Part shown: positions 1-64,000 of the stretch, one piece after another
Position numbering within the stretch: position 1 is the stretch's first letter
Layout: the number at the start of each line of letters is the position of its first letter
Source: Myxococcota bacterium
GTDB lineage: Bacteria; Myxococcota_A; UBA9160; UBA4427
Direction: 5' to 3'
Assembly (NCBI GenBank): GCA_965250285.1
Contig: OZ252299.1
Span: forward strand, 5,095,966-5,159,965
Length of the DNA: 64,000 nucleotides
The notes under the pieces: model-generated
What the model saw: only the letters and a program-made list of their open reading frames with translations
What the model was told of the DNA's origin: nothing
Databases searched by the model: none
Translations under genes and position numbers: made by a program

Positions 1-162
1 GCAGACCACGCCGATGCCGATACCGGCGACGATCGCGGCACCGAGCAGGCCGATCTCGCGCAGGCCCACGCCCAGCGCATCGGTCAGCTGCGGTTGGTAC
101 GCGCCCACTATGACGAGCTGGCAGCCGAAGAGGAGGAACGTTGCGAAGCCGAGGATCAGCAC
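1..162 (-). CDS. MFS-type transporter, N-terminal fragment running off the left edge
   Basis: Not in the ORF track because there is no stop inside the window. The minus-strand frame from GTG 162-160 reads VLILGFATFLLFGCQLVIVGAYQPQLTDALGVGLREIGLLGAAIVAGIGIGVVC. That is two hydrophobic helices joined by a short loop, as in MFS TM1-TM2. GTG is the only start available after an upstream in-frame TGA. Confidence 0.4.
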   Translation of the reverse strand, partial: MLILGFATFLLFGCQLVIVGAYQPQLTDALGVGLREIGLLGAAIVAGIGIGVVC

Positions 163-199
163 GACGAGAGCGTGCCGCTGCCGCGATCGAGTGTCGAGG

Positions 200-733
200 C
201 TAGAGGTTGAGCTCCAGACGGGCCGCTTCGGACATCATGTCCATACTCCACGGCGGCTCCCAGACGAGCTCGAGCTGAACGTGACGCACGCCTGCGACGT
301 CGCGCACCTTTGCTTCGACCTCGGGCGGCAGCGTCTCGGCCACGGGGCACATCGGCGTCGTCAGCGTCATCACGACCTGAACGTCGCCGGTCGGCTCGAC
401 TTCGACCTCGTAGATGAGGCCCAGCTCGTAGATGTCGACGGGGATCTCGGGGTCGTACACCGTCTTGAGCACCGCAATCACGGCGTCGCGCACGGCGGCG
501 ACGTCGACGGACTCACCCGGCATCGGCGGGCGTGCGGGCGCCGGGTCGGAAGCGGGCTCCGACGCCGCCGAGTCTGAGGGTGTGAGGGGCACCGCGGGTG
601 CGGACGTGTGGGTCGTCTCGTCCGCCTCGGGTGCGGCTGCGTTCGCTTCGGACATCGCAGGGTTTCCTTCGGCGACCGTGGTGTCGGTGCCGGGCTCGTT
701 GGTCTTGCGTCTGAATCGATCGAAGAAGGCCAC
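200..733 (-). CDS. sufT: SUF-associated Fe-S assembly protein (DUF59/SufT-like) with a ~75-aa Ala/Pro/Glu-rich N-terminal extension
   Basis: The C-terminal ~100 aa (VRDAVIAVLKTVYDPEIPVDIYELGLIY...TLTTPMCP) fit the DUF59/MIP18 pattern. It is the last gene of the suf operon and starts 4 nt after the sufU stop. The true start within the low-complexity N-terminus is uncertain. Confidence 0.8.
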   Translation of the reverse strand: MAFFDRFRRKTNEPGTDTTVAEGNPAMSEANAAAPEADETTHTSAPAVPLTPSDSAASEPASDPAPARPPMPGESVDVAAVRDAVIAVLKTVYDPEIPVDIYELGLIYEVEVEPTGDVQVVMTLTTPMCPVAETLPPEVEAKVRDVAGVRHVQLELVWEPPWSMDMMSEAARLELNL

Positions 734-737
734 GCTG

Positions 738-1202
738 CTACTCCGTCTTCGCGACGGTCTCGCCGCCCGTCGCCGCGGAGTGGAGCGTGTGCCAGCAGAG
801 CGTCGCGCACTTCACGCGCATCGGAAACTCTCGGACCCCCGAGAACACGGCGAGCTTGCCGAGACCCGGCGCGTCGACGTCCTGGTTCGGCGGCGCGGTC
901 ACGAGCTCGTGGAATCGCTCGAAGCCCTCCTCGACCTCCTTGAGCGTTTTGCCCTTCACGAACTCGGTCATCAGCGATGCCGAGGCGGTCGAGATCGCGC
1001 ACCCCGAGCCCGTGAAGCCCACGTCCACGACCTGATCGCCCTCGACGACGAGCTCGACCGTCACCTCGTCGCCGCAGAGCGGGTTGTGCCCTTCGGCGGT
1101 CGCCGTGGGTTCATCGAGATGGCCGAAGTTCCTCGGGTTCTTGTTGTGATCGAGGATCATCGTCTGGTAGAGCTCGCGCAGCTCGTCGTCGACGCCGTCC
1201 AT
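738..1202 (-). CDS. sufU: SufU/IscU-like Fe-S scaffold or sulfur-acceptor protein
   Basis: Three-Cys scaffold pattern: HNPLCGDEV, GSGCAISTASASL, VKCATL. Only the last 154 codons of the 474-aa track ORF are credible; the rest overlaps sufS out of frame. The start ATG 1202-1200 overlaps the sufS stop as ATGA. Confidence 0.85.
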   Translation of the reverse strand: MDGVDDELRELYQTMILDHNKNPRNFGHLDEPTATAEGHNPLCGDEVTVELVVEGDQVVDVGFTGSGCAISTASASLMTEFVKGKTLKEVEEGFERFHELVTAPPNQDVDAPGLGKLAVFSGVREFPMRVKCATLCWHTLHSAATGGETVAKTE

Positions 1203-2446
1203 CAGCCGAAGAGCTCCCGTGTCTTGTCGAGACCGACGATCAGCTGATCGACGTCCTCGAACGTGTTGTAGAGGGAGAACGAGGCCCGCACCGTGGCCGG
1301 CACCCCGAAGCGCTTCATCAGCGGCTGGGTGCAGTGATGTCCCACGCGCACCGCGACGCCCTCCTGGTCGAGGATCGTGCCGACGTCGTGGGCGTGCACG
1401 CCGTCGAGGACGAACGAGATCACCGCCGCCTTGTCTTTGGTCGTGCCGAAGATCCGCACGCCGGGCATCGACTCGAGCGCCGCCGTCGCGCGCTCGAGCA
1501 GCTGGTGCTCCCACGCTGCGATCTGATCGAGCCCGACGCCTTCGACCCAGTCGACGACGGCACCCAGCGCGATGGCCCCGGCGATGTCGGGCGTGCCGGC
1601 CTCGAACTTCTCGGGCACCGGCGCGTACGTCGTCTTCTCGAACGTCACCGTCTCGATCATGCCGCCGCCGCCCAGGAAGGGGGGCATCGCGTCGAGCAGC
1701 TCGCCGCGACCGTAGAGCACGCCGATGCCGGTGGGACCGAAGAGCTTGTGCCCCGAGAATGCGTAGAAGTCGCAGCCGAGGGCTTCGACGTCGACCCGCA
1801 TGTGCGGCACGGCCTGGGCGCCGTCGACCAGCACGCGGGCGCCGCGTGCCTTGGCCAGGGGGATCATCTCGTGCAGGGGCAGCACGGTGCCGAGGGTGTT
1901 CGAGACGTGGGCGACGGCGACGAGCTTCGTGCGGTCGTCGAGCGCCGAGGCGAAGCGCGCCACATCGATCGAGCCGTCTTCCTCGATCGGGACGACGACG
2001 AGCTCGATCCCCTTGCGATCGCGCAGCATCTGCCAGGGCACGATGTTCGCGTGATGCTCGAGCTCGGTGATGACGACGCGGTCGCCTGCTTCGAGGTTCT
2101 CTTCGGCCCAGGTGCGCGCGACGAGGTTGATCGCCTCGGTGGCGTTGCGCACGAAGATGCACTCGCGCGCTTCGTGGGCGCCGATCAGTGAGGCGACCTT
2201 GCCTCGCGCGTCCTCATAGCGGCGCGTCGCATCGGCCGAGAGCTGGTAGACGCCGCGATGGATGTTTGCGTAGCCCCGCGCGTAGACGTCTTCGATCGCG
2301 TCGATCACGGCCTGCGGCTTCTGCGCGCTCGCGGCCGAGTCGAGGAACGCAAGGCGTTTGCCGCGCACCTTCGTCTCGAGGATCGGGAACTGTGCCCGCA
2401 CGGCGTCGACGTCGAAGGGGCCGTGAGCGAACTCTGAAGCGGTCAT
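1202..2446 (-). CDS. sufS: Cysteine desulfurase SufS (PLP-dependent)
   Basis: Motifs AHVSNTLG, FSGHKL (PLP lysine) and RVGHHCTQP (catalytic Cys loop). The start is placed at MTASEF (2446-2444), which overlaps the sufD stop as ATGA. Confidence 0.9.
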   Translation of the reverse strand: MTASEFAHGPFDVDAVRAQFPILETKVRGKRLAFLDSAASAQKPQAVIDAIEDVYARGYANIHRGVYQLSADATRRYEDARGKVASLIGAHEARECIFVRNATEAINLVARTWAEENLEAGDRVVITELEHHANIVPWQMLRDRKGIELVVVPIEEDGSIDVARFASALDDRTKLVAVAHVSNTLGTVLPLHEMIPLAKARGARVLVDGAQAVPHMRVDVEALGCDFYAFSGHKLFGPTGIGVLYGRGELLDAMPPFLGGGGMIETVTFEKTTYAPVPEKFEAGTPDIAGAIALGAVVDWVEGVGLDQIAAWEHQLLERATAALESMPGVRIFGTTKDKAAVISFVLDGVHAHDVGTILDQEGVAVRVGHHCTQPLMKRFGVPATVRASFSLYNTFEDVDQLIVGLDKTRELFG

Positions 2447-3792
2447 CGCTCGACCTCCGCGAGCGCGCCGTGCTCGGCATGCAGCTGCTCGACGAGCAGC
2501 CTGCCCGTCCACTCCTCGAGCTCGCGACCCGGCAGGCGCTCGGTGACCTCGGCCGCGAACCCCTCGGTCAAGAGCGCTCGGGCTTCGGGCTCCGAGAGGC
2601 CCCGAGCGCGCAGGAAGAAGAGCGCTTCGTCATCGAGGCGCCCCACCGTCGAGCCGTGGCTGCACTTCACGTCATCGGCCCGAATCTCGAGCTGCGGCTT
2701 CGTGTCGATCTCGGCCTGGTCGGTCACCAGCAGGTTCGGGTTCGACTGAGTGGCGTTGGTCTTCTGGGCACCGGGGCGCACGTCGACGCGCCCTCGAAAC
2801 ACACCGCGAGACCGGCCGCCGAGCACACCCTTGTAGAGCTCGTGGCTCTCGCAGTGCGGTGCCGCGTGCACGACCAGGGTCTGGTTCTCGAGATGCTGCT
2901 CACCGCCGCCGGTGAAGGCGCCGTCGAGCCGGGCCTCGGCGCCCGGCTCGGCGAGCTCGATCTCGAGCGCGTTTCGCACGAGGCGCCCGTCGAAGGTCAA
3001 CACGTGGGAGTGGAAGAAGCTGTCGCGGGCCTGTCGTACGCGGGTGTTCGAGATGTGGAACCGCTCGCCGCCCTCGCGCTGCAAGAGCACGTGTTCGAGT
3101 CGCGCGTTCGCTTCGACCTCGATGCGGATGACCGCATTGGTGAAGCCAGACGCCTGACCCAATCCGACGTGATCCTGGACCACGACGCACTGGCTGCCCT
3201 GCTCGGCCACGATCTCGACACGCGGGTAGCTCGCGCCGGCGGCCGCGCTCGCGACGAAGACGAGATGCAGCGGTGCGTCGACCCGGGCGTCGCGGGTGAT
3301 CGTCACCAGCGCACCGTCTTCGACGAAGGCGGCGTTGAGGCACGTGAACGCGTCATCGACGTCTTCGGTATCGCCCGCCGAGAGCCAGCGCTCGAGCGCT
3401 TCATCGTCGCCGCGCACGTCGGCCAGCCGGGTGACGCCGACGCCTTCGGGCAGCGACGCATCCGAGAGCGCCGCCTCGAAGCGACCGTCCACGAAGACCA
3501 GGCGAGGGCCGAAGGGCTGCTCGGGCAGGAACGCGGCGAGTTCGTCGCTCGAGACCTTCGAGTCGGGGGCCGCGACGCGAGAGAAGGCTTCGCCTTCGAG
3601 CGCGCGTAGGTTGGTGTAGCGCCAGTCTTCGTCCTTGCGCGTCGGAAAGCCGAGTGCGCCGAATCGCTCGATCGCTTCTCGGCGAAGCGCGCGCAGGCCA
3701 TCGGCGTCGCGGCCGGCATCGCCCGTCGCGAAGGCGTCGAACTCGGCGAGATAGTGTGCCGTGATCGGCGGAGTGTCGGCGGCCGAACTCAT
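2443..3792 (-). CDS. sufD: Fe-S cluster assembly protein SufD
   Basis: SufBD-family C-terminal segment ([37 protein letters not shown]). Positioned between sufC and sufS. The start at MSSAADTPP overlaps the sufC stop as ATGA. Confidence 0.85.
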
Positions 3793-4553
3793 GCGGGGGC
3801 TCCTGCGGCGGCCTCTTCCTCGACCCATCCGTAGCCGCGTTCTTCGAGCTCGAGGGCGAGATCCTTGCCGCCGGTCTTGACGATGCGGCCGTGCGCCAGC
3901 ACGTGCACCTGGTCGGGCACGATGTAGTCGAGCAGGCGCTGGTAGTGCGTAATGACGAGCATCGAGCGGTCGGGCGATCGCAGCGAGTTGACGCCGTTCG
4001 CGACGATGCGCAGCGCATCGATGTCGAGCCCCGAGTCGGTTTCGTCGAGCACGCAGAGCTTGGGCTCGAGCAGCAGCATCTGGAGCACCTCGTTGCGCTT
4101 CTTCTCGCCGCCGCTGAAGCCCTCATTGATCGAGCGGCTCATCAGGTCGGACGGCATCTCGACGAGGCTCATCTTCTCCTTCGAGAGCTGCAGGAAGTCC
4201 ATGGCGTCGAGCTCGGGCAGACCTCGATGGGCCCGCACCGCGTTCACGCTGGCCTTGAGGAAGTACCGGTTGTTCACGCCCGGGATCTCGACCGGGTACT
4301 GGAAGGCGAGGAAGATGCCTTCGCGTGCGCGCACCTCGGGCTCCATCTCGGTCAGGTCCTGGCCTTCGAAGGTCACCTTGCCTTCGGTGACTTCGTAGCC
4401 CGGACGGCCGGCGAGCACGTTCGAGAGCGTGCTCTTGCCCGAGCCGTTCGGGCCCATCACGGCGTGGATCTCGCCGGGCGCGATCTCGAGGTCGATGCCC
4501 TTCAGGATCTCGGTCCCGTCGGCGGTGGCGTGGAGGTTCTCGATCTTCAACAT
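3789..4553 (-). CDS. sufC: Fe-S cluster assembly ATPase SufC
   Basis: Walker [13 protein letters not shown] signature FSGGEKKR, Walker [13 protein letters not shown]. About 250 aa with no TM domain, as for SufC. Confidence 0.95.
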
Positions 4554-4610
4554 GGTGAATCCGTTTCGCCCTGTGCGGGGTCGGGGGGGGTGGGGGGATG
4601 CGTCAGCGGG

Positions 4611-6074
4611 TCAACCGACGCTGCCTTCGAGACTGACCGAAAGCAGATTCTGGGCCTCGACGGCGAACTCCATCGGCAGCTCGCGCAAGACCTCCTTGCA
4701 GAAGCCGTTCACGATCATCGAGACCGCATCCTCTTCGTCGATGCCGCGCTGGCGGCAATAGAACAGCTGGTCTTCGCCGATCTTCGAGGTCGTCGCTTCG
4801 TGCTCGACCGTGGCGCTGCTGTTCTCGACTTCGAGGTAGGGGAAGGTGTGCGCGCCGCACTCGTCGCCCAGCAGGAGCGAGTCGCACTGCGAGTAGTTGC
4901 GGGCGCCCTCGGCCTTCTTGCCGATGCGCACGAGGCCGCGATAGCTCTGCTCGCCCTGCCCCGCCGAGATGCCCTTCGAGATGATCGTGCTCTTCGTGTT
5001 CTTGCCGAGGTGGATCATCTTCGTACCGGTATCGGCCTGCTGCTTGTTGTTCGTCATCGCGACCGAATAGAACTCGCCCACCGAGTCGTCGCCCTGCAGG
5101 ATGCAGCTCGGGTACTTCCAGGTGATCGCCGAGCCCGTCTCGACCTGGGTCCACGAGATCTTGCTGCGGTCGCCGCGGCAGGCTCCGCGCTTGGTCACGA
5201 AGTTGTAGATGCCACCCTTGCCGTCCTTGTCGCCCGGGTACCAGTTCTGGACGGTCGAGTACTTGATCTCGGCGTCGTCGAGGGCGACGAGTTCGACCAC
5301 CGCGGCATGCAGCTGGTTCTCGTCGCGCATTGGCGCGGTGCAGCCTTCGAGGTAGCTGACGTAGCTCGCCTCTTCGGCGACGAGCAGGGTGCGTTCGAAC
5401 TGGCCGGTGCCGGCCGAGTTGATCCGGAAGTACGTCGACAGCTCCATCGGGCAGCGCACGCCCTTGGGAATGAACGCGAAGCTGCCGTCACTGAAGACCG
5501 CGCTGTTCAGACATGCGAAGAAGTTGTCGCTGTAGGGGACGACCGAGCCGAGGTACTTCTTCACGAGCTCGGGGTGATCCTTCACTGCCTCGCTGAACGA
5601 GCAGAAGATGATGCCCTGCTTCTCGAGCTCGTCCTTGAACGTGGTGGCGACCGACACGCTGTCGAAGACCGCATCGACGGCGACCTTGACGCCCGAGAGC
5701 CGCTTCTGCTCGAGCAGCGGGATCCCGAGCTTGTCGTAGGTCGCGAGCAGCTCGGGGTCGACCTCGTCGAGGCTCTCGAGCTCTTTCTTCGGCTTCGGCG
5801 CCGAGTAGTAGATGATGTCCTGGTAGTCGATCTTGGGATAGTCGACCGCGGCCCAGGTCGGCTCGTTCTCGGTCTCGAGCATCTCGAGGAACCGGCGCAG
5901 CGCCTTCAGTCGGAAGTCGAGCAGCCACTCGGGCTCCTCCTTCTTCGCGCTGATCAGCCGAACGACGTCTTCGTTGAGCCCGGGCGGGGCCTGGTCGGCC
6001 TCGATGTCGGTCACGAAGCCGTACTTGTATTCCTGATTCGCGAGCTGCTCGAGCTCGGCGTTCGACTCGGACAT
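4611..6074 (-). CDS. sufB: Fe-S cluster assembly scaffold SufB
   Basis: 487 aa with typical SufB sequence throughout (YKYGF..., [46 protein letters not shown]). Confidence 0.95.
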
Positions 6075-6610
6075 CAGTTCATCTCCTCACCCGCGCTCGG
6101 GGCGGGGTCGTCGGCGGTGGGGACGTGGGCGCTCGAGCCCGGGATCTGGATCAGCGCGAGCGGGGCGTGCTGGGCCGAGAAGGCCGGATTCACGAGATCG
6201 GCGAGGCTGACCTCGCTGAGGGCGTTCTCGACGACGCGGTTGATGACCTGCCACGGCGAGCGCACCGCGCAGGTGCTCTCGTGATCGCAGGCGCCCGGAT
6301 CGACGGCGCACTGGGTCAGGGCGACCGGACCGTCGAGCGCCGCCACGAGCTCGGCGACGCTCAGGTCCTCGGGTCGGCGCGTCAGGGTGAAGCCGCCCTT
6401 CGCGCCCCGGTGACTCTCGAGCACGCCGCCGCGCGCGAGCTGCTTGAGCACCTTGCTGACGACGGGCAGCGGCAGGTCGACCTGGCCGGCCAGTTCACGT
6501 GCGTTCTGCGGCGGCTGCGGCTCGGCGCTCTCTCCGCGCGCGCCGCGCGCGCTCGCGAGGTGGGCGAGCAGCACGATCCCGTAGTCGGTCATGCGGCTGA
6601 GTCGGAACAT
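6074..6610 (-). CDS. Rrf2-family (IscR-like) transcriptional regulator, first gene of the suf operon
   Basis: N-terminal Rrf2 wHTH ([19 protein letters not shown]...[29 protein letters not shown]). Cys triad [14 protein letters not shown] suited to an Fe-S ligand set. Its stop overlaps the sufB start (TGATG). Confidence 0.85.
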
Positions 6611-6792
6611 CGTTGCCTCGTGCGCTGCGCGTCTCGAGCGGTCACCGCCGGCGTCTCGGCGTGGCCGCTCGAGCGGTAATGGGTCCGTCTGGATCGCTCG
6701 ACCAGAGGCCCGAGCCGGGCGCTCTCGATCGAAGGGGGCGTCGCCGAGACCCGGGTACCCGGCGTGGCGGGCCGGGGTCTCGTGCGGCGCAG

Positions 6793-6849
6793 ACGATATC
6801 GGACCAGATTACTCCTGTAAATATCGGACCATTGCTGTACGAATTACTC
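6793..6849 (-). promoter_or_regulatory. Putative suf promoter with duplicated Rrf2/IscR-like operator boxes
   Basis: Locally AT-richer patch. On the minus strand, TTTACA (6821-6816), a 17-nt spacer, then TATCGT (6798-6793). On the plus strand, ATATCGGACCA occurs twice (6796-6806 and 6821-6831) and ATTACTC twice (6808-6814 and 6843-6849). Site 1 matches about 17 of 25 positions of the IscR type-1 consensus as I recall it. Confidence 0.35.
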
Positions 6850-6931
6850 AGATGCAGCAAGTCGCCGCGAGGGATCGCGATTCGCAGAATTTCCTGCGGG
6901 GAAATCGAGCGATCGGCGCCGCGTCCGACGC

Positions 6932-8233
6932 TCAGACGACCTCGCCGACGCCGCTCCACCGCGCGAGGGGCAGCAGCACTGGCTCGCCGTCGTGGGGCCA
7001 GTCGAGCGGGGGGGCCTGCATCTGCCCGAGCGGGCAGACCCGCGTCGCGTCCAGCGCGGCGATCGCGCCGAGCGCGGGGTGGTCGCGTGCGTCGCCGTAG
7101 CCGGCGAAGCCCACGGTCGAGAGATGGCGGGCGACCGGCTCGACCGCTTCGGCCCAGGCCTCGAGGTCGACGGCCGGATGCACGCGGACGAATCGCCCGA
7201 GCGGGGCGCCCCGGAGCCCGGCTTCGTCCTCGAGGATCACGCTCCAGGCGGTGTCTTCGCTCGCCAGCACGCGCACCGAACGCCCGGCGGCCGCGCGCAT
7301 CGCCGCCTCGTCGCGCTCCCCCCGGATGCGTGCGCCGACGTCGGGCGAGACCGGGCCGCGCGGCATGTCGATGGCCAGCGCCTGCAGCACCTCGGCGACC
7401 CCTTCCGCGAACCGCTCGGCCGCGTGTGCTTCGCCCCCGATCACGTGGACGCAGATGGGAGACAGGCAGCCGGACTGATCCCAGAGCGCCACGTCGAGCG
7501 CGAAGTCTGCGGCGGCCTCATCGAGGGCACCGTCCCGGCAGCCGTTCGCGTCGACCACGGCGAGCGACAAGCGGTGGCCGTAGCCGACGAGGCGGTTCGC
7601 GGCACCGACGCGCGCGGCGATGTCGCGCAGGGTCGCGTCCGAACCGCTCGCGACGATGCACGGCGCGTCGAGGAATGCGTCGAGCGTCGCCGTGTCGTCG
7701 CCGTCGAAGTCGATCACCTCGAGGCACGCGCCGATCTCGGCGTCGACGTCCCGCAGACACTCCGCGACGAGCCGCGCGCTGATCCGGTCGCGCGACGCGG
7801 TCTTGGCCAGCACCGGTGAACGCACCAGCAGCGGCGTCAGGCAGCTGACCAGCGTCGGCATGGGGATGCTGCCCGCGAGCACGACGCTCGTCTGCGCGTG
7901 AGGCCGCAGCACGCGGCCCGCGCGCAAGGAGGGCCCGAGCTCGAGATCGACGAGCGCCCGGACGGCGTCGAGATCCCACCCGGCGAGCGCGAGCTCGAGC
8001 CCGGTGGCGATGGTCGGCGCCGTGAAGCCCGTCGCCTCGGGCAGGGCCTCGACGAGCCGGGCCCCCTCGTGATGCGCCGCGCTGCGAAATCGTTCGAGCA
8101 CCTGCCCGACGATCCCGACCACGTCTTCGAGCGGGCGGGCGAGCAGCGCAGTGCGTGCTTCGGCGAGCCGGCCGGTCGCTTCGTGCACGCGGTCGACGCC
8201 CGCGTCGGGCCACTCGATCGTGAGATCACCCAT
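6932..8233 (-). CDS. LuxC-like acyl-CoA/acyl-protein reductase (aldehyde-forming)
   Basis: 433 aa. Contains VVLAGSIPMPTLVSCLTPLLVRSPVLAKTASRD and LWDQSGCLSP (aldehyde-dehydrogenase-like catalytic Cys), as in LuxC-family reductases. Lies directly downstream of a LuxE-like gene. Confidence 0.7.
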   Translation of the reverse strand: MGDLTIEWPDAGVDRVHEATGRLAEARTALLARPLEDVVGIVGQVLERFRSAAHHEGARLVEALPEATGFTAPTIATGLELALAGWDLDAVRALVDLELGPSLRAGRVLRPHAQTSVVLAGSIPMPTLVSCLTPLLVRSPVLAKTASRDRISARLVAECLRDVDAEIGACLEVIDFDGDDTATLDAFLDAPCIVASGSDATLRDIAARVGAANRLVGYGHRLSLAVVDANGCRDGALDEAAADFALDVALWDQSGCLSPICVHVIGGEAHAAERFAEGVAEVLQALAIDMPRGPVSPDVGARIRGERDEAAMRAAAGRSVRVLASEDTAWSVILEDEAGLRGAPLGRFVRVHPAVDLEAWAEAVEPVARHLSTVGFAGYGDARDHPALGAIAALDATRVCPLGQMQAPPLDWPHDGEPVLLPLARWSGVGEVV

Positions 8234-8403
8234 GCGGGTTCGTCTCTGCAGCTCGTCGCATCGTGCGCTCAGCCATGCGAGTTCGTCCCTGCAGCTCGTC
8301 GCATCGTGCGCTCAGCCATGCGAGTTCGTCCCTGCAGCTCGTCGCATCGTGCGCTCACCCATGCGAGTTCGTCCCTGCAGCTCGTCGCATCGTGCGCTCA
8401 CCC
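8226..8403. repeat. Four head-to-tail copies of a 43-bp repeat spanning the luxE-like/luxC-like junction
   Basis: Minus-strand unit is GCGCACGATGCGACGAGCTGCAGGGACGAACTCGCATGGSTGA. Copies lie at 8397-8355, 8354-8312, 8311-8269 and 8268-8226, with 0-3 mismatches. The plus-strand CATG landmarks at 8231, 8274, 8317 and 8360 give an exact 43-nt period. Confidence 0.95.
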
Positions 8404-9558
8404 AAGGCGGGGCGCCTCGCTCGGCGCGGCGTCGAGCATCAGGTCGGCGGCGATCGAGCAGCCCCGTGCTTCGGCGCCGGGCTCTCGGCCGAGCACCTCG
8501 AAGCCACGCCCGAAGCGCCCATCATCGGTCTCCGCATCGATCCAGCGCCCGAGGTCGGCGGTCTGGATCGCCGCGACGCTGCCCGTATTGGCCAGATCGT
8601 GAATGACGACGAGCCCGGGGGCGTCGCCTTCGACGTCGCGGCCGGTCTCGGGGTCGACGAGGCGCACGCGCGCCCACGGTGGCCCGAGCTTGCGGCGGCG
8701 GCCGACGTCGTCGACCAGCACAGAGTCGTAGAACTGGCTGCCGAGCTCGGTCATGCCGTACTGGTTGACGATCTGCGTGGGGGCGATGCCGAACGTCTCG
8801 TGCAGTGCGGAGTAGAACGTGTCGCGTGAGATCTCGCGCGAGCGGCCCTTGAAGCCGCCGGTCTCCATGATGCGCGAGCCGGGTGCGCATGCGAATCGAT
8901 GACCGCGTTCGGCGCACGCATCGAGCGCATGCACGAACCCGAAGGCGGTGCCGCAGAGGGCGACCGGCTTCTGCGCATCGCCCGCGCGAGCGAGGGCGGC
9001 GATCAACCCGTCGACGTCGAGCTCACCGTCCGTCACGTCGAAGCCGCTGTGTGCGTCGCCGACGTCGTCGATCAGGCAGCCGAACATGTGAGAGAGCGAC
9101 GAGTCGTCGAGCTCGTCTGGCGAGGGCGCGAGCACGCGCAGCGTCATCCGCTCGCGCGGGTTGCGCCCCAGGTCGGGGAAGAGCAGCTGCGCGAGCGTCG
9201 GTGCGAGCGAGGCCTCGTAGAGCGCGAGCGTGTCGAGCAGCAGGGTGCCCCGGCGTGCGCCGGCCGCCGCGCTCGTTCCGCTCGTGCGAAACACGTGGCG
9301 CGTGGCGTCGCTCGGAAAGCAACGCAGCTCGAGCTCCTTGAACGCGCCCGTTGGCACCGCGGGCACGTCGCGCCACGATGTGACGCTGCCCGGCGTCGCG
9401 CCACGGGCCTCGCAGAAGCGGCCATACGGCGCGTTGGCTTCGTACTGAAACGCGAACAGGTCGAGCGACAGCGTCTCGAAGCGCGGATCGTCGGCTCGCC
9501 ACTCGGGCTCGCTCATCCAGGTGAGCAGCTCGCGTTCGATCGCTTCGCGCGTGCTCAT
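8398..9558 (-). CDS. LuxE-like acyl-protein synthetase (adenylate-forming)
   Basis: The real part of the 583-aa track ORF starts at MSTREAIERE (ATG 9558-9556). Motifs FRTSGTS and METGGFKGRSREI resemble LuxE/PaaK-type adenylating enzymes. The start overlaps the aminotransferase stop as ATGA. Confidence 0.7.
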   Translation of the reverse strand: MSTREAIERELLTWMSEPEWRADDPRFETLSLDLFAFQYEANAPYGRFCEARGATPGSVTSWRDVPAVPTGAFKELELRCFPSDATRHVFRTSGTSAAAGARRGTLLLDTLALYEASLAPTLAQLLFPDLGRNPRERMTLRVLAPSPDELDDSSLSHMFGCLIDDVGDAHSGFDVTDGELDVDGLIAALARAGDAQKPVALCGTAFGFVHALDACAERGHRFACAPGSRIMETGGFKGRSREISRDTFYSALHETFGIAPTQIVNQYGMTELGSQFYDSVLVDDVGRRRKLGPPWARVRLVDPETGRDVEGDAPGLVVIHDLANTGSVAAIQTADLGRWIDAETDDGRFGRGFEVLGREPGAEARGCSIAADLMLDAAPSEAPRLG

Positions 9559-10871
9559 GCCGATCCCTTCGAGGCGCTGCGAATGAGTCGCGCGAGCACG
9601 TCGACGGCGAAGTCGAGCGCCGGCTCGGTGATGCAGAGTGGGGGCGTGAGCGAGAGCACGCGCCCGCCCTCGCCCGAAGGCAGCAGGATCAAACCCTGCT
9701 CGAGGGCGCGCTGGCAGACGTCGAGGGCGAGCTCGGGCGCGCTGCATTCGATGCCGATCATCAATCCGCGTCCGCGCACCTCGTGCACGCCATCGTCGCC
9801 CGCGAGGCGCGCACCGAGCTGGGCGAGCGTCGCGGTGCCGACGCGGGCAGCGTGCTCGACGAGCCCCGACGCTTGGATCACTTGCATCGAGGCGAGCGCT
9901 GCTGCGCAGCTCGCCGGGTGGCCGAGGAACGTCTGCGTGTGCAGCGCTTCGCCGGTCGACGCGGGCCAGGCTTCCATGACGCGAGCGCGCCCGAGGCAGG
10001 CCGAGATCGGCATACCCGAGGCGAGGCCCTTGCCGACGCAGAGCAGGTCGGGCACGACGCCCTCGTGATCGCAGCCAAACCACGTGCCGGTGCGACCGAA
10101 GCCGGTGTAGATCTCGTCGGCGATCAATAGCAGGCCGCGGTCGTCGCACATCGTGCGGAGCGTGCGAAGAAAGCCGTCCGGCGGGACGCGCTCGCCGCCG
10201 CGGCCCTGCACCGGCTCGACCAGCACGGCGCCGATCTCGCGGTGCGCATCGAGCTTGATTCGGGCGTCTTCGGCGTCGCCGAAGCGGGCGAAGACCGTCT
10301 CATGTGGCAGGCGCGCGCGGAACGGCGCGCGAAAGTCGTCCCGGTGCGTCGCATCGAGTGCGCCGAGGGCGAGGCCGTGATAGCCGCCTTCGAATGCGAG
10401 TACGCCGACGCGACCGGTCGAGAGCGCGGCGGTCTTGAGCGCCGTTTCGACCGCGTCGCTCCCCGAGGACGACAGCACGCCGCGCGCCGACTCGCCGCCG
10501 GGATAGCGAGCGCACAGCGCTTCGAGCAGCTCGACCTTGACGGCGGACGGATGGACGTCGCCCATGCCGTGCAGCAGCTCGGCCGACTGGCGCGTGATCG
10601 CTTCGACGACGGCCGGGTGGGCGTGCCCGACGTTCGAGACGCCGAACGCGCCGCCCAGGTCGAGGAAGCGGTTGCCGTCGACATCCCACACGTTCACGCC
10701 CGACGCGCGCTGCCAGAAGATCGGCGCCGGCGGACCGAGATGCGTGACGTTGCGGCTCTCGACGGCAGCGAGCCGCTGCGCAAGCGCCTCTGAACGAGGG
10801 CCGGGAATGGCCGTCACGAGGTCGGGCAGCAGCGGTTCGGGCCACCGAGGGCTGGGGTCGGGGGTCGACAT
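9555..10871 (-). CDS. Class-III (omega-type) PLP aminotransferase
   Basis: 438 aa. Contains GGYHG, LLIADEIYTGFGRTGTWFGCDHEGVVPDLLCVGKGLASGMP (PLP Lys region) and THLGHPASCAAAL, typical of the GabT/ArgD-like fold. Confidence 0.85.
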   Translation of the reverse strand: MSTPDPSPRWPEPLLPDLVTAIPGPRSEALAQRLAAVESRNVTHLGPPAPIFWQRASGVNVWDVDGNRFLDLGGAFGVSNVGHAHPAVVEAITRQSAELLHGMGDVHPSAVKVELLEALCARYPGGESARGVLSSSGSDAVETALKTAALSTGRVGVLAFEGGYHGLALGALDATHRDDFRAPFRARLPHETVFARFGDAEDARIKLDAHREIGAVLVEPVQGRGGERVPPDGFLRTLRTMCDDRGLLLIADEIYTGFGRTGTWFGCDHEGVVPDLLCVGKGLASGMPISACLGRARVMEAWPASTGEALHTQTFLGHPASCAAALASMQVIQASGLVEHAARVGTATLAQLGARLAGDDGVHEVRGRGLMIGIECSAPELALDVCQRALEQGLILLPSGEGGRVLSLTPPLCITEPALDFAVDVLARLIRSASKGSA

Positions 10872-10999
10872 GGCGTTCGAGTGTAGCCGTGGCGGCTCGC
10901 GGCCTTGGGGTGCCGCGTTCCGGCGCGCTGGCGGGCCGGGCTAGAGTGGGTTGCGTGCATCGGCCGACGCACGCGCGCCGCCATTGAGAGAAGGAAGGA

Positions 11000-11515
11000 A
11001 TGAAGGCCTGCATCGGGCTCGGGTCGAACCTCGGCGATCGCCTCGCGATGCTGCGCGCCGCGCGCGAGGCGCTCGACGGCGCCGCGCGCATGCGGGTGCT
11101 CCGAGCGTCGCGCGTGTACGAGACCGCGCCGGTCGGCCCGGGGGACCAGGGGCCCTACTTGAATGCGGCGCTGCTCATCGAGACCGAGTGGCCGCCCCGC
11201 GCGCTCCTCGGACGCCTCCTCGAGATCGAGCGCGGCCTGGGCCGCGATCGCAGCGCCGCCGCGGTGCGCTGGGGGCCGCGCACGATCGATCTCGATCTGC
11301 TCCTCGCCGGCGACCTCAGCATCGAAGAGCCGGGGCTCGAGTTGCCCCACCCGAGGCTGCACGAGCGGGCGTTCGTGCTCGTGCCCCTGGCCGAGGTCGC
11401 GCCGGAGGCACGTCATCCCGGTCTCGGGGTTCGCATCGACGAGCTGGCCGCGCGGGCGCCCGGGCTGGATCAGATCGCGTGCCTCGAGACGGTGGGCACC
11501 GCCGACTGGCTCTGA
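11000..11515 (+). CDS. folK: 2-amino-4-hydroxy-6-hydroxymethyldihydropteridine diphosphokinase (HPPK)
   Basis: IGLGSNLGDR start, YETAPVG, RWGPRTIDLDLL and HPRLHERAFVLVPLAE are hallmark FolK motifs. Confidence 0.9.
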   Translation: MKACIGLGSNLGDRLAMLRAAREALDGAARMRVLRASRVYETAPVGPGDQGPYLNAALLIETEWPPRALLGRLLEIERGLGRDRSAAAVRWGPRTIDLDLLLAGDLSIEEPGLELPHPRLHERAFVLVPLAEVAPEARHPGLGVRIDELAARAPGLDQIACLETVGTADWL

Positions 11516-11638
11516 GCGCCCGCGACGCGACCTTTGTCGAGATTCATGATCCCTCGGCGGGGTTTCTTGCATCGAACTCCGCAGCCTGGTAATCAGGAAT
11601 TTCCGGGTCACCCTCCCCAGAATCCCCTGGAGCGCGCC

Positions 11639-12442
11639 ATGACAGCCGCCGAACACACGACCGGGCCAACCCCGGTGCTCACGGACGTGTCACGAGAATC
11701 CAGTCAAATCAGTGACTTGCATTCCTTCGATGCCGAGGCAATGGAGGCGTCGAGTCCCGAAGAAATCTTGACCTGGGCGATCGGAAAATATCATCCGCGG
11801 CTCACCCTGAGCGCTTCTTTCGGCGCGCCCGAAGGGATGGTGCTGCTGGACATGATGCACGAGATCGATCCCTCGACGCGCGTCTTCGTTCTCGACACGG
11901 GCCGACTCCATCAAGCGACCTTCGATCTGATCGATCGGGTGCGCGACCGTTACGACAAGGACATCGAGGTGATCTTCCCCGACGCCGAGGCCGTGCAGGA
12001 CATGGTCCGCGAGAAGGGGATGAACCACTTCTACGAGTCGCTCGAGAATCGCAAGCTCTGCTGCCGCATTCGCAAGGTCGAGCCGTTGCGCCGCCACCTG
12101 GCCCACTTCGACGCGTACGTCACGGGCCTGCGTCGCGATCAGAACGTCACGCGCCGCGACACGCCGAAGGTCGAGCTCGACGTCGGCAACGGCGGTCTGG
12201 TCAAGATCAATCCGATCGCCGACTGGACCCACGAGCAGGTGATGGACTACGTCGGCGAGCACAAGGTGCCGACCAACCGTCTGCATGCCGAGGGCTACCC
12301 GTCGGTGGGCTGCGCGCCTTGCTCGCGCGCGATCGCGCCCGGTGACGATCCGCGCGCTGGACGCTGGTGGTGGGAGAGCGAGGAGACCAAGGAGTGCGGT
12401 CTTCACGTGCCCGACGAGCAGCAGGGCGGCCTCGGCATCTGA
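11639..12442 (+). CDS. cysH: Adenylyl-sulfate/PAPS reductase, thioredoxin-dependent (Fe-S type)
   Basis: PAPS_reduct fold with the CC...CxxC cluster motif (KLCCRIRKVEPL, SVGCAPCS) and C-terminal ECGLH. The start is placed at MTAAEHT (ATG 11639) rather than the track start 11534. Confidence 0.9.
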   Translation: MTAAEHTTGPTPVLTDVSRESSQISDLHSFDAEAMEASSPEEILTWAIGKYHPRLTLSASFGAPEGMVLLDMMHEIDPSTRVFVLDTGRLHQATFDLIDRVRDRYDKDIEVIFPDAEAVQDMVREKGMNHFYESLENRKLCCRIRKVEPLRRHLAHFDAYVTGLRRDQNVTRRDTPKVELDVGNGGLVKINPIADWTHEQVMDYVGEHKVPTNRLHAEGYPSVGCAPCSRAIAPGDDPRAGRWWWESEETKECGLHVPDEQQGGLGI

Positions 12443-12632
12443 GGCGTCGCCCCCCGCCCGAGCGCACGCTCGGCCCCAGTGTCGCATGCGTCTCGCGTCG
12501 CCTCGCCTCGTCTCACCTCATCGCGACCGGCAGCCCGCCGGCAGCCGATGCGCAGCATGGCAGCCGATTCAAGGCGCGGCGCGACTCGGCCGATGAAGGG
12601 AGTGGCCGGGTGTGTGGCCAGGGGAGTGACGG

Positions 12633-13058
12633 ATGAGCAGCGTGCGGACAACGATCGGTCGAGGCCTGGGCTTTGCTGCGCTGGCCTGCGCGCTCGTGCT
12701 TGCGGTGGGCGGGGTGACGGCGGCGCGCGCCGACGAGGCTCCGGCCGAGTCGAGCCCGCCCGCGCCCGATGCGAGCTTCGAGGGCTTCGCCGATCACCTC
12801 GAGCGCGAAGGACGTCCCGTCGTCGAAGACGCGGGGCCCACCTGCCAACCCGGCGCGAACGATCCGGTCGCCGTCGAGATGGCCCACCGCCGCGTCGTGG
12901 CCGAGCTGCAGGCGCGCCTGCAGGCCGAGGCGCGCGCACGCGCCGCCGAGCACGGGGGCGACCCCGAGATCGTGGTGCTCAATGGCCGGGGCTACAACTA
13001 CCGCGCCCCCACCCCCGGCGAACAGCCGCCGGCGCCGGTGACCCCGCCCCAGGACTGA
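12633..13058 (+). CDS. Secreted hypothetical protein
   Basis: N-terminal signal peptide (GLGFAALACALVLAVGGVTAARA). GC3-rich frame. No recognisable domain. Confidence 0.5.
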   Translation: MSSVRTTIGRGLGFAALACALVLAVGGVTAARADEAPAESSPPAPDASFEGFADHLEREGRPVVEDAGPTCQPGANDPVAVEMAHRRVVAELQARLQAEARARAAEHGGDPEIVVLNGRGYNYRAPTPGEQPPAPVTPPQD

Positions 13059-13093
13059 TCTCGCCCGACGGCGGCGCCATCTCCGTGCGCGGC

Positions 13094-13232
13094 CGCGGCA
13101 CCCTCTTCGCGCCGAGCTGATCTGCGTCTGCGTGCCCGCGGCACCCTCTTCGCGCCGAGCTGATCTGCGTTTGCGTGCTCGCGGCACCCTCGTCGCGCCG
13201 AGCTGATCTGCGGCTGCGTGCCCGCGGCCGCC
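13094..13232. repeat. 3.2 copies of a second, unrelated 43-bp tandem repeat
   Basis: Unit is CGCGGCACCCTCTTCGCGCCGAGCTGATCTGCGTCTGCGTGCC. Copies lie at 13094-13136, 13137-13179 and 13180-13222, plus a partial copy. The array starts 36 nt after the stop of the 12633-13058 gene and lies about 160-300 nt upstream of the histidine kinase start. Confidence 0.9.
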
Positions 13233-13394
13233 GCCTCTTTCATGTCGCCGCAGCGCGTCGAGACCGCCCGATGAGCCCGCGGGCGCTCGCTCATCGAGCG
13301 ACGATCTGTGCGATCCTTCGCCGCTCTGGGGCAAAGCGCAAACGTTGGGACGCCGTCGGCACCGGGTTGAACCGACGGCGCTCGGGACCCGTTC

Positions 13395-15932
13395 ATGGAT
13401 CCGGTTTCCACCCTTCGAGTCCGGCGTCTGACCGGCACGCTGGCTGCGCTGTGGGCGATCTCAGCGGTGGCCATGTCGGCCTTCGCGCTGATCCCTCGCG
13501 CCGATACGCCCTCGCTCCCCTTCAGCAGCGCCTTCGTGGCCGGCGTGGCCTTGATCCACGCCGTCGGACCCGACGCACGCGAAGCGGGCATCGAGCCCGG
13601 CGACGAGTGGATCTCGATCGACGGTGAGCCGGTCGTGCGGATGATGGATGAAGGGCGGGGCGCGCTCTTCCCGGGGCGCGTGAACGTCTACGAGGTCGAG
13701 AAGCAGGATGGCCGGGTCGTCAAGGCCGCGCTCTCGCCCCAGCCACCGGGCGCAAACGAGCGGCCCGGCGATCTGCTGCTGCACTTCGCGCTGCTGATCG
13801 TCGCGTCGCTCTACGTGACGGTCGGTCTCGCGGTGTGGTGGAGCAAACCGGGGACGGCCGAGGCGTGGGCGCTCCTGCTCTTCTGCTCGACGATGACGGT
13901 GCTGATCTCGACGACGATTCGCGCCGACGAGGTGCCGTGGTCGTTCTCGCGCGTGCTCGCGAACCTGCCCTTCATCGGTGCGACGACGTTCCACCTGTTC
14001 ACGACCTATCCGATCGAGCCGCCCTGGATCGTCCGCTATCGACGCACGCGCGCGGTGCCCTATCTGCTCGCATTCGCGATCTTTCTGGGCGTGGTCGGCG
14101 TGCGCGCGGGCACCATCGACGCTCGACTGATGGCATCGATCGCGGGCTTCTACGGCGTCGGCGTCGCGCTGGCCTCGGTGGCGGTGCTCGCGGCGCAGCG
14201 GCGGCGCGCACACGACGCGGGGATCGGCGAGCGCGTCGACCTCATGTTGCTCGCGGGCGTCGTGAGCTTCGTGCCGATGCTGCTGATGATCGGCATGGTC
14301 TACGTGCTGCAGACGCCGATCCCCTGGTACATGGCCATGCTCTGGGTGGGCTTCTTCCCGCTCGCGGTGGGCTACGGGATGCTGCGCAAGCAGCTCTTCG
14401 ACTTTCGCATCGTCGCGCGCTCGTCGGCCGCCTACGGCGCCGCGACCTTCACCATCACCGGTTTGTTCGCGTTCTCGATCACCTTCGCCGACGAGCTGAT
14501 CCAGACCTACGGCGTGAACGTGCGCAGCGTGCAGGTGATCCTGCTCTTTCTCGCGATCCTCGCCTTCAATCCGCTGCGCGAACGACTGCAGGGGCTGGTC
14601 GATCGCCTCTTCGATCGCGACCGCGCGCGCTATCGCCAGGCCGTGCGAGAGATCTCGGAGGCGATGGTGTCGATGCTGTCGCTGGGTGAGATCGGCGATC
14701 GCATTCTCGTCGCCGTGACCGACACCATGGGCGTCGAACGCGCGATGGTCCTGCTCTTCGACGAGAACGACAAGGTGCTGCGGCCGGCCGCGTGGCGCGG
14801 CGATTGGGACGAGCAGGACGTCCAGGCCGAGATCCCGAGCGAGCATCCGATCTGGAAGCACCTGTGGATGCGGCGCGAAGAGCTGATGCGCGCCGATTTC
14901 GACGACGAGCCCGACGCCGAGGCCCGCGAAGAGTGCTGGGACGTGTACGACACGCTCGAGGTCGAGCTGCTCGTGCCCATCCTCTTCGGTGTCGATCTGC
15001 TGGGGGTGATCGTCGTGGGGCGGAAGCTCTCGGGCGAGCGTCTGACGCCCGACGATCGACAGCTCCTGCGCACGCTCGCGAATCAGAGCTCGATCGCCAT
15101 CGAGAACGCCAAGGCGTTCGACGAGATCGCCAAGCTGAACGAATCGCTCGAGGCCCGCGTCGAGGAGCGCACCCAGGAGCTGCGCGAGACGCAGACGCAG
15201 CTGATGCAGAGCGAGAAGATGAGCTCGCTCGGTCAGCTCGTCGCCGGCGTCGCCCACGAGCTGAACAACCCGATCGGGTTCGTGCACGCCAATCTGCAGC
15301 TGCTCGACGAGTTCATCGAGAAGCTCGCGACGGCGCAGGCGTCGGGGGCCGACACCGAGCGGGTGCGCGAGGCGATCACCAAGCTGCTGACGCGCAGCCG
15401 CGAAGGCACCGAGCGCGTGAAGAAGATCGTGCAGGATCTGCGTACGTTCTCGCGCATGGATCAGGCCGAGAGCCAGATGGCCGATCTGCACGAGGAGATC
15501 GACCGGACGCTCGCGCTGATGGAGCCGCGGCTCAAGAACAAGATCAAGATCGACCGGCACTACGGCGACATCCCCGAGGTGCGCTGCTATCCGGGGCAGC
15601 TCAACCAGGTGTTCCTCAATCTGCTCATGAATGCCTGTGACGCGCTCGACGACACGGGCGGCACGATCCGCATCTCGAGCGAGCGCAGCGACCTCGGCGT
15701 GCGGCTCGAGTTCGCCGACGACGGGCCAGGGATCCCGATGCATGTCCAAAGCCGCATCTTCGATCCATTTTTCACCACCAAGGAGGTGGGCAAGGGCACG
15801 GGCCTGGGGCTCTCGCTCTCCCACGGCATCGTGGAGCGCCACGGCGGGCGCTTCCTGGTGCACTCGGAGCCCGGCGAGGGCGCGACCTTCGTGCTCGATC
15901 TGCCGCTCGACGCGGCGCCGGCGGCCGAATAG
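13395..15932 (+). CDS. Multi-pass membrane sensor histidine kinase with GAF domain
   Basis: H box HELNNPIGFVHANLQLL, N box LNLLMNACDAL, G boxes DDGPGIP and GKGTGLGLS. Preceded by a GAF-like segment, about 10 hydrophobic helices and a PDZ-like GIEPGDEWISIDGEPV segment. Confidence 0.9.
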   Translation: MDPVSTLRVRRLTGTLAALWAISAVAMSAFALIPRADTPSLPFSSAFVAGVALIHAVGPDAREAGIEPGDEWISIDGEPVVRMMDEGRGALFPGRVNVYEVEKQDGRVVKAALSPQPPGANERPGDLLLHFALLIVASLYVTVGLAVWWSKPGTAEAWALLLFCSTMTVLISTTIRADEVPWSFSRVLANLPFIGATTFHLFTTYPIEPPWIVRYRRTRAVPYLLAFAIFLGVVGVRAGTIDARLMASIAGFYGVGVALASVAVLAAQRRRAHDAGIGERVDLMLLAGVVSFVPMLLMIGMVYVLQTPIPWYMAMLWVGFFPLAVGYGMLRKQLFDFRIVARSSAAYGAATFTITGLFAFSITFADELIQTYGVNVRSVQVILLFLAILAFNPLRERLQGLVDRLFDRDRARYRQAVREISEAMVSMLSLGEIGDRILVAVTDTMGVERAMVLLFDENDKVLRPAAWRGDWDEQDVQAEIPSEHPIWKHLWMRREELMRADFDDEPDAEAREECWDVYDTLEVELLVPILFGVDLLGVIVVGRKLSGERLTPDDRQLLRTLANQSSIAIENAKAFDEIAKLNESLEARVEERTQELRETQTQLMQSEKMSSLGQLVAGVAHELNNPIGFVHANLQLLDEFIEKLATAQASGADTERVREAITKLLTRSREGTERVKKIVQDLRTFSRMDQAESQMADLHEEIDRTLALMEPRLKNKIKIDRHYGDIPEVRCYPGQLNQVFLNLLMNACDALDDTGGTIRISSERSDLGVRLEFADDGPGIPMHVQSRIFDPFFTTKEVGKGTGLGLSLSHGIVERHGGRFLVHSEPGEGATFVLDLPLDAAPAAE

Positions 15933-15982
15933 CTCCCTATACTGAAGCGCCCGACTCACATCCTCAGGAAGGACCCCCTGCC

Positions 15983-17023
15983 ATGAAGCTCGGCATCCTC
16001 TCCGGCTATTCGCCGGCCACCATGAACATCAACATCGACGGCATCCGGCACGCCGAAAGCCTCGGCTACGACTCGTGTTTCACCGCCGAGGCCTACGGCT
16101 CGGACGCCGTCTCGCCCGCAGCTTGGATCCTGGCGCAGACCGAGAAGATCAACGTGGGCACGGCGATCATGCAGATGCCGGCGCGCTCGCCCGCCAACAC
16201 GGCGATGACCGCGATGACGCTCTACGCGCTCTCGGGCGGTCGCTTCATTCTGGGCCTCGGCCCTTCGGGCCCGCAGGTCGTCGAAGGCTGGCACGGGGTG
16301 CCCTACGGCAAGCCCCTCACGCGGACGCGCGAGTACATCCAGATCATCCGCAAGATCCTCGAGCGCAAGGAGCCCGTGAGCTTCGAGGGCGAGATCTACC
16401 AGATGCCCAACACCGGGCCGGGCACGACCGGCCTCGGTAAGCCGCTCAAGAGCATCCTGCACGGCGACCCGGCGATGAAGATCTACACCGCGTCGATCTC
16501 GCCGAACGGCATGCGCTGCGCCGGTGAGGTGGCGGACGGCGTCTTCCCGGTGTGGATGGATCCGACGCGCTTCGACGTGTTCGAGGAGCACCTGCAGAAG
16601 GGCTTCGACAAGGCCGGCGGCGGCAAGTCGCTCGACGACTTCACGATCGCGCCGTTCGTGACGTGCATCATGGGCGACGACCTCGAGAAGTGCCGCATCC
16701 CGGTCAAGAACCAGCTGGCGCTCTACGTCGGCGGCATGGGCGCACGCGACAAGAACTTCTACAACGACTACACCCAGCGGCTCGGCTTCGAAGAGGCTGC
16801 GAAGACGATCCAGGATCTCTACCTGGACGGGAAGAAGGCCGAGGCGGTCGCTGCCGTGCCCGACGAGTACGTCGATCGCGTCGCCCTGGTCGGTCCCCCC
16901 GATCGGATTCGCGATCAGCTGGGTGCCTGGAAGGAAGCGGGCGCGAAGAACCACGTCGGTACGATGCTGATCGGCGGCGGCGGCAAGAAGGCCTACGAGC
17001 TGCTCGCCGAGGAGCTGCTGTAG
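15983..17023 (+). CDS. LLM-class (luciferase-like) flavin/F420-dependent oxidoreductase
   Basis: 346 aa. Contains MKLGI..., AESLGYDSCFTAEAYGSDA and RFILGLGPSGPQVVEGWHGVPYGKPLTRTREYI, typical of the LLM F420-dependent family. Confidence 0.85.
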   Translation: MKLGILSGYSPATMNINIDGIRHAESLGYDSCFTAEAYGSDAVSPAAWILAQTEKINVGTAIMQMPARSPANTAMTAMTLYALSGGRFILGLGPSGPQVVEGWHGVPYGKPLTRTREYIQIIRKILERKEPVSFEGEIYQMPNTGPGTTGLGKPLKSILHGDPAMKIYTASISPNGMRCAGEVADGVFPVWMDPTRFDVFEEHLQKGFDKAGGGKSLDDFTIAPFVTCIMGDDLEKCRIPVKNQLALYVGGMGARDKNFYNDYTQRLGFEEAAKTIQDLYLDGKKAEAVAAVPDEYVDRVALVGPPDRIRDQLGAWKEAGAKNHVGTMLIGGGGKKAYELLAEELL

Positions 17024-17103
17024 CCAGCCGCTCGGCCACGCGGGATCGATCGGGTCGCCGGCGACGCGCTGGCCTTCCGACGCGCACGTCGTTCGTTCAC
17101 GGC

Positions 17104-17892
17104 TTGGCCTTCGCCTTTGTCGTCGCGCACGCTTCACTGGCCCTCGGCGTGCCGGCTCGCTCCGACGAGCAGGCACCCGAGGCGGTGACTCCGCTCGAGA
17201 CCAAAGCGCTGCCGGGCGGCTTTCCCGCCCAGGGTCTGTCCGTCGACCGCGACGCGATCCTCGCCGGCGGACCCGATCGGGACGGCATCGCGAGCGTCGA
17301 CTCGCCGCGCTTCGTGTCTCCACAAGAGGCGGCTCGGTGGGTCCGAGACGAGCACGCCGTCGTCGGTGTCGAGATCGACGGCGACGCCCGCGCATACCCG
17401 ATCCACCTCATCGAGCACCATCAGATCGTGAACGATCGGTTCGGCGACGAGCGCATTGCCGTCGCCTACGACCCGCTCGTCGACGTCGCTCGGGCGTATC
17501 GGGCCGGTCGGATGACCGCCGGCGAAGACCCGCGGGCCGGCCGATTCGGCGTCAGCGGCTTGATCTACCGCTGTAACTTCCTGCTCTACGACCGGCGCGA
17601 CGAATCGCTCTCGGCCCACTTCGACGGTCGCACGATCACTGGCCCCCGTGCGGGTGACGTGCTCGAGGCAGTGCCCGTGCGGGTCGAGACGCTGCGCGCG
17701 TGGCGGGCCCGGCACCCCGATACGCGCGTGCTCAGACCCCCCGAGCCTCGGCGGATCGACTACCGATACAGCCCCTACTCGAGCTACTGGGTATCCGACG
17801 GCGTGCCGTTCCCACTCGATCACACCGATGACCGGATCCACCCGAAAGAGCTGGTCCTGGGCGCGCGCGTCGGCGGCCGCACGCGCGCGTAA
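17104..17892 (+). pseudogene. DUF3179-family protein, N-terminal part ending at an in-frame TAA
   Basis: Contains DGIASVDSPRF, VVGVEIDGDARAYPIHLIEHHQIVND, GVSGLIYRCNFLLYD and HPDTRVL. There is no ATG, so the start is tentatively the TTG at 17104 before a hydrophobic leader. It ends at TAA 17890-17892 while the family-like sequence continues in the same frame. Confidence 0.6.
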
Positions 17893-18348
17893 CTCGCGAC
17901 GGTCATCGAGCGCCGCGGCGGGCGCATCGTCGATGAGTTCGAAGGTCGCCGGATACGCGTGCAGTGGAACCGGCGCGCGGGCACGTTCAGCTTCGAAGCG
18001 CCCGATGACGTCGAGTTCACGAGCGCGTTCTGGTTTGCCTGGAAGAACTTCTACCCCGACACCGAGCTCTGGAACGTGCGCTTCGAGCGAGACGAGGACG
18101 AGCAAGTATCGATCGACGCGCCCTCGTCAGGTGCGCGCCGAGGCGCCTCCGCCCGAGTCGAAGAAGGACTGCACCTGCCTGAGCGTGTCGTCGACGTGCT
18201 GGGTCGCGAGCTCGCGGGCCGAGAAGCGGTCGACCGAGTCGCCGACGAGCGGGATCCAGTTCGGCGTGACCAGCTTGACCGCGAGGTTCGTCTGATCGGG
18301 TCGCTGGTCGATGGGCGTGAGGCTGAACGTCTGGTCGTAGCGCAGTGA
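17893..18348 (+). pseudogene. DUF3179-family protein, C-terminal continuation in the same frame as 17104-17892
   Basis: Reads LATVIERRGGRIVDEFEGRRIRVQWNRRAGTFSFEAPDDVEFTSAFWFAWKNFYPDTELW, the usual DUF3179 C-terminus. Recognisable similarity ends near 18078. The open frame then runs on to 18348 across the convergent SRPBCC gene. Confidence 0.5.
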
Positions 18349-18582
18349 GCCGAGCTTGATCTTGCGCTTGAGTCGTAGACCGGGCACGACCTCGAGGGGC
18401 CGGTCGTGCATCACGACCTGCACGGATCCGAGCTGGTAGCGCCAGCGCACCCCGCCCGAGAACGGGTAGTCGTCGCTCTCGTCGACCGGCGCGAGCATGC
18501 GCGCGTCCCACGCAACGATCTGCGCGGCATCGGTCAGGGCCTGCCAGACCCGCTCCGGGTCGGCCTCGATCACCCTCGACAT
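18127..18582 (-). CDS. SRPBCC (START/polyketide-cyclase-like) family protein
   Basis: 151 aa from MSRVIEADPERVWQALTD, the typical SRPBCC opening. The upstream part of the 261-aa track ORF is Arg/Ser-rich junk. Confidence 0.7.
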   Translation of the reverse strand: MSRVIEADPERVWQALTDAAQIVAWDARMLAPVDESDDYPFSGGVRWRYQLGSVQVVMHDRPLEVVPGLRLKRKIKLGSLRYDQTFSLTPIDQRPDQTNLAVKLVTPNWIPLVGDSVDRFSARELATQHVDDTLRQVQSFFDSGGGASART

Positions 18583-18685
18583 CACGATCGTGATCAACGG
18601 GCAAGCATCCGCGCGTTCACGGCTCGATGATGCACGCGAAGCCGGGGGCTCGCAATCGGAGCGTTCCGGCGCTCTTGGGGGCCCC

Positions 18686-18722
18686 AAACGAAAGCCGCCG
18701 GATGCACGAGGCATCCGGCGGC
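18686..18722 (-). terminator. Rho-independent terminator of the PEP-CTERM gene
   Basis: Perfect 12-bp stem GCCGCCGGATGC / GCATCCGGCGGC (18694-18705 / 18711-18722) with a 5-nt loop. On the minus strand it is followed by TTTCGTTT. Confidence 0.75.
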
Positions 18723-18754
18723 TGGGTTCGGATCGCTGAGGTGAGTCAGCCGGA

Positions 18755-19408
18755 TCAGGCCCTGCTGCGTGCCGCGCGGCGGAGCACGACGGCGCCGACG
18801 CAGAAGAGAGCGAGGCCCGTGGGCTCCGGCACCGGCTGGGCACCGCCCGCCGAGGGGCCACCGTCGGTCTCGTACTCCCACTTCGCGAACGAGAAGTCGA
18901 CGACCGAGTCACCCTTGCGGCTGACCACGGCGACCTGAAGCTCGTCGCCGGCGTTGTGGAAGAACGCGGTGACGTCGCCCTCGAAGAGCGAGAACCAGGC
19001 GCTGCCGCGCTGCCAGAACTCGTCGTTCAGGGCGAGGCTCACCTTCTCCTTGCCGTCGAAGAACTGATCGTCGCGGATGCCGACGTACAGGTGCGCGCTC
19101 GTGACCGAGAGCACCGACATCGACGGCGTGAAGCTGTGCGTGTAGACGACGTAGTCGCGGCGGCCACTCAGGTAGCCGTCGCCCAGACCCTGCCCCTGGT
19201 AGATGTCACCGTTCAGGTAGAGGTCCATGGGGTCGTCGCCGATGTAGCCGGCTTCCATCGTCGCCCGCATGTCGCCGGGGAAGAGGAGGCTCTGGTCGGA
19301 CGTCAGCAGCTCGCCGTAGTACATCGTGCCGGCGAAGGCCGGGACGGCGAAGAGCACGACCATGGCGGCGGCGAGGACGTGCGCGAATCGGAGGTTCATC
19401 TTGTTCAT
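18755..19408 (-). CDS. Secreted PEP-CTERM sorting-domain protein
   Basis: Signal peptide MNKMNLRFAHVLAAAMVVLFAVPAFA. The C-terminus is VPEPTGLALFCVGAVVLRRAARSRA: a PEP motif, a TM helix and a basic tail. Confidence 0.75.
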   Translation of the reverse strand: MNKMNLRFAHVLAAAMVVLFAVPAFAGTMYYGELLTSDQSLLFPGDMRATMEAGYIGDDPMDLYLNGDIYQGQGLGDGYLSGRRDYVVYTHSFTPSMSVLSVTSAHLYVGIRDDQFFDGKEKVSLALNDEFWQRGSAWFSLFEGDVTAFFHNAGDELQVAVVSRKGDSVVDFSFAKWEYETDGGPSAGGAQPVPEPTGLALFCVGAVVLRRAARSRA

Positions 19409-19596
19409 GTCAGCTTCCCGGTGATTCAGCTTCGTGTGCGTGTGTCGACTGAAATCAAGCCCGTCGATTCAAGTCTTGCTCTCGTGGCCTCGAGTTCGGT
19501 CCCGGTCGTCGAAGTCTCCCGAAATTTCCCGGCGAGCCGCCGGAGGTCGGGTTTCTCCCACACCCCGATCCTACTACGTATTCTGGTGTTGCCACC

Positions 19597-19620
19597 GAAA
19601 AAAGCGTGATTTTTCTCACG
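19597..19620 (-). terminator. Weak hairpin plus U-tract downstream of the amidase gene
   Basis: The minus strand reads CGTGA-GAAAAA-TCACG followed by CTTTTTT. It lies about 110 nt after the amidase stop. Confidence 0.4.
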
Positions 19621-19728
19621 TTTCCGAACCGCTACACGTTCTTTATTCCGGCAGAATTGTGGGTGCCAACCCGAGGGGCAGAGGGGCCGAGACCGCCGTC
19701 GAGCAGGCTTCGTAGTGGATCCAAGGAG

Positions 19729-21165
19729 TTAGGGGGTAGACCTGCCGCCTACGGCTGCGCTGTCGGGCCAGTCGGCAAAGCAGTTGGTCTCGCGCTCGAA
19801 GATCCGGGCCGCACGAAGCACGAGGTCGTCGCGGTGCCGGGGGCCGACAATCTGCAGCCCGACCGGCAGGCCGGCGTTCGAGAGCCCGGCCCGCACCGTC
19901 GCGGCGGGATGCCACGACAGATTGAAGGGCATCGTGAAACTGCCGATGTTGGCGGCCGGCTGCCGTCGCCCCTCGATCTCGGCGGCGAATGGGCCGCGGG
20001 CGGGCGGCGCGTCGTACGGCACGGTGGGCGTCAGCAAGAAGTCGAACGTGTCGAACAGATCGCGGCACCACTCATTCAGGTCGGCCCGTCGTCGACGCAT
20101 GTGGCCCCAACGCTCCGCGTTCATCGCAGCGCCTCGCTTCACGCCCTCGATGAAGCTGCGACCGAAGTCGGCTTCGTGCTCGGGCAGCATCGGCTCGAGC
20201 TCGGCGAGCATCTCCCACGCGCCCGAGAAGAGCCAATCGGGCCCGGGCTCGGGCGGACCGCCTTCGATCTCTTCGACGACGTGCCCGTTGGTTTCGAAGA
20301 CCCGGGCTGCCTCGCGGACGCACTTGGCGAAGTCGCTCTGCACGACGGCGAAGCCGAGATCGGCCGAGAAGGCGAAGCGCAGTGGACGATCGAACGGCTC
20401 TTCGATGGTGTCGCGGTAGAGCAGGCCAGGATGAGGCAGCGATGCGGGATCGTCTGGATGCGCGCCGACGACGGCATCGAGGTGAAGCGCGGCGTCGCGC
20501 ACGCATCGCGTGAGTGGGCCATCGACCGACGTATCGTCCATGATCCAGAGCGGTTTCGGGCCGTGCGGAACCCGCCCGAGGCTGCCCTTCAAGCCGAAGC
20601 AGCCGGTGAGTGAGGCCGGGATGCGCACCGAGCCGCCGCCGTCGCTCGCGGTCGCGAGCGGCACGACGCCACCGGCGATGGCGGCCGATGCCCCGCCGCT
20701 CGAGCCGCCGGGTGTGCGCTCGAGATCCCATGGATTGCGGGTCTCGCCGAAGAGCACGTTCTTCGTGATCGCCGTGTAGCCGAACTCGGGCGTATTCGTC
20801 TTGCCGACGACGATCGCGCCCGCGGCCCGCAACCGTTCGACCTGAACCGAGTCGCGTTCGGCCCTGTGATCCTTGAACGGCACCGAGCCGTGCGTCGTCA
20901 CCATCCCGGCGACGTCTTCGAGATCCTTCACGCCCAGCGGCAGCCCCTCGAGCAGCCCGCCCTCTCCGCGCCGCCTTCGTTCGTCGGAGGCCTCCGCGTC
21001 TGCGATCACGGCGTCGGGGTCGCGGAGCGAGACGAAGGCATTGAGCGTGTCGTGCGTGGCATCGATGCGCTCGAGGGTCGCGCGCGCGAGCTCTGCGGCC
21101 GAGAGCGCACCGCGGTCCAAGCGGTCGAGAAGATCACTGATCGTGCACTGGAGGAGGTCGGTCAT
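19729..21165 (-). CDS. Amidase-signature family amidase
   Basis: Contains GLPLGVKD, GKTNTPEFG and GGSSGGASAAIAGG...DGGGSVRIPAS, the canonical AS sequence with the Ser-cisSer-Lys triad context. Confidence 0.9.
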   Translation of the reverse strand: MTDLLQCTISDLLDRLDRGALSAAELARATLERIDATHDTLNAFVSLRDPDAVIADAEASDERRRRGEGGLLEGLPLGVKDLEDVAGMVTTHGSVPFKDHRAERDSVQVERLRAAGAIVVGKTNTPEFGYTAITKNVLFGETRNPWDLERTPGGSSGGASAAIAGGVVPLATASDGGGSVRIPASLTGCFGLKGSLGRVPHGPKPLWIMDDTSVDGPLTRCVRDAALHLDAVVGAHPDDPASLPHPGLLYRDTIEEPFDRPLRFAFSADLGFAVVQSDFAKCVREAARVFETNGHVVEEIEGGPPEPGPDWLFSGAWEMLAELEPMLPEHEADFGRSFIEGVKRGAAMNAERWGHMRRRRADLNEWCRDLFDTFDFLLTPTVPYDAPPARGPFAAEIEGRRQPAANIGSFTMPFNLSWHPAATVRAGLSNAGLPVGLQIVGPRHRDDLVLRAARIFERETNCFADWPDSAAVGGRSTP

Positions 21166-21343
21166 GGGGGCTCTCCTTGCGCCGCGTGCCGGACGCCGGG
21201 TGGCTGGACGGTCGCCATGTGGCCGGGTGACCTCTCGCGTCTTCCGGTCGCCGCGCTTCGCCAGGTCACCCTATCAGGGCTCGACGCCGTTGCGAAGCCG
21301 GGTGCGGCGCGTGGAACGCCCCCCCCCTGCGAGCGCGCGGCGC

Positions 21344-22177
21344 CTACGCGGGATCGCTGCGCCGGGGCAGCGCGTCGACGAAGTCGTCGATGGCCGCCGC
21401 GAGCGCCTCGGGGGTGTCGAGCAGCACGTGGTGGCCCGCGCCCGCGATCTCGCAGAGCCGGGCGCCGGGGATCTCTTCGACGAGCTTCTCGGCGCCTTCG
21501 CGTGACAGGATCCCGCTCTCCCCGCCGCGCACCACGAGGGTCGGGCAGGCGATCTGGGCGGGGTCGGGTCGATCGCGCGGGGGCAGGGCGAACCAGGCCG
21601 GGTCGAACTTGTAGCCGTAGCGCCCGTCTTCCTCTTCGCGCACCGAGGCGGTCGCGATGGCCACGCGGAGCGCCTCGCTGCAGTGGTCGCTCGGGGGCAG
21701 GAACCGGAAGCGGTCGATCGCCTCTTCTCGCGAGCGATACGAGCGCTTGAGTCGCAGCGCCAGATGAGCCCTTCGCTTCGAACGAGGCCGGCCGCCGCGC
21801 GCGGGGTCGATCAGCACCGCTGCGCGCGTCTCGGGGTGCCGCGAGACGTGGTCGAGGGTGACGTGCGCTCCCATCGAGTGACCGACCAGAACGACGTCCC
21901 GCGCACCGATCCAGTCGAGCAGGGCCTCGAGATCGTCCTGAAACGCCCCCGCTTCGTGCTCCTCGGGATGTTCCGAGTCGCCGTGGCCACGAAAGTCGAG
22001 GGCCCAGACGCGGAATCGATCGGCGAAACGGGGCGCGAGATGATCCCACCAGTGTGCGTTTGCACCGCCCCCATGCAGCAACACCATCGGCGGAGACGCC
22101 GGGTCGCCCCAGGCACGAAGATGCAGCTCGACGCCGCCGAGCGCATCGGTGGTGAAGTGCTCGTCGATGGGTTCCAT
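21344..22177 (-). CDS. Alpha/beta-fold hydrolase
   Basis: Contains LLHGGGANAHWWDHLAPRF, DFRGHGDSE, nucleophile elbow GHSMGA and a C-terminal GAGHHV. The start is set at MEPIDEHF; the track start at 22222 is a GTG alternative. Confidence 0.8.
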   Translation of the reverse strand: MEPIDEHFTTDALGGVELHLRAWGDPASPPMVLLHGGGANAHWWDHLAPRFADRFRVWALDFRGHGDSEHPEEHEAGAFQDDLEALLDWIGARDVVLVGHSMGAHVTLDHVSRHPETRAAVLIDPARGGRPRSKRRAHLALRLKRSYRSREEAIDRFRFLPPSDHCSEALRVAIATASVREEEDGRYGYKFDPAWFALPPRDRPDPAQIACPTLVVRGGESGILSREGAEKLVEEIPGARLCEIAGAGHHVLLDTPEALAAAIDDFVDALPRRSDPA

Positions 22178-22486
22178 GCAGCCAAGGCTAGCAACGTGAT
22201 CGCCGGCACCGAATCGGGACACGGGCGGCGCCGATCAAAAAAGCGTTTTGCTGATACGAGCTTGCACCGAATCCCCGCAGTAGAGCACGAATGTCGAGAT
22301 GGCCGAAATCGACCGCCTCGCGGCTTCTCGCGGCCGATCTCGACACCCTCCGAGCGTCGACGGCGCAGACGTTCGCGAACGCTGAATTCGAGATCGGCCG
22401 CGCGAGGCCCGCTAGCCCCCCGAATCCGGGGGTCTTGGGGAACGGCCGAATTCGGCACTTTCACGCCCTCTCGATGCGTTTTCCGA

Positions 22487-22514
22487 TTGACGACCCCCGC
22501 AGAACCCTTAATAT
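22487..22514 (+). promoter_or_regulatory. Near-consensus sigma-70-type promoter of the histone-fold gene
   Basis: TTGACG (22487-22492), a 16-nt spacer, then TAATAT (22509-22514). This implies a 5' leader of about 120 nt before ATG 22640. Confidence 0.55.
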
Positions 22515-22639
22515 CGGCGCGAATCGGGGTGCAGAAGGCATCTCGGTGGATTCAAACGAATTCGTCTTTTGGGGGATACGACGACCTCGGTCACTGCGAC
22601 GAACGCAGGGCACGCAGGTCTTCGTTCAAGGGAGGGAAC

Positions 22640-22852
22640 ATGGCAGCCCGCAAGAAGAAGAAGGCCGCACGCCGCGGCAAGCCCGTCGAGCTCATCATCT
22701 CGAAGTCGCGCACCAAGGGTGCCGTCAAGAAGTGCAACGTCGGCGGTGACTTCTACGAAGCGCTCGACAAGGCGGTTCGCGAGCTGATCAAGGACGCCGA
22801 AGCGCGCGCCGTCGGCAACAAGCGCAAGACGCTGAAGGCCGTCGACCTCTAG
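22640..22852 (+). CDS. Bacterial histone-fold DNA-binding protein (HMf/Bd0055-like singlet) with a basic N-terminal tail
   Basis: 70 aa: MAARKKKKAARRGKPVELIISKSRTKGAVKKCNVGGDFYEALDKAVRELIKDAEARAVGNKRKTLKAVDL. The C-terminal G-x-KRKT-LKAVDL matches the archaeal histone GRKTIKAEDI loop2/alpha3 signature. A GGAGGG Shine-Dalgarno sits 4 nt upstream. It is embedded in a 389-aa shadow ORF in the track. Confidence 0.7.
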   Translation: MAARKKKKAARRGKPVELIISKSRTKGAVKKCNVGGDFYEALDKAVRELIKDAEARAVGNKRKTLKAVDL

Positions 22853-22928
22853 GTCGAATCTGCCGGCACGCGGCGCTCGTCGAGCGTCCGCAGAACGTCC
22901 GAGAGAATGTGAGAACGCAAGAATGAAT

Positions 22929-22968
22929 GAAGGGCTCGCCAGCATCGCTGGCGGGCCCTTCTTCATTT
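22929..22968 (+). terminator. Rho-independent terminator after the histone-fold gene
   Basis: GAAGGGCTCGCCAGC-ATC-GCTGGCGGGCCCTTC forms a 15-bp stem with 1 mismatch, followed by TTCATTT. Confidence 0.7.
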
Positions 22969-23072
22969 CGGGGCTGGCTCCGGCGCTCGAATCGTGCGGG
23001 GCGAGCGCCCAGCTTGCCTGACATCGAACGAGTCGACGCAGGCGCCGCGGTCGTGCACCTCGGCGCCCAGAG

Positions 23073-24755
23073 TCAGTCGGGCTGCAGCTCGAGCTGACTG
23101 CCCGCGGTCAACGTCAGCTCGACCCGACTGGGTCGTTGCGCAGACGTGACCACCCATTGCTTCGAGACGACCGGCTCGTCGTCGTCGAGCGTCGGCGGCC
23201 GGGCGCGCGCGAACCGCGGGCAGTGGGCGGGCGCGACGTGAATGCGCACGCGGTGGCCCGCGCGAAACCGCCACGTGCGGTGCCCGAGCGAGACGACGAG
23301 CTCATGTGGCTCGTCCTTCTGTGGCTCGTCCTTCGGTGTCGCGACGTCGTCGAGCCGCGCGAGGCCATCGCCAACTTCGAGGAGCGAGCCCCGCGGCGCG
23401 GCGTCGATCAGGTGCACCGCAAAGTCGGCCGGCGCTTGATCGGCGCCAACGAAGAGTCGCGCGACGACGGGGCCAGCCAGGACGACATCGCGCGCAAGGG
23501 GCGCGCTCTCGAGCACCGCGACGTCATCGCGCAGGGCGAGTCGCCCCTGATCCTTCGAACCGGCCTTCCAGCCGAAGAGCGCGCCGCCGATCGTGGGGGT
23601 CGGGTCGCTCGGGTCGTACTCGATCTCGACGCGTCCCGCGGCAGTGGCGGGCGCGGACACGAGGCGTGCCCGGTCGGTGCTCGCATCGAGATGGAGTGCG
23701 GCGGTGTGAGCGTCGGCGGGTGGCCAGGTCGGGCTGTCGCGCCACTCGCCGCGAGCACCGGGGTCGCAGACGAAGAATCGCACCGCGGGTGCGACGTTCG
23801 AGGGCGTGCGCTCGGCGAGGTGGGTGTCGAGATGCTCGACGATGCGACCGAGTGAACGTCGCTGCAGGCCGTCACGAAAGAAGCGGCGATGGGCGACCGG
23901 ACCATGGCACCACGGACCGAGCAGCAGCTGCGGCGCCGCGCCGAGACCGGCGGCCGCCTGCGCGGTGAGCGCTGCGTGATCGTCGAGCTGGGGCTCGAGG
24001 AAGAAATCCCAGTAGCCGCCGATCAAGAGCGTCGGGGGCGCGCGCTCGGGGAGCGGCGCCTGCACGCGGTCCCAATAGTCGTCTCGCTTCGGGCGATCGA
24101 CCCAGGTGCGGTAGAAGTCGACCTCGCAGCGCGCGACGCGGTCGGCCTCGCGAACCGGCTCGAAGTCGAAGGCCCGGTCGAGGTCGAGCTGGCGCGCGTC
24201 GACGCCTTCGCGCCGACCGACGCCGGCCGCCCACTCGACGGCGTTGGCGAACGAGAACACGCCGTGCGGATAGAAGAGGGGGTAGAGATCGCTGCTGCCG
24301 ATGGCGATCGCGAGGGCGCCGACGCGACCCGGGCGCAGCGCCGTCGCCGCCCAGGCACAGTGGGCGAGGTAGCTCGCACCGACGAGGCCGACCGGTCCAT
24401 CGCTCCAGCTCTGGGTTTCGAGCCAGTCGAGCGTGGCGGCGCCGTCTTCGGCCTCGTTCACGAAGGGCTCGAACTCGCCCTCGCTGGCGTAGCGGCCGCG
24501 CACGTCCTGCAGCACGACGTGAAAGCCATACTCGGCGAGCAGTCGGCCGAGCCAGACGAGCGTCGGCGGACGAATCCAGGTGCCGTACGGCGAACGCAGC
24601 ACGACCGTGGGCGCGCGCCCTTCGATGCCGATCGGCCACACGTGTGTCGTGGCCAGTCGGACGCCATCGGGCAGCTCGACGGCGATCGACTCGACGTCGC
24701 TTCGACACCGGGGCCGCGGCAGCCCGAGGACGCGGCGCATCCAGCGGTGGATCAT
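23073..24755 (-). CDS. CocE/NonD-family (S15 X-Pro dipeptidyl-peptidase-like) hydrolase
   Basis: Contains VVLRSPYG, FHVVLQDVRGRYASEGEF, DGAATLDWL and GLVGASYLA (nucleophile Ser context), plus a C-terminal beta-sandwich-like region. The start MIHRW (24755) overlaps the upstream gene's stop as ATGA. Confidence 0.8.
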   Translation of the reverse strand: MIHRWMRRVLGLPRPRCRSDVESIAVELPDGVRLATTHVWPIGIEGRAPTVVLRSPYGTWIRPPTLVWLGRLLAEYGFHVVLQDVRGRYASEGEFEPFVNEAEDGAATLDWLETQSWSDGPVGLVGASYLAHCAWAATALRPGRVGALAIAIGSSDLYPLFYPHGVFSFANAVEWAAGVGRREGVDARQLDLDRAFDFEPVREADRVARCEVDFYRTWVDRPKRDDYWDRVQAPLPERAPPTLLIGGYWDFFLEPQLDDHAALTAQAAAGLGAAPQLLLGPWCHGPVAHRRFFRDGLQRRSLGRIVEHLDTHLAERTPSNVAPAVRFFVCDPGARGEWRDSPTWPPADAHTAALHLDASTDRARLVSAPATAAGRVEIEYDPSDPTPTIGGALFGWKAGSKDQGRLALRDDVAVLESAPLARDVVLAGPVVARLFVGADQAPADFAVHLIDAAPRGSLLEVGDGLARLDDVATPKDEPQKDEPHELVVSLGHRTWRFRAGHRVRIHVAPAHCPRFARARPPTLDDDEPVVSKQWVVTSAQRPSRVELTLTAGSQLELQPD

Positions 24756-25963
24756 GCGTCGGTCGACGGCGCACCGTCTTCGCTGTCGTCGGTTTCGTCG
24801 TCGTCCACAGCGATCGGGCGCGGGCGTTCGTTCTCGTCGGATACGTTGACGCCGACGCGAAAGAGTCGCTCGAGCGATACCCGCCGCAGCAGATCGGCGG
24901 CGGGCATCGACGTGATGCGCGCGATCTCTTCGAGACCGAGCGATGCGACGCGGGCCGCCTTCTCGATGGTCGAGGGCAGGGTCTCGGCGTCGCTCAGCTC
25001 GAGGCGATCGGCCACGGCGACGCGGTTCGCCAGCGCGATGAAGGCGTAGAAGAAGCCCTGCCGCTCGTCGACGTCGAGCTCGGCCACGGTGCGGAACAGC
25101 AGCGAGCCCGCCTGCGCGCTCGCGGGCAGGTCGGTGATCCAGACCGGCATCGCCCAGCGCTCGAGGTCGAGCGCCGACGCGTCGACCGGCAGGTCGCCGA
25201 AGCGGTCGCTGCGCAGGAAGCCATAGATGCGCATCGACTCGTCCCAGCTGGGGAAGCCGAGATCTTCGAGCCGGCCGGTGCGCCAGCGCAGCGACCACTC
25301 CTCGAGATCGAAGGGCAGCTCGTGCTCGGCGGCCTGCAGCAGTCGGAAGTACAGCCAGTAGTCGTGCTGGAAGAGCGTGCGCAGCATCGCGAGCAGGGGC
25401 TCGAGATCGTCGTTCTCATCGCGCGCGACGATGTAGAACTGCCCGTCGATCGTCTGGCCGCCTTCGGGTGCCTGCCAGTCGTCGTCGGTGCCGGCCGGCT
25501 TGAGGTCGACCGTCACGTGGTGCTTCACGTAGAGCGCGATCAGCTCGCTGTCGATCGCGCGGGCGGAGCGCAGGATCGTCTCGGACCCCGCTTCGGCGAG
25601 ACTCGCAAACCACAAGTCGAGCCTGGCCGGGCTCGGCCGCAGGTCTTCGAAGGCATCGAGGTCGACACAGGCCACGATCTGATGCTCGGTCGCGTGACTC
25701 AGCAGCCACGCCGCATCCTCGACGCCGATCGCCTTGCAGGTGAAGCACAGCTCGGCTTCGGGCAGCAGCGGGACGATCTGCTCGGGGTGCGAGACGAGAT
25801 CGAGGAGCGCGCGGCGCTGCGCGATCGGTGCCTCGCACACGACCGCGGCCTGCGCCTCGGCCTCGAGGTCGTCGAGCAGCGTGCGGGCCGCCGCACGGTC
25901 TTCGCGCGCGAGCTTCAGCAGCGCGCGCACGTCGGGCAGGAGTGTGTCGGGAGCATTGGACAT
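24752..25963 (-). CDS. Conserved hypothetical protein with an acidic C-terminal tail
   Basis: 403 aa from MSNAPDTLLPDV (ATG 25963). Strong GC3 bias. Helical-repeat-like N-terminus. No motif I can name with confidence. Translationally coupled to the CocE/NonD gene. Confidence 0.6.
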   Translation of the reverse strand: MSNAPDTLLPDVRALLKLAREDRAAARTLLDDLEAEAQAAVVCEAPIAQRRALLDLVSHPEQIVPLLPEAELCFTCKAIGVEDAAWLLSHATEHQIVACVDLDAFEDLRPSPARLDLWFASLAEAGSETILRSARAIDSELIALYVKHHVTVDLKPAGTDDDWQAPEGGQTIDGQFYIVARDENDDLEPLLAMLRTLFQHDYWLYFRLLQAAEHELPFDLEEWSLRWRTGRLEDLGFPSWDESMRIYGFLRSDRFGDLPVDASALDLERWAMPVWITDLPASAQAGSLLFRTVAELDVDERQGFFYAFIALANRVAVADRLELSDAETLPSTIEKAARVASLGLEEIARITSMPAADLLRRVSLERLFRVGVNVSDENERPRPIAVDDDETDDSEDGAPSTDA

Positions 25964-26081
25964 GGCGGGCCCTTCAAGATGCCGAAAACCACGCGGAGGT
26001 GCCCCTGCGTCCGAATCGCCGGCCGTCGCGCCCGCCAGCGCCACCAGGACGTCGTGGGCCCCGCGCTATGGTCGATGGGCG

Positions 26082-26720
26082 ATGATCGAGATGGATGACA
26101 TCCGAAGACGCCTGGCGGACTTCGACTCGGAGGAGATCGACACGACCGGTCGGCGCCAGGCGGGCGTAGCGCTGATCCTGCGTGAGCGCGACGCCGGCCC
26201 CGAGGTGCTCTTCATCGAGCGGGCGCGGCGGGCCGGCGATCCATGGTCGGGACACATGGCGTTTCCCGGCGGCCGGCTCGAGCCCCAGGATGAGCACATC
26301 CGGGCGACGGCAGAGCGCGAGACCACCGAGGAGATCGGGCTCTCGCTCGAGACGGCCGATCATCTGGGCCATTTGGGCGACGTGCTCGGCAATCCCCGGG
26401 TCCAGACCGATCTGGTGATCAGCGCCCACGTCTACCAGGTCGAGCCCGAGGTGCCGCCGCTCGTACTCGAGGCGAGCGAGGTCGCCGCGGCGCTGTGGTT
26501 TCCCGTGGCCGATCTGCATGATCCGGCCCGCCACGTGCACTTCGCGACGCCGCCGCTCGAGCGCTTACGTTTTCCGGGGATCGAGGTCGGTGTGCCCGAG
26601 CGGCAGGTCGTCTGGGGCCTGACTTACCGATTTCTCGACATCTTCTTCGATGCGCTCGGTCGACCTCTCCCCGATCGCTGGGGCGAATTGAACCGCCGCC
26701 AGGAGCGGTTTCGGTCGTAG
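26082..26720 (+). CDS. NUDIX hydrolase, CoA pyrophosphatase-like
   Basis: Nudix box GGRLEPQDEHIRATAERETTEEIGL, preceded by LFIERARRAGDPWSGHMAFPGG, which resembles the CoA-diphosphatase upstream motif. The start is at MIEMDD (ATG 26082). Confidence 0.85.
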   Translation: MIEMDDIRRRLADFDSEEIDTTGRRQAGVALILRERDAGPEVLFIERARRAGDPWSGHMAFPGGRLEPQDEHIRATAERETTEEIGLSLETADHLGHLGDVLGNPRVQTDLVISAHVYQVEPEVPPLVLEASEVAAALWFPVADLHDPARHVHFATPPLERLRFPGIEVGVPERQVVWGLTYRFLDIFFDALGRPLPDRWGELNRRQERFRS

Positions 26721-26955
26721 GGCCGCGGATGCTCGGCGTGGCCCGCGACGCTTTTCTTGGGCCGCGGCTCTTCTCTTGGGCCGCGACGCTTCGTGTGGCC
26801 CGCGGCGCTTTTCTTGGGCCGCGGCGCTTCGTGTGGCCCGCCGCGATTTCTTTGGGCCCGCGGCGCTTCGTGTGGCCCGCCGCGATTTCTTTGGGCCCGC
26901 GGTGCTTCGTGTGGCGCGCGGCGGTTTCTTTGGGCCCGCGGTGCTTCGACGCGGG
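26721..26955. repeat. About six copies of a ~39-bp tandem repeat (alternating 19/20-bp half-units) filling a convergent intergenic gap
   Basis: GCGGCGCTTC landmarks at 26821, 26860, 26899 and 26938 give a 39-nt period. Half-units alternate GCCCGCGGCGCTTCGTGTG and GCCCGCCGCGATTTCTTTGG. The array starts 1 nt after the Nudix stop and ends 8 nt before the YhhN stop. Confidence 0.9.
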
Positions 26956-26962
26956 GGTGGCC

Positions 26963-27643
26963 TCAGCTCGAGATCGGTCGACCGGCGACGACCGACAGCG
27001 CGAGGCCCACCTGACCGGCGTAGTAGAGCGGCAGCCCCCAGAGACTGCTCGCGGGGGATGGGTCGACGAACTGGCGTCGCGCGACCGCGAGGTCGGAGAC
27101 GCAGAAGAGCGTCGCCCCCAGCGCGATCGCGATCCCGCCCGAGCCGGGCTCGAAGCCGACCGCGAAGCTCGCCCCCATCGCGAGCGACTCCATCACCGAG
27201 ATCACGACCACGTACGCGATCACGGGCCCGACCATGTCCGGCGGGAGATGGGGCCGGAGCCAGCGCCAGACCCAGAACGCCACCGGTACCAGGACGGCGA
27301 TCGCAACGCCGACGGGTCGGCCCGCGATGCCGAGCGCGAGGAACGCCGCCGCGTAGGCGACGTGGCCGAGCAGAAAGCTGCCGAGACCGGCGAGAAAGAA
27401 CCGGGGCTGGTCGCCGGCCAGCAGGAAGACGTCGCCGAAGAAGCTCAGCACGAGTCCCGCGAAGATCAGGGGCCCGTACGTGTGACCGGGCTCGAGCGCG
27501 CCCATCCACACGGCCAGGACGAGAAAACCCACGCTGGCCAAGGGCTTGAAGACGATGCTGCCGCCGCGCAGATCCCTCATCTCGCTGATCACCAGCCCGG
27601 CTACGAGGGCGGCGATCAAGCCGATCGCGATCAGCCCGGTCAT
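26963..27643 (-). CDS. YhhN-family (lysoplasmalogenase-like) membrane protein
   Basis: 226 aa from MTGLIAIG. It has about 8 hydrophobic helices with the FFGDVFLL and LGHVAYAAAF motifs typical of YhhN. Confidence 0.8.
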   Translation of the reverse strand: MTGLIAIGLIAALVAGLVISEMRDLRGGSIVFKPLASVGFLVLAVWMGALEPGHTYGPLIFAGLVLSFFGDVFLLAGDQPRFFLAGLGSFLLGHVAYAAAFLALGIAGRPVGVAIAVLVPVAFWVWRWLRPHLPPDMVGPVIAYVVVISVMESLAMGASFAVGFEPGSGGIAIALGATLFCVSDLAVARRQFVDPSPASSLWGLPLYYAGQVGLALSVVAGRPISS

Positions 27644-28048
27644 GATTCGGACGCACGCTCTTCGCGTTCGGCTCGCGTGGGCTCGAAGCCGGTGCATCGG
27701 GCGACCGGGAGCGGCGGGTAGCGCGGATACCGCTCGTCTTCGTCGGCCCGGGCGCAGCGGTGGAACGTGCTGCCCTTCGCGCTGCGGTGGACGAGGCGGT
27801 GTGTACACGCGTGGCAGAGGCCCACGGTGTGTCTTTCTTCAGCGTCGCTTTCGCCGGACGAGATCGCCGTTGCCTCCGGGGCGGGGTCGGGGGAGTCTAT
27901 CGCGGTCGCGGTGCGGCGCGGTCGCGCGCCCGGCGGATGGCCGTGACCCGAAGCCGCGACGGGGCTCGGCTGAATGAACGCCGCAGCGGCCCGAGATCGA
28001 ACGAGAGAAGTCGAGACGCAAGAGAAAAAGAAGGAGTCCACCTCCGGC

Positions 28049-28936
28049 ATGTCTGACGACGCGTCCCCGTTTCGCCGCCGCCTCGAGCGGATCGCCGAGC
28101 TCGCCGAACGAGCCCTCGGCGAGTGGCTCGGCGCAGCGCCCCCGGCCGAGCTCTTCGCGGCGCATCACGCCTTTCGCTGGGAGGCAGATCGCGGGGCGGG
28201 TCGGCTCGTGCCGATCGACCGGCCGGCGAAGTTCGATCTCGACGACCTGATCGGGGTCGACGCGGCCGTCGAACGCTTCGACCGCAATACGCGGCAGTTT
28301 CTGGCCGGGCTGCCGTGCAACGATGTCCTGCTCTACGGCGAGCGGGGCACGGGCAAGTCTTCGTCGGTGCGGGGGGTGCTGGCGCGGTACGGTGATCGCG
28401 GTCTGCGCGTCGTCGAGGTCGATCGGCGCGACCTCGTCCACCTGCCGAAGATCCTGCGGGCGCTGCGGGGCGGCGCCGACTATCGCTTCATCGTCTTCTG
28501 CGACGACCTGTCTTTCGGTCCGCGAGAAGCGGGCTACCGCGAGCTGAAGGCCGCGCTCGAGGGCAGCCTCGAGGCACCGGCGGGCAACATCTGCATCGTC
28601 GCGACGAGCAACCGCCGCCATCTCGTGCCCGAGACGATGGCCGAGAACCGCGAGGCCCGGGTCGACGCCGAGGGCGAGCTGCACCTCGGTGAGGCCCTCG
28701 AGGAGAAGCTCGCGCTGGCAGATCGATTCGGCCTGCGGCTCGGCTTCTTCAACTTCGATCAGACGACCTACCTCGAGATCGTCTCACACTACCTGGCCCA
28801 GGCGGGGTTCCCGACGCTCGACGACGAGGTGCGGCGCGACGCGCTGCGCTGGGCGCTCGAGCGCGGCAGTCGGTCGGGACGCACGGCCCGCCAGTTCGTG
28901 GATGACGTCGTGGGGCGTCGCGCGCTCGGCGACTGA
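28049..28936 (+). CDS. DUF815-type AAA ATP-binding protein
   Basis: Walker A GERGTGKSS, Walker B-like FIVFCDDLSF, then ATSNRRHL. An AAGGAG Shine-Dalgarno precedes ATG 28049. Confidence 0.75.
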   Translation: MSDDASPFRRRLERIAELAERALGEWLGAAPPAELFAAHHAFRWEADRGAGRLVPIDRPAKFDLDDLIGVDAAVERFDRNTRQFLAGLPCNDVLLYGERGTGKSSSVRGVLARYGDRGLRVVEVDRRDLVHLPKILRALRGGADYRFIVFCDDLSFGPREAGYRELKAALEGSLEAPAGNICIVATSNRRHLVPETMAENREARVDAEGELHLGEALEEKLALADRFGLRLGFFNFDQTTYLEIVSHYLAQAGFPTLDDEVRRDALRWALERGSRSGRTARQFVDDVVGRRALGD

Positions 28937-29022
28937 CGCGCCTGGCAGGTCCGACTCGGGCCGGGCCTTTCGGCGGCGCGGTTCGCGCGGCTTCGATGGC
29001 TTGGGCTGACTTCGGCCCGGGC

Positions 29023-30207
29023 TCAGATGACGTCGAGCTCGCGTCCGACCTTCTTGATGGCGGCGAGCGACTGGTCGAGGTGCTCGCGGTTGTGCGTCGC
29101 CATGTACGAGGTGCGAATCATCGCCTGCCCGGGCGGGACCGCGGGGGTCACGATCGGGTTCACGAACACGCCCTCCTCGAGCAGCCGCTTCGACATCGCG
29201 AAGGTCGTGATGTCGTCGCCCACGGCGATCGGGATCACCGGCGACTCAGACGGACCGGTGTCGAAACCGAGCGTCTGCAGCTCGCGCATCATGTAGTCGG
29301 TGGTCTCCCAGAGCCGCTTTCGCCGCTCGGGCTCGTTCTCGAGGATGTCGATGGCCTTGACCACCGCCGCAGCGGCCGACGGCGGCATCGCCGCCGAGAA
29401 GATCCCCGAGCGGGCGTGGTGCCGGATGTAGTCGATCACCGGGGCGCTGCCTGCGATGAAGCCGCCGACGGTGGCCAGCGACTTCGAGAAGGTGCCGCCG
29501 ATCAGGTCGACCTTCTCCTCGAGCCCGAAGTGCTCTGCGACGCCGCGACCGTGCGTGCCGAACACGCCGACGCCGTGCGCGTCGTCGACGAACACGCGGG
29601 CGCCGTAGTCGCGGGCGAGGCGCGTGATCTCGGGCAGGTTGGCGATGTCGCCTTCCATCGAGAAGACGCCGTCGACGACGATCAGCTTGCCCTTCTTGTC
29701 GTCGATGCGGGCGAGCTTGGCCTCGAGGTCGGCCATGTCGTTGTGGCGGTACTTCAGGGTCTTGCAGAAGCCCAGGCGCACGCCGTCGATGATCGAGGCG
29801 TGATCCATGTTGTCGAGCACGGCGACGTCGTGGCGGCCGAGCAGGCACGACAGCACGCCCAGGTTCACCTGGTAGCCGGTCGAGAACGTCAGCACGGCTT
29901 CGGCGTTCATGAAGCGCGAAAGGCGCTCTTCGAGCTCGACGTGCAGGTCGAGGGTGCCGTTTAAGAAACGCGAGCCGGCACAGCCGGTGCCGTATTTCCG
30001 CAACGCTTCGGCCGAAGCCTCCTTGACGGCTTCGTGGTTCGTCAGCCCGAGATAGTTGTTCGAGCCGAGCATGATCACCTTCTGCCCGTTGATCGTGACC
30101 ACCGGGTCCTGGGGCGAGGAGATCGTGCGGAAATACGGGTACAGCGACGCGGCCCGCAGCTCGCGGTGAAGCGTGTAGTCGGTGCACTTTTGCAGAATGT
30201 CGGCCAT
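29023..30207 (-). CDS. spt: Alpha-oxoamine synthase, serine palmitoyltransferase-like
   Basis: Contains GSNNYLGL, GSRFLNGT, FSTGY, DDAHGVG and GTFSKS (PLP Lys). The GTFSKS and GSRxLNGT variants match bacterial SPT rather than KBL or BioF. A GGAGGT Shine-Dalgarno is upstream. Confidence 0.8.
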   Translation of the reverse strand: MADILQKCTDYTLHRELRAASLYPYFRTISSPQDPVVTINGQKVIMLGSNNYLGLTNHEAVKEASAEALRKYGTGCAGSRFLNGTLDLHVELEERLSRFMNAEAVLTFSTGYQVNLGVLSCLLGRHDVAVLDNMDHASIIDGVRLGFCKTLKYRHNDMADLEAKLARIDDKKGKLIVVDGVFSMEGDIANLPEITRLARDYGARVFVDDAHGVGVFGTHGRGVAEHFGLEEKVDLIGGTFSKSLATVGGFIAGSAPVIDYIRHHARSGIFSAAMPPSAAAAVVKAIDILENEPERRKRLWETTDYMMRELQTLGFDTGPSESPVIPIAVGDDITTFAMSKRLLEEGVFVNPIVTPAVPPGQAMIRTSYMATHNREHLDQSLAAIKKVGRELDVI

Positions 30208-30733
30208 CTCGGGCTACCTCCAGGGACACGGTCCCCGTTCGTTCGCAGCACGCACTGCGCGCGGCTAACGACCGGTGGGTCGGGTCTCTCCGATCGGGAT
30301 CGCTGCGGCGTGCGAGTGATTGCGCGTGGGCATCTGGTCTCGAACCTCGAAGCCGCCTGGTCAGCGATCGATCTGTTGGGGGGAGCGCGTTGGGAGCGAG
30401 GGGGCTCCGCATGCGCGGCGAAGGTTACCCCAGCGAAAAGTGGACCGTCATCACAATTCAACCGGTGGATACCCCTCGGGGAATATCAGAACCGATTCGC
30501 AACAGATCGCGGATCGCGCCGACACCCGGCCTCTCGTCCCGCTGAGCTCGTCCTCAACTGGCGATTTCGGGCTTCGAGTCTGATTCTTTCAGTTTGCCCC
30601 CTGGCTCACCGCTACCGTTGCCACTGCCATGAGACTGCAAGCCCCGAAAGTCCGGCGGACGTGCGGATGCCAGCCCACCCCGGGTTACGCATCCCGCACG
30701 ACCGTATCGACGCGGCGACGACGAGAGAGTGAG

Positions 30734-31660
30734 ATGCCGGTGCGGCTCACCCTGCTTCTCATCGTGGTGTCGGTCGCGTGCGGCTTCAGCACCGCCGTGT
30801 GGGCCGAAGAAGCCGCAGGCGTTTCGACCAATTCGCGGGAGGCGTCCGAGTCGCCGTCCCCCGTTGCGGGCGACGTCGACGCCGCTTCGAGTGTGACGCC
30901 GGGCACACTTGCGATGTCGACGGACGAGCCCGACTGGGAAGACGACTGGGACGATTGGGACGACGAGCTCGATACCGTGCCCCAGGGCTACAGCGATCCC
31001 TTCGAGCCGGTCAATCGCGTAACGCTCTCGTTCAACAACGCGATCGACCGCCTCGTGCTCGACCCGGTGACGCGGCTCTACCGCTTCTCGCTGCCCGACT
31101 TCTCGCGTCAGGCGATCGTGCGCATCCTCAACAACGTCAACTCGCCGCAGGTGATGGTGAACGACGCGCTGCAGCTCGAGTGGCGGGACGCGGGGGTGAT
31201 CACCTCGCGGCTGCTGCTCAACTCGACCGCCGGCCTGGGCGGCATCTTCGACGTGGCCCAGCCCATGGGTCTCGAGCACCACGAATCGGATTTCGGTCAG
31301 ACCCTGACGCTCGCGGGTGTGCCGGCCGGGACCTATCTCGTGCTGCCGATGTTCGGCCCGGCCAACATGCGCGACACGATCGGGATCGGGGTCGACGCCC
31401 TGCTCCACCCCACCTTCTACCTGCTGCCCGGTACCGATCTGCTGCTCTTCGGGGGCTCGGCGGGCGTGGTGACGCGCGCGCGGCACTTCGAGGAGATCCA
31501 GGCGCTGAAGGAGAGCTCGGTCGACGTGTACTCGGCGCTGCGCAGCGGGTACTACCAGAACCGGCAGGCCGAGATCTGGAGCCGCCGCGAGGGGCGTCGC
31601 CCCCCCGAGCGCGAACCGGTCCGCGATCTCGACCCGACCTTCGACGAAGGCGACCTCTGA
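30734..31660 (+). CDS. mlaA: MlaA/VacJ-family outer-membrane lipoprotein
   Basis: Contains DPFEPVNR, NNVNSP, VNDALQ, NSTAGLGG and DFGQTL, conserved MlaA blocks. Has a signal peptide and an acidic DWEDDWDDWDDE insert. Confidence 0.85.
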   Translation: MPVRLTLLLIVVSVACGFSTAVWAEEAAGVSTNSREASESPSPVAGDVDAASSVTPGTLAMSTDEPDWEDDWDDWDDELDTVPQGYSDPFEPVNRVTLSFNNAIDRLVLDPVTRLYRFSLPDFSRQAIVRILNNVNSPQVMVNDALQLEWRDAGVITSRLLLNSTAGLGGIFDVAQPMGLEHHESDFGQTLTLAGVPAGTYLVLPMFGPANMRDTIGIGVDALLHPTFYLLPGTDLLLFGGSAGVVTRARHFEEIQALKESSVDVYSALRSGYYQNRQAEIWSRREGRRPPEREPVRDLDPTFDEGDL

Positions 31661-31696
31661 GGGAGCGGCGGCGCGAGCCCGTCGCCGGCGACCCGC

Positions 31697-32377
31697 TCAG
31701 CCGTCGTTCCCGTCTTCGCGCAGATCCGAGATCTTCTTGTCGATCGCCGTCGCCAGCTTCTCGAAGCCGTCGCGCTTGAGGGTCGACGAGTACTCCGAGC
31801 GTCGCAGGGCGAGCTCGCTGACCGTGCCCTTCAGGTAGACGTCGATGATGCGCCAGCCGTCCCGGGTCTGGCGCAGCCGGTAGCTCAGGTCGACGTCTTC
31901 GTCCCCGGGCACGGTCACCCGGGTCAGCACCATCACGGTGTCGCGGGCGGCAGGCTCGTTGCCGAGGGTCTCGAAGGCCTCGCCCGAGTAGCCGGTGAAG
32001 CGCCCGGCGTAGTTGCTGACGGTGAGCTGCTCGAACTTCTCGCGCCACGCTTTCTGCTGCTCGGCGGAGAGCTGCTTCCACTGGCGGCCGACCGACTTCG
32101 ACGACATGAAGTCGAGATCGAACGCGTTGTCCATGCGCGGCGCGAGATACTCGACGCGCTCGTCGAAGCTCAGGTCGCCCGAGCCCTTCATCATGTCCAT
32201 CAGCGCGCCGTGAAAGGTCTCGACGACTTCGGTCGGCGTCGGCGCTGCGCTGGCCGTGGGCTCGCCTTCGGCACGCACCGGGAGGGCGGCGAAGAAGATC
32301 ATCGTCGCGCAAGCGATCGCGCGCACGGTGCTCGACCGGGTCGATCGAATTCGGGAGATGAAGGAAGGGACACGCAT
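31697..32377 (-). CDS. mlaC: MlaC/Ttg2D-family periplasmic lipid-binding protein
   Basis: 226 aa from MRVPSFIS with a signal peptide. Contains FDLDFMSSKSVGRQW, YAGRFTGYSGE and WRIIDVYLKGTVSELALRRSEY, typical of MlaC. Confidence 0.75.
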   Translation of the reverse strand: MRVPSFISRIRSTRSSTVRAIACATMIFFAALPVRAEGEPTASAAPTPTEVVETFHGALMDMMKGSGDLSFDERVEYLAPRMDNAFDLDFMSSKSVGRQWKQLSAEQQKAWREKFEQLTVSNYAGRFTGYSGEAFETLGNEPAARDTVMVLTRVTVPGDEDVDLSYRLRQTRDGWRIIDVYLKGTVSELALRRSEYSSTLKRDGFEKLATAIDKKISDLREDGNDG

Positions 32378-32633
32378 CGTGATCGGTCTCTCGAGGGGGG
32401 GCGAGGTCCTGAGAAGCAGCTCATCGCAGCGGCTTGAATTCGCCGGCACGACGCGGCAAGCAGCCGCAAGACTAGCGAAGCGGAACGTCCACTCGGCTGC
32501 ATCGCGGCGTGGCATTTGGGAGTCCGCGATCCACCGTTCCGTTCCACACCGCCTCAGGGCGTCCAGACGGGAGCCTGGGCGGGGGCGTGGGCGGATGTAG
32601 AGGCGTGCGCGCAGGCGTACGCAGAGGCGGGAG

Positions 32634-32679
32634 CGTGCGGTTACTCGCCCAGGGCGCGTGCGGTTACTCGCCCAGGGCG
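32634..32679. repeat. Perfect 23-bp tandem duplication containing the stop codon of the adjacent hydrolase gene
   Basis: CGTGCGGTTACTCGCCCAGGGCG occurs at 32634-32656 and again at 32657-32679. The second copy carries the real TAA (32666-32664, minus strand) and the last 5 codons. Confidence 0.9.
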
Positions 32680-33539
32680 AATGCCGAGAGCGCCTCGGCA
32701 AAGCCCTCGGGATTGTCGGTCATGACCGAGTGTCCCGCCTGGGCCACCACGGCGAGCTTGCCCCGCCTGGTCGCTTCGTCCGCCATGCGATCGGCCGTGT
32801 CGGCGCTCACGATGTCGCTCGCTGCACCGCGCACGACGAGCACGGGACATTCGAGCGCCTCGAGCCCCTTCCACATCGCCTCGGCGCGCTCGGCCTCCAT
32901 CGCCGCGAGCGTCTCGGCGTCGGGCCCTTCGCCGTCGCCACCGACGGTCCGACGCAGGTTCGTATCCATCTTCAGCTGCCAGCGGCCGTCCTCGCCCTGC
33001 CGCAGCTGATGCTTCGCCATGCGCTGGATCGCTTCGGGCGTCGCGGCCGGGTAGGCGTGCGCCAGCATCGTCTCGTACTGCGACACGCGATCGAAGACCG
33101 GCGTCACGTTCTGGGCCGTATCCATCGAGATTCGGACAGCGCCTCGGCGGTCGATCTCGGGTGCGGAGTCGACGATCACCAGACCGGCGATGCGTTCGGC
33201 CGCTTCGCCGGCGAGCAGCATCGACACCCGGCCCCCCAGCGAGTGCGCGACGATGACGACGCGCTCGATCCCGAGCTGATCGAGCATCGATTGCACGTCG
33301 CCGACCATGTCGGCGTAGTCGTACTTGCCCTCGGGGTGCCAGTCGCTGTCGCCGTGTCCCCTCAGGTCCATCGCGAGCACGCGGTAGTAGGGGGCGAGCA
33401 GCGGGGCGACGTCATCCCAGATGTGGGCCTCGTTCGAGAAGCCGTGGATGAAGAGCAGCGCCGTGCCCTCGGCGCTCCATTCGAGCACGTTGAGGGTCAG
33501 GCCGGAGTCGACGGGCACACGCAGGGACTTGGGTTCCAT
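32664..33539 (-). CDS. Alpha/beta-fold hydrolase
   Basis: Contains LLFIHGFSNEAHIWDDVAPLL, DLRGHGDSD, nucleophile elbow AHSLGG and a C-terminal AGHSV. Confidence 0.85.
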   Translation of the reverse strand: MEPKSLRVPVDSGLTLNVLEWSAEGTALLFIHGFSNEAHIWDDVAPLLAPYYRVLAMDLRGHGDSDWHPEGKYDYADMVGDVQSMLDQLGIERVVIVAHSLGGRVSMLLAGEAAERIAGLVIVDSAPEIDRRGAVRISMDTAQNVTPVFDRVSQYETMLAHAYPAATPEAIQRMAKHQLRQGEDGRWQLKMDTNLRRTVGGDGEGPDAETLAAMEAERAEAMWKGLEALECPVLVVRGAASDIVSADTADRMADEATRRGKLAVVAQAGHSVMTDNPEGFAEALSAFALGE

Positions 33540-33722
33540 GCCGCGAGTCTAACGCGGCCCGGGCGCCGCGAGCGGGTCGACGCGCGCGCTTCGCTGCGAC
33601 TGGAAAATGCTGCTGATCCGGGACGTTGAGCGCAATCAAGGTCGAAGGTTGAATGGCTCTTCAATCAGGATCGGCGCTCGGCTGTGCGCTAGGTTGGGCT
33701 CCCCCGCGAACCGGAGACAGCC

Positions 33723-35990
33723 ATGCCTGCCATCGAAACCACCCCCGAGCTCGCTGCCCAGACCTACGACCGCATGAAGGAGCGGCTCGCGATCGTACGC
33801 GAGCGCCTCGATCGACCGCTGACCTACGCCGAGAAGGTGCTGCTCGGGCACCTCGACGACCCCAAGGGCCAGGAGCTCGACCCCGGGGAGAGCTACCTGC
33901 TGCTGCGCCCCGATCGCATCGCGATGCAGGACGCGACGGCGCAGATGGCGCTGCTCCAGTTCATGCAGGCGGGCAAGGATGAGACGGCGGTGCCGACCAC
34001 GGTGCACTGCGACCATCTGATTCAGGCTTACAAGGGCAGCCTCGTCGACCTGGCCGAGGCCCGGAACAGCAACGCCGAGGTCTACGCCTTCCTGCGCAGC
34101 TGCTCGGCGCGCTACGGCATCGGCTTCTGGGGACCGGGCGCCGGCATCATCCATCAGGTGGTGCTCGAGAAGTACGCCTACCCCGGCGGCATGATGCTCG
34201 GCACCGACTCGCACACGCCGAACGCCGGCGGCCTCGGCATGTTCGCCTGTGGTGTGGGCGGCGCCGACGCGGTCGACGTGATGGCGGGCTTTCCGTGGGA
34301 GGTGCTCTACCCGAACAAGGTCGGCGTGCTGCTGACCGGCGAGCTCGGCGGCTGGTCGTCGCCGAAGGACGTGATCCTGAAGGTGCTCGACGAGCTGACC
34401 GTGAAGGGCGGCACCAACCGGGTGGTCGAGTACTTCGGCCCGGGTGCCGAGTCGATCAGCTGCACCGGCAAGGGCACGATCACGAACATGGGCGCCGAGC
34501 TCGGCGCCACGACGTCGATCTTCCCCTACGACGCGCGCATGCGGACGTACCTCGATGCGACCGAGCGCAGCGCGCTGGCCGACGTCGCCGACGCGAATCG
34601 CGAGCTGCTCTCGCAGGATCCCGAGATCGCGGCCGATCCCGGCAAGTACTTCGACGTGCTCGTCGAGATCGATCTGTCGAAGCTCGAGCCGCACATCGTG
34701 GGGCCGCACACGCCCGATCTCGCGCGCCCCGTCTCGATGATGGGCTCGGACGCGAAGTCGAACGACTATCCGATGGATCTGACCAGCGCGCTGATCGGCT
34801 CGTGCACGAACAGCTCGTACGAAGACATGAGCCGCGCGGCCGACGTCGCACGCCAGGCCAAGGCGGCGGGCATCGAGCCGAAGATTCCGCTGATGGTGAC
34901 GCCCGGCAGCGAGCAGGTGAACCAGACCATCGAGCGCGACGGCCAGATGGCCGATCTCGAGGCGATCGGCGCGACGGTCCTCGCCAACGCCTGCGGGCCG
35001 TGCATCGGCCAGTGGAAGCGCGATGACATCGAGAAGGGCACCCGCAACTCGATCATCAACTCGTACAACCGCAACTTCCCGAAGCGCGCCGACGGCAACC
35101 CCGAGACGTACTCGTTCATCGGGAGCCCCGAGGTCGTCGTGGCGTACGCGCTCGCCGGATCGCTCGACTTCGATCCGATCCACGACAACGTGCCCGGCAC
35201 CGATGTGAAGCTCGACCCGCCCGGCGAGGCGCCCGAGATCCCCGCCGACGGCTTCGTCATCAGCTACGAGGGCTACGAGGGCCCGCCGGCCGATCGCACG
35301 GGCGTGACCGTCGATGTGAAGGACGACAGCGAGCGGCTGCAGCTGCTCACGCCGTTCAGTGAGTGGAACGGCCAGGACTACGTGAAGCTGCCCCTTCTGC
35401 TCAAGGCTCAGGGCAAGTGCACGACCGACCACATCTCGATGGCCGGCCCGTGGCTCCGCTTTCGGGGCCACCTCGACAACATCAGCGACAACATGTTCAT
35501 CGGCGCGATCAACGCGTTCACCGGCGATGCGGGCGAGGGGCTCGATCAGCTCTCGGGCGAGAAGGGCGTGTCCTTCCCGAAGATCGCGCGCCACTACAAG
35601 AGCGAGGGGCTGCGCTGGGTGGTCGTCGGCGACGAGAACTACGGCGAGGGATCGAGTCGCGAGCACGCGGCGATGAGCCCGCGGCACCTCGGCGCGGCGG
35701 CGGTGATCGTGCGGAGCTTCGCGCGCATCCACGAGTCGAACCTGAAGAAGCAGGGCGTTCTGCCGCTCACGTTCGACGACCCGGCCGACTACGACAAGGT
35801 GCAGGAGACCGACAAGATCTCGATCGTCGGCCTCGCGAGCCTGAAGCCCGACGTGCCGCTGCAGGTGACCCTCGATCACGCCGATGGCAGCGAGGACACG
35901 ATCACCGTGAATCACACGCTCAACGATGAGCAGATCGAGTGGTTCAAGGCGGGGTCGGCGCTGAACCTGCTGCGCGCGCAGGCCGGCTGA
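33723..35990 (+). CDS. Aconitate hydratase (755-aa, mitochondrial-type length)
   Basis: Contains HCDHLI, GTDSHTPNAGGLG, IGSCTNSSYEDM, NACGPCIGQW and GDENYGEGSSREHAA, the aconitase Fe-S ligand and swivel-domain motifs. Confidence 0.95.
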   Translation: MPAIETTPELAAQTYDRMKERLAIVRERLDRPLTYAEKVLLGHLDDPKGQELDPGESYLLLRPDRIAMQDATAQMALLQFMQAGKDETAVPTTVHCDHLIQAYKGSLVDLAEARNSNAEVYAFLRSCSARYGIGFWGPGAGIIHQVVLEKYAYPGGMMLGTDSHTPNAGGLGMFACGVGGADAVDVMAGFPWEVLYPNKVGVLLTGELGGWSSPKDVILKVLDELTVKGGTNRVVEYFGPGAESISCTGKGTITNMGAELGATTSIFPYDARMRTYLDATERSALADVADANRELLSQDPEIAADPGKYFDVLVEIDLSKLEPHIVGPHTPDLARPVSMMGSDAKSNDYPMDLTSALIGSCTNSSYEDMSRAADVARQAKAAGIEPKIPLMVTPGSEQVNQTIERDGQMADLEAIGATVLANACGPCIGQWKRDDIEKGTRNSIINSYNRNFPKRADGNPETYSFIGSPEVVVAYALAGSLDFDPIHDNVPGTDVKLDPPGEAPEIPADGFVISYEGYEGPPADRTGVTVDVKDDSERLQLLTPFSEWNGQDYVKLPLLLKAQGKCTTDHISMAGPWLRFRGHLDNISDNMFIGAINAFTGDAGEGLDQLSGEKGVSFPKIARHYKSEGLRWVVVGDENYGEGSSREHAAMSPRHLGAAAVIVRSFARIHESNLKKQGVLPLTFDDPADYDKVQETDKISIVGLASLKPDVPLQVTLDHADGSEDTITVNHTLNDEQIEWFKAGSALNLLRAQAG

Positions 35991-36193
35991 AGCCGCCTGC
36001 GATCGTGCGATGCTCGGCGTCCAGGCGTCGGCGCACTCGAGCGAGCGAGCCGATCTGCCCTCGAACGGGTCGAAACGGTGACAGGGCGATGCACCCCCTT
36101 GCTGCCGCCGCGAGGCGGCGCATGCTTGAGATGATTCGTCCTTCCGACCATCAGACCGGCGCGCTTCTCACGCGTGCGTGATTTGGGGGGCCC

Positions 36194-37126
36194 GTGGCCT
36201 CGCCCACCGTCGTCATCGTGAACCCCGAGAGCAACGGCGGCCGGACGCGCGTGCGCTGGCCCGCGCTCGAGGGTCGGCTGCGCGACGCAGTGGGAAAGGT
36301 CGAGATCGTCGAGACCGACGGGCCTGGCGGCGGTGACCGTGCAGCGCGCGAAGCCGCGCGGGCCGGCGCCGATCGCATCGTGGTCGTCGGGGGGGACGGC
36401 AGCCTTTCGGAAGCCGCGACCGGCGTGCTCGACGAAGGCTTTGGCGACCGCATCGCCCTCGGCTGGCTGCCGATGGGAACGGGCTGCGACTTCGGTCGCA
36501 GTGTCGGCGTGTCGCGGGACCCCGCCCGCGCATTGGCCTCGCTCGCACGTGGAGCGCGACGCCGCGTCGACGTCGGCGCGATCACGTTCGAAGGCGAAGG
36601 CGGTGTCGAGCGCACGCGCCGCTTCCTGAACGTCGCGAGCTTCGGCCTGTCGGGACTGACCGACCTGCACGTCGCGCGGGCGGGCCGTTCACTCGGACCG
36701 ACGGCCGCCTTTCTGATCGGCAGTCTGCGCGCGATTCGCGACTACGCTCCGCCGCTCGTCGGCATCGACATCGACGGCGAGCGCGTGTTCGAAGGCGAGG
36801 TCGCGATGGCCGTCGCGGCGAACGGCCGCTTCTTCGGCAGCGGCATGGAGATCGCCCCGGGCGCCGTCGTCGACGATGGGCTGTTGACCGTGCTCGTCGT
36901 GTCGTGGATGTCGAAGCCACGCCTCGTCGCCAATCTGCCGTCGCTCTACCGCGGCACCCACGTGACCCATCCCAACGTGACGGTGCTGTCGGGCAAGCGG
37001 ATGGAGGCGCATGCGCTGCGCGGTGAGGCCTTGCTCGACGTCGACGGCGAGCCGCTCGGCGCGCTGCCGGCCACGGTCGAACTCGTGCCGTCGGCCCTCG
37101 AGCTCTTCGGCGTCGAACCGGCATGA
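36194..37126 (+). CDS. YegS/BmrU-type diacylglycerol-kinase-family lipid kinase
   Basis: Contains VIVNPESNGG and IVVVGGDGSLSEA (DAGK catalytic GGDG motif). It starts with GTG. Its stop overlaps the next gene's ATG as ATGA. Confidence 0.8.
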   Translation: MASPTVVIVNPESNGGRTRVRWPALEGRLRDAVGKVEIVETDGPGGGDRAAREAARAGADRIVVVGGDGSLSEAATGVLDEGFGDRIALGWLPMGTGCDFGRSVGVSRDPARALASLARGARRRVDVGAITFEGEGGVERTRRFLNVASFGLSGLTDLHVARAGRSLGPTAAFLIGSLRAIRDYAPPLVGIDIDGERVFEGEVAMAVAANGRFFGSGMEIAPGAVVDDGLLTVLVVSWMSKPRLVANLPSLYRGTHVTHPNVTVLSGKRMEAHALRGEALLDVDGEPLGALPATVELVPSALELFGVEPA

Positions 37127-38088
37127 GCCTCTTCGACGACATTCGCGCCGGCGCCGCCGAGGTTGCGCGCCGGGCGCGCTTCGTGCGCATCGACGAGGCC
37201 GGGCTCGACGCGCTGGCCGATGTCCTCGTGGCGGAGAAGGTGCCGCCCCCGAGCCAGGACCCGGCGCATCATCCCTTCGAAGACGACGACGAGAAGGCGA
37301 TCTCGTTCATCGTGACGCTCGACGCGGTGAACTTCGGCTCGGGCTACTTCCCCCACCTCGTGAAGCGCGAAGGCAAGTCGGGCTACTTCACGATCGCCGG
37401 CGGACTCGAAGATCATGTGCGCGCGCACGGTCCGCTCGACGCGGCGGCGCTGCGGCAGGCCACGGTTCAGTCGTGCAGCGCGCTCTTCGCGCAGCCCCTC
37501 GACGACCCGGCCCGCGCCGAGCTGATGGGGCTCTTCGCGAAGGCGTGGAACGAGCTCGGGGCGAGGCTCGATTCACATCACGGCGGCTCGTTCGTCGCGC
37601 TCGTCGCTTCGGCCGAAGGGCGCGCCGAGGCGCTGGTGCGCGAGCTCGCCGAGCTCTCGTGCTACCGCGACGAGTCGGTGTACGACGGCAAGGTACGTGT
37701 CCCCCTCTACAAGCGGGCGCAGATCACGGTGAGCGATCTCAACGAGGCGTTCGGCGGGGCGGGCCCCGGTGCCTTTGCCGACCTCGACGATCTGACGATG
37801 TTCCCCGACAACCTCGTGCCCCACGTGCTGCGGGTGGAGGGCGTGCTCGAGTACGACGCCGATCTGCTCGCGCGAATCGATGCGGGCGAGCTCCTCGAGG
37901 TAGGGACGCCCGAGGAGATCGAGATTCGCGCCGTGGGCCTGCACGCGGTCGAGCGCCTCGTCGCGGCGTGTCGCGCGCGGGGGCTCGAGACGAATGCGCC
38001 TTCGCTCGACCATCGGCTCTGGCATCGTGGTCAGGATCCGCGCATCAAGGCCCATCCGCGGCACCGAGCGCGCTGCACCTTCTACTAG
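37123..38088 (+). CDS. Queuosine-salvage family protein (DUF2419/QNG1-like)
   Basis: Contains LDAVNFGSGYF, LYKRAQITVSDL, FADLDDLTMFPDNLVPHVLR and a C-terminal HRARCTFY, which match the family pattern as I recall it. Confidence 0.75.
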   Translation: MSLFDDIRAGAAEVARRARFVRIDEAGLDALADVLVAEKVPPPSQDPAHHPFEDDDEKAISFIVTLDAVNFGSGYFPHLVKREGKSGYFTIAGGLEDHVRAHGPLDAAALRQATVQSCSALFAQPLDDPARAELMGLFAKAWNELGARLDSHHGGSFVALVASAEGRAEALVRELAELSCYRDESVYDGKVRVPLYKRAQITVSDLNEAFGGAGPGAFADLDDLTMFPDNLVPHVLRVEGVLEYDADLLARIDAGELLEVGTPEEIEIRAVGLHAVERLVAACRARGLETNAPSLDHRLWHRGQDPRIKAHPRHRARCTFY

Positions 38089-38140
38089 GGGGACTCGGGC
38101 TCCTAGGGACCTCGGGTCCTCGTCGTCGCGAGCCGCGCGC

Positions 38141-39451
38141 TCAGAAGAGGCTGCCCGACCGCGCCCCCTTCTTGGAGTCGGGGGCCAGCGCGTCGAGCGC
38201 ATCCTTGATCGCCGCGACCTGGGCCTCATCCAGGCCATAGCGTGCGAGCGCACCCCAGGGCTGCATCTCGATGCCGTGGGGCGTGTCGCCCTCGAGCGCG
38301 ACGATCAGAAAGGCCATGCGATCGCCGATGCGGAGCAGCGCGGGTCGCAGCTCGGTCTCGAGGTCGTAGGGCGGCTTCGCGTCGTCGTCGGCTTCGACCC
38401 GTTGCTGGATCGCCTTGGCCGCTTCGATCTGTGTCCGGTAGAAGGCGCGCACCCTGGTCTCGTCGGGGGGCGCTACGCCCTGGCGCGCCGCTTCGGCCGA
38501 GACGGCACGCCAGGCCGCGTCGAGCACGACCGCTTCGCGCTCGGGCACGGCGATCGGTAGATCGTGCGCGCGCTTGTAGAGCGCGACGTACGGCATCAGC
38601 GCGAGCCGCTCGTCGACGGCGGCGACGATGGCTGCGACGACGCTCGCATAGGCGTCGACCGGGTCGATGCCGAGTTCGTTCTGCTGCAGATCGAGCAGAG
38701 CGCGTCGCCCGCGCGGCGTTTCGAGCCAGGCATCGAGCTCGGCCAACAGCTCGGTCTGGCCGGGTGCGGCGAATACGGCCTTGCGGTCGAGGGTGAGCGG
38801 GCCGAGCTGTAGCCAGTCGGGATGATCATCGCGCCAGACCGGCGACTCGCGCGTGTCGGTCACGACGGCGTCGACCTCGTCGCGCGCGAGCAGGCCGGGC
38901 ACGGCCTCGTTGGGGCTGGTCGGCACGATCTCGGCCTTCGGGAAGCGTTCACGGGCCACGCGTTCGAGATGTCCACCGCGGTTCACGGCGATGCGGCGCT
39001 TCGCCGAGTTCAGATCACCGAGGGTGAGCTTCGGTGAAGAGACGAGCACGACCGCACTCGTCCGCGCGAGCGGCACGCTGAAGGTGCCGACGACGGAGCG
39101 ATCGGGCCGCACGGTGATGCCGCTCGCCGCGAGATCGAAGCGGCCCGCGCGGGCGTCTTCGATCAGCTCCGGCCAGGTGAACCGCACCCATTCGATGCGT
39201 CGTCCGGTCGCGCGCGACCAGCTCCGCAGCAGCTCCGGCGAGAAGCCGCGTGGCTTCTCGGCGTTCTCGGGCCAGATGCTGAACGGGGCGTAGTCGCCGC
39301 TCGTCGCGACGCGCACGGTCTCGCTCGCGGCCGGCTCGGGTGAAGCGTTCGGCCGAGCCCCGCAGGCGAACAGCCAGATCGCGGTGAGCGCGACCAGGCT
39401 GCAGGCCAGGCGGCGCGAGGCGAACCCAGCATGCGTCGGGTGTGTCTTCAT
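38141..39451 (-). CDS. Lipoprotein fusing a PheC-like (family-3 solute-binding/cyclohexadienyl dehydratase) domain to an AroQ chorismate mutase domain
   Basis: Lipobox LFACG. The N-terminal domain has TSGDYAPFS...RFDLAASGITV...FSVPL. The C-terminal ~150 aa has ERLALMPYVALYKRAHDLPIAVPEREAVVLD, typical of AroQ class chorismate mutase. Confidence 0.7.
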   Translation of the reverse strand: MKTHPTHAGFASRRLACSLVALTAIWLFACGARPNASPEPAASETVRVATSGDYAPFSIWPENAEKPRGFSPELLRSWSRATGRRIEWVRFTWPELIEDARAGRFDLAASGITVRPDRSVVGTFSVPLARTSAVVLVSSPKLTLGDLNSAKRRIAVNRGGHLERVARERFPKAEIVPTSPNEAVPGLLARDEVDAVVTDTRESPVWRDDHPDWLQLGPLTLDRKAVFAAPGQTELLAELDAWLETPRGRRALLDLQQNELGIDPVDAYASVVAAIVAAVDERLALMPYVALYKRAHDLPIAVPEREAVVLDAAWRAVSAEAARQGVAPPDETRVRAFYRTQIEAAKAIQQRVEADDDAKPPYDLETELRPALLRIGDRMAFLIVALEGDTPHGIEMQPWGALARYGLDEAQVAAIKDALDALAPDSKKGARSGSLF

Positions 39452-39600
39452 ACGGGGGATCTTAGGCGCTGCGGCTCGGGGTTTCGCCCACCCGCGCCCC
39501 ATCGAAGCCGCATGATTCGCCGGGTCCCACCCGCAATGAAGGCATCGCGATCGTGGCGGAATTCGGTGTGAGATGCCGAATTCGGGCGGTTCGCGGCTGA

Positions 39601-39629
39601 TTGACCCTCTTCGTCAGTTCGCGTAAGAT
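39601..39629 (+). promoter_or_regulatory. Near-consensus sigma-70-type promoter of the cold-shock-domain gene
   Basis: TTGACC (39601-39606), a 17-nt spacer, then TAAGAT (39624-39629). This implies a leader of about 100 nt. Palindromes CGGAATTCGG (39557-39566) and CCGAATTCGG (39576-39585) lie just upstream. Confidence 0.55.
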
Positions 39630-39739
39630 CCCGCGCCATCTGAGGGCCTCCCCCCGATCCCGAAGTACTTCTCGCGCGTCGCCGCGCACCCAAGAACCGG
39701 CGACGTGCTGCGGCCCCCTGCTCTCTCGAGGTGATTTCC

Positions 39740-40222
39740 ATGCAGAACATCGAAGAAATCGAGTCGGGTCTGCTCGTGACGCACAAGGCGACGGGCCTTC
39801 GCTACTCCGTCGTCGAGGCGGAAGACGAAGAGGTGCTGCTCTCGCCCGAGCAGGACGGTCTCCAGGATCTCACGATGCCGCTCGAGCTCTTTCAGCAGGA
39901 GTTCGTGGCGTCGGATCGCTTCCGCGGCACCAATCCGCGCCGCCGCGGACGCGGGGGTCGAGGTCGTCGCGCACAGGCAGCCCCCGCCGCACCGACCGGA
40001 CCCAAGTGCAAAGGCAAGATCAAGAAGATGGTGCGCGATCGTGGCTTCGGGTTCATTCGCGGCGACGACGGCAAGGAAGTCTTCTTTCACCGATCGGGCC
40101 TGAACGCGGCCGAGTACGACGGTCTGAACGAGGGTGATCCGGTCGAGTACGTCGTTCAGGAAGGCCCGCGCGGCGCGCGCGCCGAGAACGTAAAGTTCGC
40201 CCAGAGCACGCCCGCCAGCTGA
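39740..40222 (+). CDS. Cold-shock-domain protein with an acidic N-terminal domain and an Arg/Gly-rich linker
   Basis: The C-terminal CSD reads GKIKKMVRDRGFGFIRGDDGKEVFFHRSGL...EGDPVEYVVQEGPRGARAENV (RNP1-like GFGFI, RNP2-like VFFH). The start is set at ATG 39740 behind GAGGTG; the track uses GTG 39731. Confidence 0.8.
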   Translation: MQNIEEIESGLLVTHKATGLRYSVVEAEDEEVLLSPEQDGLQDLTMPLELFQQEFVASDRFRGTNPRRRGRGGRGRRAQAAPAAPTGPKCKGKIKKMVRDRGFGFIRGDDGKEVFFHRSGLNAAEYDGLNEGDPVEYVVQEGPRGARAENVKFAQSTPAS

Positions 40223-40309
40223 TCCGCCTCCTCCTACGCCTCCGCCCCCGAAGCTGAAGCGAGACACGCCGCCGCGCGCACAGCGCCCGTGCGTCGCAGC
40301 ACCTCGACT

Positions 40310-41956
40310 TCAGGCGAAGCGGTGCACGATCGGCAGGCGGCGACCGCTCCCGAATGCCTTGGGCGTCGTGCGCAGCACGAGCGGTGTCTGTCGACGCTTG
40401 TACTCGTTGCGATCGAGTCGGCGCGCGATCGCCTGGGCTTCTTCGAGCGTGCATCCTGGCGGCGGTTCGATCGTCTCGACGTTGCGCTCGCCCTCGATCA
40501 TCTGCTCGAGTACGTCGTCGAGCACGTCGTAGTCGGGTAGCTCGTTCGAGTCGAGCTGACCCGGGGCGAGCTCGGCCGAGGGCGGCTTCTCGATCGTGTT
40601 CCACGGGATGCGCTCGCCGTCGCGATTCATGTGGCGGGCAAGCGCGTAGACGTCGTGCTTGTACACGTCGCCGAGCACTGCGAGCCCACCGACCGTGTCG
40701 CCGTAGAGCGTGCAGTACCCCACCGACAGCTCGCTCTTGTTGCCGGTCGCGAGCACGAGCCGGTTCTGTTCGTTCGAGATCGCCATCAGCACCGCGCCTC
40801 GAATGCGCGACTGGATGTTCTGCTGCGTCAACCCGTAGTCGTTGCGCTCACCGAAGAGCTGGCCGAACACGCGGCGGTAGTCGTCGTACATCGGCGTGAT
40901 GTCGACCTGGTGAAACTCGATACCGAGCTTCTCGGCGAGTCGCCGGGCATCCTCGATGCTGTGATCGGACGAGTACGGGCTCGGCAGCGCGACGCCCGAG
41001 ACGCGCTCGGCGCCGAGCGCCTCGACCGCGAGCACGGCCGTGACCGCCGAGTCGATGCCGCCTGACAGGCCGATGACGGCGCCCGGCGGCAGGTTCTGCT
41101 TGAGGAAGTAGTCGCGGATGCCGAGCACGAGCCCCGCTTCGATCTCCCCCGCGCGCGTCGGGATCGGCGGCGTCACCTCGGGCGCTTCGCCGTCGCCCGG
41201 CAGCGGCACGTCGACGACCTGCACGCCGCTCTCGAAGAGCGGCATCGCCGCGATGAGTCGACCCGTGGCGTCGACGACGAACGAGCCCCCGTCGAACACG
41301 AGCTCGTCGTTGCCACCGACCTGGTTCACGAAGACGATCGGCGCCCCGTGCTCGCGCGCGAGCTCGGCGAGCATCTCGCGTCGCGCGTCTCCCTTGCCGA
41401 CGTGCCACGGTGACGCCGAAGGGTTGACGATCAGCTTCGCACCCGCCGCGACCTGCTCGGCCACCGGGTTGACGTCGTACTGGATGCGCGAGACCCAGCT
41501 GTCTTCGCAGACCGCCACGCCGATCGGCGCCGCGAAGCCGGGCACCTGCGCGACGTCGCGTTTCTGAGCGCGGGCGAAGTAGCGCCGCTCGTCGAAGACG
41601 TCGTACGTCGGCAACAGGCTCTTCGCCTGGACGGCGACGCGCTCACCGCGCGCAAGCACCACGACCGCGTTGACGAGCTCGTTCGGCCCGGGTGAATCGG
41701 CGCGGAGCACGCAGCCGACGGCGATGGCGATCTCGGGCACGGCGGCGGCCAGGGCGTCGAGCTGGGCGAGCTGCTCGTCGACGAAGCCGGTTCGGCCGAG
41801 CAGATCCATCGGCGGATAGCCGGTCAGCACCATCTCGGGGCAGACCATGAGCTCGGCTCCCGCCCCGATCGCGGCGGCCGCCGCCTCTTCGACGAGACGA
41901 CGGTTGCCCTCGAGGTCGCCCACGGTCGGGTTCAGCTGTGCAAGCGCGATTCTCAT
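40310..41956 (-). CDS. nadE: Glutamine-dependent NAD+ synthetase
   Basis: N-terminal CN-hydrolase domain (MRIALAQLNP...CEDSW) plus a C-terminal NAD synthetase domain with the GLSGGIDSAV P-loop. Confidence 0.95.
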   Translation of the reverse strand: MRIALAQLNPTVGDLEGNRRLVEEAAAAAIGAGAELMVCPEMVLTGYPPMDLLGRTGFVDEQLAQLDALAAAVPEIAIAVGCVLRADSPGPNELVNAVVVLARGERVAVQAKSLLPTYDVFDERRYFARAQKRDVAQVPGFAAPIGVAVCEDSWVSRIQYDVNPVAEQVAAGAKLIVNPSASPWHVGKGDARREMLAELAREHGAPIVFVNQVGGNDELVFDGGSFVVDATGRLIAAMPLFESGVQVVDVPLPGDGEAPEVTPPIPTRAGEIEAGLVLGIRDYFLKQNLPPGAVIGLSGGIDSAVTAVLAVEALGAERVSGVALPSPYSSDHSIEDARRLAEKLGIEFHQVDITPMYDDYRRVFGQLFGERNDYGLTQQNIQSRIRGAVLMAISNEQNRLVLATGNKSELSVGYCTLYGDTVGGLAVLGDVYKHDVYALARHMNRDGERIPWNTIEKPPSAELAPGQLDSNELPDYDVLDDVLEQMIEGERNVETIEPPPGCTLEEAQAIARRLDRNEYKRRQTPLVLRTTPKAFGSGRRLPIVHRFA

Positions 41957-42108
41957 CGTTTGGGGCTCTCGTTTCGGGGCTCTCTTTCGAGGGCTCTCGG
42001 TGCGGGCGCGCTGGGCTCGACTGCGATCATCGGGCGCAGTCGGTGGTTGGGCGGAGGATACCGCGAAGCACCGGATCGCGACGAGGTCCGGTCGCTAGAC
42101 TGATCGCC

Positions 42109-43005
42109 ATGAGTGAACCCGAGCACGCCGAGATCATCGGACCGGCCTCCAGCTACTTCGTCTCGCAGCGCTTGAAGCTGCACTACGTCGACTGGGGCAA
42201 CGAGCACAAACCGCCTCTGATCCTCTTGCATGGCGGCAAGGACCATGCGCGCAGCTGGGACTTCGTCGCCCACGCCCTGCGCGACGACTACCACGTGATC
42301 GCGCCCGATCTGCGCGGCCACGGCGACAGCGCGTGGGCCTACGGTGGGCACTACACGATCGCCGAGTTCGTTCTCGATCTGGCGCAGCTGATCGAGACGC
42401 TCTCGCTCTCGCCGGTGACGATCGTCGCACACAGCCTGGGCGGCGCGGTCGCGCTCCACTACGCCGGCATCTACCCGGGGAACGTCGAGAAGCTGGTCGC
42501 GATCGAGGGCCTCGGTCCGCCGCCCCAGATGCTCGACAAGCTCATCGAAGAGCCGATGTGGGATCGAACGCGCGAGTGGATCGAATCGGTGCGCGCGCTC
42601 TCGTCGCGCATGCCTCGCCGCTACGACAGCATCGAGGCGGCGGCCGATCGCATGCTCGACGAGAACTCGTTCCTCTCGACCGAGATGGCGCGTCACCTCA
42701 CGGTGCATGGCGTCGCGCGCAACGAAGACGGCACGTTCAGCTGGAAGTTCGACAACTACTCGCGGCCCTTCTACCCCCAGCGCTATGACCGAGACGGCAT
42801 GGGCAAGCACTGGGCGCGCATCTCGGCGCCGACTCTGCTGGTGCGTGGGACCGAGAGCTGGGCCAGCGATCCATCCAAGGACGGCCGAGCCGACGCCTTC
42901 CAGAACGCGCGCGTCGCCAACGTCGAGGGCGCCGGGCACTGGGTGCACCATGATCGGCTCGACGCTTTTCTCGACGTCGTGCGGCGCTTCCTGAAGGAGG
43001 GTTGA
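42109..43005 (+). CDS. Alpha/beta-fold hydrolase
   Basis: Contains LILLHGGKDHARSWDFVAHAL, DLRGHGDS, AHSLGG and GAGHWVHHD. The start is at MSEPEHAE (ATG 42109). Confidence 0.85.
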   Translation: MSEPEHAEIIGPASSYFVSQRLKLHYVDWGNEHKPPLILLHGGKDHARSWDFVAHALRDDYHVIAPDLRGHGDSAWAYGGHYTIAEFVLDLAQLIETLSLSPVTIVAHSLGGAVALHYAGIYPGNVEKLVAIEGLGPPPQMLDKLIEEPMWDRTREWIESVRALSSRMPRRYDSIEAAADRMLDENSFLSTEMARHLTVHGVARNEDGTFSWKFDNYSRPFYPQRYDRDGMGKHWARISAPTLLVRGTESWASDPSKDGRADAFQNARVANVEGAGHWVHHDRLDAFLDVVRRFLKEG

Positions 43006-43019
43006 TCAGCTCGCCGAAC

Positions 43020-43682
43020 TCACGGGTAGACCTTTCGTGCAGGCGACTGACCGACCACTTCGTCCTCTGGCACCCGATGCTCTTCGAGTCCGTAGGTCTT
43101 GGTCCAGGTGTGCCACGACGGTCCCCCGGCAACCATCACGAGGAAGACGACGCCCGAGGCGGCGAGGGCAACGAACGAGAGCAGCAAGACGGTGTCGCCG
43201 AGCGCAGCGACGGGGTGGATCGCGCCCACACCTCGCCGACGCGGCGGCGGCATCTCGACCTGAGTCGAGCGCCGTCCGTCCAGCCGAAACACGAGGACCG
43301 GGTCCTGTTTCGTGTGGACCGACTCGACGTTCAGCAGAACCTCGCAACGGGGCAGAACGTCGACCGGGGCATGGCGCACCCCCGCCTCGCCCGCGATGCC
43401 GGCCCAGTGCCACGCGTCGGCCGTGAGCGGCGTCAGGCCATGCTCACCGTCGAGCCAGAACGACAGGGTCGAACATTCGGGTCGAAGAGCGCGATAGGAC
43501 GCGCTGCCTTCGCGCCGTTGATCGCCGCTGACGACCACCCAGCGCAGCGAGCGATCGCCGCCGAGGCGCAGCCCAATGGCCGACACACGATCGCGTCCGC
43601 TCCATCGATCGCGCGTCCGGTTCGTGAGGCAGCCCGACGCGACCACGCCCACGAGCACCAGGCTGAGCATGCGAAACCACAT
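43020..43682 (-). CDS. Hypothetical lipoprotein with a C-terminal TM helix
   Basis: Lipobox LVGVVASGC after MWFRMLS. Hydrophobic segment VLLLSFVALAASGVVFLVMV near the C-terminus. No known domain recognised. Confidence 0.5.
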   Translation of the reverse strand: MWFRMLSLVLVGVVASGCLTNRTRDRWSGRDRVSAIGLRLGGDRSLRWVVVSGDQRREGSASYRALRPECSTLSFWLDGEHGLTPLTADAWHWAGIAGEAGVRHAPVDVLPRCEVLLNVESVHTKQDPVLVFRLDGRRSTQVEMPPPRRRGVGAIHPVAALGDTVLLLSFVALAASGVVFLVMVAGGPSWHTWTKTYGLEEHRVPEDEVVGQSPARKVYP

Positions 43683-43797
43683 GCGGCCCCCGCCCCGTCG
43701 ACCCACGTGTCGACCGAGCGCCCAGACCCCGCGCGTTCGGCATTGGTTCCGCCGAACTTCGGCTTCGGCTCTGATCCAGTTCTGATCCGGTTCGGGT

Positions 43798-44268
43798 CTA
43801 GTCCCTGAAGTACACGTACACGAGGTCACCCTGGAGCGCGGGCTTCGTCTCGCCCTCGATCTCGACGTTCACGCCGATGGTCACGTGCGCCATCTCGCCT
43901 CGCATGACTTTCGCCTTCTTCAACGTTGCGGTGAGCCGCACGCGGCTGCCCGCGCGCACGGGCGCCTTGAGCTTCAGCTTCTCGACGCCGCTGTTGATGA
44001 CGCGCGTGACGCCATCGACGACGACGAGCTGCGAGAGCAGGCCGGGCACCAACGAGAGCGTGAGGTAGCCATGGGCGATCGTGCCGCCGAAGGGCGACTC
44101 CTTCTCGGCGCGCTCGGGATCGACGTGAATCCACTGGTGGTCGCCGGTTGCGTCGGCGAAGGCGTCGATCATCGACTGCGGCACCTCGACCCAGTCGGTC
44201 GCGCCGAGGTCTTCGTTCTCGAGGTCGGCCAATGCGTCGATGGACGCGACGATGCGCGGCTCGCTCAC
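43798..44268 (-). CDS. MaoC-like (R-specific enoyl-CoA hydratase fold) dehydratase
   Basis: Contains [20 protein letters not shown] and [13 protein letters not shown], the hot-dog hydratase motif. The GTG start overlaps the upstream stop (GTGA). Confidence 0.85.
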
Positions 44269-44570
44269 GCGGTCGCCACCGCTTCGGCGAATGCGCTCAT
44301 GCGCGTGGCCAGCTCGAAGTCGAGCGCGCTGAGTCCACCGGCGTCGTGAGTCGTGAGGTCGACGCGCACGGTCGCATAGACGTTGAACCACTCGGGGTGG
44401 TGATCGAGCTGCTCGGCGACGAGCGCGGCGCGCGTCATGAACGCGAACGCTTCATTGAAGTCGCCGAACGAGAACGTGCGGTGAAGCTTGCCGTCCTCGA
44501 TCGACCAACCGGGCAGCTGGGCCAGGCGACGGTCGACCTCGGTGGCATCGAGCTTCTGCGGGCGGGCCAT
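44265..44570 (-). CDS. phhB: 4a-hydroxytetrahydrobiopterin (pterin-4a-carbinolamine) dehydratase
   Basis: 101 aa. [57 protein letters not shown] is the classic PCD sequence. Confidence 0.9.
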
Positions 44571-44578
44571 GACGGGGC

Positions 44579-45973
44579 TCAGGATTCGTCGCGACGGATC
44601 GCGCGCTCGAACGCGTCGAACAGCGCGCTGCGAATCTGCGCCTTGTCCGCGCGTCCGTAGATCTCGCGGAACGCCTTGAGCGGGATGATGCCCTTCGCCA
44701 TCGATCGATGCCCGCCGCCAACCCCGAGACCCTCGACCACGGCGCGCACCACCTCGCCCGCAGCACGGACGTAGCCGACGTTGCGCACCGAGAAGACGAG
44801 GTTCGGTCCCACGGTGCCGACGGCAACGGCCCACTCGGCTCCTTCGGCCTGCAGCGCCATGTCGGCGACCTGCGGGATCACGTCTTCGCGCACGCGACCG
44901 AGCACGAGCATGTGGATGCCGTCGCGTACCTCGGCCTTGGCGAGCGCGCGGCCCAGCGCTCGCAAGCCATCGAGCGGCAGCGCCGGCCGCTCGATGCGGC
45001 GCAGCAGCGCCGGACTGTGCGCTGCGTGGAGATAGGCGAAGGAGAGCATGTCGCGGCGGCCGGTCTCGCGACCGAGGTACTGCGTGTCGCTCTTGATGCC
45101 GTAGAGCAGGGCCGTCGCCAGGCGCGGCCCGAGCTCGGCCCCGACCGCCTGCAGGTACTCGGTAAAGATGGTTGCGGTCGCCCCGTACGATGTTCGGATG
45201 TCCTTGATCGTCGACTCGTAGCCCGTGCGCTCGGGATGATGGTCGATCACCGCGTCGATCTGCTTCACGCGCTCGGGTGCGTTCTCGCCGAAGACGTTCG
45301 GTTGCACGTCGACGAGCACGAGCCCGTCCATTTCTTCGAGCTCTTCCGGCGTGATGACGCGAATCTCGATGCCGAGTGCGTCGGCCAGGGCCCGGTTCTC
45401 GGGTCGCTGCACCTCGCCGAACGAGATGAGCGGCGCGGTCGTACGCTTTCGGCCGAGCAGCGATCGCAGCGCATAGCCGCTCGCGATGCCGTCGGGATCG
45501 GGGTCGGGCTGGAGCAGGATCCCCACCTTCTCTCGCGCGTCGAGCAGGCGTCGCAGCTCGACGACGCGACGCAGATTCGCGAGATGGTCGAACTGGTCGT
45601 CGATGTCGTCGCGGATCAGCGTCTTCAGGCCGCAGAGGCGCAGACGCGAGTGATCGGGGAGGTCGTCGTCGGAGGTGCCGTCCGAGAGGACGAGCACCGA
45701 GGCGTCGGGGCTCGCCTTCGCGAGCTCGCGCACGGCCGAGCGCAGCCACGGGCCGTCGTCGCTCGCGAGCGCCACGTCGTCACCCGGCTGGATCTCGAGC
45801 TTCGCGAAGGCGTCCTCGGTGAGTCCGCCCTGGAGCATCTTGAAGCCGGGGGGCCGCGCGCGGCCATCTTCTTCACGCGGGACCCAGGTCAGGATCTCGC
45901 TCTCGTCGGCGCCGATCCGGGCCCAGAGCCGGGCGTTGTCCGCCCCGTCGCAGACGATGATCCGCCGTCCCAC
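44579..45973 (-). CDS. DHH/DHHA1-family phosphoesterase (NrnA-like) with an extra N-terminal domain
   Basis: Contains [14 protein letters not shown] (DHH motif) and the GGGH DHHA1 motif ([12 protein letters not shown]). The N-terminal ~150 aa are unassigned. Confidence 0.8.
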
Positions 45974-46514
45974 TTGCTTCCCCGTCTCTCTCTTCGGTCT
46001 CGTCGCTCTGGCCGGTCTCAGTGCTCGTGGCGCGCTTCGGGCGCGGCACGTGCGCTCCTCGACCGTGCGCCCCGCTGCACGGTGCCCCCTTCGAACGCTC
46101 GATCGCCCGGCCGTGCGTCGACCACCCGGTGGGTCGAATCGGCCGCTCGGTGACGGCGTCGTCGAGAGCGGCGGGAGTCTAGCATCTCACCCCCACAGGC
46201 CCGCGCGAGTCGGTGGCTGCTTGGGACACACCTCGAGTCGACGTCGAGCGCGCCTCGGGCCCCGTGATCGGCATCGCTGCCGGGCCGTCGCCGATCTGTC
46301 GCACGCTGGCGTCACCGGGCTACCCCGGCATCGCGTCTGCGTGCCGCACGACTTGCTCGGATGCCTCTGCCCGGCCTGCGCGATGTCCGCTATCCAATGG
46401 TTCGGGGGTGAGGGGGCGTGCGCGAATGAGGCTGCTCTTCATGCGGACGGATCGGTTCGGGGCCCACGCCGGCGTCGACGCCCATGCCCATGCCCACGCG
46501 CGAAGGGGCGACAC

Positions 46515-47756
46515 ATGAATGGTCCGCCCCGCATCATTCAAGATCCTGCAGATAGCCCCGACGAGGAGCTCGTCGAGCTCCCGATCGAGGACGAGTTCGA
46601 CCTGCATCACTTCCGACCCGAGGAGCGGCTCGAGATGCTCGAGGGCTATCTCGAGGCCGCCAGCGAGCGTGGCTTCGATGAGGTCCGCATCATCCATGGC
46701 CGCGGCCGCGGCGTCGCGCGCGCCGAGGTCCAGGCCTTCCTCGAGGACGATCCGCGCGTCGTCTCGAGCGTCGAAGCCGAGCCCGGTCGAGGCGGTTGGG
46801 GCGCGACGCTCGCCCGACTCGATGCATGTGCCGAGCCCGACCGCGTCGATGGCCAACCCGTCTTCGTCGGCGACATCCAGGGCTGCGCGCAGGAGTTCGA
46901 AGAGCTGCTCGCGCGCGTCGAGCGCGCCTTCGGGAGCGAATACCGCCTCTACGTGGCTGGAGACGCCATCAATCGGGGTCACCACAATCTGCAGGTGCTC
47001 GAGCGCATCCGCGAGCGCGTCGAGCTCGGACGCGGCGAGATGGTGCTCGGAAACCACGAGATCCACATGCTGCGTGTGGCCCTCGAGCTGCAGGAGCCCG
47101 ACGCGAACCACACGTTTCACGATGTGCTCGAGTCGCGGGAGCGAGACGATTGGGTTCGCTGGGTGCTCGGGCGCCCGCTCGCCGCCCACGGCTGGGTCAG
47201 GGGCGCGCGCTGGGTCATGGTGCACGCATCGGTGCATCCCGACTGGGGTTGGGCCGACGCGATTCGCGCCTCGCGTCGCGTCGAGCGGGTGCTGTCGTCG
47301 CCCGACGCCGCCGCCGTCGGCGATCTGCTCGCGCTTCGGCCCCAGGAGCTGCCGCGACGGGGCAGCCCGCGCGATCTGCTCGGGCGCATGACCAGCGCCC
47401 GGGTCGTGAAGGGGGCGAGATCGCGCTGGTCGAGTCGCCAGCCGAGCGAGGTCGAGGGCGAGCCGTGGCACGAGGTCTGGCAATCGCGTGGCCACGACTA
47501 CGGCGTCATCTACGGCCACTGGGCCACCCAGGGCCTGCGGGTCGTGCCCGGCCTGCGTGGCCTCGACTCGGGCTGCATCCACCATGGCCGGCGGGGCGTC
47601 GGGCACCTGAGCGGCTGGGTGCCCCAGGTGCGGCCCGGCGAACCGAGCCGGGGCTTCGACACGCCGGATGATGACGTCTGGCAGGTGCGCGCCCGGTATC
47701 GCCGCAATGGACGCCGGCATCGCAACCGGGCGCCCGTGGCCGCGATCGGCGGCTGA
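46515..47756 (+). CDS. Smr-domain / ApaH-like metallophosphoesterase fusion protein
   Basis: Residues ~25-105 are Smr (FDLHHF...VRIIHGRGRGVARAEV). From residue ~113 it is ApaH-like (VFVGDIQGC, GDAINRG, VLGNHEIHML, VHASV). The real start is ATG 46515 inside a 693-aa track ORF. Confidence 0.75.
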   Translation: MNGPPRIIQDPADSPDEELVELPIEDEFDLHHFRPEERLEMLEGYLEAASERGFDEVRIIHGRGRGVARAEVQAFLEDDPRVVSSVEAEPGRGGWGATLARLDACAEPDRVDGQPVFVGDIQGCAQEFEELLARVERAFGSEYRLYVAGDAINRGHHNLQVLERIRERVELGRGEMVLGNHEIHMLRVALELQEPDANHTFHDVLESRERDDWVRWVLGRPLAAHGWVRGARWVMVHASVHPDWGWADAIRASRRVERVLSSPDAAAVGDLLALRPQELPRRGSPRDLLGRMTSARVVKGARSRWSSRQPSEVEGEPWHEVWQSRGHDYGVIYGHWATQGLRVVPGLRGLDSGCIHHGRRGVGHLSGWVPQVRPGEPSRGFDTPDDDVWQVRARYRRNGRRHRNRAPVAAIGG

Positions 47757-47869
47757 CGGGCCCGATGCCGCTTGCGGGGCCGGGCTCGATTGCCCCGCGG
47801 GTCACCCTCTCGGCCAGCTGACGTGGGTTAGACTCCCCGCCCCGTGCGCGCCGAGCGCCATTTTCAGCC

Positions 47870-48154
47870 ATGGAGCAGAGCGCCATGCCCATCGTCCTGA
47901 TCCCCACTGCGTATCGTGGCCCTACGAAGGGCGTCGCCGAGGTCGAGGTGGCGGCCGGCTCGGCGCGCGCCTGTCTCGAGGCAGTCGACGCCGAGCACCC
48001 CGGCTTCGGTGACCTGGTTTTCGACAAGGAAGGCGGGCTCCACCGCTTCGTGACGCTCTTCATCAACGGCGACCAGCTCGACGACGCGCCGCTCGACCAG
48101 AGCGTCGGCGAAGCCGACCGCCTCGAGGTGCTCGCGGCGATCGCCGGGGGCTGA
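47870..48154 (+). CDS. MoaD/ThiS-family ubiquitin-like sulfur carrier (C-terminal Gly-Gly)
   Basis: About 90 aa, ending ...LEVLAAIAGG. Contains FINGDQL, as in MoaD/ThiS. An alternative start at ATG 47885 (MPIVLIP) has a better GGAG upstream. Confidence 0.7.
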   Translation: MEQSAMPIVLIPTAYRGPTKGVAEVEVAAGSARACLEAVDAEHPGFGDLVFDKEGGLHRFVTLFINGDQLDDAPLDQSVGEADRLEVLAAIAGG

Positions 48155-48300
48155 CCTACGCCCTGTGCGTTGTGCCCGGGCTGGGTTATCCAATACAGGC
48201 TCGGCGCAGGGCGCAGCCCGCGGCTCGCCGATCTCACATCCGGCCTCGTGAACGACGCCGGCACGAATCTCCAACCCGATCCTTGGAAGGAGCGCATCCC

Positions 48301-50037
48301 ATGGCAGGACCCGAAGGCGACCAGCTGATCTACGTCGACATGACGAACCAGACCGTTGAGTTGAAGCCCTTCCCCGACGAGTGGAAGCTGCTCGGCGGGC
48401 GCGGTCTCTCGGCGAAGATCCTGCTGCAGGAATGCGATCCGACCTGTGATCCGCTCGGCCCCGACAACGTGCTCGTGATGGCGCCCGGTGTGCTCTCGGG
48501 CACCACCGCCCCGACCTCGGGCCGCATCTCGATCGGCGGCAAGAGCCCGCTGACGAACGGCATCAAGGAAGCCAATGCCGGTGGCAATCCGGGCCAGGAT
48601 CTCATGAAGCTCGGCTACCGAGCGATCGTCGTGAAGGGTCAGCCTGCCGATGCCGAGAAGCGCTACGGCCTGCGTGTCGACGTGGGCAAGACGCCCGAGA
48701 TCGTCTCCGCAGACGAAGAGAAGGGCATGTGGAACTACGCCCTCTGCGCGAAGCTGCTCGAAGGCGAGAGCAAGAACGCCAGCGTGATCTCGATCGGTCC
48801 CGCCGGTGAGCTCAAGCTCTCGGGCGCCTCGGTCGCGTGCACCGACCAGGACAAGGAGCGCCGCCCGGCACGCCATGCTGCGCGCGGTGGTCTCGGCGCC
48901 GTGATGGGCTCGAAGGGCCTCAAGTACGTGCTGGTCGACCCGGGCAAGTCCAAGACCCGCTCGCCCGCAGCCACGAAGGACTTCACGACCCACACGAAGC
49001 AGTACTCGAAGGAGTACCTCGACGGTCCCCAGATGATGGGCAAGGGTACCGCCAACGTCGTGCCGGTGGCGAACATGCTCCACACGTTCGTCTACAAGAA
49101 CCGCACCGAGGGTCAGAGCCCCGACGCGCACGACCTGAGCGGTGAGCGCATCCACGAGAACTTCGAAGAGCGCGGTGGCGGCATGCACAACTGCATGACC
49201 GGCTGCATCGTGCGCTGCTCGAACGTCGTGCACGATCCCGACGGCAACTACAAGACGAGCGCGCTCGAGTTCGAGACGCTCACGCTGCTGGGCGCTTCCT
49301 GCGCGATCAAGACCTACGACGAGGTCGCCGAGCTCGATCGCCTGTGCGACGAGATCGGCCTCGATACGATCGAGACCGGCGCGGCCATCGCGATCCTGAT
49401 GGATTCGGGCGGCATGGAGTGGGGCGACTCGACCGGTGCGATGAACGTGCTGAAGGAGATCGCCGAGGGCACCGAGCTCGGTCGCGCGATCGGCAACGGT
49501 GCGGTCGCCACCGGCAAGTACCGCAAGCACGACCGCGTGCCCCACGCGCGCGGTCAGGCGATCCCGGCCTGGGATCCGCGGCCGCTCAAGGCCACGGGTG
49601 TCACCTACTGCACTTCGGCCATGGGAGCGGATCACACCGCGGGACTGATCGTCAACCCGGGCATGCAGCCGCCCGAGTTCGCCCAGGCGAGCCAGGAGGT
49701 GCAGCTCGTCAACGCGGTGTGTGACAGCTCGGGGTTCTGCCAGTTCCTCGGCCCCACCCTCGACGACATCCGTGCCTACTACTCGCTGCTGTACGGCGAG
49801 GAGATCTCGCGCGAGCAGATCGCCGACCAGGGCTGGCAGATCATGCTCGACGAGTGGGAGTTCAACGAGAAGGCGGGCTGGAAGGCCGAAGACGACGTGC
49901 TTTCGGATCCGCTCGTGAACGAGGGCATCGGCCCCGACAACGTCATGAAGTTCGACGTCGAGCCCGACATCATCGCGCAGGCGAAGCAGCGCTTCCCGAT
50001 CCGCGACGAGCTCTTCGTGACGAAGGCGTCGGGCTGA
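48301..50037 (+). CDS. Aldehyde:ferredoxin oxidoreductase family (tungsto/molybdopterin) enzyme
   Basis: 578 aa. The AFOR N-terminal pattern reads LLGGRGLSAKILL...GRISIGGKSPLTNGIKEANAGG, followed by the C-terminal AFOR domain. The start is at ATG 48301 behind GGAAGGAG. Confidence 0.9.
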   Translation: MAGPEGDQLIYVDMTNQTVELKPFPDEWKLLGGRGLSAKILLQECDPTCDPLGPDNVLVMAPGVLSGTTAPTSGRISIGGKSPLTNGIKEANAGGNPGQDLMKLGYRAIVVKGQPADAEKRYGLRVDVGKTPEIVSADEEKGMWNYALCAKLLEGESKNASVISIGPAGELKLSGASVACTDQDKERRPARHAARGGLGAVMGSKGLKYVLVDPGKSKTRSPAATKDFTTHTKQYSKEYLDGPQMMGKGTANVVPVANMLHTFVYKNRTEGQSPDAHDLSGERIHENFEERGGGMHNCMTGCIVRCSNVVHDPDGNYKTSALEFETLTLLGASCAIKTYDEVAELDRLCDEIGLDTIETGAAIAILMDSGGMEWGDSTGAMNVLKEIAEGTELGRAIGNGAVATGKYRKHDRVPHARGQAIPAWDPRPLKATGVTYCTSAMGADHTAGLIVNPGMQPPEFAQASQEVQLVNAVCDSSGFCQFLGPTLDDIRAYYSLLYGEEISREQIADQGWQIMLDEWEFNEKAGWKAEDDVLSDPLVNEGIGPDNVMKFDVEPDIIAQAKQRFPIRDELFVTKASG

Positions 50038-50156
50038 CGCCGATCACGCACTCGACGAAACCGTGACGGGCAGGGGGGCGACCCCCTGCCCGTTTGTCGT
50101 TCGAGTCGCGGAGGACCGAACATGCGCGATCGGCGCATGAGAGAGGAGACGGCCCC

Positions 50157-51395
50157 ATGCGCGACGTGCGCATGAAGGGGTTCGCCGAGCGGGCGGACGT
50201 CGAAGAGGTCGACGAATTCCTCGCGTCGCACACGGGCGCGCTCGCCGCCGAGTCGGTCCCGTTGCTCGCGTGCGTGGGGCGCGTCCTCGCCGTCGACGTG
50301 ACCGCGCGCGTCGACGTGCCGGGGTTCCGACGATCGGCGATGGACGGCTACGCCGTGCGCGGCGAAGAGACCTTCGGTGCGAGCGCGTACGATCCGATTG
50401 CGCTCGCGATCGTCGGTCTGTCGTTGCCGGGTTCGCCTCATGACGGTGCGCTCGCACCCGGCCGGGCCGTGCGCATCATGACGGGCGCGCCCGTACCGGA
50501 GGGCGCCGATGCGGTCGTGATGGCCGAGGTGTGCGAGGAGCGCGACGGTCGCGTCGAGATCACCGAGCCGGTTGCGCCCACCAAGAACGTCGGCGTGATC
50601 GGCGAGGACATACGAAGCGGTGATGTGGTGCTGCGCGCGGGCCGCCGACTGCGCCCGCAGGATGCCGGGTTGCTCTCGTCGATCGGCGCTTCGATGGTCT
50701 CGTGTGTTCGCCGCCCGCGCGTGCGGCTGATCGTGACCGGCGACGAGCTGCTCGAAGCGGGGAGCACGCCGTCGGGCTCGCACATCGTCGACAGCAACTC
50801 GGTGGTCCTGCGCGCCCTGGTGGCACGCGACGGCGGCGATGCGCTGCCGTTCGAGATCCTGCCCGACGTGCCGGAGCGCATTCGCGACGCGCTCTGCGAC
50901 GCCGACGCCGACGTCGTGCTCGTATCGGGCGGCAGCTCGGTCGGGCAGGAGGATCACGCGCCGCGCCTGCTGGCCGAGGTCGGCGAGCTCGACTTCCACG
51001 GCATCTCGATGCGCCCGTCGAGCCCGACGGGCGTCGGCCGCATCGGCGATACGTTCGTCTTCTTGTTGCCGGGCAACCCGGTCAGCTGTCTCGCCGCCTA
51101 CGAGTTCTTTGCCGGACCGACATTGCGCGCGCTCGGGGGGCGTCCGCGACGCTGGCCGCATCGGCGCCTCGAGCTGCCGCTCGGCCGCAAGATCGCGTCG
51201 GCCATCGGGCGCACCGACTACGTTCGGGTCGCGGTCGAAGACGGTCGAGCGATCCCGCTCGCCACATCGGGCGCCTCGATCCTGTCGTCGACGGTGCGTG
51301 CTGCGGGTGCCGTGATCGTGCCGCGCGAGCTCGAAGGGATGCCAGAGGGGGCCGTGGTCGAGGTGCTGGCCTACGACGAGGACGCAGAGGAATGA
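50157..51395 (+). CDS. moeA: Molybdopterin molybdenum/tungsten transferase MoeA
   Basis: Contains PGFRRSAMDGYAV, TGDEL and VSGGSSVGQEDH. The start is at MRDVRMKGF (ATG 50157). The stop overlaps the next ATG as ATGA. Confidence 0.9.
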   Translation: MRDVRMKGFAERADVEEVDEFLASHTGALAAESVPLLACVGRVLAVDVTARVDVPGFRRSAMDGYAVRGEETFGASAYDPIALAIVGLSLPGSPHDGALAPGRAVRIMTGAPVPEGADAVVMAEVCEERDGRVEITEPVAPTKNVGVIGEDIRSGDVVLRAGRRLRPQDAGLLSSIGASMVSCVRRPRVRLIVTGDELLEAGSTPSGSHIVDSNSVVLRALVARDGGDALPFEILPDVPERIRDALCDADADVVLVSGGSSVGQEDHAPRLLAEVGELDFHGISMRPSSPTGVGRIGDTFVFLLPGNPVSCLAAYEFFAGPTLRALGGRPRRWPHRRLELPLGRKIASAIGRTDYVRVAVEDGRAIPLATSGASILSSTVRAAGAVIVPRELEGMPEGAVVEVLAYDEDAEE

Positions 51396-53326
51396 AGCAG
51401 CAGCAGTTCCTCGAAGTGCTCGACCGGGACGAGGCCGAAGCGCGCTGGCGAGCGGTGATCGACGCCTCGCCGCGCGGCGTCGAGACGGTGGTGCTCGCGC
51501 ACGCCCTCGGCCGAGTGCTGGCCGAGCACGTCGCGACCGACGTCGACGTGCCGGGCTTCGACCGCTCGAACATGGACGGCTTCGCCGTGCGCGCCGCCGA
51601 TACGTTCGGCGCGAGCGAAGAAGAGCCGATTCGGTTGAGGAAGAACGCCGAGATCCTGCCGACCGGCGTGACGCCGACCGAGGAGGTCGCGCCGGGCACC
51701 GCGACTCTGATCGCGACCGGCGGCATGTTGCCTCGGGGCGCCGATGCCGTGGTGCCCGTCGAGATGACCGACGTCGACGCCGCCGACCCCGACGTGGTGA
51801 TCGTGCGCGGCATGCGCGCGCCCGGCGCAGCGATCTCGTACGCCGGCACCGACATGGGCATGGGCGAGACGGTGCTGTTCGAAGGCACGCATCTCACTTC
51901 GCGCGAGACGGGTGTACTCGCCGCCATCGGCCGAGATTCCGTCGCGGTGGTGCGGCGACCGAAGGTCGCGATCCTCTCGACGGGCGACGAGGTCGTGCAG
52001 CCCGGCGCCGCGATGCGACCGGGCCTCGTCTACGACAGCAACGGTCGGATCCTCGCCGACGCCGTCGCCGAGCTCGGCGCCGAGCCGTGGTTCCTCGGGG
52101 TCGTGCCCGACGATCTCGATGCGGTGCGCGAGGCGCTCGACCGCGCCATCGCGGGCGCCGACATGGTGCTGCTCTCAGGGGGCACGTCGAAGGGCGAGGG
52201 CGACCTCAACGCCAAGGTCGTGACTGAGCTCGACCCGGGCGTGGTGGTGCACGGCGTGGCGCTCAAGCCGGGCAAGCCGATCTGTCTGGCGGCCGAGGGC
52301 GACAAGCCCGTGGTGATCCTGCCCGGGTTTCCGACGTCGGCGATCTTCACCTTCCACGAGTTCGTCGCCCCCGTGATTCGAGAGATGGCGGGTCACGCAA
52401 CGGGCGAGCGCGCGACGCGCCCCGCGCGTCTCGCGCAGAAGGTCGTGTCGGAGCGCGGGCGCCTCGAGTATCTGCTCGTGGGCCTCGTGCACGACGACGC
52501 CGGCGGCCTCGCGGCCTATCCGATGGGCAAGGGCAGCGGCAGCGTCACGTCGTTCAGCCGCGCCGACGGCTTCGTTCGGGTCGGCCGCAACACGGAGATC
52601 GTCGAAGCCGACGCCCCCGTGGACGTCACGCTGGTCGGACACGACCTCGACGTCGCCGATCTCGTCGTGATCGGCAGCCACTGCACCGGTCTCGATCTGA
52701 TCGCCGCGGCGCTCGCGCGGCAGGGCCACCGGCTGAAGGTGTTGTCGGTCGGCAGTCAGGGTGGTCTCTCGGCAGCGAAGCGGGGGGAGTGCGACGTCGC
52801 GCCCATGCACCTGCTCGATCCCGAGACCGGCACGTACAACGCGCCCTTTCTCGACGCGTCGCTTCGGCTGCTGCCCGGGTACACGCGCATGCAGGGTGTC
52901 GTGACCCGGCCCGACGACACGCGCGACATCGACGAGATCCTGGCCGACCCGTCGGCGCGCATGGTGAACCGCAACCGGGGCGCCGGCACCCGCGTGCTGA
53001 TCGATGAGCTGCTCGGTGAGCGGCGCCCCCCCGGCTTCGCCTACGAGCCCAGATCACACCATGCGGTGTCAGCCGCCGTCACCCAGAAGCGAGCCGATTG
53101 GGGCGTGACGATCGAGAGCGTCGCGCGGCAGGCGGGCCTCGGGTTCCGGCCGCTGCGTCGGGAGCGGTACGACTTCGCCATACCCGCGGGCCGCTGGAAT
53201 CGTCCGGCCGTCATCGCCCTGCGCCAGCTGCTCGAACCGGGCAGCGACGTGCGCACGGCGCTGGCCGAGCGCGGCTTCGGGGCACCCGAGGCGCCCGCGG
53301 ACCCGGCGAGGGCGGTGGACCGTTGA
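51392..53326 (+). CDS. moeA: Second MoeA paralog fused to a C-terminal periplasmic-binding-protein-like domain
   Basis: Contains PGFDRSNMDGFAV, STGDEV and LSGGTSKGEGD. These are followed by a ~230-aa PBP-like domain (VIGSHCTGLDLI...GVTIESVARQAGLGF). Confidence 0.85.
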   Translation: MKQQQFLEVLDRDEAEARWRAVIDASPRGVETVVLAHALGRVLAEHVATDVDVPGFDRSNMDGFAVRAADTFGASEEEPIRLRKNAEILPTGVTPTEEVAPGTATLIATGGMLPRGADAVVPVEMTDVDAADPDVVIVRGMRAPGAAISYAGTDMGMGETVLFEGTHLTSRETGVLAAIGRDSVAVVRRPKVAILSTGDEVVQPGAAMRPGLVYDSNGRILADAVAELGAEPWFLGVVPDDLDAVREALDRAIAGADMVLLSGGTSKGEGDLNAKVVTELDPGVVVHGVALKPGKPICLAAEGDKPVVILPGFPTSAIFTFHEFVAPVIREMAGHATGERATRPARLAQKVVSERGRLEYLLVGLVHDDAGGLAAYPMGKGSGSVTSFSRADGFVRVGRNTEIVEADAPVDVTLVGHDLDVADLVVIGSHCTGLDLIAAALARQGHRLKVLSVGSQGGLSAAKRGECDVAPMHLLDPETGTYNAPFLDASLRLLPGYTRMQGVVTRPDDTRDIDEILADPSARMVNRNRGAGTRVLIDELLGERRPPGFAYEPRSHHAVSAAVTQKRADWGVTIESVARQAGLGFRPLRRERYDFAIPAGRWNRPAVIALRQLLEPGSDVRTALAERGFGAPEAPADPARAVDR

Positions 53327-53582
53327 TGGCACCCGGGCGTCGCGTTAGCTTGAACCGAGCCATGAGCGAAGCCAGTCCACCTAGCCAGAGCGGGCCACCC
53401 GGCCCGGCCCTCCTGGCCCCCGACGACAACGAGCCCGCCCAACCGGTGAGGTGCCCGCGCTCCCCGTTCGCGCGATTGGGTCGACTTCGCCCCAGCCGGG
53501 CGACGCGTCGCGTGGCCCGTCGTCGGTCCCGCGCGAAATCCGCTCAGCTTCGACTGCGTGCGTCCCGAATAGAGAGTGACTC

Positions 53583-54854
53583 ATGACGATCGCCGTCCTT
53601 CTCTTCATCATCGTGGCGTGTCTCGCCGGTTCGGCGTTCTTCTCGTCGAGTGAGACGGCCCTCTTCCGCATCCGCCAGCACGACCTCGAAGAGGACATGC
53701 AGGGCACCCAGGGCCCCGCCGCGGTCGCGGTGCGCGAGCTCGTCTCGTCGTCGTCGCGCCTGCTCGTCACGATTCTGCTCGGCAACAACGTCGTGAACAT
53801 CCTCGGCGCGTCGGTGGCTTCAGCCCTCGCGGTCCAGACGTTCGGGCCGAAGATCGGCATACCGATCGCGACGCTCGTGATGACGCTGCTCGTGCTCTTC
53901 CTCTGCGAGATCCTCCCGAAGGCGGTGGCCGCGTCACATCCCCGCGGCGTCTCGCTGCTCGTCGGGCTGCCGCTCTACGTGATCCACCAGATGCTGCGTC
54001 CGGTGCACAAGCTCTTCGACAAGGTGATCGATCCGATCGTGCGACGCGCGACCGGTGGTGCTGCCTCGGAGGGTGGCATGTCGCCCGAGCAGGTACTGCG
54101 GCTCGCGCGCGAGGTGCGCGAGGACGACGAAGCCGGCTCGCCGCTCGCGATCATGGGCGCGACGAGCGAAGCGGCCGAGCTGCACGTGACCGACATCATG
54201 GTGCCTCGCACCGAGATCGAAGCCTTTCCGGTCTCGACCGAGCCCGCCGAGCTGCTCGAGTCGCTGCTGCAGAGCCGCTACACCCGCGTGCCGATCTACG
54301 ACGACGACATCGACAACGTGCTCGGCATCGTGCACCTCAAAGATCTGATCAAGTTCGTGAACGACGACGGCAAGGATCTGCAGGCGATCCTCAAGCCGAT
54401 CATTCGTGTGCCCGAGCGCAAGCCGATCCTGCGGCTGTTGACCGACATGCAGCGTGGCTTCTGCCACGTGGCCGTCGTGAAGGACGAGTTCGGGGTCACC
54501 CAGGGTCTCGTGACTCAGGAGGACATCCTCGAAGAGATCGTCGGTGAGATTCGCGACGAGTTCGACAGCGAGGAGCTCTACACGATTCGCGAGCTGCGCG
54601 ACGGCAGCTACGAGGTGCTCGGTCGCGTGTCGGTGCTCGACTTCAACCGCGAGAGCGGCTGGGCCGTGCCGGCCGAGCGCGGCGACACGATCGGCGGCCT
54701 CATCTTCAACACCCTCGAGCGTGCGCCGCGCAAGGGCGAGGTGATTCAGCTGCCCGGCTACGACCTCACCTGTGTGGACGTCTCGGGCAGTCGCATCGCG
54801 CGCGTGCGGATCGAAGAACGACCCGACGCCGGCGAGCACCGCGACGTCGCCTGA
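53583..54854 (+). CDS. CNNM/CorC-family transporter-associated protein (DUF21-CBS-CorC_HlyC)
   Basis: N-terminal DUF21 TM region (FFSSSETALF), tandem CBS pair, and a C-terminal CorC_HlyC-like segment. Confidence 0.9.
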   Translation: MTIAVLLFIIVACLAGSAFFSSSETALFRIRQHDLEEDMQGTQGPAAVAVRELVSSSSRLLVTILLGNNVVNILGASVASALAVQTFGPKIGIPIATLVMTLLVLFLCEILPKAVAASHPRGVSLLVGLPLYVIHQMLRPVHKLFDKVIDPIVRRATGGAASEGGMSPEQVLRLAREVREDDEAGSPLAIMGATSEAAELHVTDIMVPRTEIEAFPVSTEPAELLESLLQSRYTRVPIYDDDIDNVLGIVHLKDLIKFVNDDGKDLQAILKPIIRVPERKPILRLLTDMQRGFCHVAVVKDEFGVTQGLVTQEDILEEIVGEIRDEFDSEELYTIRELRDGSYEVLGRVSVLDFNRESGWAVPAERGDTIGGLIFNTLERAPRKGEVIQLPGYDLTCVDVSGSRIARVRIEERPDAGEHRDVA

Positions 54855-54868
54855 ACAGGTTCGCCTCA

Positions 54869-56095
54869 TTGCCCCCTCGCGGTCGACCCAAGCGTGGCGC
54901 GCCGCCGCGCCGCGCCTCTGATCAGCCGCCGACGACATGCACGCTCAAGATCGATCGATTCGCCGCCGGCGGCGACGCGGTCGCGGTCCGGGACGATGGC
55001 AAGACCGTGTTCGTTGCCGACGCCGTCCCCGGCGACGTGGTCCGCGTCACCGTCGTCGAGGAGCGAAAGCGCTTCGCGAAGGCCCGCGTCGAGGCGGTCA
55101 TCGAACCGAGCCCCGACCGCGTCGAGCCCGCGTGCCGACACTTCGGTCGCTGCGGCGGATGCACGTGGCAACACGTGCGCTACCCGAAACAGGTCGATGC
55201 GAAGGCCCGCATCCTGCGCGATGCGCTCGAGCGCATCGGCGGCTTTCGCCTCGATGCCGACCCGCCGATGACCGCGTCGCCGGAGCCGCTGCACTACCGC
55301 GGTCGCGCGCGGGTTCGGGTCGATCGCGAACGGGTCGGTTTTCTCGAACGATCGTCGCATCGGCTCTGCGCGGTCGAGATGTGCCCGGTGCTGGCGCCCG
55401 AGCTCGAACAGGCCGTGCTCGGTCTCGGCCGGGCCGACGTCGCCGACGGGGAGTGGTCGCTCACGGTCGGCGTGAACGGCGAGGTCTCTTCGCTATCCGA
55501 GGCGACGCGCGAAGATGAGGCAAAGCGACCGGCGCCGGTCGAGCTCGAGGTGCAGGGTCGCCGCGTCGCGCTCGACGCCCGCGCGTTCAGTCAGGCCAAT
55601 CGCTTGTTGCATGCGACGCTCGTCGAGCGCGTGCTCGATGTCGCGTTGGGAGACGCGGGCGACACCAGCGGGTGGCGCGTGCTCGAAGTGCATGCGGGCG
55701 TGGGCTTCTTCACGGGTGCGCTCGCGGATCGAGTCGGTCGCGTCGTCGCGGTCGAAGCCGATCCGCACGCCGCGTCGTGGCTCGCGCAGAACGTCGCCAC
55801 CCGGGTCGACGTCATCGCCAGCTCGTTCGAAGCGGCGGCGTCGCGACTCGGCGATCACGCGTTCGATGCGGTCGTCCTCGATCCGCCGCGTGCCGGGCTC
55901 GCGCCGGCCGAACTCGCGACGCTGCGCGATCTCGGCGCGCCGCGCATCGCGTATCTGTCGTGTGATCCAGCGACGCTTGCGCGCGATGCGCGTGGCCTCG
56001 CCGACGCCGGCTACCGGCTCGAGCAGGCCGAGGGCTTCGACCTGTTTCCGCAGACCCATCACGTGGAAGGGCTCGTGCGGCTCGCGCGCGCATGA
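54869..56095 (+). CDS. TRAM-domain Fe-S RNA (uracil-5-)-methyltransferase, RlmD/TrmA family
   Basis: TRAM-like N-terminus (GDAVAV...PGDVVRVTVVE), Cys cluster CRHFGRCGGCTWQH, a SAM fold, and a C-terminal YLSCDPATLARD. Confidence 0.85.
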   Translation: MPPRGRPKRGAPPRRASDQPPTTCTLKIDRFAAGGDAVAVRDDGKTVFVADAVPGDVVRVTVVEERKRFAKARVEAVIEPSPDRVEPACRHFGRCGGCTWQHVRYPKQVDAKARILRDALERIGGFRLDADPPMTASPEPLHYRGRARVRVDRERVGFLERSSHRLCAVEMCPVLAPELEQAVLGLGRADVADGEWSLTVGVNGEVSSLSEATREDEAKRPAPVELEVQGRRVALDARAFSQANRLLHATLVERVLDVALGDAGDTSGWRVLEVHAGVGFFTGALADRVGRVVAVEADPHAASWLAQNVATRVDVIASSFEAAASRLGDHAFDAVVLDPPRAGLAPAELATLRDLGAPRIAYLSCDPATLARDARGLADAGYRLEQAEGFDLFPQTHHVEGLVRLARA

Positions 56096-56123
56096 GTCGG
56101 TGCCGACCTGTGCTCGTGTGGAC

Positions 56124-56765
56124 TCAGGGCTCGATCAAGCCGTGGCGCAGCGCATAGCGGACCAGCTCGGTGGCCTTCCGCACGCCGAGCTTGCGCATCA
56201 GGCTGGTGCGATGGGCCTCGACGGTCTTCGTGCTGATCTCGAGCTCGACCGCGATCTCCTTTGCTGACAGACCATCAGCAATGAGATGAAGCACCTCTCG
56301 CTCGCGCCCCGAGAGCAGGCTGAACGGCTCGGCGTCGGCCTTCTGCGGGGTGCGCAGCTGCTCGACGATCTCTTTCGCGACGACGGGGCTGAAGTAGCTG
56401 CCACCGTTCATCACCTCTCGAACGGCCGTTACGATTTCATCGGCCCGTCCGTTCTTCAGGACGTAGCCATCGGCCCCGAGTGAGATCGCGCTCTGAATGA
56501 ACGGGGGGTCGCTGTGCACCGACAGCAAGATCGCCTTGACCGTCGGGTACTTGGAGCGAAGCCGCTCGAGGGTCTCGAGACCACCGAGCTTCGGCATGGT
56601 GATATCCAGGACGACGGTGTCGGGCTGGTGCTTCTCGACCTGCTCGAGCACCTCGCGTCCATCACTCGCCTCGCCGACGACCTGCAGGTCGGGCTCCGAC
56701 TCGAGGAGGCGCCGAAGGCCTTCCCGAACGATGCCGTGATCGTCTGCAACGAGGACTGTCACCAT
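56124..56765 (-). CDS. NarL/FixJ-type response regulator (REC + LuxR HTH)
   Basis: Contains VLVADDH, VVLDITMP (phospho-Asp) and LSGREREVLHLIADGLSAKEIAVELEISTKTVEAHR. Confidence 0.95.
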   Translation of the reverse strand: MVTVLVADDHGIVREGLRRLLESEPDLQVVGEASDGREVLEQVEKHQPDTVVLDITMPKLGGLETLERLRSKYPTVKAILLSVHSDPPFIQSAISLGADGYVLKNGRADEIVTAVREVMNGGSYFSPVVAKEIVEQLRTPQKADAEPFSLLSGREREVLHLIADGLSAKEIAVELEISTKTVEAHRTSLMRKLGVRKATELVRYALRHGLIEP

Positions 56766-57244
56766 GACTTCAGGAGGCTACCGCTCGCCCGAACTCGGGG
56801 CAATCGAGTAGGGATGCCTGGGGAAAGCCCGCCCCCTGATCTGGGGGCTCCACGTGACCGCGTGCGCACGTTCGACCCGACGCAGCCTGATGAATTCGCT
56901 CGGTCGGCGCGAGCACGCCGTCGCCCGCGGGCAACGCAGTGCGACATCGGCCGGGCCGGGGCGCCGCCCTCCCCGACGGATGACACCGGGCGTGTCGCCC
57001 GGTACGCTCGGCGATGGATCCGGGGCTTCGCCCCATCGCCCTTCGACCGTCGCCACGGAAGCGATCGTGCAGCGAACCCCGCCGTGCAGCTCCCAGGCCG
57101 AAAGCGCTCGAGCCGCCGTGACGCACCGCGCGTGCGACGCGATTCGCGCTGGATCCCACCGTGCCACCCCCCCGCGCTCACTCCGTTCGCGTCGCCCCGC
57201 GCCTCCGGGCGCGTGGTCCCTTCAACGTTCCAGGGGAGAACCCG

Positions 57245-57952
57245 ATGTCGGCTGAAATCGCGACCCGTTCGTCTCGCAGCGCACGCAGATCGAGGCGAAG
57301 CGCCCGAGGGTCGTCGACCGCGCGCACCGAGAAGGAGCGCCCAGCAGGCCGGTTCGTCCTCTACGTCGAAGGGCCCCGCGACCGCGATCTCCTGCGGATC
57401 TGGGCGCGGCGCGTCTCGCACGGGCTCGCCAAGTCGCTCGAGAGCTGCGTGGTGATCATGGGGGGGCGCCAGCCCGCCCGCGCCGCCGAGCATTTCGCCC
57501 GGGTGCATGGCGATCGCGAGGACGCCACCGGCCTGATCGTGCTCGACCGCGACCATCATGACCCCGACGGCGATGACGCACTGCTCGAGCCGCTCGAGCT
57601 CTTCACCTGGCCACGCCGCCACATCGAGAGCTACGTGCTCGTGCCGGCCGCGATCCGCCGGGCGGCGGGGTGCGCGCCGGCCGACGTCCGCGTCGACCGG
57701 GTGCTGGCCGAACACCTGTCGGGCGGCGCGGACCGGGACGCCTACGTCGACGTCGATGCGAAGCGGCTGCTGGCGGCGAAGGGCCCGATCGCGCGCGCGC
57801 TCGGGCAGCCCGTCTCGACGGCCGACATCGCCCGCTGCATGCGAATCGACGAGTTGCACGGCGACGTGATGGACGTGCTCGACCGCGTCGCGTCGGCGCT
57901 CGGGCAGCGCGGCTCCGAGCCCGAGATCGTCGTGCGTTCGCGCACCCCGTAG
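57245..57952 (+). CDS. Hypothetical protein with a DUF4435/Toprim-like (OLD/AriB-like) motif pattern and an Arg/Ser-rich N-terminal tail
   Basis: 235 aa. Contains FVLYVEGPRDRDLL, LIVLDRDHH and TWPRRHIESYVL, which match the E...DxD...E-x-Y arrangement I associate with DUF4435. Family assignment is by eye only. The gene itself is well supported by GC3 bias and a GGGGAG upstream of ATG 57245. Confidence 0.5.
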   Translation: MSAEIATRSSRSARRSRRSARGSSTARTEKERPAGRFVLYVEGPRDRDLLRIWARRVSHGLAKSLESCVVIMGGRQPARAAEHFARVHGDREDATGLIVLDRDHHDPDGDDALLEPLELFTWPRRHIESYVLVPAAIRRAAGCAPADVRVDRVLAEHLSGGADRDAYVDVDAKRLLAAKGPIARALGQPVSTADIARCMRIDELHGDVMDVLDRVASALGQRGSEPEIVVRSRTP

Positions 57953-58000
57953 TCGGGGCGGATCGCGCGTCTCGCTCGCTCGCGACACTCGGTCTCGGGT

Positions 58001-58978
58001 CTAGGGGTCGATCGCGTCGTGCACCAGGGGGCGCGGCATCTCTTCGCCGCGCTGCCGAGCTTCGCGCATCGCCCGCACCAGCTGGAATGCCCGCGGCATG
58101 AAGATCACGCCGATCAGCACATGCATCGCCATGAAGATCACGTTGGTCCACAGCGCATAGGCGTACAGCGCCGCCGGGTCGCCGTACTCGCTGAACAGAT
58201 TCGCCCACGCGATCTCGCGCGTGCCGAAGTTCGCGAACGACGGAATCATCAAGGCGACATACAGCACGGGGATGCGGGCGATCAGCGCGACCCAGTCGAT
58301 GTCGATCCCGAACACGCGTGAGGCGATGCCCTGCACGGCCACGTCGAAGATGCCGAAGAGCACGAAGTAGCCGATGTAGGGCCACCAGTCGCGCAGCTTC
58401 ACTCGGCCCACCAACGCCTCGAGGCCGATCGGCGCGAGCAGGCGCTGCAGCGCGCCGCGCTTCGATGCCCACAGAGCCAGGCCAAGTGCACCCCACGAAA
58501 CGATGACGATGAACGTGACGTCGGGGTTGCCGGCCACGCCACCCGGCAAGAGGGGCAACGCGATCGTCGCCTGCACGACCAACACCACGAAGTGCGCGAT
58601 GAACGGGATGAACACGACGGCCACGACCAGCGCCAGCGGTCGTCCCGTCAGCTGCCAGGTGCCAAAGAAGAACGCGGCATCCGAGAGCGAGTTGTTGATC
58701 GAACGAATCAGCTCGGATGCGCCCTTCACCGCCATGATCTGACCGACGGGCGCCTGGGCGAGGTACTGCCGGATCACGCGCGCCTGCAGCAGACCCCAGA
58801 CGAGAAAGAACACGAGCTTGTCGGCGACCACGATCGCGATGAAGAGCGGAAGGTTCGCCTGCTCGGTGGCCTCGGGGATCTTCTCCCACTCGATCGCGAC
58901 ACCGAACACGTAGTAGAGGGCGGCCCCCGAGATGACCCACGGCAGGAGGGTCTGTATGAGCTTCTTCATCGGGGGCAT
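58001..58978 (-). CDS. Flippase-like (UPF0104, lysyl-PG-synthase TM-region family) membrane protein
   Basis: About 8 TM helices. It opens MKKLIQTLLPWVISGAALYYVF, typical of the family. The start is at 58978 (MPPMKK) or 58969 (MKK). Confidence 0.75.
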   Translation of the reverse strand: MPPMKKLIQTLLPWVISGAALYYVFGVAIEWEKIPEATEQANLPLFIAIVVADKLVFFLVWGLLQARVIRQYLAQAPVGQIMAVKGASELIRSINNSLSDAAFFFGTWQLTGRPLALVVAVVFIPFIAHFVVLVVQATIALPLLPGGVAGNPDVTFIVIVSWGALGLALWASKRGALQRLLAPIGLEALVGRVKLRDWWPYIGYFVLFGIFDVAVQGIASRVFGIDIDWVALIARIPVLYVALMIPSFANFGTREIAWANLFSEYGDPAALYAYALWTNVIFMAMHVLIGVIFMPRAFQLVRAMREARQRGEEMPRPLVHDAIDP

Positions 58979-59103
58979 GCGGCCGCCGAAGATAACCCCG
59001 CCGCCCACTCGGGGGAACGTGCCTCGGCCGGGTTGTCTCGGACCGCCGCCATGGCTGGGCGAAGAGCGACTGCGCCGCTCCCGGCACTGCTAGGCTGCTC
59101 GCC

Positions 59104-59898
59104 ATGCGGGTGCTGGCGCTCGACTTCGATGGCGTGATCTCGGACAGCGCGGCCGAGGCGTTCCTCGTCAGTCTGAACACGATTCAGGCCCTCGAACCCG
59201 TCGAGGTCTGGCGCGAGCTTGCGGCGCGGGTGGGCTCGATGTCGCGTGTCGAGATTCTGGCCGACCCCATCTATCGGCGGTTTCTCGAGGGCATGCCGCT
59301 GGGCAACCGGGCCGAGGATTTCGGCGTCGTGCTGCGCACGATCGACGCGGGCGAGCTGCTCGAGGATCAGGCCGCCTACGACCGGGCCTGGCAGGCGGCC
59401 GGCGCCGAGTTCCGCGACGCCTTCCACGCGCGCTTCTACACCGAGCGCGCCGCTCTGCGTGCGCGGTCGCCCGAGCGCTGGCTGTCGCTGATGGGGCCGT
59501 ACCACCCATTCCTCGACGTGCTTCACGATCGGGCCGGCGACGTGACGCTCGCGATCGCCACGGCCAAGGACCGCACCTCGGTCGACCTCCTGCTCGCCGA
59601 GTACGGCGTCGCGGGGCTCTTCGAGCCCGAGCTGATCCTCGACAAGGAGGCCGGGCCCGACAAACGCGCCCACGTCGGAGCGCTCGCCGAGCGGTTGGGT
59701 CTCCCATTCGAAGCCATCACCTTCGTCGATGACAAGGTGAATCACCTCGACACGGTGAGCCGGCTCGGCGCGCGCTGCGCGCTGGCCGGCTGGGGCTACA
59801 ACGGCGAGCGCGAGCGGGCGCTGGCCGAGTCGCGCGGCTACGACGTGCTCGATCTCGAGCGGGTCGCGTCGCAGCTCTTCGAAGCGCGCTCGGCCTGA
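59104..59898 (+). CDS. HAD-superfamily hydrolase
   Basis: Motif I LALDFDGVISD, motif II IATAKD, motif III/IV ...DKRAHV...FVDDKVNHL. Confidence 0.8.
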   Translation: MRVLALDFDGVISDSAAEAFLVSLNTIQALEPVEVWRELAARVGSMSRVEILADPIYRRFLEGMPLGNRAEDFGVVLRTIDAGELLEDQAAYDRAWQAAGAEFRDAFHARFYTERAALRARSPERWLSLMGPYHPFLDVLHDRAGDVTLAIATAKDRTSVDLLLAEYGVAGLFEPELILDKEAGPDKRAHVGALAERLGLPFEAITFVDDKVNHLDTVSRLGARCALAGWGYNGERERALAESRGYDVLDLERVASQLFEARSA

Positions 59899-60137
59899 AG
59901 CGTACCCGCGGGCCGCGCCCGGGCTGCATTCAGCGAGAATCGCCCCGCCTGCGGCGGGTCGGCCCGGCGGGTCGTCCCGATTTGAGTCGCTGGGCCTTTC
60001 GGCCTACTCTCGGACCGTTCCCCCCATCACGCCCTGGGCGCGCACGATCGCCCGGCCGGACGTCCACGCGCCGATTGGCGCGCGGGCGGGTCTGCGCAGG
60101 GGCGACCGTGAGGTCTGCGGTGGATTCCGAGCTGCGG

Positions 60138-60677
60138 ATGCATGCCGAGCGCACGCCCAACCCCAACAGCATCAAGTGGGTGATGAATCGTTCGCTCGCG
60201 ACCGAGCACGGCGGCGTGCACTTCGACGCGGCCGTGGCCGACGACGTCTCGCCGCTCGCAGCCGGGCTCTTCGGCGTCGACGCGGTCGAAGGCGTATTCC
60301 TCGGCCCCGACTTCGTCACGGTCAGCAAGCAGCCCGAAGCGGAGTGGACCGATCTGGCGCCGCCGATCGTCGCCGCGCTCAAGGCCTGGGCCGCGACGGG
60401 CGCTTCGGCGCTCGGCCCCGGCTGGAAGCCCCCCGAGCGGGCCGAAGACGACGAGGTCGTCACCCGCATTCGAGAGATCCTCGACAAGGAAGTGCAGCCG
60501 TATGTCGAGCGCGACGGCGGTGAGGTCGTCTTCATCGGCTTTTCGGACGGCGAGGTGCGCGTGAGCCTGCGCGGCGCTTGTGCCGGCTGCCCGAGCTCGA
60601 CCATCACGTTGAAGCTCGCGATCGAAGGGCGCCTGAAAGAGGCGATCCCCGAGGTCGAGTCGGTGGTCTCCGTCTAG
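60138..60677 (+). CDS. NFU1-type Fe-S cluster carrier (Nfu_N + NifU C-terminal domain)
   Basis: Contains ERTPNPNSIKW (Nfu_N opening), VQPYVERDGGEV and GACAGCPSS (CxxC). The start is at ATG 60138; upstream alternatives are possible. Confidence 0.85.
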   Translation: MHAERTPNPNSIKWVMNRSLATEHGGVHFDAAVADDVSPLAAGLFGVDAVEGVFLGPDFVTVSKQPEAEWTDLAPPIVAALKAWAATGASALGPGWKPPERAEDDEVVTRIREILDKEVQPYVERDGGEVVFIGFSDGEVRVSLRGACAGCPSSTITLKLAIEGRLKEAIPEVESVVSV

Positions 60678-60871
60678 TCGCTCGTCGAGAGGTCGAGACG
60701 AGAGGTCGAGAGAAGAGGCGGGTTCGGGCCGGATCGAGGGCCATCGTTCGAGATCAGGGTCGTGCGCTGCGATGGGTGCGCCGACCGACGGGAGCAGGAG
60801 CGGGCGTGTCGTTCGGGGGGATCCAGAAGCGCCGTCGACCGGGACGGAATCGTCGTCGATCGCGACGCCGC

Positions 60872-62296
60872 ATGAGCGTGCGCGGGCGGCTGACGCTCGC
60901 CGCGCTTGCGCTCGTCGCGGCGGGGCTGCTCGGCTTCGGTGCGGCGCGGTGGATGGCGGGCCCCTTCACGGCGCCGTCGCTCGGCGAGTCCGGGCACGCG
61001 GCTCAGCCGGCGTCGGGAGCCGATTCGCTTCCGGCCGTATCGCTCGGGATGCCCGCCCGCCCCTCCCCCGAGGCGCCCCCCGCGCTGCTCGCCCGCCTGC
61101 CGGTCGATCGCGCGAGCTATGGCTCGACCCTCGTGCCCGCCGCCGACCGCGATCCCGCGACCCCGCCGCGCTTCTTCGAGCTGGTCGAGGCCGACGACGT
61201 CGCCGCCAACGTCGCGGCGCCGGTGCGTGTCGAGTACACGTTCGACGCCGCCCTCACCGAAGACGTGATTCGCGTACTGCGCCGGGCCCGCGCCCAGCGC
61301 GGTCACGTGATCGTCCTCGACCCGCGATCGGGGCGCGTGCTCGCGTACGTGTCGACCGATGCCGAGGCGTTTCCGCCGACGCGGCCGTATCCCGCGGCGA
61401 GCCTGGTGAAGGTCGTCACGGCGGCGGCTGCGCTCGACCTGTCCCCCGAGCGCGCGCGCGAGCCCTGCCTGTACCGCGGCAACCCCTACCGACTCTCGCG
61501 GTCGCGCGTGCGCCGGCCGAGCCATGGCCACTCGTCGTCGCTCGAGCGCGCCCTCGCGCTGTCGAACAACCAGTGCTTCGCGCAGCTGACGGTCGAGGCC
61601 GTCGGTGAAGATGCGCTGCTCGACGCCATCGATCGCTTCGGCTGGACGAGCGAGCCCGCCCCTGGCCATCAGCCCGGGGTCGTGCATCGTGGTGAAGGCG
61701 ACTACGACCTCGGGCGACTGGGCTGCGGTCTCGCGGGCTGCCGCATCACGCCCATGCACGCAGGGCAGCTCGCGGGGATCCTCGCCCACGGTCTCAAGGT
61801 CGAGCCGTGGTGGATCGATCGCGTCGTCGACGGGCAAGGTCGCGCCCTCACCCTGCCTCCTCCGGCTGCGCCCAAACGCGTCATGAGTGACGAGATCGCG
61901 CGAGAGCTGCGCGAAATGCTCGTGCTCACGACGACACGCGGGACCGCCAAGAGCGCGTTCCGCGATCGGCGGGGTCGCTCGAAGCTCGGCTCGGTGAGTG
62001 TCGCGGGCAAGACGGGCAACCTCTCCGGGAGTGACCCCAAGGGTCGCTACGAGTGGTTCATGGGCGTCGCGCCCGCCGAGTCGCCGACGATTGCGATCGC
62101 GGTTCTGCAAGCCCAGGGCCATCTGTGGTGGGCGAAGTCGTCGGAGATCGCTGCGGATGTGCTCGAAGACGTCTTCTGCGAGCGCGGACAGTGTGCGGCC
62201 GAGCTCGCCGATCGCTTCACCGGCGATCTGCACGGTGCGGCGACGCCGGTGTTTCTCTCTGAAGCGATGCGCGAAGAGACGACGCACACGAACTGA
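60872..62296 (+). CDS. Penicillin-binding-protein transpeptidase-domain protein
   Basis: N-terminal TM anchor, then SxxK (ASLVKV), SxN (SNN) and KTG (AGKTGN). The start is at MSVRGRL (ATG 60872). Confidence 0.8.
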   Translation: MSVRGRLTLAALALVAAGLLGFGAARWMAGPFTAPSLGESGHAAQPASGADSLPAVSLGMPARPSPEAPPALLARLPVDRASYGSTLVPAADRDPATPPRFFELVEADDVAANVAAPVRVEYTFDAALTEDVIRVLRRARAQRGHVIVLDPRSGRVLAYVSTDAEAFPPTRPYPAASLVKVVTAAAALDLSPERAREPCLYRGNPYRLSRSRVRRPSHGHSSSLERALALSNNQCFAQLTVEAVGEDALLDAIDRFGWTSEPAPGHQPGVVHRGEGDYDLGRLGCGLAGCRITPMHAGQLAGILAHGLKVEPWWIDRVVDGQGRALTLPPPAAPKRVMSDEIARELREMLVLTTTRGTAKSAFRDRRGRSKLGSVSVAGKTGNLSGSDPKGRYEWFMGVAPAESPTIAIAVLQAQGHLWWAKSSEIAADVLEDVFCERGQCAAELADRFTGDLHGAATPVFLSEAMREETTHTN

Positions 62297-62599
62297 GCGC
62301 CGCTCATCGATCGAACGCCCGATTCGTCGTTCGAGCGGTGTGCTTCGGTCCGGCGGGGTGAACCCCGGCGAAGCCCACGTGGGTCGTCGCGCGCCACGTC
62401 GCTTCGCGAAGGACGCCCCTCGTTTCGACTGGTGCGAAACACCTCACTCGGTGAATCACGGACACACGAACGTGTGGGTGTGTCGCCGCGGCTCGCCTAT
62501 GCCATCATCTCGCTTGGAGCGAACGTCTCAAGACGTGTGTTCCGAACCCGTGTCGAGCGCGCCTTCGGGCGACTCGTCTCGCGAGAGGAGGAGGGGGCC

Positions 62600-62827
62600 T
62601 TGAGCGAACGCGCAACGAGCATTGGCTTGTCCGAACCATCGACGGCTTCGATCTCGACGATCGCCGGATCGAATCGCCCCGGAGCGGCGGGCCACCGGTT
62701 CGGCCCCGACCTCAGCTGCATCGAATGCGGCAAGACCTGGGATATGCACCAGATCGAGCCGACCGTCTGTACGCCGGCGCCCGAGCACGCTGCGGGCTAC
62801 ACGACGCGACTCGACGATTCGCGCTAG
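62600..62827 (+). CDS. Possible 75-aa small protein with a CxxC knuckle
   Basis: The TTG start is preceded by GGAGGAGGGGG. About 80 percent of codons end in G or C by my count. Contains SCIECGKTWDMHQ. A 7-bp hairpin GCGACAC/GTGTCGC lies at 62853-62872 downstream. No homolog recognised. Confidence 0.35.
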   Translation: MSERATSIGLSEPSTASISTIAGSNRPGAAGHRFGPDLSCIECGKTWDMHQIEPTVCTPAPEHAAGYTTRLDDSR

Positions 62828-63031
62828 CGATTCGACCCTGACGCAACATGCGACACCGATCCGTGTCGCTCGATGAGTGACGACGGACGACGGACGTGGG
62901 TCGTGCGACGGGGAGACCGTTGCGCGTGTGCCCAGAGCGCAGGCGCACGGCACCGTCTCGCACTGCAGGCTTCCTGCGTGCGAATCGAAACGCGATGCGG
63001 TTGGACGAGTGCGTCGAAGCGGAGTGCGTGC

Positions 63032-63406
63032 CTAGCCGCTGATGATCTTGTTATCGGGCGGCATCTGGTTCGCGACCACGATGCGGTTCTGTTCCTGGCG
63101 CTGCATCTCGCGCGCCTGCTCGATCATCTGCTCGACCGCTTCGTTCACGGCCGAGGGAAACTTCTCGAGCGCAGCTTCGATGCTCGTGGCTTCGATGTTC
63201 GCCTGCACCGGGAGCGGGCCGCGCGCCGACATCAACGTCGTTTCGGCGACGAACTTGACCGGGCGATCGGGGTCATCGCTGCCGTCGACCTTGATCGGCG
63301 TGAGGCGCCGGATCGAGGCGACCTTGAGATCCGTGAAGATCTCCTCGCGGTAGAGGTTGTCCTTGTCGACCTTCAGATCTGCGAGGGCCTGCTGCGGGTC
63401 GCTCAC
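63032..63406 (-). CDS. Conserved-looking cytoplasmic hypothetical protein
   Basis: 124 aa with a balanced, non-junk composition (MSDPQQALADLKVDKDNLYREEIFTDLKV...). It has a clean ATG. I cannot name the family. Confidence 0.6.
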   Translation of the reverse strand: MSDPQQALADLKVDKDNLYREEIFTDLKVASIRRLTPIKVDGSDDPDRPVKFVAETTLMSARGPLPVQANIEATSIEAALEKFPSAVNEAVEQMIEQAREMQRQEQNRIVVANQMPPDNKIISG

Positions 63407-63546
63407 GGTGGATCTCCTGAACGGGGTGGGGGACGCGAATCGCCCATGTTCGCAGGTTCGGGTGTGTTTTCAAATCGGGCCGGATCGCCACGTGCGGGAT
63501 CTGCGTCGACGCCACGGCGCCGATCCGCGAGCCCTCGGGGGCCGAA

Positions 63547-64000
63547 TCAGTCGGTGGGGCCGTTCCGTTTGCCCACGTGCTCGAGCACCTCGCCGACCAC
63601 CGCACCGAGCCCGAGCGCCTCGCCTTCGCGCACCGACTCGAGGTCGGGCAGGCACGCGACCAGCTTGTCGAGCTCGACGCTTGCGTGGGGCGTCAGGTCT
63701 TCGAATCGCAGGGCCAGTCCGTGCTCGCCATCGTCGCGGCTCACCGTCGCCTCGACGACGAGCGGCTCGGGCGAGTCGGCCCCGTAGAGTGCGAGTCGAA
63801 AACGATCGCCGAGCGTGACGTCTGCGTGGGGCTCGACGCGCATGCCGCGGGTGGAGAGATCTCGGCCGATCAGCATGCGACGGACGTCGTCGTTGCGCGC
63901 GACCACCGGCACGGCGAAGCTGCCGCGCACGTCGCCACGCCGTTCGTCGTCGGCCTGGCCCGCGAGCTCGACCTGGGCCGCGATGCGCACCGCGGGATCG
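63547..64000 (-). CDS. PilZ-domain protein, possibly truncated by the right edge
   Basis: Contains ERRGDVR (RxxxR) ... RDLSTRGMRVE (D/NxSxxG) ... GLALRF. The frame stays open to the window end. A GTG at 63990 is a possible start. Confidence 0.6.
   Translation of the reverse strand, partial: DPAVRIAAQVELAGQADDERRGDVRGSFAVPVVARNDDVRRMLIGRDLSTRGMRVEPHADVTLGDRFRLALYGADSPEPLVVEATVSRDDGEHGLALRFEDLTPHASVELDKLVACLPDLESVREGEALGLGAVVGEVLEHVGKRNGPTD

Follow-up and report, generated by a model that had tools for sequence, protein, structure and literature searches.

Introduction

Recent work frames this locus from two sides: ApaH has been found to control the Np4 caps that bacterial RNA carries, and at collided ribosomes Smr proteins have been found to trigger the cleavage of mRNA. 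ApaH hydrolyzes Np4A and removes the cap from Np4-capped RNA to yield diphosphorylated RNA (PMC13010140), and a three-helix insertion forming a second nucleoside cleft is specific to ApaH (PMC13505596). The trypanosome ApaH-like phosphatase ALPH1 decaps mRNA, with diphosphate RNA as the product (PMC13069679). For Smr proteins, the roles of the DxH and HGxG motifs have been defined, and proteins that carry them cleave mRNA at collided ribosomes (PMC10897456; bioRxiv 10.1101/2021.08.16.456513). MutS2, whose Smr domain typically lacks DxH, is now assigned to ribosome rescue (PMC10897456), and eukaryotic NONU-1 homologues are reported to be fused to PNK-type kinase and 2H 2',3'-cyclic phosphoesterase domains (bioRxiv 10.1101/674358). 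Three bacterial Smr architectures have been described, and Smr joined to an ApaH-like domain is not among them (PMC10897456). Our literature search found no paper mentioning both ApaH and an Smr domain, and the Smr-ApaH-like architecture seems to be new to the literature.

In this study, we show that a gene in a 64-kb stretch of Myxococcota DNA (the whole stretch analyzed is called the window) is a Rosetta-stone fusion, in which an upstream Smr gene and an ApaH-like gene, often translationally coupled, have merged in one Myxococcota clade.

Results

The fusion gene and its reading frame

The first-pass annotation, made from the letters of the window, had described one uninterrupted 413-codon frame, and both the ORF call and our reading of the sequence confirm it: a single frame runs from the ATG at 46515 to a TGA ending at 47756 and encodes 413 amino acids. 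The positions it gave for the Smr motifs, the ApaH-like motifs and the CAG codon all check out in the sequence, and profile searches (Pfam, NCBIfam) recover both domains in the one protein, with matches that go well past chance expectation.

46502..46508, + strand: Shine-Dalgarno-like GAAGGGG, 6 nt ahead of ATG 46515 (sequence reading)
46515..47756, + strand: complete Smr-ApaH-like fusion gene, 413 codons plus TGA (ORF and sequence)
46821..46853, + strand: linker, residues 103-113, poorly conserved in sequence among the fusions (alignment A1)

The start at 46515 is supported by the Shine-Dalgarno-like site, by the onset there of the coding codon-position GC pattern (GC1/2/3 of 0.82/0.45/0.79 in the fusion gene vs 0.75/0.70/0.61 in 46383-46514), and by the N-termini of several homologues, which align with M1. 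Full-length homologues of the fusion protein are P0002-P0010. The linker corresponds to the Smr C-terminal tail and the ApaH N-terminus of two-gene relatives, as read from the junctions in related loci, and has a pLDDT of 79-85 in the AF2 model, in which the whole two-domain chain reaches a pLDDT of 89.4 and a pTM of 0.87.

The genes are separate in 19 of the 20 Smr-linked species-level loci described below, which might suggest that an assembly error or a frameshift had falsely joined two genes here. However, the same in-frame junction recurs in P0002-P0008, L001 and L086, obtained from independent samples with independent assemblers and at 62-80% identity, and the coding GC signature runs unbroken across the junction. 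The claim that no stop or frameshift splits the gene thus holds for the fusion lineage, and an artefact is scarcely credible.

Origin of the fusion and its genomic setting

We kept 80 related species-level Myxococcota loci (M. xanthus, whose ApaH is a biochemically characterized enzyme (Sasaki et al. 2014), is not among them). An Smr gene lies directly upstream of the ApaH-like gene, on the same strand, in 20 of these, 19 with separate genes and one with the in-frame fusion. The stand-alone upstream Smr gene encodes ~110 amino acids (about 100-135), and many of the Smr/ApaH-like junctions are stop/start overlaps (GTGA, TGATG or TTGA); directly after P0122 comes a Metallophos gene of 288 aa. 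The ApaH-like gene occupies the same slot without Smr in 60 of the 80 loci, Smr is found there without an ApaH-like gene in L088 and L089, and in the metagenome-assembled genome JAHEJV01 the two genes are unlinked (L045, L090). Therefore, neither protein needs the other in cis. Related small Smr genes of other taxa do not adjoin ApaH.

In the tree the fusion clade forms a monophyletic group that lies within the operon-type loci, and L086, a metagenome contig of 36.8 kb, presents the fusion again with identical synteny. P0009 sits among other loci of the operon type and may therefore stem from an independent fusion event, as far as sequence grouping can tell; P0010 falls outside both groups. 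Two longer proteins, P0224 (436 aa) and P0247 (353 aa), were considered as further fusions and rejected, their N-terminal parts being low-complexity read-through that look like mis-called ORFs. In the clade of the window, the stop codon and spacer are gone, and one 413-aa chain results. The identity of the parts and this fusion history are close to certain.

44579..45973, - strand: DHH/DHHA1 phosphoesterase, distantly NrnA-like, divergent (Pfam; PDB NrnA/Rv2837c)
45974..46514, no strand: divergent intergenic region, 541 bp, with islands at 46171-46184 and about 46365-46429

The divergent neighbor had been proposed to be a nanoRNase-like DHH/DHHA1 enzyme. Pfam agrees on the domains, and the gene is present and divergent from the ApaH-like gene in 74 of the 80 loci; its nearest solved relatives are NrnA oligoribonuclease/pAp phosphatases, although this likeness is weak (E ~9e-8). 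Neighbor conservation was scored by targeted tblastn of the window's neighbors, and antisense ORFs are typical in this 69% GC DNA. Conservation of the two intergenic islands is limited to the fusion clade, and the intergenic motif GANTCTAGCA is likewise confined to that clade; the locus in general therefore does not use it as a regulatory element. Scans for sigma-70 promoters and terminators gave nothing above chance, with no sigma-70 consensus match in the intergenic region; Rfam found no family in the whole window, and the PADLOC anti-phage defence models found none in the fusion protein or the DHH neighbor. A ten-gene block from NadE to MoeA is syntenic across related genomes even though its genes are functionally unrelated, and adjacency by itself is therefore weak evidence of shared function.

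These observations bear on whether the merger had any functional effect at all. Two active housekeeping enzymes in unrelated processes, one clearing Np4N and the other rescuing ribosomes or nicking nucleic acid, could have been joined neutrally when a stop codon was lost. The TGATG, GTGA and TTGA overlaps fit this view, since a small change at such a junction could merge the ORFs, as do the loci that hold either gene alone or both unlinked, the synteny of the block whatever the function of its genes, and the variable sequence of the linker. Moreover, the full-length fusion has one 50%-identity representative among 1.84 billion proteins. Against this, the fusion has been kept in its clade while the members diverged to as little as about 62% identity, separate fusion events seem to have given rise to P0009 and perhaps P0010, the translational coupling implies that co-expression was selected, and the whole-chain pTM suggests a packed arrangement, not beads on a string. 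On balance, we regard a merger of no consequence as somewhat unlikely.

The Smr half

46599..46820, + strand: Smr domain, residues 29-102 (Pfam PF01713, E 8.4e-19)
46599..46607, + strand: DxH motif, D29-L30-H31 within FDLHHF, the catalytic signature of nuclease-active Smr domains
46695..46706, + strand: HGxG motif, H61-G62-R63-G64 within VRIIHGRGRG, the Smr RNA-binding loop

The N-terminal domain belongs to the Smr family (PF01713, 67.9 bits against a cut-off of 25.7). Its loop, H61-G62-R63-G64-R65-G66, carries the HGxG and GxG patterns, and DLH, HG[RK]GxG and GGWGAT are kept in all 20 Smr ORFs of the surveyed loci. With an intact DxH/HGxG pair of the nuclease-active SmrB/Cue2/NONU-1 type, this half of the fusion looks catalytically competent, judged by its motifs. 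It shares with E. coli SmrB, Cue2 and NONU-1 the intact DLH and HGxG and the small single Smr domain, and differs from them in that the residue after DLH is variable in the fusion and its relatives and is not Gly.

In overall sequence the domain is nearer to the MutS2 type than to SmrA or SmrB. Among the NCBIfam Smr-type models, MutS2 matches the fusion protein at E 1e-15, SmrA at E 3e-4 and SmrB at E 0.25, and a PDB search with just the Smr portion hits 2zqe, a MutS2 Smr domain, at E 5e-9. The MutS2 Smr domains of Thermus thermophilus (2zqe) and Bacillus subtilis (7qv3) are the best sequence and structure matches for residues 25-102, including GGxG(A/V)T. Nevertheless, the protein is neither a MutS2, as TIGR01069 matches over its last 79 positions only (57 bits against a cut-off of 400) and the MutS core, clamp and ATPase are missing, nor a member of the SmrB equivalog (11 bits against 128). 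A search of the fusion protein for the SmrB-type N-terminal '--xxxa' helix that hooks uS2 did not find it; 28 residues, mostly acidic, precede DLH instead. With neither this hook nor the KOW domain of MutS2, recruitment of the fusion to the ribosome is putative.

The closeness to MutS2 raises the question of a DNA-directed role, in which a DNA-nicking Smr domain of the MutS2 type would be paired with a phosphoesterase that cleans DNA ends or answers damage-made Ap4A. In its favor, the nearest Smr relatives, whether among solved structures or NCBIfam models, are C-terminal domains of MutS2, and databases use names like 'DNA-nicking Smr family endonuclease'. However, MutS2 itself has been assigned to ribosome rescue and its Smr domain typically lacks DxH (PMC10897456), whereas the fusion reads DLH at the place of the DLR found in the B. 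subtilis and T. thermophilus MutS2 proteins, and degenerate or DLR forms occur in MutS2 and SmrA. Moreover, the conserved neighborhood holds no DNA-repair genes, and a function on DNA is very improbable.

The ApaH-like half

46860..47702, + strand: ApaH-like binuclear metallophosphoesterase domain, residues 116-396 (NCBIfam NF001204, PDB, Foldseek, clade alignment)
46869..46886, + strand: motif I GDIQGC; D120 and Q122 are metal-1 ligands; aligns with GDLQGC of P. aeruginosa ApaH 9t9n
46959..46979, + strand: motif II GDAINRG; D150 is the bridging metal ligand, R154 the equivalent of R41 in P. aeruginosa ApaH (PaApaH)
47049..47060, + strand: motif III GNHE; N180 is a metal-2 ligand, H181 the catalytic His
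47223..47225, + strand: H237, metal-2 ligand, PaApaH H120 equivalent, invariant in A1
47400..47402, + strand: R296, equivalent of PaApaH R185 (essential for catalysis), invariant in A1
47517..47519, + strand: H335 in GHWA, metal-2 ligand, PaApaH H228 equivalent
47565..47591, + strand: D351 and clade-specific GCIHHGR; D351 is the equivalent of essential PaApaH D245, with His in place of the adenine-stacking Trp250

The C-terminal domain exceeds the Pfam Metallophos cut-off (33.6 bits vs 21.5) and matches the PDB chains of ApaH at E 1.6e-23; Foldseek superposes it on E. coli ApaH (9oly/9ojd) with a TM of 0.82 over about 295 columns, at about 24% identity in the structural alignment. The NCBIfam ApaH models match significantly yet below their equivalog cut-offs (NF001204, E 3.2e-43, 148 vs 176; TIGR00668, 95 vs 222.85), and 'ApaH-like subfamily' is therefore the right label. 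Compared with the ApaH proteins of E. coli (9ojd/2dfj) and P. aeruginosa (9t9n), it has the same PPP-type binuclear fold, the same metal ligands, the GNH His and counterparts of R185 and D245, and in the AF2 model it keeps the three-helix insertion specific to ApaH (helices 246-260, 265-272 and 285-294). The set of metal ligands (D120, Q122, D150, N180, H237, H335) is complete, together with catalytic H181, and D351 is invariant in A1. With all these residues in place, this half also looks catalytically competent, as far as conserved residues can tell.

The conserved His of motif I was initially thought to be replaced, GDIQG being read as a departure from GDxHG and Gln as the possible mark of an altered, regulatory or non-catalytic site, or else as an error or strain mutation if orthologs uniformly carried His. 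The comparison ran the opposite way: the Gln122 codon is CAG (46878-46880), and GD[IV]QGC is found in 119 of the 120 closest homologues. Gln is also the commoner state at this position in the 114 ApaH-family representatives retrieved (91 vs 22 with His), so that within the family there is no anomaly. P. aeruginosa ApaH has the identical GDxQGC pattern, and its Gln10 binds Mn1 in an active symmetrical Ap4A hydrolase with a kcat of 5.7 per s on Ap4A (PMC13505596). These three lines of evidence led us to reject Gln122 as a sequencing error or an inactivating change; by alignment, it is the ordinary metal-1 ligand of this ApaH subfamily, as in the active P. aeruginosa enzyme. For annotation, it follows that GDxQG is a normal, active ApaH motif that does not warrant a flag as a degenerate site.

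The nucleotide pocket does differ from that of canonical ApaH. Neither Trp250 nor the subsite-2 Arg183 of PaApaH is conserved: GCIHHGR stands in place of GC(V/C)WG, with GC[VI]HHGR invariant, and the residue at R183 is Ser or varies. The fusion protein also has a basic C-terminal tail, and the N-terminal Smr domain is found in none of the characterized ApaH proteins. Given these two pocket changes and the NCBIfam scores below cut-off, the substrate may differ from Ap4A.

The altered pocket is relevant to a reading in which the two halves cleave and heal RNA. Smr cleavage of RNA leaves 5'-OH and 2',3'-cyclic phosphate ends, and the phosphoesterase would act on these as a Pnkp-type 2',3'-cyclic phosphodiesterase/3'-phosphatase and not on Np4N. 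The Clostridium thermocellum Pnkp phosphatase 4j6o is among the nearest folds (Foldseek E 6e-8), the PDB search also returned it, and TIGR04075 gives a Pnkp sequence match at E 2.3e-7; the NONU-1 homologues joined to RNA-end-processing enzymes offer a precedent (bioRxiv 10.1101/674358). However, TIGR04075 reaches 29 bits against a cut-off of 750, so that the domain is not a bacterial Pnkp phosphatase, and ApaH is far closer in both sequence and fold (E 1e-23, TM 0.82) than Pnkp, whose TM is about 0.6. In addition, the helical insertion for a second nucleoside is kept, and the pocket changes are shared with the 60 Smr-less loci and therefore are no adaptation to Smr. We consider RNA-end healing quite unlikely.

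Discussion

It seems that two competent enzymes have been fused, and the reading that we prefer, tentatively, is that the ApaH-type and Smr activities are brought together on shared mRNA or ribosome substrates. Under this preferred reading, the C-terminal domain would be an Mn2+-dependent hydrolase that, like ApaH, cleaves Np4N alarmones and removes Np4-type caps from RNA 5' ends, and the N-terminal Smr domain would be a metal-independent endoribonuclease that binds collided ribosomes. Fusion or co-translation would fix a 1:1 ratio and deliver ApaH activity to the mRNA or ribosome on which Smr acts. A transcript on a stalled ribosome might then be cut internally and lose its protective 5' cap, or local Np4A might be cleared. 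The smr-apaH gene pair, together with its fusion or fusions, makes a link between Np4N/cap metabolism and RNA cleavage plausible. The model is weakest where it has the two activities cooperate, and such cooperation is rated as only plausible, because the locus also occurs with the ApaH-like gene or Smr alone and because the whole ten-gene block is syntenic. The more specific proposal, that the pair or fusion is a dedicated module coupling ribosome-collision sensing to Np4 decapping or Np4A destruction, is unlikely.

Two described systems come near to this design. The NONU-1/N4BP2-type fusions likewise tie an Smr endonuclease covalently to an RNA-terminus enzyme, whereas here the partner is an ApaH-clade metallophosphoesterase, the protein is bacterial and lacks CUE and ubiquitin-binding domains. 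ALPH1 shares the ApaH-family catalytic domain and is recruited to mRNA decay through extra regions; it differs in lacking Smr and in belonging to the eukaryotic ALPH branch, and its relative 2qjc matches the fusion less well than bacterial ApaH does.

If the two activities are independent, what we describe is a rare domain fusion in uncultured Myxococcota and nothing more. If, on the other hand, the pair were a dedicated module, it would do in bacteria what no-go decay combined with decapping does in eukaryotes, and would provide the first mechanistic link between dinucleoside-polyphosphate signaling and ribosome quality control. A conserved, translationally coupled smr-apaH pair, fused in at least one clade, offers the testable hypothesis that both activities meet on the same RNA.

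Results

The Smr-ApaH-like gene occupies a single uninterrupted frame of 413 codons (46515-47756, plus strand, ending in TGA), as the first-pass annotation had described it, and all of the motifs quoted there, together with the CAG codon at 46878-46880, lie where it placed them. Mechanical ORFs are abundant at the 69% GC of the window, so ORF length by itself proves nothing, and the coding status of 46515-47756 rests on domain matches. The HMM check confirmed both proposed domains with Pfam and NCBIfam profiles: Pfam Smr (67.9 bits against a cut-off of 25.7, E 8.4e-19, residues 29-102), Pfam Metallophos (33.6 bits against a cut-off of 21.5) and NCBIfam ApaH NF001204 (E 3.2e-43, residues 116-358). 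ApaH chains in the PDB matched at E 1.6e-23, and the Smr part alone matched the MutS2 Smr domain 2zqe at E 5e-9. The predicted start codon at 46515 is supported by a GAAGGGG site 6 nt before it, by the codon-position GC signature, which begins there, and by the N-termini of several homologues, which align with it. An antisense ORF of 466 aa (46320-47720, minus strand) overlaps the whole fusion gene; it is without any coding GC signature and was rejected as a high-GC artefact. ORFs of this antisense kind also contaminate automatic clustering of reading frames, as well as certain database proteins (homologues P0224 and P0247).

The glutamine found in place of histidine in motif I, Gln122, had been read as the possible mark of an altered or regulatory (non-catalytic) site; orthologues uniformly carrying His would have pointed instead to an error or a strain mutation. 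Neither reading holds: GD[IV]QGC is present in 119 of the 120 best homologues, Smr-fused or not, which argues against an error or a strain mutation, and Gln-type P. aeruginosa ApaH (PaApaH) is active, cleaving Ap4A symmetrically (KM 3.6 uM, kcat 5.7 per s), with Mn1 coordinated by D8, D37 and Q10 (PMC13505596). The GDLQGC of its crystal structure 9t9n aligns with the GDIQGC of the fusion protein. Among 114 ApaH-family representatives (at least 240 aa, taken from 1.84 billion cluster representatives), motif I carries Gln in 91 and His in 22. Gln122 is therefore the ordinary metal-1 ligand in much of the ApaH family. In the alignment, each of the remaining active-site residues has its counterpart in PaApaH, and none of them varies within the clade.

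Active-site residues of the fusion protein and their PaApaH counterparts
D120: D8
D150: D37
R154: R41
N180: N65
H181: H66
H237: H120
R296: R185, essential
H335: H228
D351: D245, essential

An AlphaFold2 model of the fusion protein (pLDDT 89.4, pTM 0.87) has E. coli ApaH as its closest fold (TM 0.82), followed by a T. brucei ApaH-like protein, the Pnkp phosphatase domain and lambda phosphatase. Three helices in the model (246-260, 265-272 and 285-294) are taken here as the ApaH-specific insertion. In contrast to canonical ApaH, the protein scores under the NCBIfam equivalog cut-offs, a His takes the place of the adenine-stacking Trp250 within a GC(V/I)HHGR motif invariant in its clade, and R183 is not conserved in that clade. 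These differences are common to the whole clade and are therefore not specific to the fusion. The ApaH half is a member of a sub-threshold ApaH-like subfamily with all catalytic features and a changed nucleoside pocket. A homologue of the same clade, P0204 (537 aa, GDVQGC), carries a C-terminal extension of ~200 aa with a sulfotransferase-like P-loop (GLPRSGTS) and is another undescribed ApaH fusion.

The Smr half bears D29-L30-H31 and H61-G62-R63-G64, motifs (DxH and HGxG) that are often degenerate (DLR or lost) in MutS2 and SmrA (PMC10897456). Its nearest relative by sequence is the MutS2-type Smr; it is without the MutS2 core and KOW domains and, unlike SmrB, without the N-terminal '--xxxa' uS2 hook. 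The fusion protein belongs to the Pfam Smr family and is outside the SmrB, MutS2 and KOW-SMR architectures. With the Smr part alone as query, a search returned 81 small Smr proteins that stand alone, at 45-65% identity. They measure ~60-145 aa, some few being truncated; all have DLH and a GGWGAT motif, and nearly all have the HG[RK]GxG loop. Small related Smr genes of other taxa are not adjacent to ApaH.

The fusion gene lies in a block, NadE to MoeA, that is syntenic across related loci.

Genes of the block
Minus strand: NadE
Plus strand, between NadE and MaoC, upstream of the fusion gene: alpha/beta hydrolase
Minus strand: MaoC-like dehydratase
Minus strand: pterin-4a-carbinolamine dehydratase
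44579-45973, minus strand: DHH/DHHA1 protein
46515-47756, plus strand: Smr-ApaH-like fusion
47870-51395, plus strand: ThiS/MoaD-like (SAMP-like) small protein, aldehyde:ferredoxin oxidoreductase, MoeA

The last three genes keep their synteny in most of the related loci; they resemble a cluster for a tungsto/molybdopterin enzyme and seem to have no connection with the fusion. A scan of one genome per species gave 211 relatives of the ApaH-like part, and the best 80 were kept. Of these 80 loci, 74 (64 of the 70 having enough upstream sequence) have the DHH gene as divergent neighbour, with a median identity of 72%, far above the roughly 45% of the ApaH-like neighbour. The divergent arrangement proposed initially stands, and the accompanying label "nanoRNase-like" is fair but weak: among solved structures the protein comes closest to NrnA oligoribonuclease/pAp phosphatases, a distant resemblance (E about 9e-8), and in an NCBIfam search no family claims the protein, which has an N-terminal extension of ~140 aa. 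The divergent intergenic region (45974-46514) is unusually long (541 bp). It has islands, one being GCGGGAGTCTAGCA (46171-46184) and another lying at about 46365-46429, whose conservation is limited to the fusion clade (L001 and contig L086); it contains no Rfam family and no sigma-70 consensus match. An Rfam scan of the whole 64-kb window gave no family at gathering score, tRNA included, and PADLOC models found no defence-system signatures in the fusion protein and DHH neighbour. Elsewhere, one ORF (38141-39613, minus strand) joins a periplasmic solute-binding domain (SBP_bac_3) to a type II chorismate mutase domain.

Four states of the DHH-ThiS slot were seen. Among the best 80 of 211 relatives, it holds an ApaH-like gene only in 60 and Smr plus ApaH-like genes in 19; the fusion is the third state, and Smr only, without ApaH-like sequence, the fourth (L088, 3001-3665; L089, 2292-3709; compare 45974-48154 in the window). 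In one MAG the slot is occupied by the ApaH-like gene, and Smr is located elsewhere (L045 and L090). Of the 80 loci, 20 have an Smr ORF immediately upstream of the ApaH-like part and in the same orientation. The two are fused in frame in only one of these, L001, which shares 74% identity with the window; in the remaining 19 the Smr gene is stop-terminated and the ApaH-like start follows ~0-110 nt on or overlaps (GTGA, TGATG or TTGA). The called genes of P0122, a 112-aa Smr then a 288-aa Metallophos protein, have the same arrangement. In a neighbour-joining tree of the ApaH-like domain, a single clade, nested within these operon-type loci, comprises the window, homologues P0002-P0008 and L001; the fusion P0009 clusters with a different set of them, and the fusion P0010 stands apart from both groups, among stand-alone sequences. 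We show, then, that the fusion descended from two neighbouring genes whose translation is frequently coupled. Further independent fusions (P0009, P0010) are likely but not secure, since each is known from a single contig. An independent 36.8-kb metagenome contig, L086, has the same architecture as the window and an identical order of genes, and an assembly or frameshift artefact is unlikely. The 50%-identity library holds only one full-length two-domain representative, and the fusion is therefore rare. Nearly all of the best 80 of 211 relatives are MAGs labelled Myxococcota, Deltaproteobacteria or Spirochaetaceae. Many MAG records with the Myxococcota-type block are labelled Spirochaetaceae, Spirochaetales or Actinomycetota (L001, L010, L015, L016, L071, others; P0004), and these tags are probably bin-level taxonomy labels, not real distribution.

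Discussion

One chain thus unites two domains whose catalytic residues are, as judged from alignment, intact. In its predicted function it resembles ApaH plus an SmrB-type nuclease. A literature search found no paper naming both ApaH and an Smr domain, and databases name the homologues only "Smr/MutS family protein" or "bis(5'-nucleosyl)-tetraphosphatase"; we rate the novelty as one of architecture, both component kinds being already known.

Smr cleavage leaves 2',3'-cyclic phosphate ends, and the metallophosphoesterase might process them in a cleave-and-heal reaction, which we consider quite improbable. A precedent exists in eukaryotes, where Smr is fused to PNK-type kinases and to 2H cyclic phosphoesterases (bioRxiv 10.1101/674358), and the fold has kinship with the Pnkp phosphatase domain; ApaH, however, is clearly more closely related, and its putative specific insertion is retained. 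A DNA-nicking role is also unlikely. In the main rival reading, each enzyme is active but works independently of the other, and the fusion arose by accident from overlapping stop and start codons and was tolerated. Loci that have just one of the two genes speak in its favour, as does block synteny, which is blind to function; we regard it as possible, if rather doubtful.

ApaH cleaves Np4A symmetrically and also strips Np4 caps, which yields diphosphorylated RNA that passes into 5'-end-dependent decay (PMC13010140). DxH Smr proteins bind the collided-ribosome interface and cleave mRNA (PMC10897456; bioRxiv 10.1101/2021.08.16.456513). Our tentative suggestion is that the two activities cooperate on the same transcripts, or that the ApaH-like half serves local Np4A clearance as an alternative to decapping. 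The His-to-Gln change stressed in the first-pass annotation is ordinary; the smr-apaH linkage, of moderate interest, deserves to be followed. Both activities would be brought onto the same transcripts by the fusion or, in relatives of the operon type, by co-translation, and a message on which ribosomes stall may then be both cut and stripped of its protective cap.

Follow-up and report, generated by a model that had tools for sequence, protein, structure and literature searches.

A stand-alone, apparently domesticated OLD/AriB-like Toprim protein encoded downstream of rlmD in Myxococcota

Gene and neighbours

All positions refer to the window, that is, the whole 64-kb stretch of DNA that was analysed. 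An open reading frame on the forward strand (57245–57952, stop codon included; hereafter the target) starts with ATG and encodes a stand-alone protein of 235 aa with the N-terminus MSAEIATRSSRSARRSRRSARGSS. The motifs FVLYVEGPRDRD (residues 37–48), LIVLDRDHH (97–105) and RHIESYVL (125–132) were read in its translation, as they had been, together with the ORF itself, in an earlier sequence-only reading of this DNA. The ORF is a genuine gene: 1143 homologous sequences were collected at E ≤ 1e-3, comparison with relatives gave dN/dS values of 0.15–0.27 (purifying selection), and GC content at the three codon positions was 0.76/0.53/0.90. A Shine–Dalgarno-like GGGGAG was read on the forward strand at 57233–57238, 6 nt 5′ of the ATG, supports this start and is conserved in the related loci L008, L006 and L093. 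A longer ORF starting with GTG at 57161 is unneeded, since the string TCCAGGGGAG..ATGTCGGC is kept in three relatives.

Upstream on the same strand lies rlmD (54869–56095), encoding the 23S rRNA U1939 m5U methyltransferase (TIGR00479 score of 235 bits, cut-off 183.55). Between rlmD and the target, a NarL/MctR-type response regulator identified by NCBIfam hits is encoded divergently on the reverse strand (56124–56765), and on the other side a convergent reverse-strand gene (58001–59008) encodes a membrane protein of 335 aa, a homologue of which has a weak LPG_synthase_TM match; both neighbours and their orientations had been named correctly before. An AriA/OLD-type ATPase-domain HMM had no match in the 64-kb window, in agreement with the previous claim that no ATPase gene is nearby, and no ATPase domain was found in the 235-aa protein by Pfam scan.

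Upstream spacer

The response regulator gene and the target are separated by a divergent, non-coding spacer of 479 nt (56766–57244). Codon-position GC content in the spacer (0.74/0.71/0.74) has no periodicity, and its ORFs showed similar ‘conservation’ in several frames, decaying quickly in a more distant relative; small ORFs were ruled out for want of both codon periodicity and frame-specific conservation, and the earlier view that the spacer holds no credible ORF was upheld. An sRNA or riboswitch was likewise rejected: no Rfam match was obtained in the spacer at E ≤ 1, shuffled versions of the putative leader fold at least as well (z +1.67), and a consensus scan of the spacer found neither promoter nor terminator.

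A perfect 8-bp hairpin, ACCGGGCG-TGT-CGCCCGGT, is present at 56985–57003, one base from where it had first been placed, and it carries no special signal. Perfect 8-bp hairpins number 24 in the window, against 21–35 in Markov simulations; a 479-nt stretch would hold one or more with a probability of approximately 0.15, and the hairpin was not conserved in the relatives whose alignments were compared. It sits inside the spacer of a candidate promoter-like site, ATGACA-N17-TACGCT (56980–57008, +), suggested by alignments A2 and A5; both hexamers, but not the N17 between them, are conserved in two close relatives, and the site does not reach the consensus-scan threshold. A 22-nt block, ACGGAAGCGATCGTGCAGCGAA (57055–57076, +), is invariant in four related loci, in genomes between which the synonymous divergence of the target CDS is approximately 0.65, and is probably a regulatory site. 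A metagenome scan with a 20-mer of this block returned 9 contigs, 2 of them related (one new), and beyond the genus-level group only chance matches were obtained.

Spacer length varies across the family, being short in many relatives, and there is none where the regulator gene is missing. In its long form the spacer is specific to a lineage, and its emptiness, pointed out at the outset, carries no special signal.

Protein layout, fold and catalytic residues

Residues 1–36 (57245–57352, +) form an Arg/Ser-rich N-terminal tail of pI 12, also seen in the sequence-only reading, which is predicted to be disordered (pLDDT below 50 over much of residues 1–29). The tail evolves faster than the core (dN 0.19–0.39 versus 0.08–0.15), and its length and charge are variable across the family. 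The charges of tail and core are anticorrelated, as a raw correlation uncorrected for phylogeny; net total charge is positive in 90% of family members, and the nuclease domains of fused relatives (described below) are acidic.

Residues 37–123 (57353–57613, +) form a Toprim alpha/beta core, as judged by invariant columns of alignment A1 (37 homologues), predicted strands and a Foldseek match to OLD C-terminal regions. Its sites are E42 (57368–57370), D46 (57380–57382), D101 and D103 (57545–57553) and a GGRxPxRA motif (residues 73–80). A C-terminal helical domain (residues 124–220; 57614–57904, +), recognized by invariant A1 columns and helices in the model, carries R124-R125-H126-I127-E128-S129-Y130, with E128 at 57626–57628, as well as K173 (57761–57763) and H205.

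The AlphaFold (AF2) model of the window protein has a pLDDT of 82 and a pTM of 0.77, with strands at residues 37–41, 69–71, 95–100 and 117–121 and helices between them. The Toprim fold, reportedly defined by Aravind, Leipe and Koonin in 1998, has as its hallmarks a Glu ending strand 1, a DxD after strand 3 and a four-stranded parallel alpha/beta core. In the model, E42 follows strand 37–41 and D101-R-D103 follows strand 95–100, and the fold search led to Toprim nucleases. The top four PDB matches in Foldseek were the C-terminal Toprim-plus-helical regions of class 2 OLD proteins from Xanthomonas and Burkholderia (probability 1.0, E 1.6e-3 to 4.4e-3, TM 0.45–0.54, approximately 215 columns), followed by GajA and Thermus OLD; the best E-values were modest (approximately 1e-3), and AriB was absent from the top 50 structural matches of the model. 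Nothing significant was found among viral structures (BFVD), where an RloB-like protein appeared at E 0.35.

Seven residues (E42, D46, D101, D103, H126, E128 and K173) are invariant in A1. The catalytic positions of Burkholderia pseudomallei OLD (BpOLD) are E400, E404, D455, D457, T506, E508 and K562 (PMC6755086), and the seven invariant residues parallel them by motif order and spacing alone, H126/E128/K173 being the probable equivalents of T506/E508/K562; on this reading all seven OLD catalytic positions would have invariant counterparts. The acidic pattern E-x3-D ... DxD ... E is that of BpOLD and of AriB, the acidic positions of which are E26/D30/D88/E90/E122 (PMC11464382).

Family links by sequence

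The window protein had no significant match in Pfam, NCBIfam, PADLOC or PDB sequences; the best scores in the first three were noise (DUF7119, E 0.029; DrmC, E 0.003 over 30 residues), and phmmer and profile searches (A1 and the broader A3) of PDB sequences returned nothing relevant. The Pfam DUF4435 model (PF14491, gathering score 27 bits) matched neither the window protein at E ≤ 10 nor its 37 close homologues at E ≤ 1. Pfam OLD-like_TOPRIM (PF20469, gathering score 23.2 bits) did not match the window protein, reached 2 of the 37 family members at E 0.24 only, and gave 12–14 bits with distant relatives. RNase M5 family models of Pfam and NCBIfam did not match the window protein either.

The A1 profile matched the C-terminal 200 residues of proteins of 540–620 aa at E 1e-30 to 1e-15. 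These proteins have N-terminal AAA_15/AAA_21 domains and match the PADLOC models AriA, AriAB and Old; several of them match AriAB, the merged-PARIS model, which covers their Toprim part. Comparison of A1 with the distant relatives (A4) by hhalign gave a probability of 99.9% and E 1e-35. The nuclease domain of one fused relative, P0224 (A1 profile match, E 3.9e-19), scored 29.7 bits on DUF4435, above the gathering score, and co-linear but sub-threshold DUF4435 matches were found in 10 of 28 relatives. As judged by these profiles, homology to bona fide DUF4435 members is transitive and at the profile level. The DUF4435/Toprim assignment made at the outset was therefore retained in part: the fold search, the ATPase-fused relatives and the acidic pattern support a Toprim/OLD/DUF4435-like protein, and membership of Pfam DUF4435 at threshold was not obtained. 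The profile and structure comparison proposed with that assignment pointed, on the structural side, to class 2 OLD C-terminal regions and gave no direct DUF4435 profile match. By fold and homology, assignment to the OLD/AriB-type Toprim proteins is made with high confidence.

In a neighbour-joining tree (midpoint-rooted, no support values), the stand-alone clade is monophyletic, lies beside P0188 and P0190, its closest fused relatives, which come from short contigs, and is nested among fusions. The contexts of fused relatives are conflict-like, with E1/E2/JAB genes, a Multiubiquitin fusion and an IS insertion. Many of the ‘short’ distant matches are fragments of fused genes, and the loci checked for a stand-alone distant relative paired with a separate ATPase gene gave no such pair: L089 is a fusion interrupted by an IS element, and L090 was uninformative. 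In the literature, DUF4435 was found in defence contexts only, and nothing was found on the stand-alone family.

Distribution and synteny

The family is present in at least 157 GTDB species genomes (uncultured Myxococcota MAGs), and 80 loci from 80 different assemblies were kept for comparison. Each assembly has one locus, in a syntenic block downstream of rlmD with the order rlmD-(RR)-target-(membrane)-HAD-NfuA-PBP. The most constant neighbour is rlmD, upstream and on the same strand in approximately 72 of the 80 loci. A response regulator occupies the same position in approximately 50 of them (67–97% identity); its gene is missing in 27 genomes, where the target then follows rlmD, closely in 26, with less than approximately 70 nt from the rlmD stop to the target start. 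The convergent membrane-protein gene adjoins the target in part of the family only.

No AriA-like ATPase was found within 6 kb on either side of the gene in approximately 90 relative loci scanned (L001–L088), and the conserved neighbourhood contains no repair or recombination genes. The target diverges at about the rate of rlmD, the HAD hydrolase gene and NfuA. The family was not found in IMG/VR, PLSDB or INPHARED (viral, plasmid and phage collections). The target is probably a core gene rather than part of a defence island. The earlier reading had named a conserved housekeeping protein of the clade as grounds for its own refutation, and a conserved, syntenic gene across the whole clade was found: this removes the reading of a defence effector in an island and, among the alternatives offered with that proposal, favours a domesticated remnant or stand-alone enzyme.

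Comparison with known systems

The C-terminal region of class 2 OLD (B. pseudomallei and Xanthomonas campestris; PDB 6NK8, 6NJV/W/X) matches best in structure across the entire core. It is similar in size (approximately 200 residues) and in layout, the helical domain coming after a four-stranded Toprim core, and its seven BpOLD residues have likely counterparts. It differs in that the window polypeptide has no N-terminal ABC ATPase and no UvrD-like helicase or GajB-type neighbour, sequence identity is 15–16%, OLD-like_TOPRIM is unmatched, and the context is that of the core genome, not of mobile or defence elements. In OLD-family classes 1–4, an ABC (AAA_15/AAA_21) ATPase is N-terminal in the same protein or comes from an adjacent gene, whereas the 235-aa window protein has neither an ATPase domain nor an ATPase in the scanned neighbourhoods.

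AriB, the Toprim tRNA nuclease of PARIS (DUF4435; OLD class 4), which acts as a dimer, shares the acidic pattern E-x3-D ... D-x-[DE] ... E, and merged AriAB is approached in that the nearest outside relatives of the family are ATPase–nuclease fusions, relatives reaching both Pfam DUF4435 and PADLOC AriAB. However, the core of the window protein has approximately 200 residues against approximately 300 in AriB, and the protein fails the DUF4435 model. PARIS is an ariA-ariB module, two-gene or merged, typically carried by a phage, a satellite or a defence hotspot, in which AriB is sequestered by AriA; here no ariA-like gene is adjacent or within the 64 kb, the context is a housekeeping block, and the family is not on phages, satellites or plasmids.

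RNase M5 (rnmV), which acts in 5S rRNA maturation, and other small stand-alone Toprim proteins are similar in being chromosomally fixed and stand-alone, and they have two-metal sites, as predicted for the window protein, but the window protein has no RNase M5 model match and has an OLD-type helical domain and a probable counterpart of the catalytic lysine. The active sites of OLD and AriB superpose on that of RNase M5 (PMC6755086, PMC12409363).

Interpretation

Taken together, the lack of a nearby ATPase, clade-wide synteny and absence from viral, plasmid and phage collections point to a stand-alone, apparently domesticated nuclease outside any defence island. A nuclease of this kind, OLD/AriB-like and with a cellular role, is the best explanation overall, with a probability of roughly 60%. 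The window gene would be an ATPase-less member of the OLD/AriB (DUF4435-like) Toprim branch, its core of approximately 200 residues (Toprim plus helical domain) keeping a complete two-metal set behind a basic tail that evolves fast. By analogy with BpOLD, E42/D101/D103 would bind metal A and D46/H126/E128 metal B, with K173 as the catalytic lysine. The closest relatives outside the clade are the C-terminal nuclease domains of AAA_15/AAA_21 ATPase–nuclease fusions (merged-PARIS/OLD-like). Loss of the ATPase is the most likely origin of the stand-alone form, which would then have been fixed and vertically inherited downstream of rlmD.

Judging from its conserved residues, the protein is likely to be an active nuclease, and the role of that nuclease looks like a cellular one. 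Without the ATPase gate, it would be a Mg2+-dependent endonuclease acting on a defined cellular nucleic acid. RNA, in tRNA/rRNA processing or turnover, is the favoured substrate as a tentative guess, drawn from analogy with AriB and RNase M5, from linkage to rlmD and from the net positive charge, which is apparently selected; AriB is a tRNA nuclease, and its active site resembles that of RNase M5 (PMC12409363). The target may lie next to rlmD through common descent and not for a functional reason, since the synteny spans a whole block of unrelated housekeeping genes. It is a still more speculative proposal that the lineage domesticated an OLD/PARIS abortive-infection nuclease by shedding its ATPase and wiring it into RNA metabolism, e.g. 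RlmD-coupled tRNA/rRNA processing, possibly under control of the NarL-type regulator.

A cellular DNA nickase or endonuclease for repair, recombination or control of plasmid or foreign DNA, working like an isolated class 2 OLD C-terminal region, is rather unlikely, although the best structural matches are DNA-cleaving regions of this kind. Even without the ATPase, the isolated C-terminal region of BpOLD is active as a nuclease that nicks and degrades DNA (PMC6755086), and K173 would correspond to the lysine required for processive DNA cleavage. However, the conserved neighbourhood has no repair or recombination genes, and the closest family signal at sequence level is DUF4435/AriAB, the characterised member of which cuts tRNA.

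Lower odds still are given to an anti-phage PARIS/OLD-like effector held inactive until infection by an ATPase or sensor partner whose gene lies at another place in the genome. The relatives in this nuclease branch that have been characterised are all defence proteins gated by ABC ATPases, the fused relatives occur in the conflict-system contexts described above (E1/E2/JAB, Multiubiquitin fusion, IS insertion), a free AriB-type nuclease is expected to be toxic, and the ATPase search covered 64 kb here and 6 kb on either side elsewhere, which leaves room for a trans-encoded partner. Yet no ATPase was found over those ranges, the viral, plasmid and phage collections yielded no member of the family, its divergence is similar to that of rlmD, the HAD hydrolase gene and NfuA, and in the related species genomes examined it occupies one and the same place on the chromosome, inside a housekeeping block, whereas defence genes are patchy and lie in islands.

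A toxin checked by an antitoxin-like RNA or small protein from the 479-nt spacer is very improbable: the long spacer, the perfect hairpin and the 22-nt block invariant among close relatives speak for it, but the hairpin is unconserved and at chance level, the spacer has no Rfam family, no coding signal and a fold similar to that of shuffles, the 22-nt block is limited to a genus-level group, many relatives have a short spacer, and in the 27 of 80 genomes without the regulator the target follows rlmD, closely in 26. Least probable of all is a misassigned family with Toprim-like motifs by chance and another fold or function, for although neither curated families nor PDB sequences gave a direct significant match to the window protein, OLD C-terminal regions are singled out by the fold search, profile homology leads to ATPase-fused nuclease domains with a transitive DUF4435/AriAB link, and the putative catalytic positions are all invariant.

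Significance

To our knowledge, the nucleases of the four described OLD classes and of PARIS are understood as ATPase-gated, phage-triggered weapons. The lack of an ATPase and stable core-gene inheritance, next to a gene for an rRNA methyltransferase, in 157 or more species genomes suggest that a nuclease of the defence type has been retained here for a cellular function. The family, with at least approximately 1000 sequences, is currently unannotated by Pfam, NCBIfam and PADLOC, and should not be scored as PARIS or OLD by defence-system finders. Its core of approximately 200 residues would be a simple system for studying the choice between DNA and RNA substrates in a poorly understood Toprim branch. 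A clade-wide, syntenic, purifying-selected and ATPase-less version with what appears to be a full catalytic set would mean that the nuclease module can work alone in normal physiology; if true, it would be the first OLD-family nuclease with a housekeeping function and no ATPase, and would illustrate the taming of a toxic defence effector in nature.

The gene and its neighbours

The target gene lies at 57245-57952 (+), with an ATG start and a product of 235 aa whose N-terminus reads MSAEIATRSSRSARRSRRSARGSS. The motifs named in the sequence-only reading were present in the translation, namely FVLYVEGPRDRD (residues 37-48), LIVLDRDHH (97-105) and RHIESYVL (125-132). Because the ATG and a GGGGAG site 6 nt upstream were kept in three related contigs, the 235-aa form was taken as the product and a 263-aa GTG-initiated ORF was rejected. 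The frame is coding, with GC by codon position of 0.76/0.53/0.90; pairwise dN/dS against two relatives was 0.15-0.27 (core alone, 0.11-0.22). Upstream, rlmD (54869-56095, +; TIGR00479, 235 bits against a cut-off of 183.55) precedes a divergent NarL/MctR-type response regulator gene (56124-56765, -), followed by a spacer of 479 nt (56766-57244); at its 3' end the target faces a convergent gene for a 335-aa membrane protein. Two long antisense ORFs, of 409 aa (56759-57988, -) and 525 aa (57603-59180, -), run across the target and adjacent genes; such ORFs are usual in 69% G+C DNA, and neither had support as a gene. Across the whole window (1-64000), no tRNA genes and no Rfam families at gathering score were found.

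Protein family, fold and fused relatives

Direct searches with the target gave no significant match to any Pfam, NCBIfam or PADLOC family or to any PDB sequence, and none of 37 close homologues matched DUF4435. The stand-alone family comprised 1143 proteins at E<=1e-3, all unannotated. Invariant positions were F37, Y40-V-E-G-P44, D46, W53, G73-G-R75, P77, R79-A80 and H83 in the N-terminal half, and L100-D-R-D103, W122, R124-R-H-I-E-S-Y130, A172-K173 and H205 in the rest. The AlphaFold2 model, built on the family alignment (pLDDT 82, pTM 0.77, core mostly >90), predicted an alternation of four strands with helices, the C-terminal half being helical. The top four Foldseek matches in the PDB were C-terminal Toprim and helical regions of Xanthomonas campestris and Burkholderia pseudomallei class 2 OLD proteins (probability 1.0, E 1.6e-3 to 4.4e-3, TM 0.45-0.54 over ~215 columns), followed by GajA and Thermus OLD.

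When the family profile was searched against 1.84 billion representatives, the stand-alone family came first, then proteins of 540-620 aa bearing N-terminal AAA_15/AAA_21 ABC-ATPase domains, the last 200 residues of which matched the whole profile (E 1e-30 to 1e-15). These fused relatives matched the PADLOC NsnB, AriA, AriAB and Old models, the AriAB (merged PARIS) alignment reaching into the nuclease part. Comparison of the family with distant relatives by hhalign gave 99.9% probability (E 1e-35), with the common motifs LYVEG-x-[ST]D, GGR, HF, LD-x-D, W-x-R-[YRH]-[EH]-I-E-[NS]-Y-L-L, a lysine and E-I-H. Co-linear Pfam DUF4435 matches were obtained in 10 of 28 such relatives, and the nuclease domain of one (P0224) passed the gathering score of 27 with 29.7 bits; OLD-like_TOPRIM was grazed by a few. 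Since this homology chain runs through the ATPase-fused relatives to DUF4435, the earlier DUF4435/Toprim assignment is right at superfamily level, with the target itself below the Pfam DUF4435 threshold.

Some 'short' distant relatives were fragments of fusions. On contig L089 an ISL3-family transposase gene interrupts an ATPase-Toprim fusion (3716-6672) that sits just downstream of Prok-E2 and JAB/ThiF (E1) genes, and P0244, a further relative of 806 aa, carries a Multiubiquitin domain at its N-terminus. The fused relatives therefore live in conflict-system contexts, and seem to belong to ubiquitin-like conflict systems.

Predicted catalytic residues, charge and possible substrate

In B. pseudomallei class 2 OLD, metal A is bound by E400, D455 and D457 and metal B by E404, T506 and E508, with K562 as the catalytic lysine (PMC6755086); the AriB set is E26, D30, D88, E90 and E122 (PMC11464382). 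The target has E42, D46 (E+4), D101-x-D103, H126-x-E128 where the helical part begins and, later in the chain, K173, all invariant in the family and alike in order and spacing to both nucleases, which supports an active two-metal nuclease as the predicted function.

The Arg/Ser-rich N-terminus was disordered in the AlphaFold2 model, residues 1-29 largely so; the tail evolves 2-4 times faster than the core and ranges from 3 to ~43 residues across the family. Total net charge was positive in 90% of members (median +6), and tail and core charge were anticorrelated (rho -0.48, kinship ignored). The window protein owes its charge to the tail (pI 12), its core being near-neutral (pI 6.1). Among the fused relatives the nuclease domains were acidic, with a median pI of 5.7. 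We read this pattern as possible selection for nucleic-acid affinity in a nuclease without its ATPase scaffold.

RNA is tentatively favoured as substrate, because AriB cuts tRNA with an active site that resembles RNase M5 (PMC12409363), because the gene is tightly linked to rlmD, with which it is probably co-transcribed in part of the clade, and because positive charge appears selected. An unlikely alternative is a nuclease that nicks DNA or serves in repair, comparable to the OLD C-terminal region on its own.

Distribution and lack of a nearby ATPase

At least 157 GTDB species genomes carried the family; every one is a MAG, under the label Myxococcota, Deltaproteobacteria or, in a few cases, Spirochaetes. 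Ten loci (L009, L014, L021, L025, L042, L050, L058, L081, L084 and L085) are titled 'uncultured Spirochaetaceae/Spirochaetales bacterium'; they share the syntenic block of the Myxococcota MAGs, their neighbouring genes being up to 97% identical, and the labels are probably wrong. The 80 loci kept came from 80 different assemblies, and tblastn with the window's neighbours gave one conserved block: corC/gldE-like, rlmD, (response regulator), target, (membrane protein), HAD hydrolase, NfuA-like and transpeptidase. In ~72 of the 80 loci rlmD was upstream on the same strand, and in ~50 the regulator gene stood between. The regulator, which roughly a third of genomes lack at this position, was the best conserved of the block genes usually in the fetched range (67-97% identity), and no histidine-kinase gene lay beside it in the loci inspected.

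That no ATPase gene accompanies the target, as first noticed by eye, was borne out: an HMM of the relatives' ATPase domain had no match in the 64-kb window, and within 6 kb of the gene in loci L001-L088 only weak matches (14-22 bits), one of which (L004/L005) overlaps a called ABC-transporter gene. A defence effector served by an ATPase encoded in trans is rather improbable. Synteny, spread and absence of the family from IMG/VR, PLSDB and INPHARED point to a conserved clade gene, an outcome that the sequence-only reading had named in advance as refuting its proposal, and speak against a defence-island effector. The same syntenic block, a divergence close to that of rlmD, HAD hydrolase and NfuA (39-55% identity), and this absence from viral, plasmid and phage collections favour fixation of the gene in the core genome. 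A rough NJ tree showed the stand-alone proteins as a monophyletic clade nested among fusions, beside fused P0188 and P0190, in which its RRHIESY motif also occurs; the topology is consistent with an origin by ATPase loss.

The upstream spacer

The spacer is non-coding, as had been proposed, lacking codon periodicity; its ORFs are of the kind thrown up by 69% G+C sequence, with no frame-specific conservation. The 8-bp hairpin reported there exists (56985-57003), at chance level: equally good hairpins numbered 24 in the window against 21-35 in simulated sequence, the chance of one in 479 nt is ~15%, and its arms showed no conservation in the two closest relatives. It is flanked by the hexamers of a promoter-like ATGACA-N17-TACGCT (56980-57008, +), below consensus-scan threshold; both hexamers, not the 17-nt interval that is the hairpin, were kept in related loci L008 and L006. 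A 22-nt block, ACGGAAGCGATCGTGCAGCGAA (57055-57076, +), was identical in four related loci, standing out against ~0.65 synonymous divergence in the adjacent CDS, and could be a promoter or a binding site of the divergent NarL-type regulator. The block holds the first copy of a direct repeat, GTGCAGC-N10-GTGCAGC, the feature extending to ~57105, and has a GG-N10-GC spacing that recalls a sigma-54 -24/-12 element.

Across the family, 102-668 nt separated the regulator gene from the target's first conserved residue. The regulator gene was absent in 27 of 80 genomes, where the target follows rlmD, at 16-244 nt in 26 of the 27; in locus L043 less than ~70 nt separates rlmD stop and target start. 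Because spacing varies and the regulator is sometimes absent, the long spacer is a local divergent-promoter feature, not a family property. An sRNA or antitoxin-like transcript was unsupported, given this variable length, the lack of any Rfam family in the spacer and a putative leader whose folding did not surpass that of shuffled sequences (z +1.67); a toxin held in check by an RNA antitoxin encoded upstream is thus highly improbable. A misassigned fold, set against the homology chain to DUF4435, is scarcely credible.

Interpretation

The best explanation, to which we give a probability of about 0.6, is that the target is a two-metal Toprim nuclease of OLD/AriB type that has no ATPase, has been domesticated into the core genome and would act on cellular nucleic acid without an ATPase gate. 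In the OLD classes described, an ABC ATPase accompanies the Toprim nuclease (PMC11464382); full-text literature searches turned up DUF4435 in no setting but PARIS, BREX or defence, and yielded nothing on the target family. What is new is the clade-wide stand-alone version in a housekeeping block, not the fold or the chemistry. The target defines a large unannotated protein family, and is itself a clear, testable example of a nuclease of defence type that exists without the gate.
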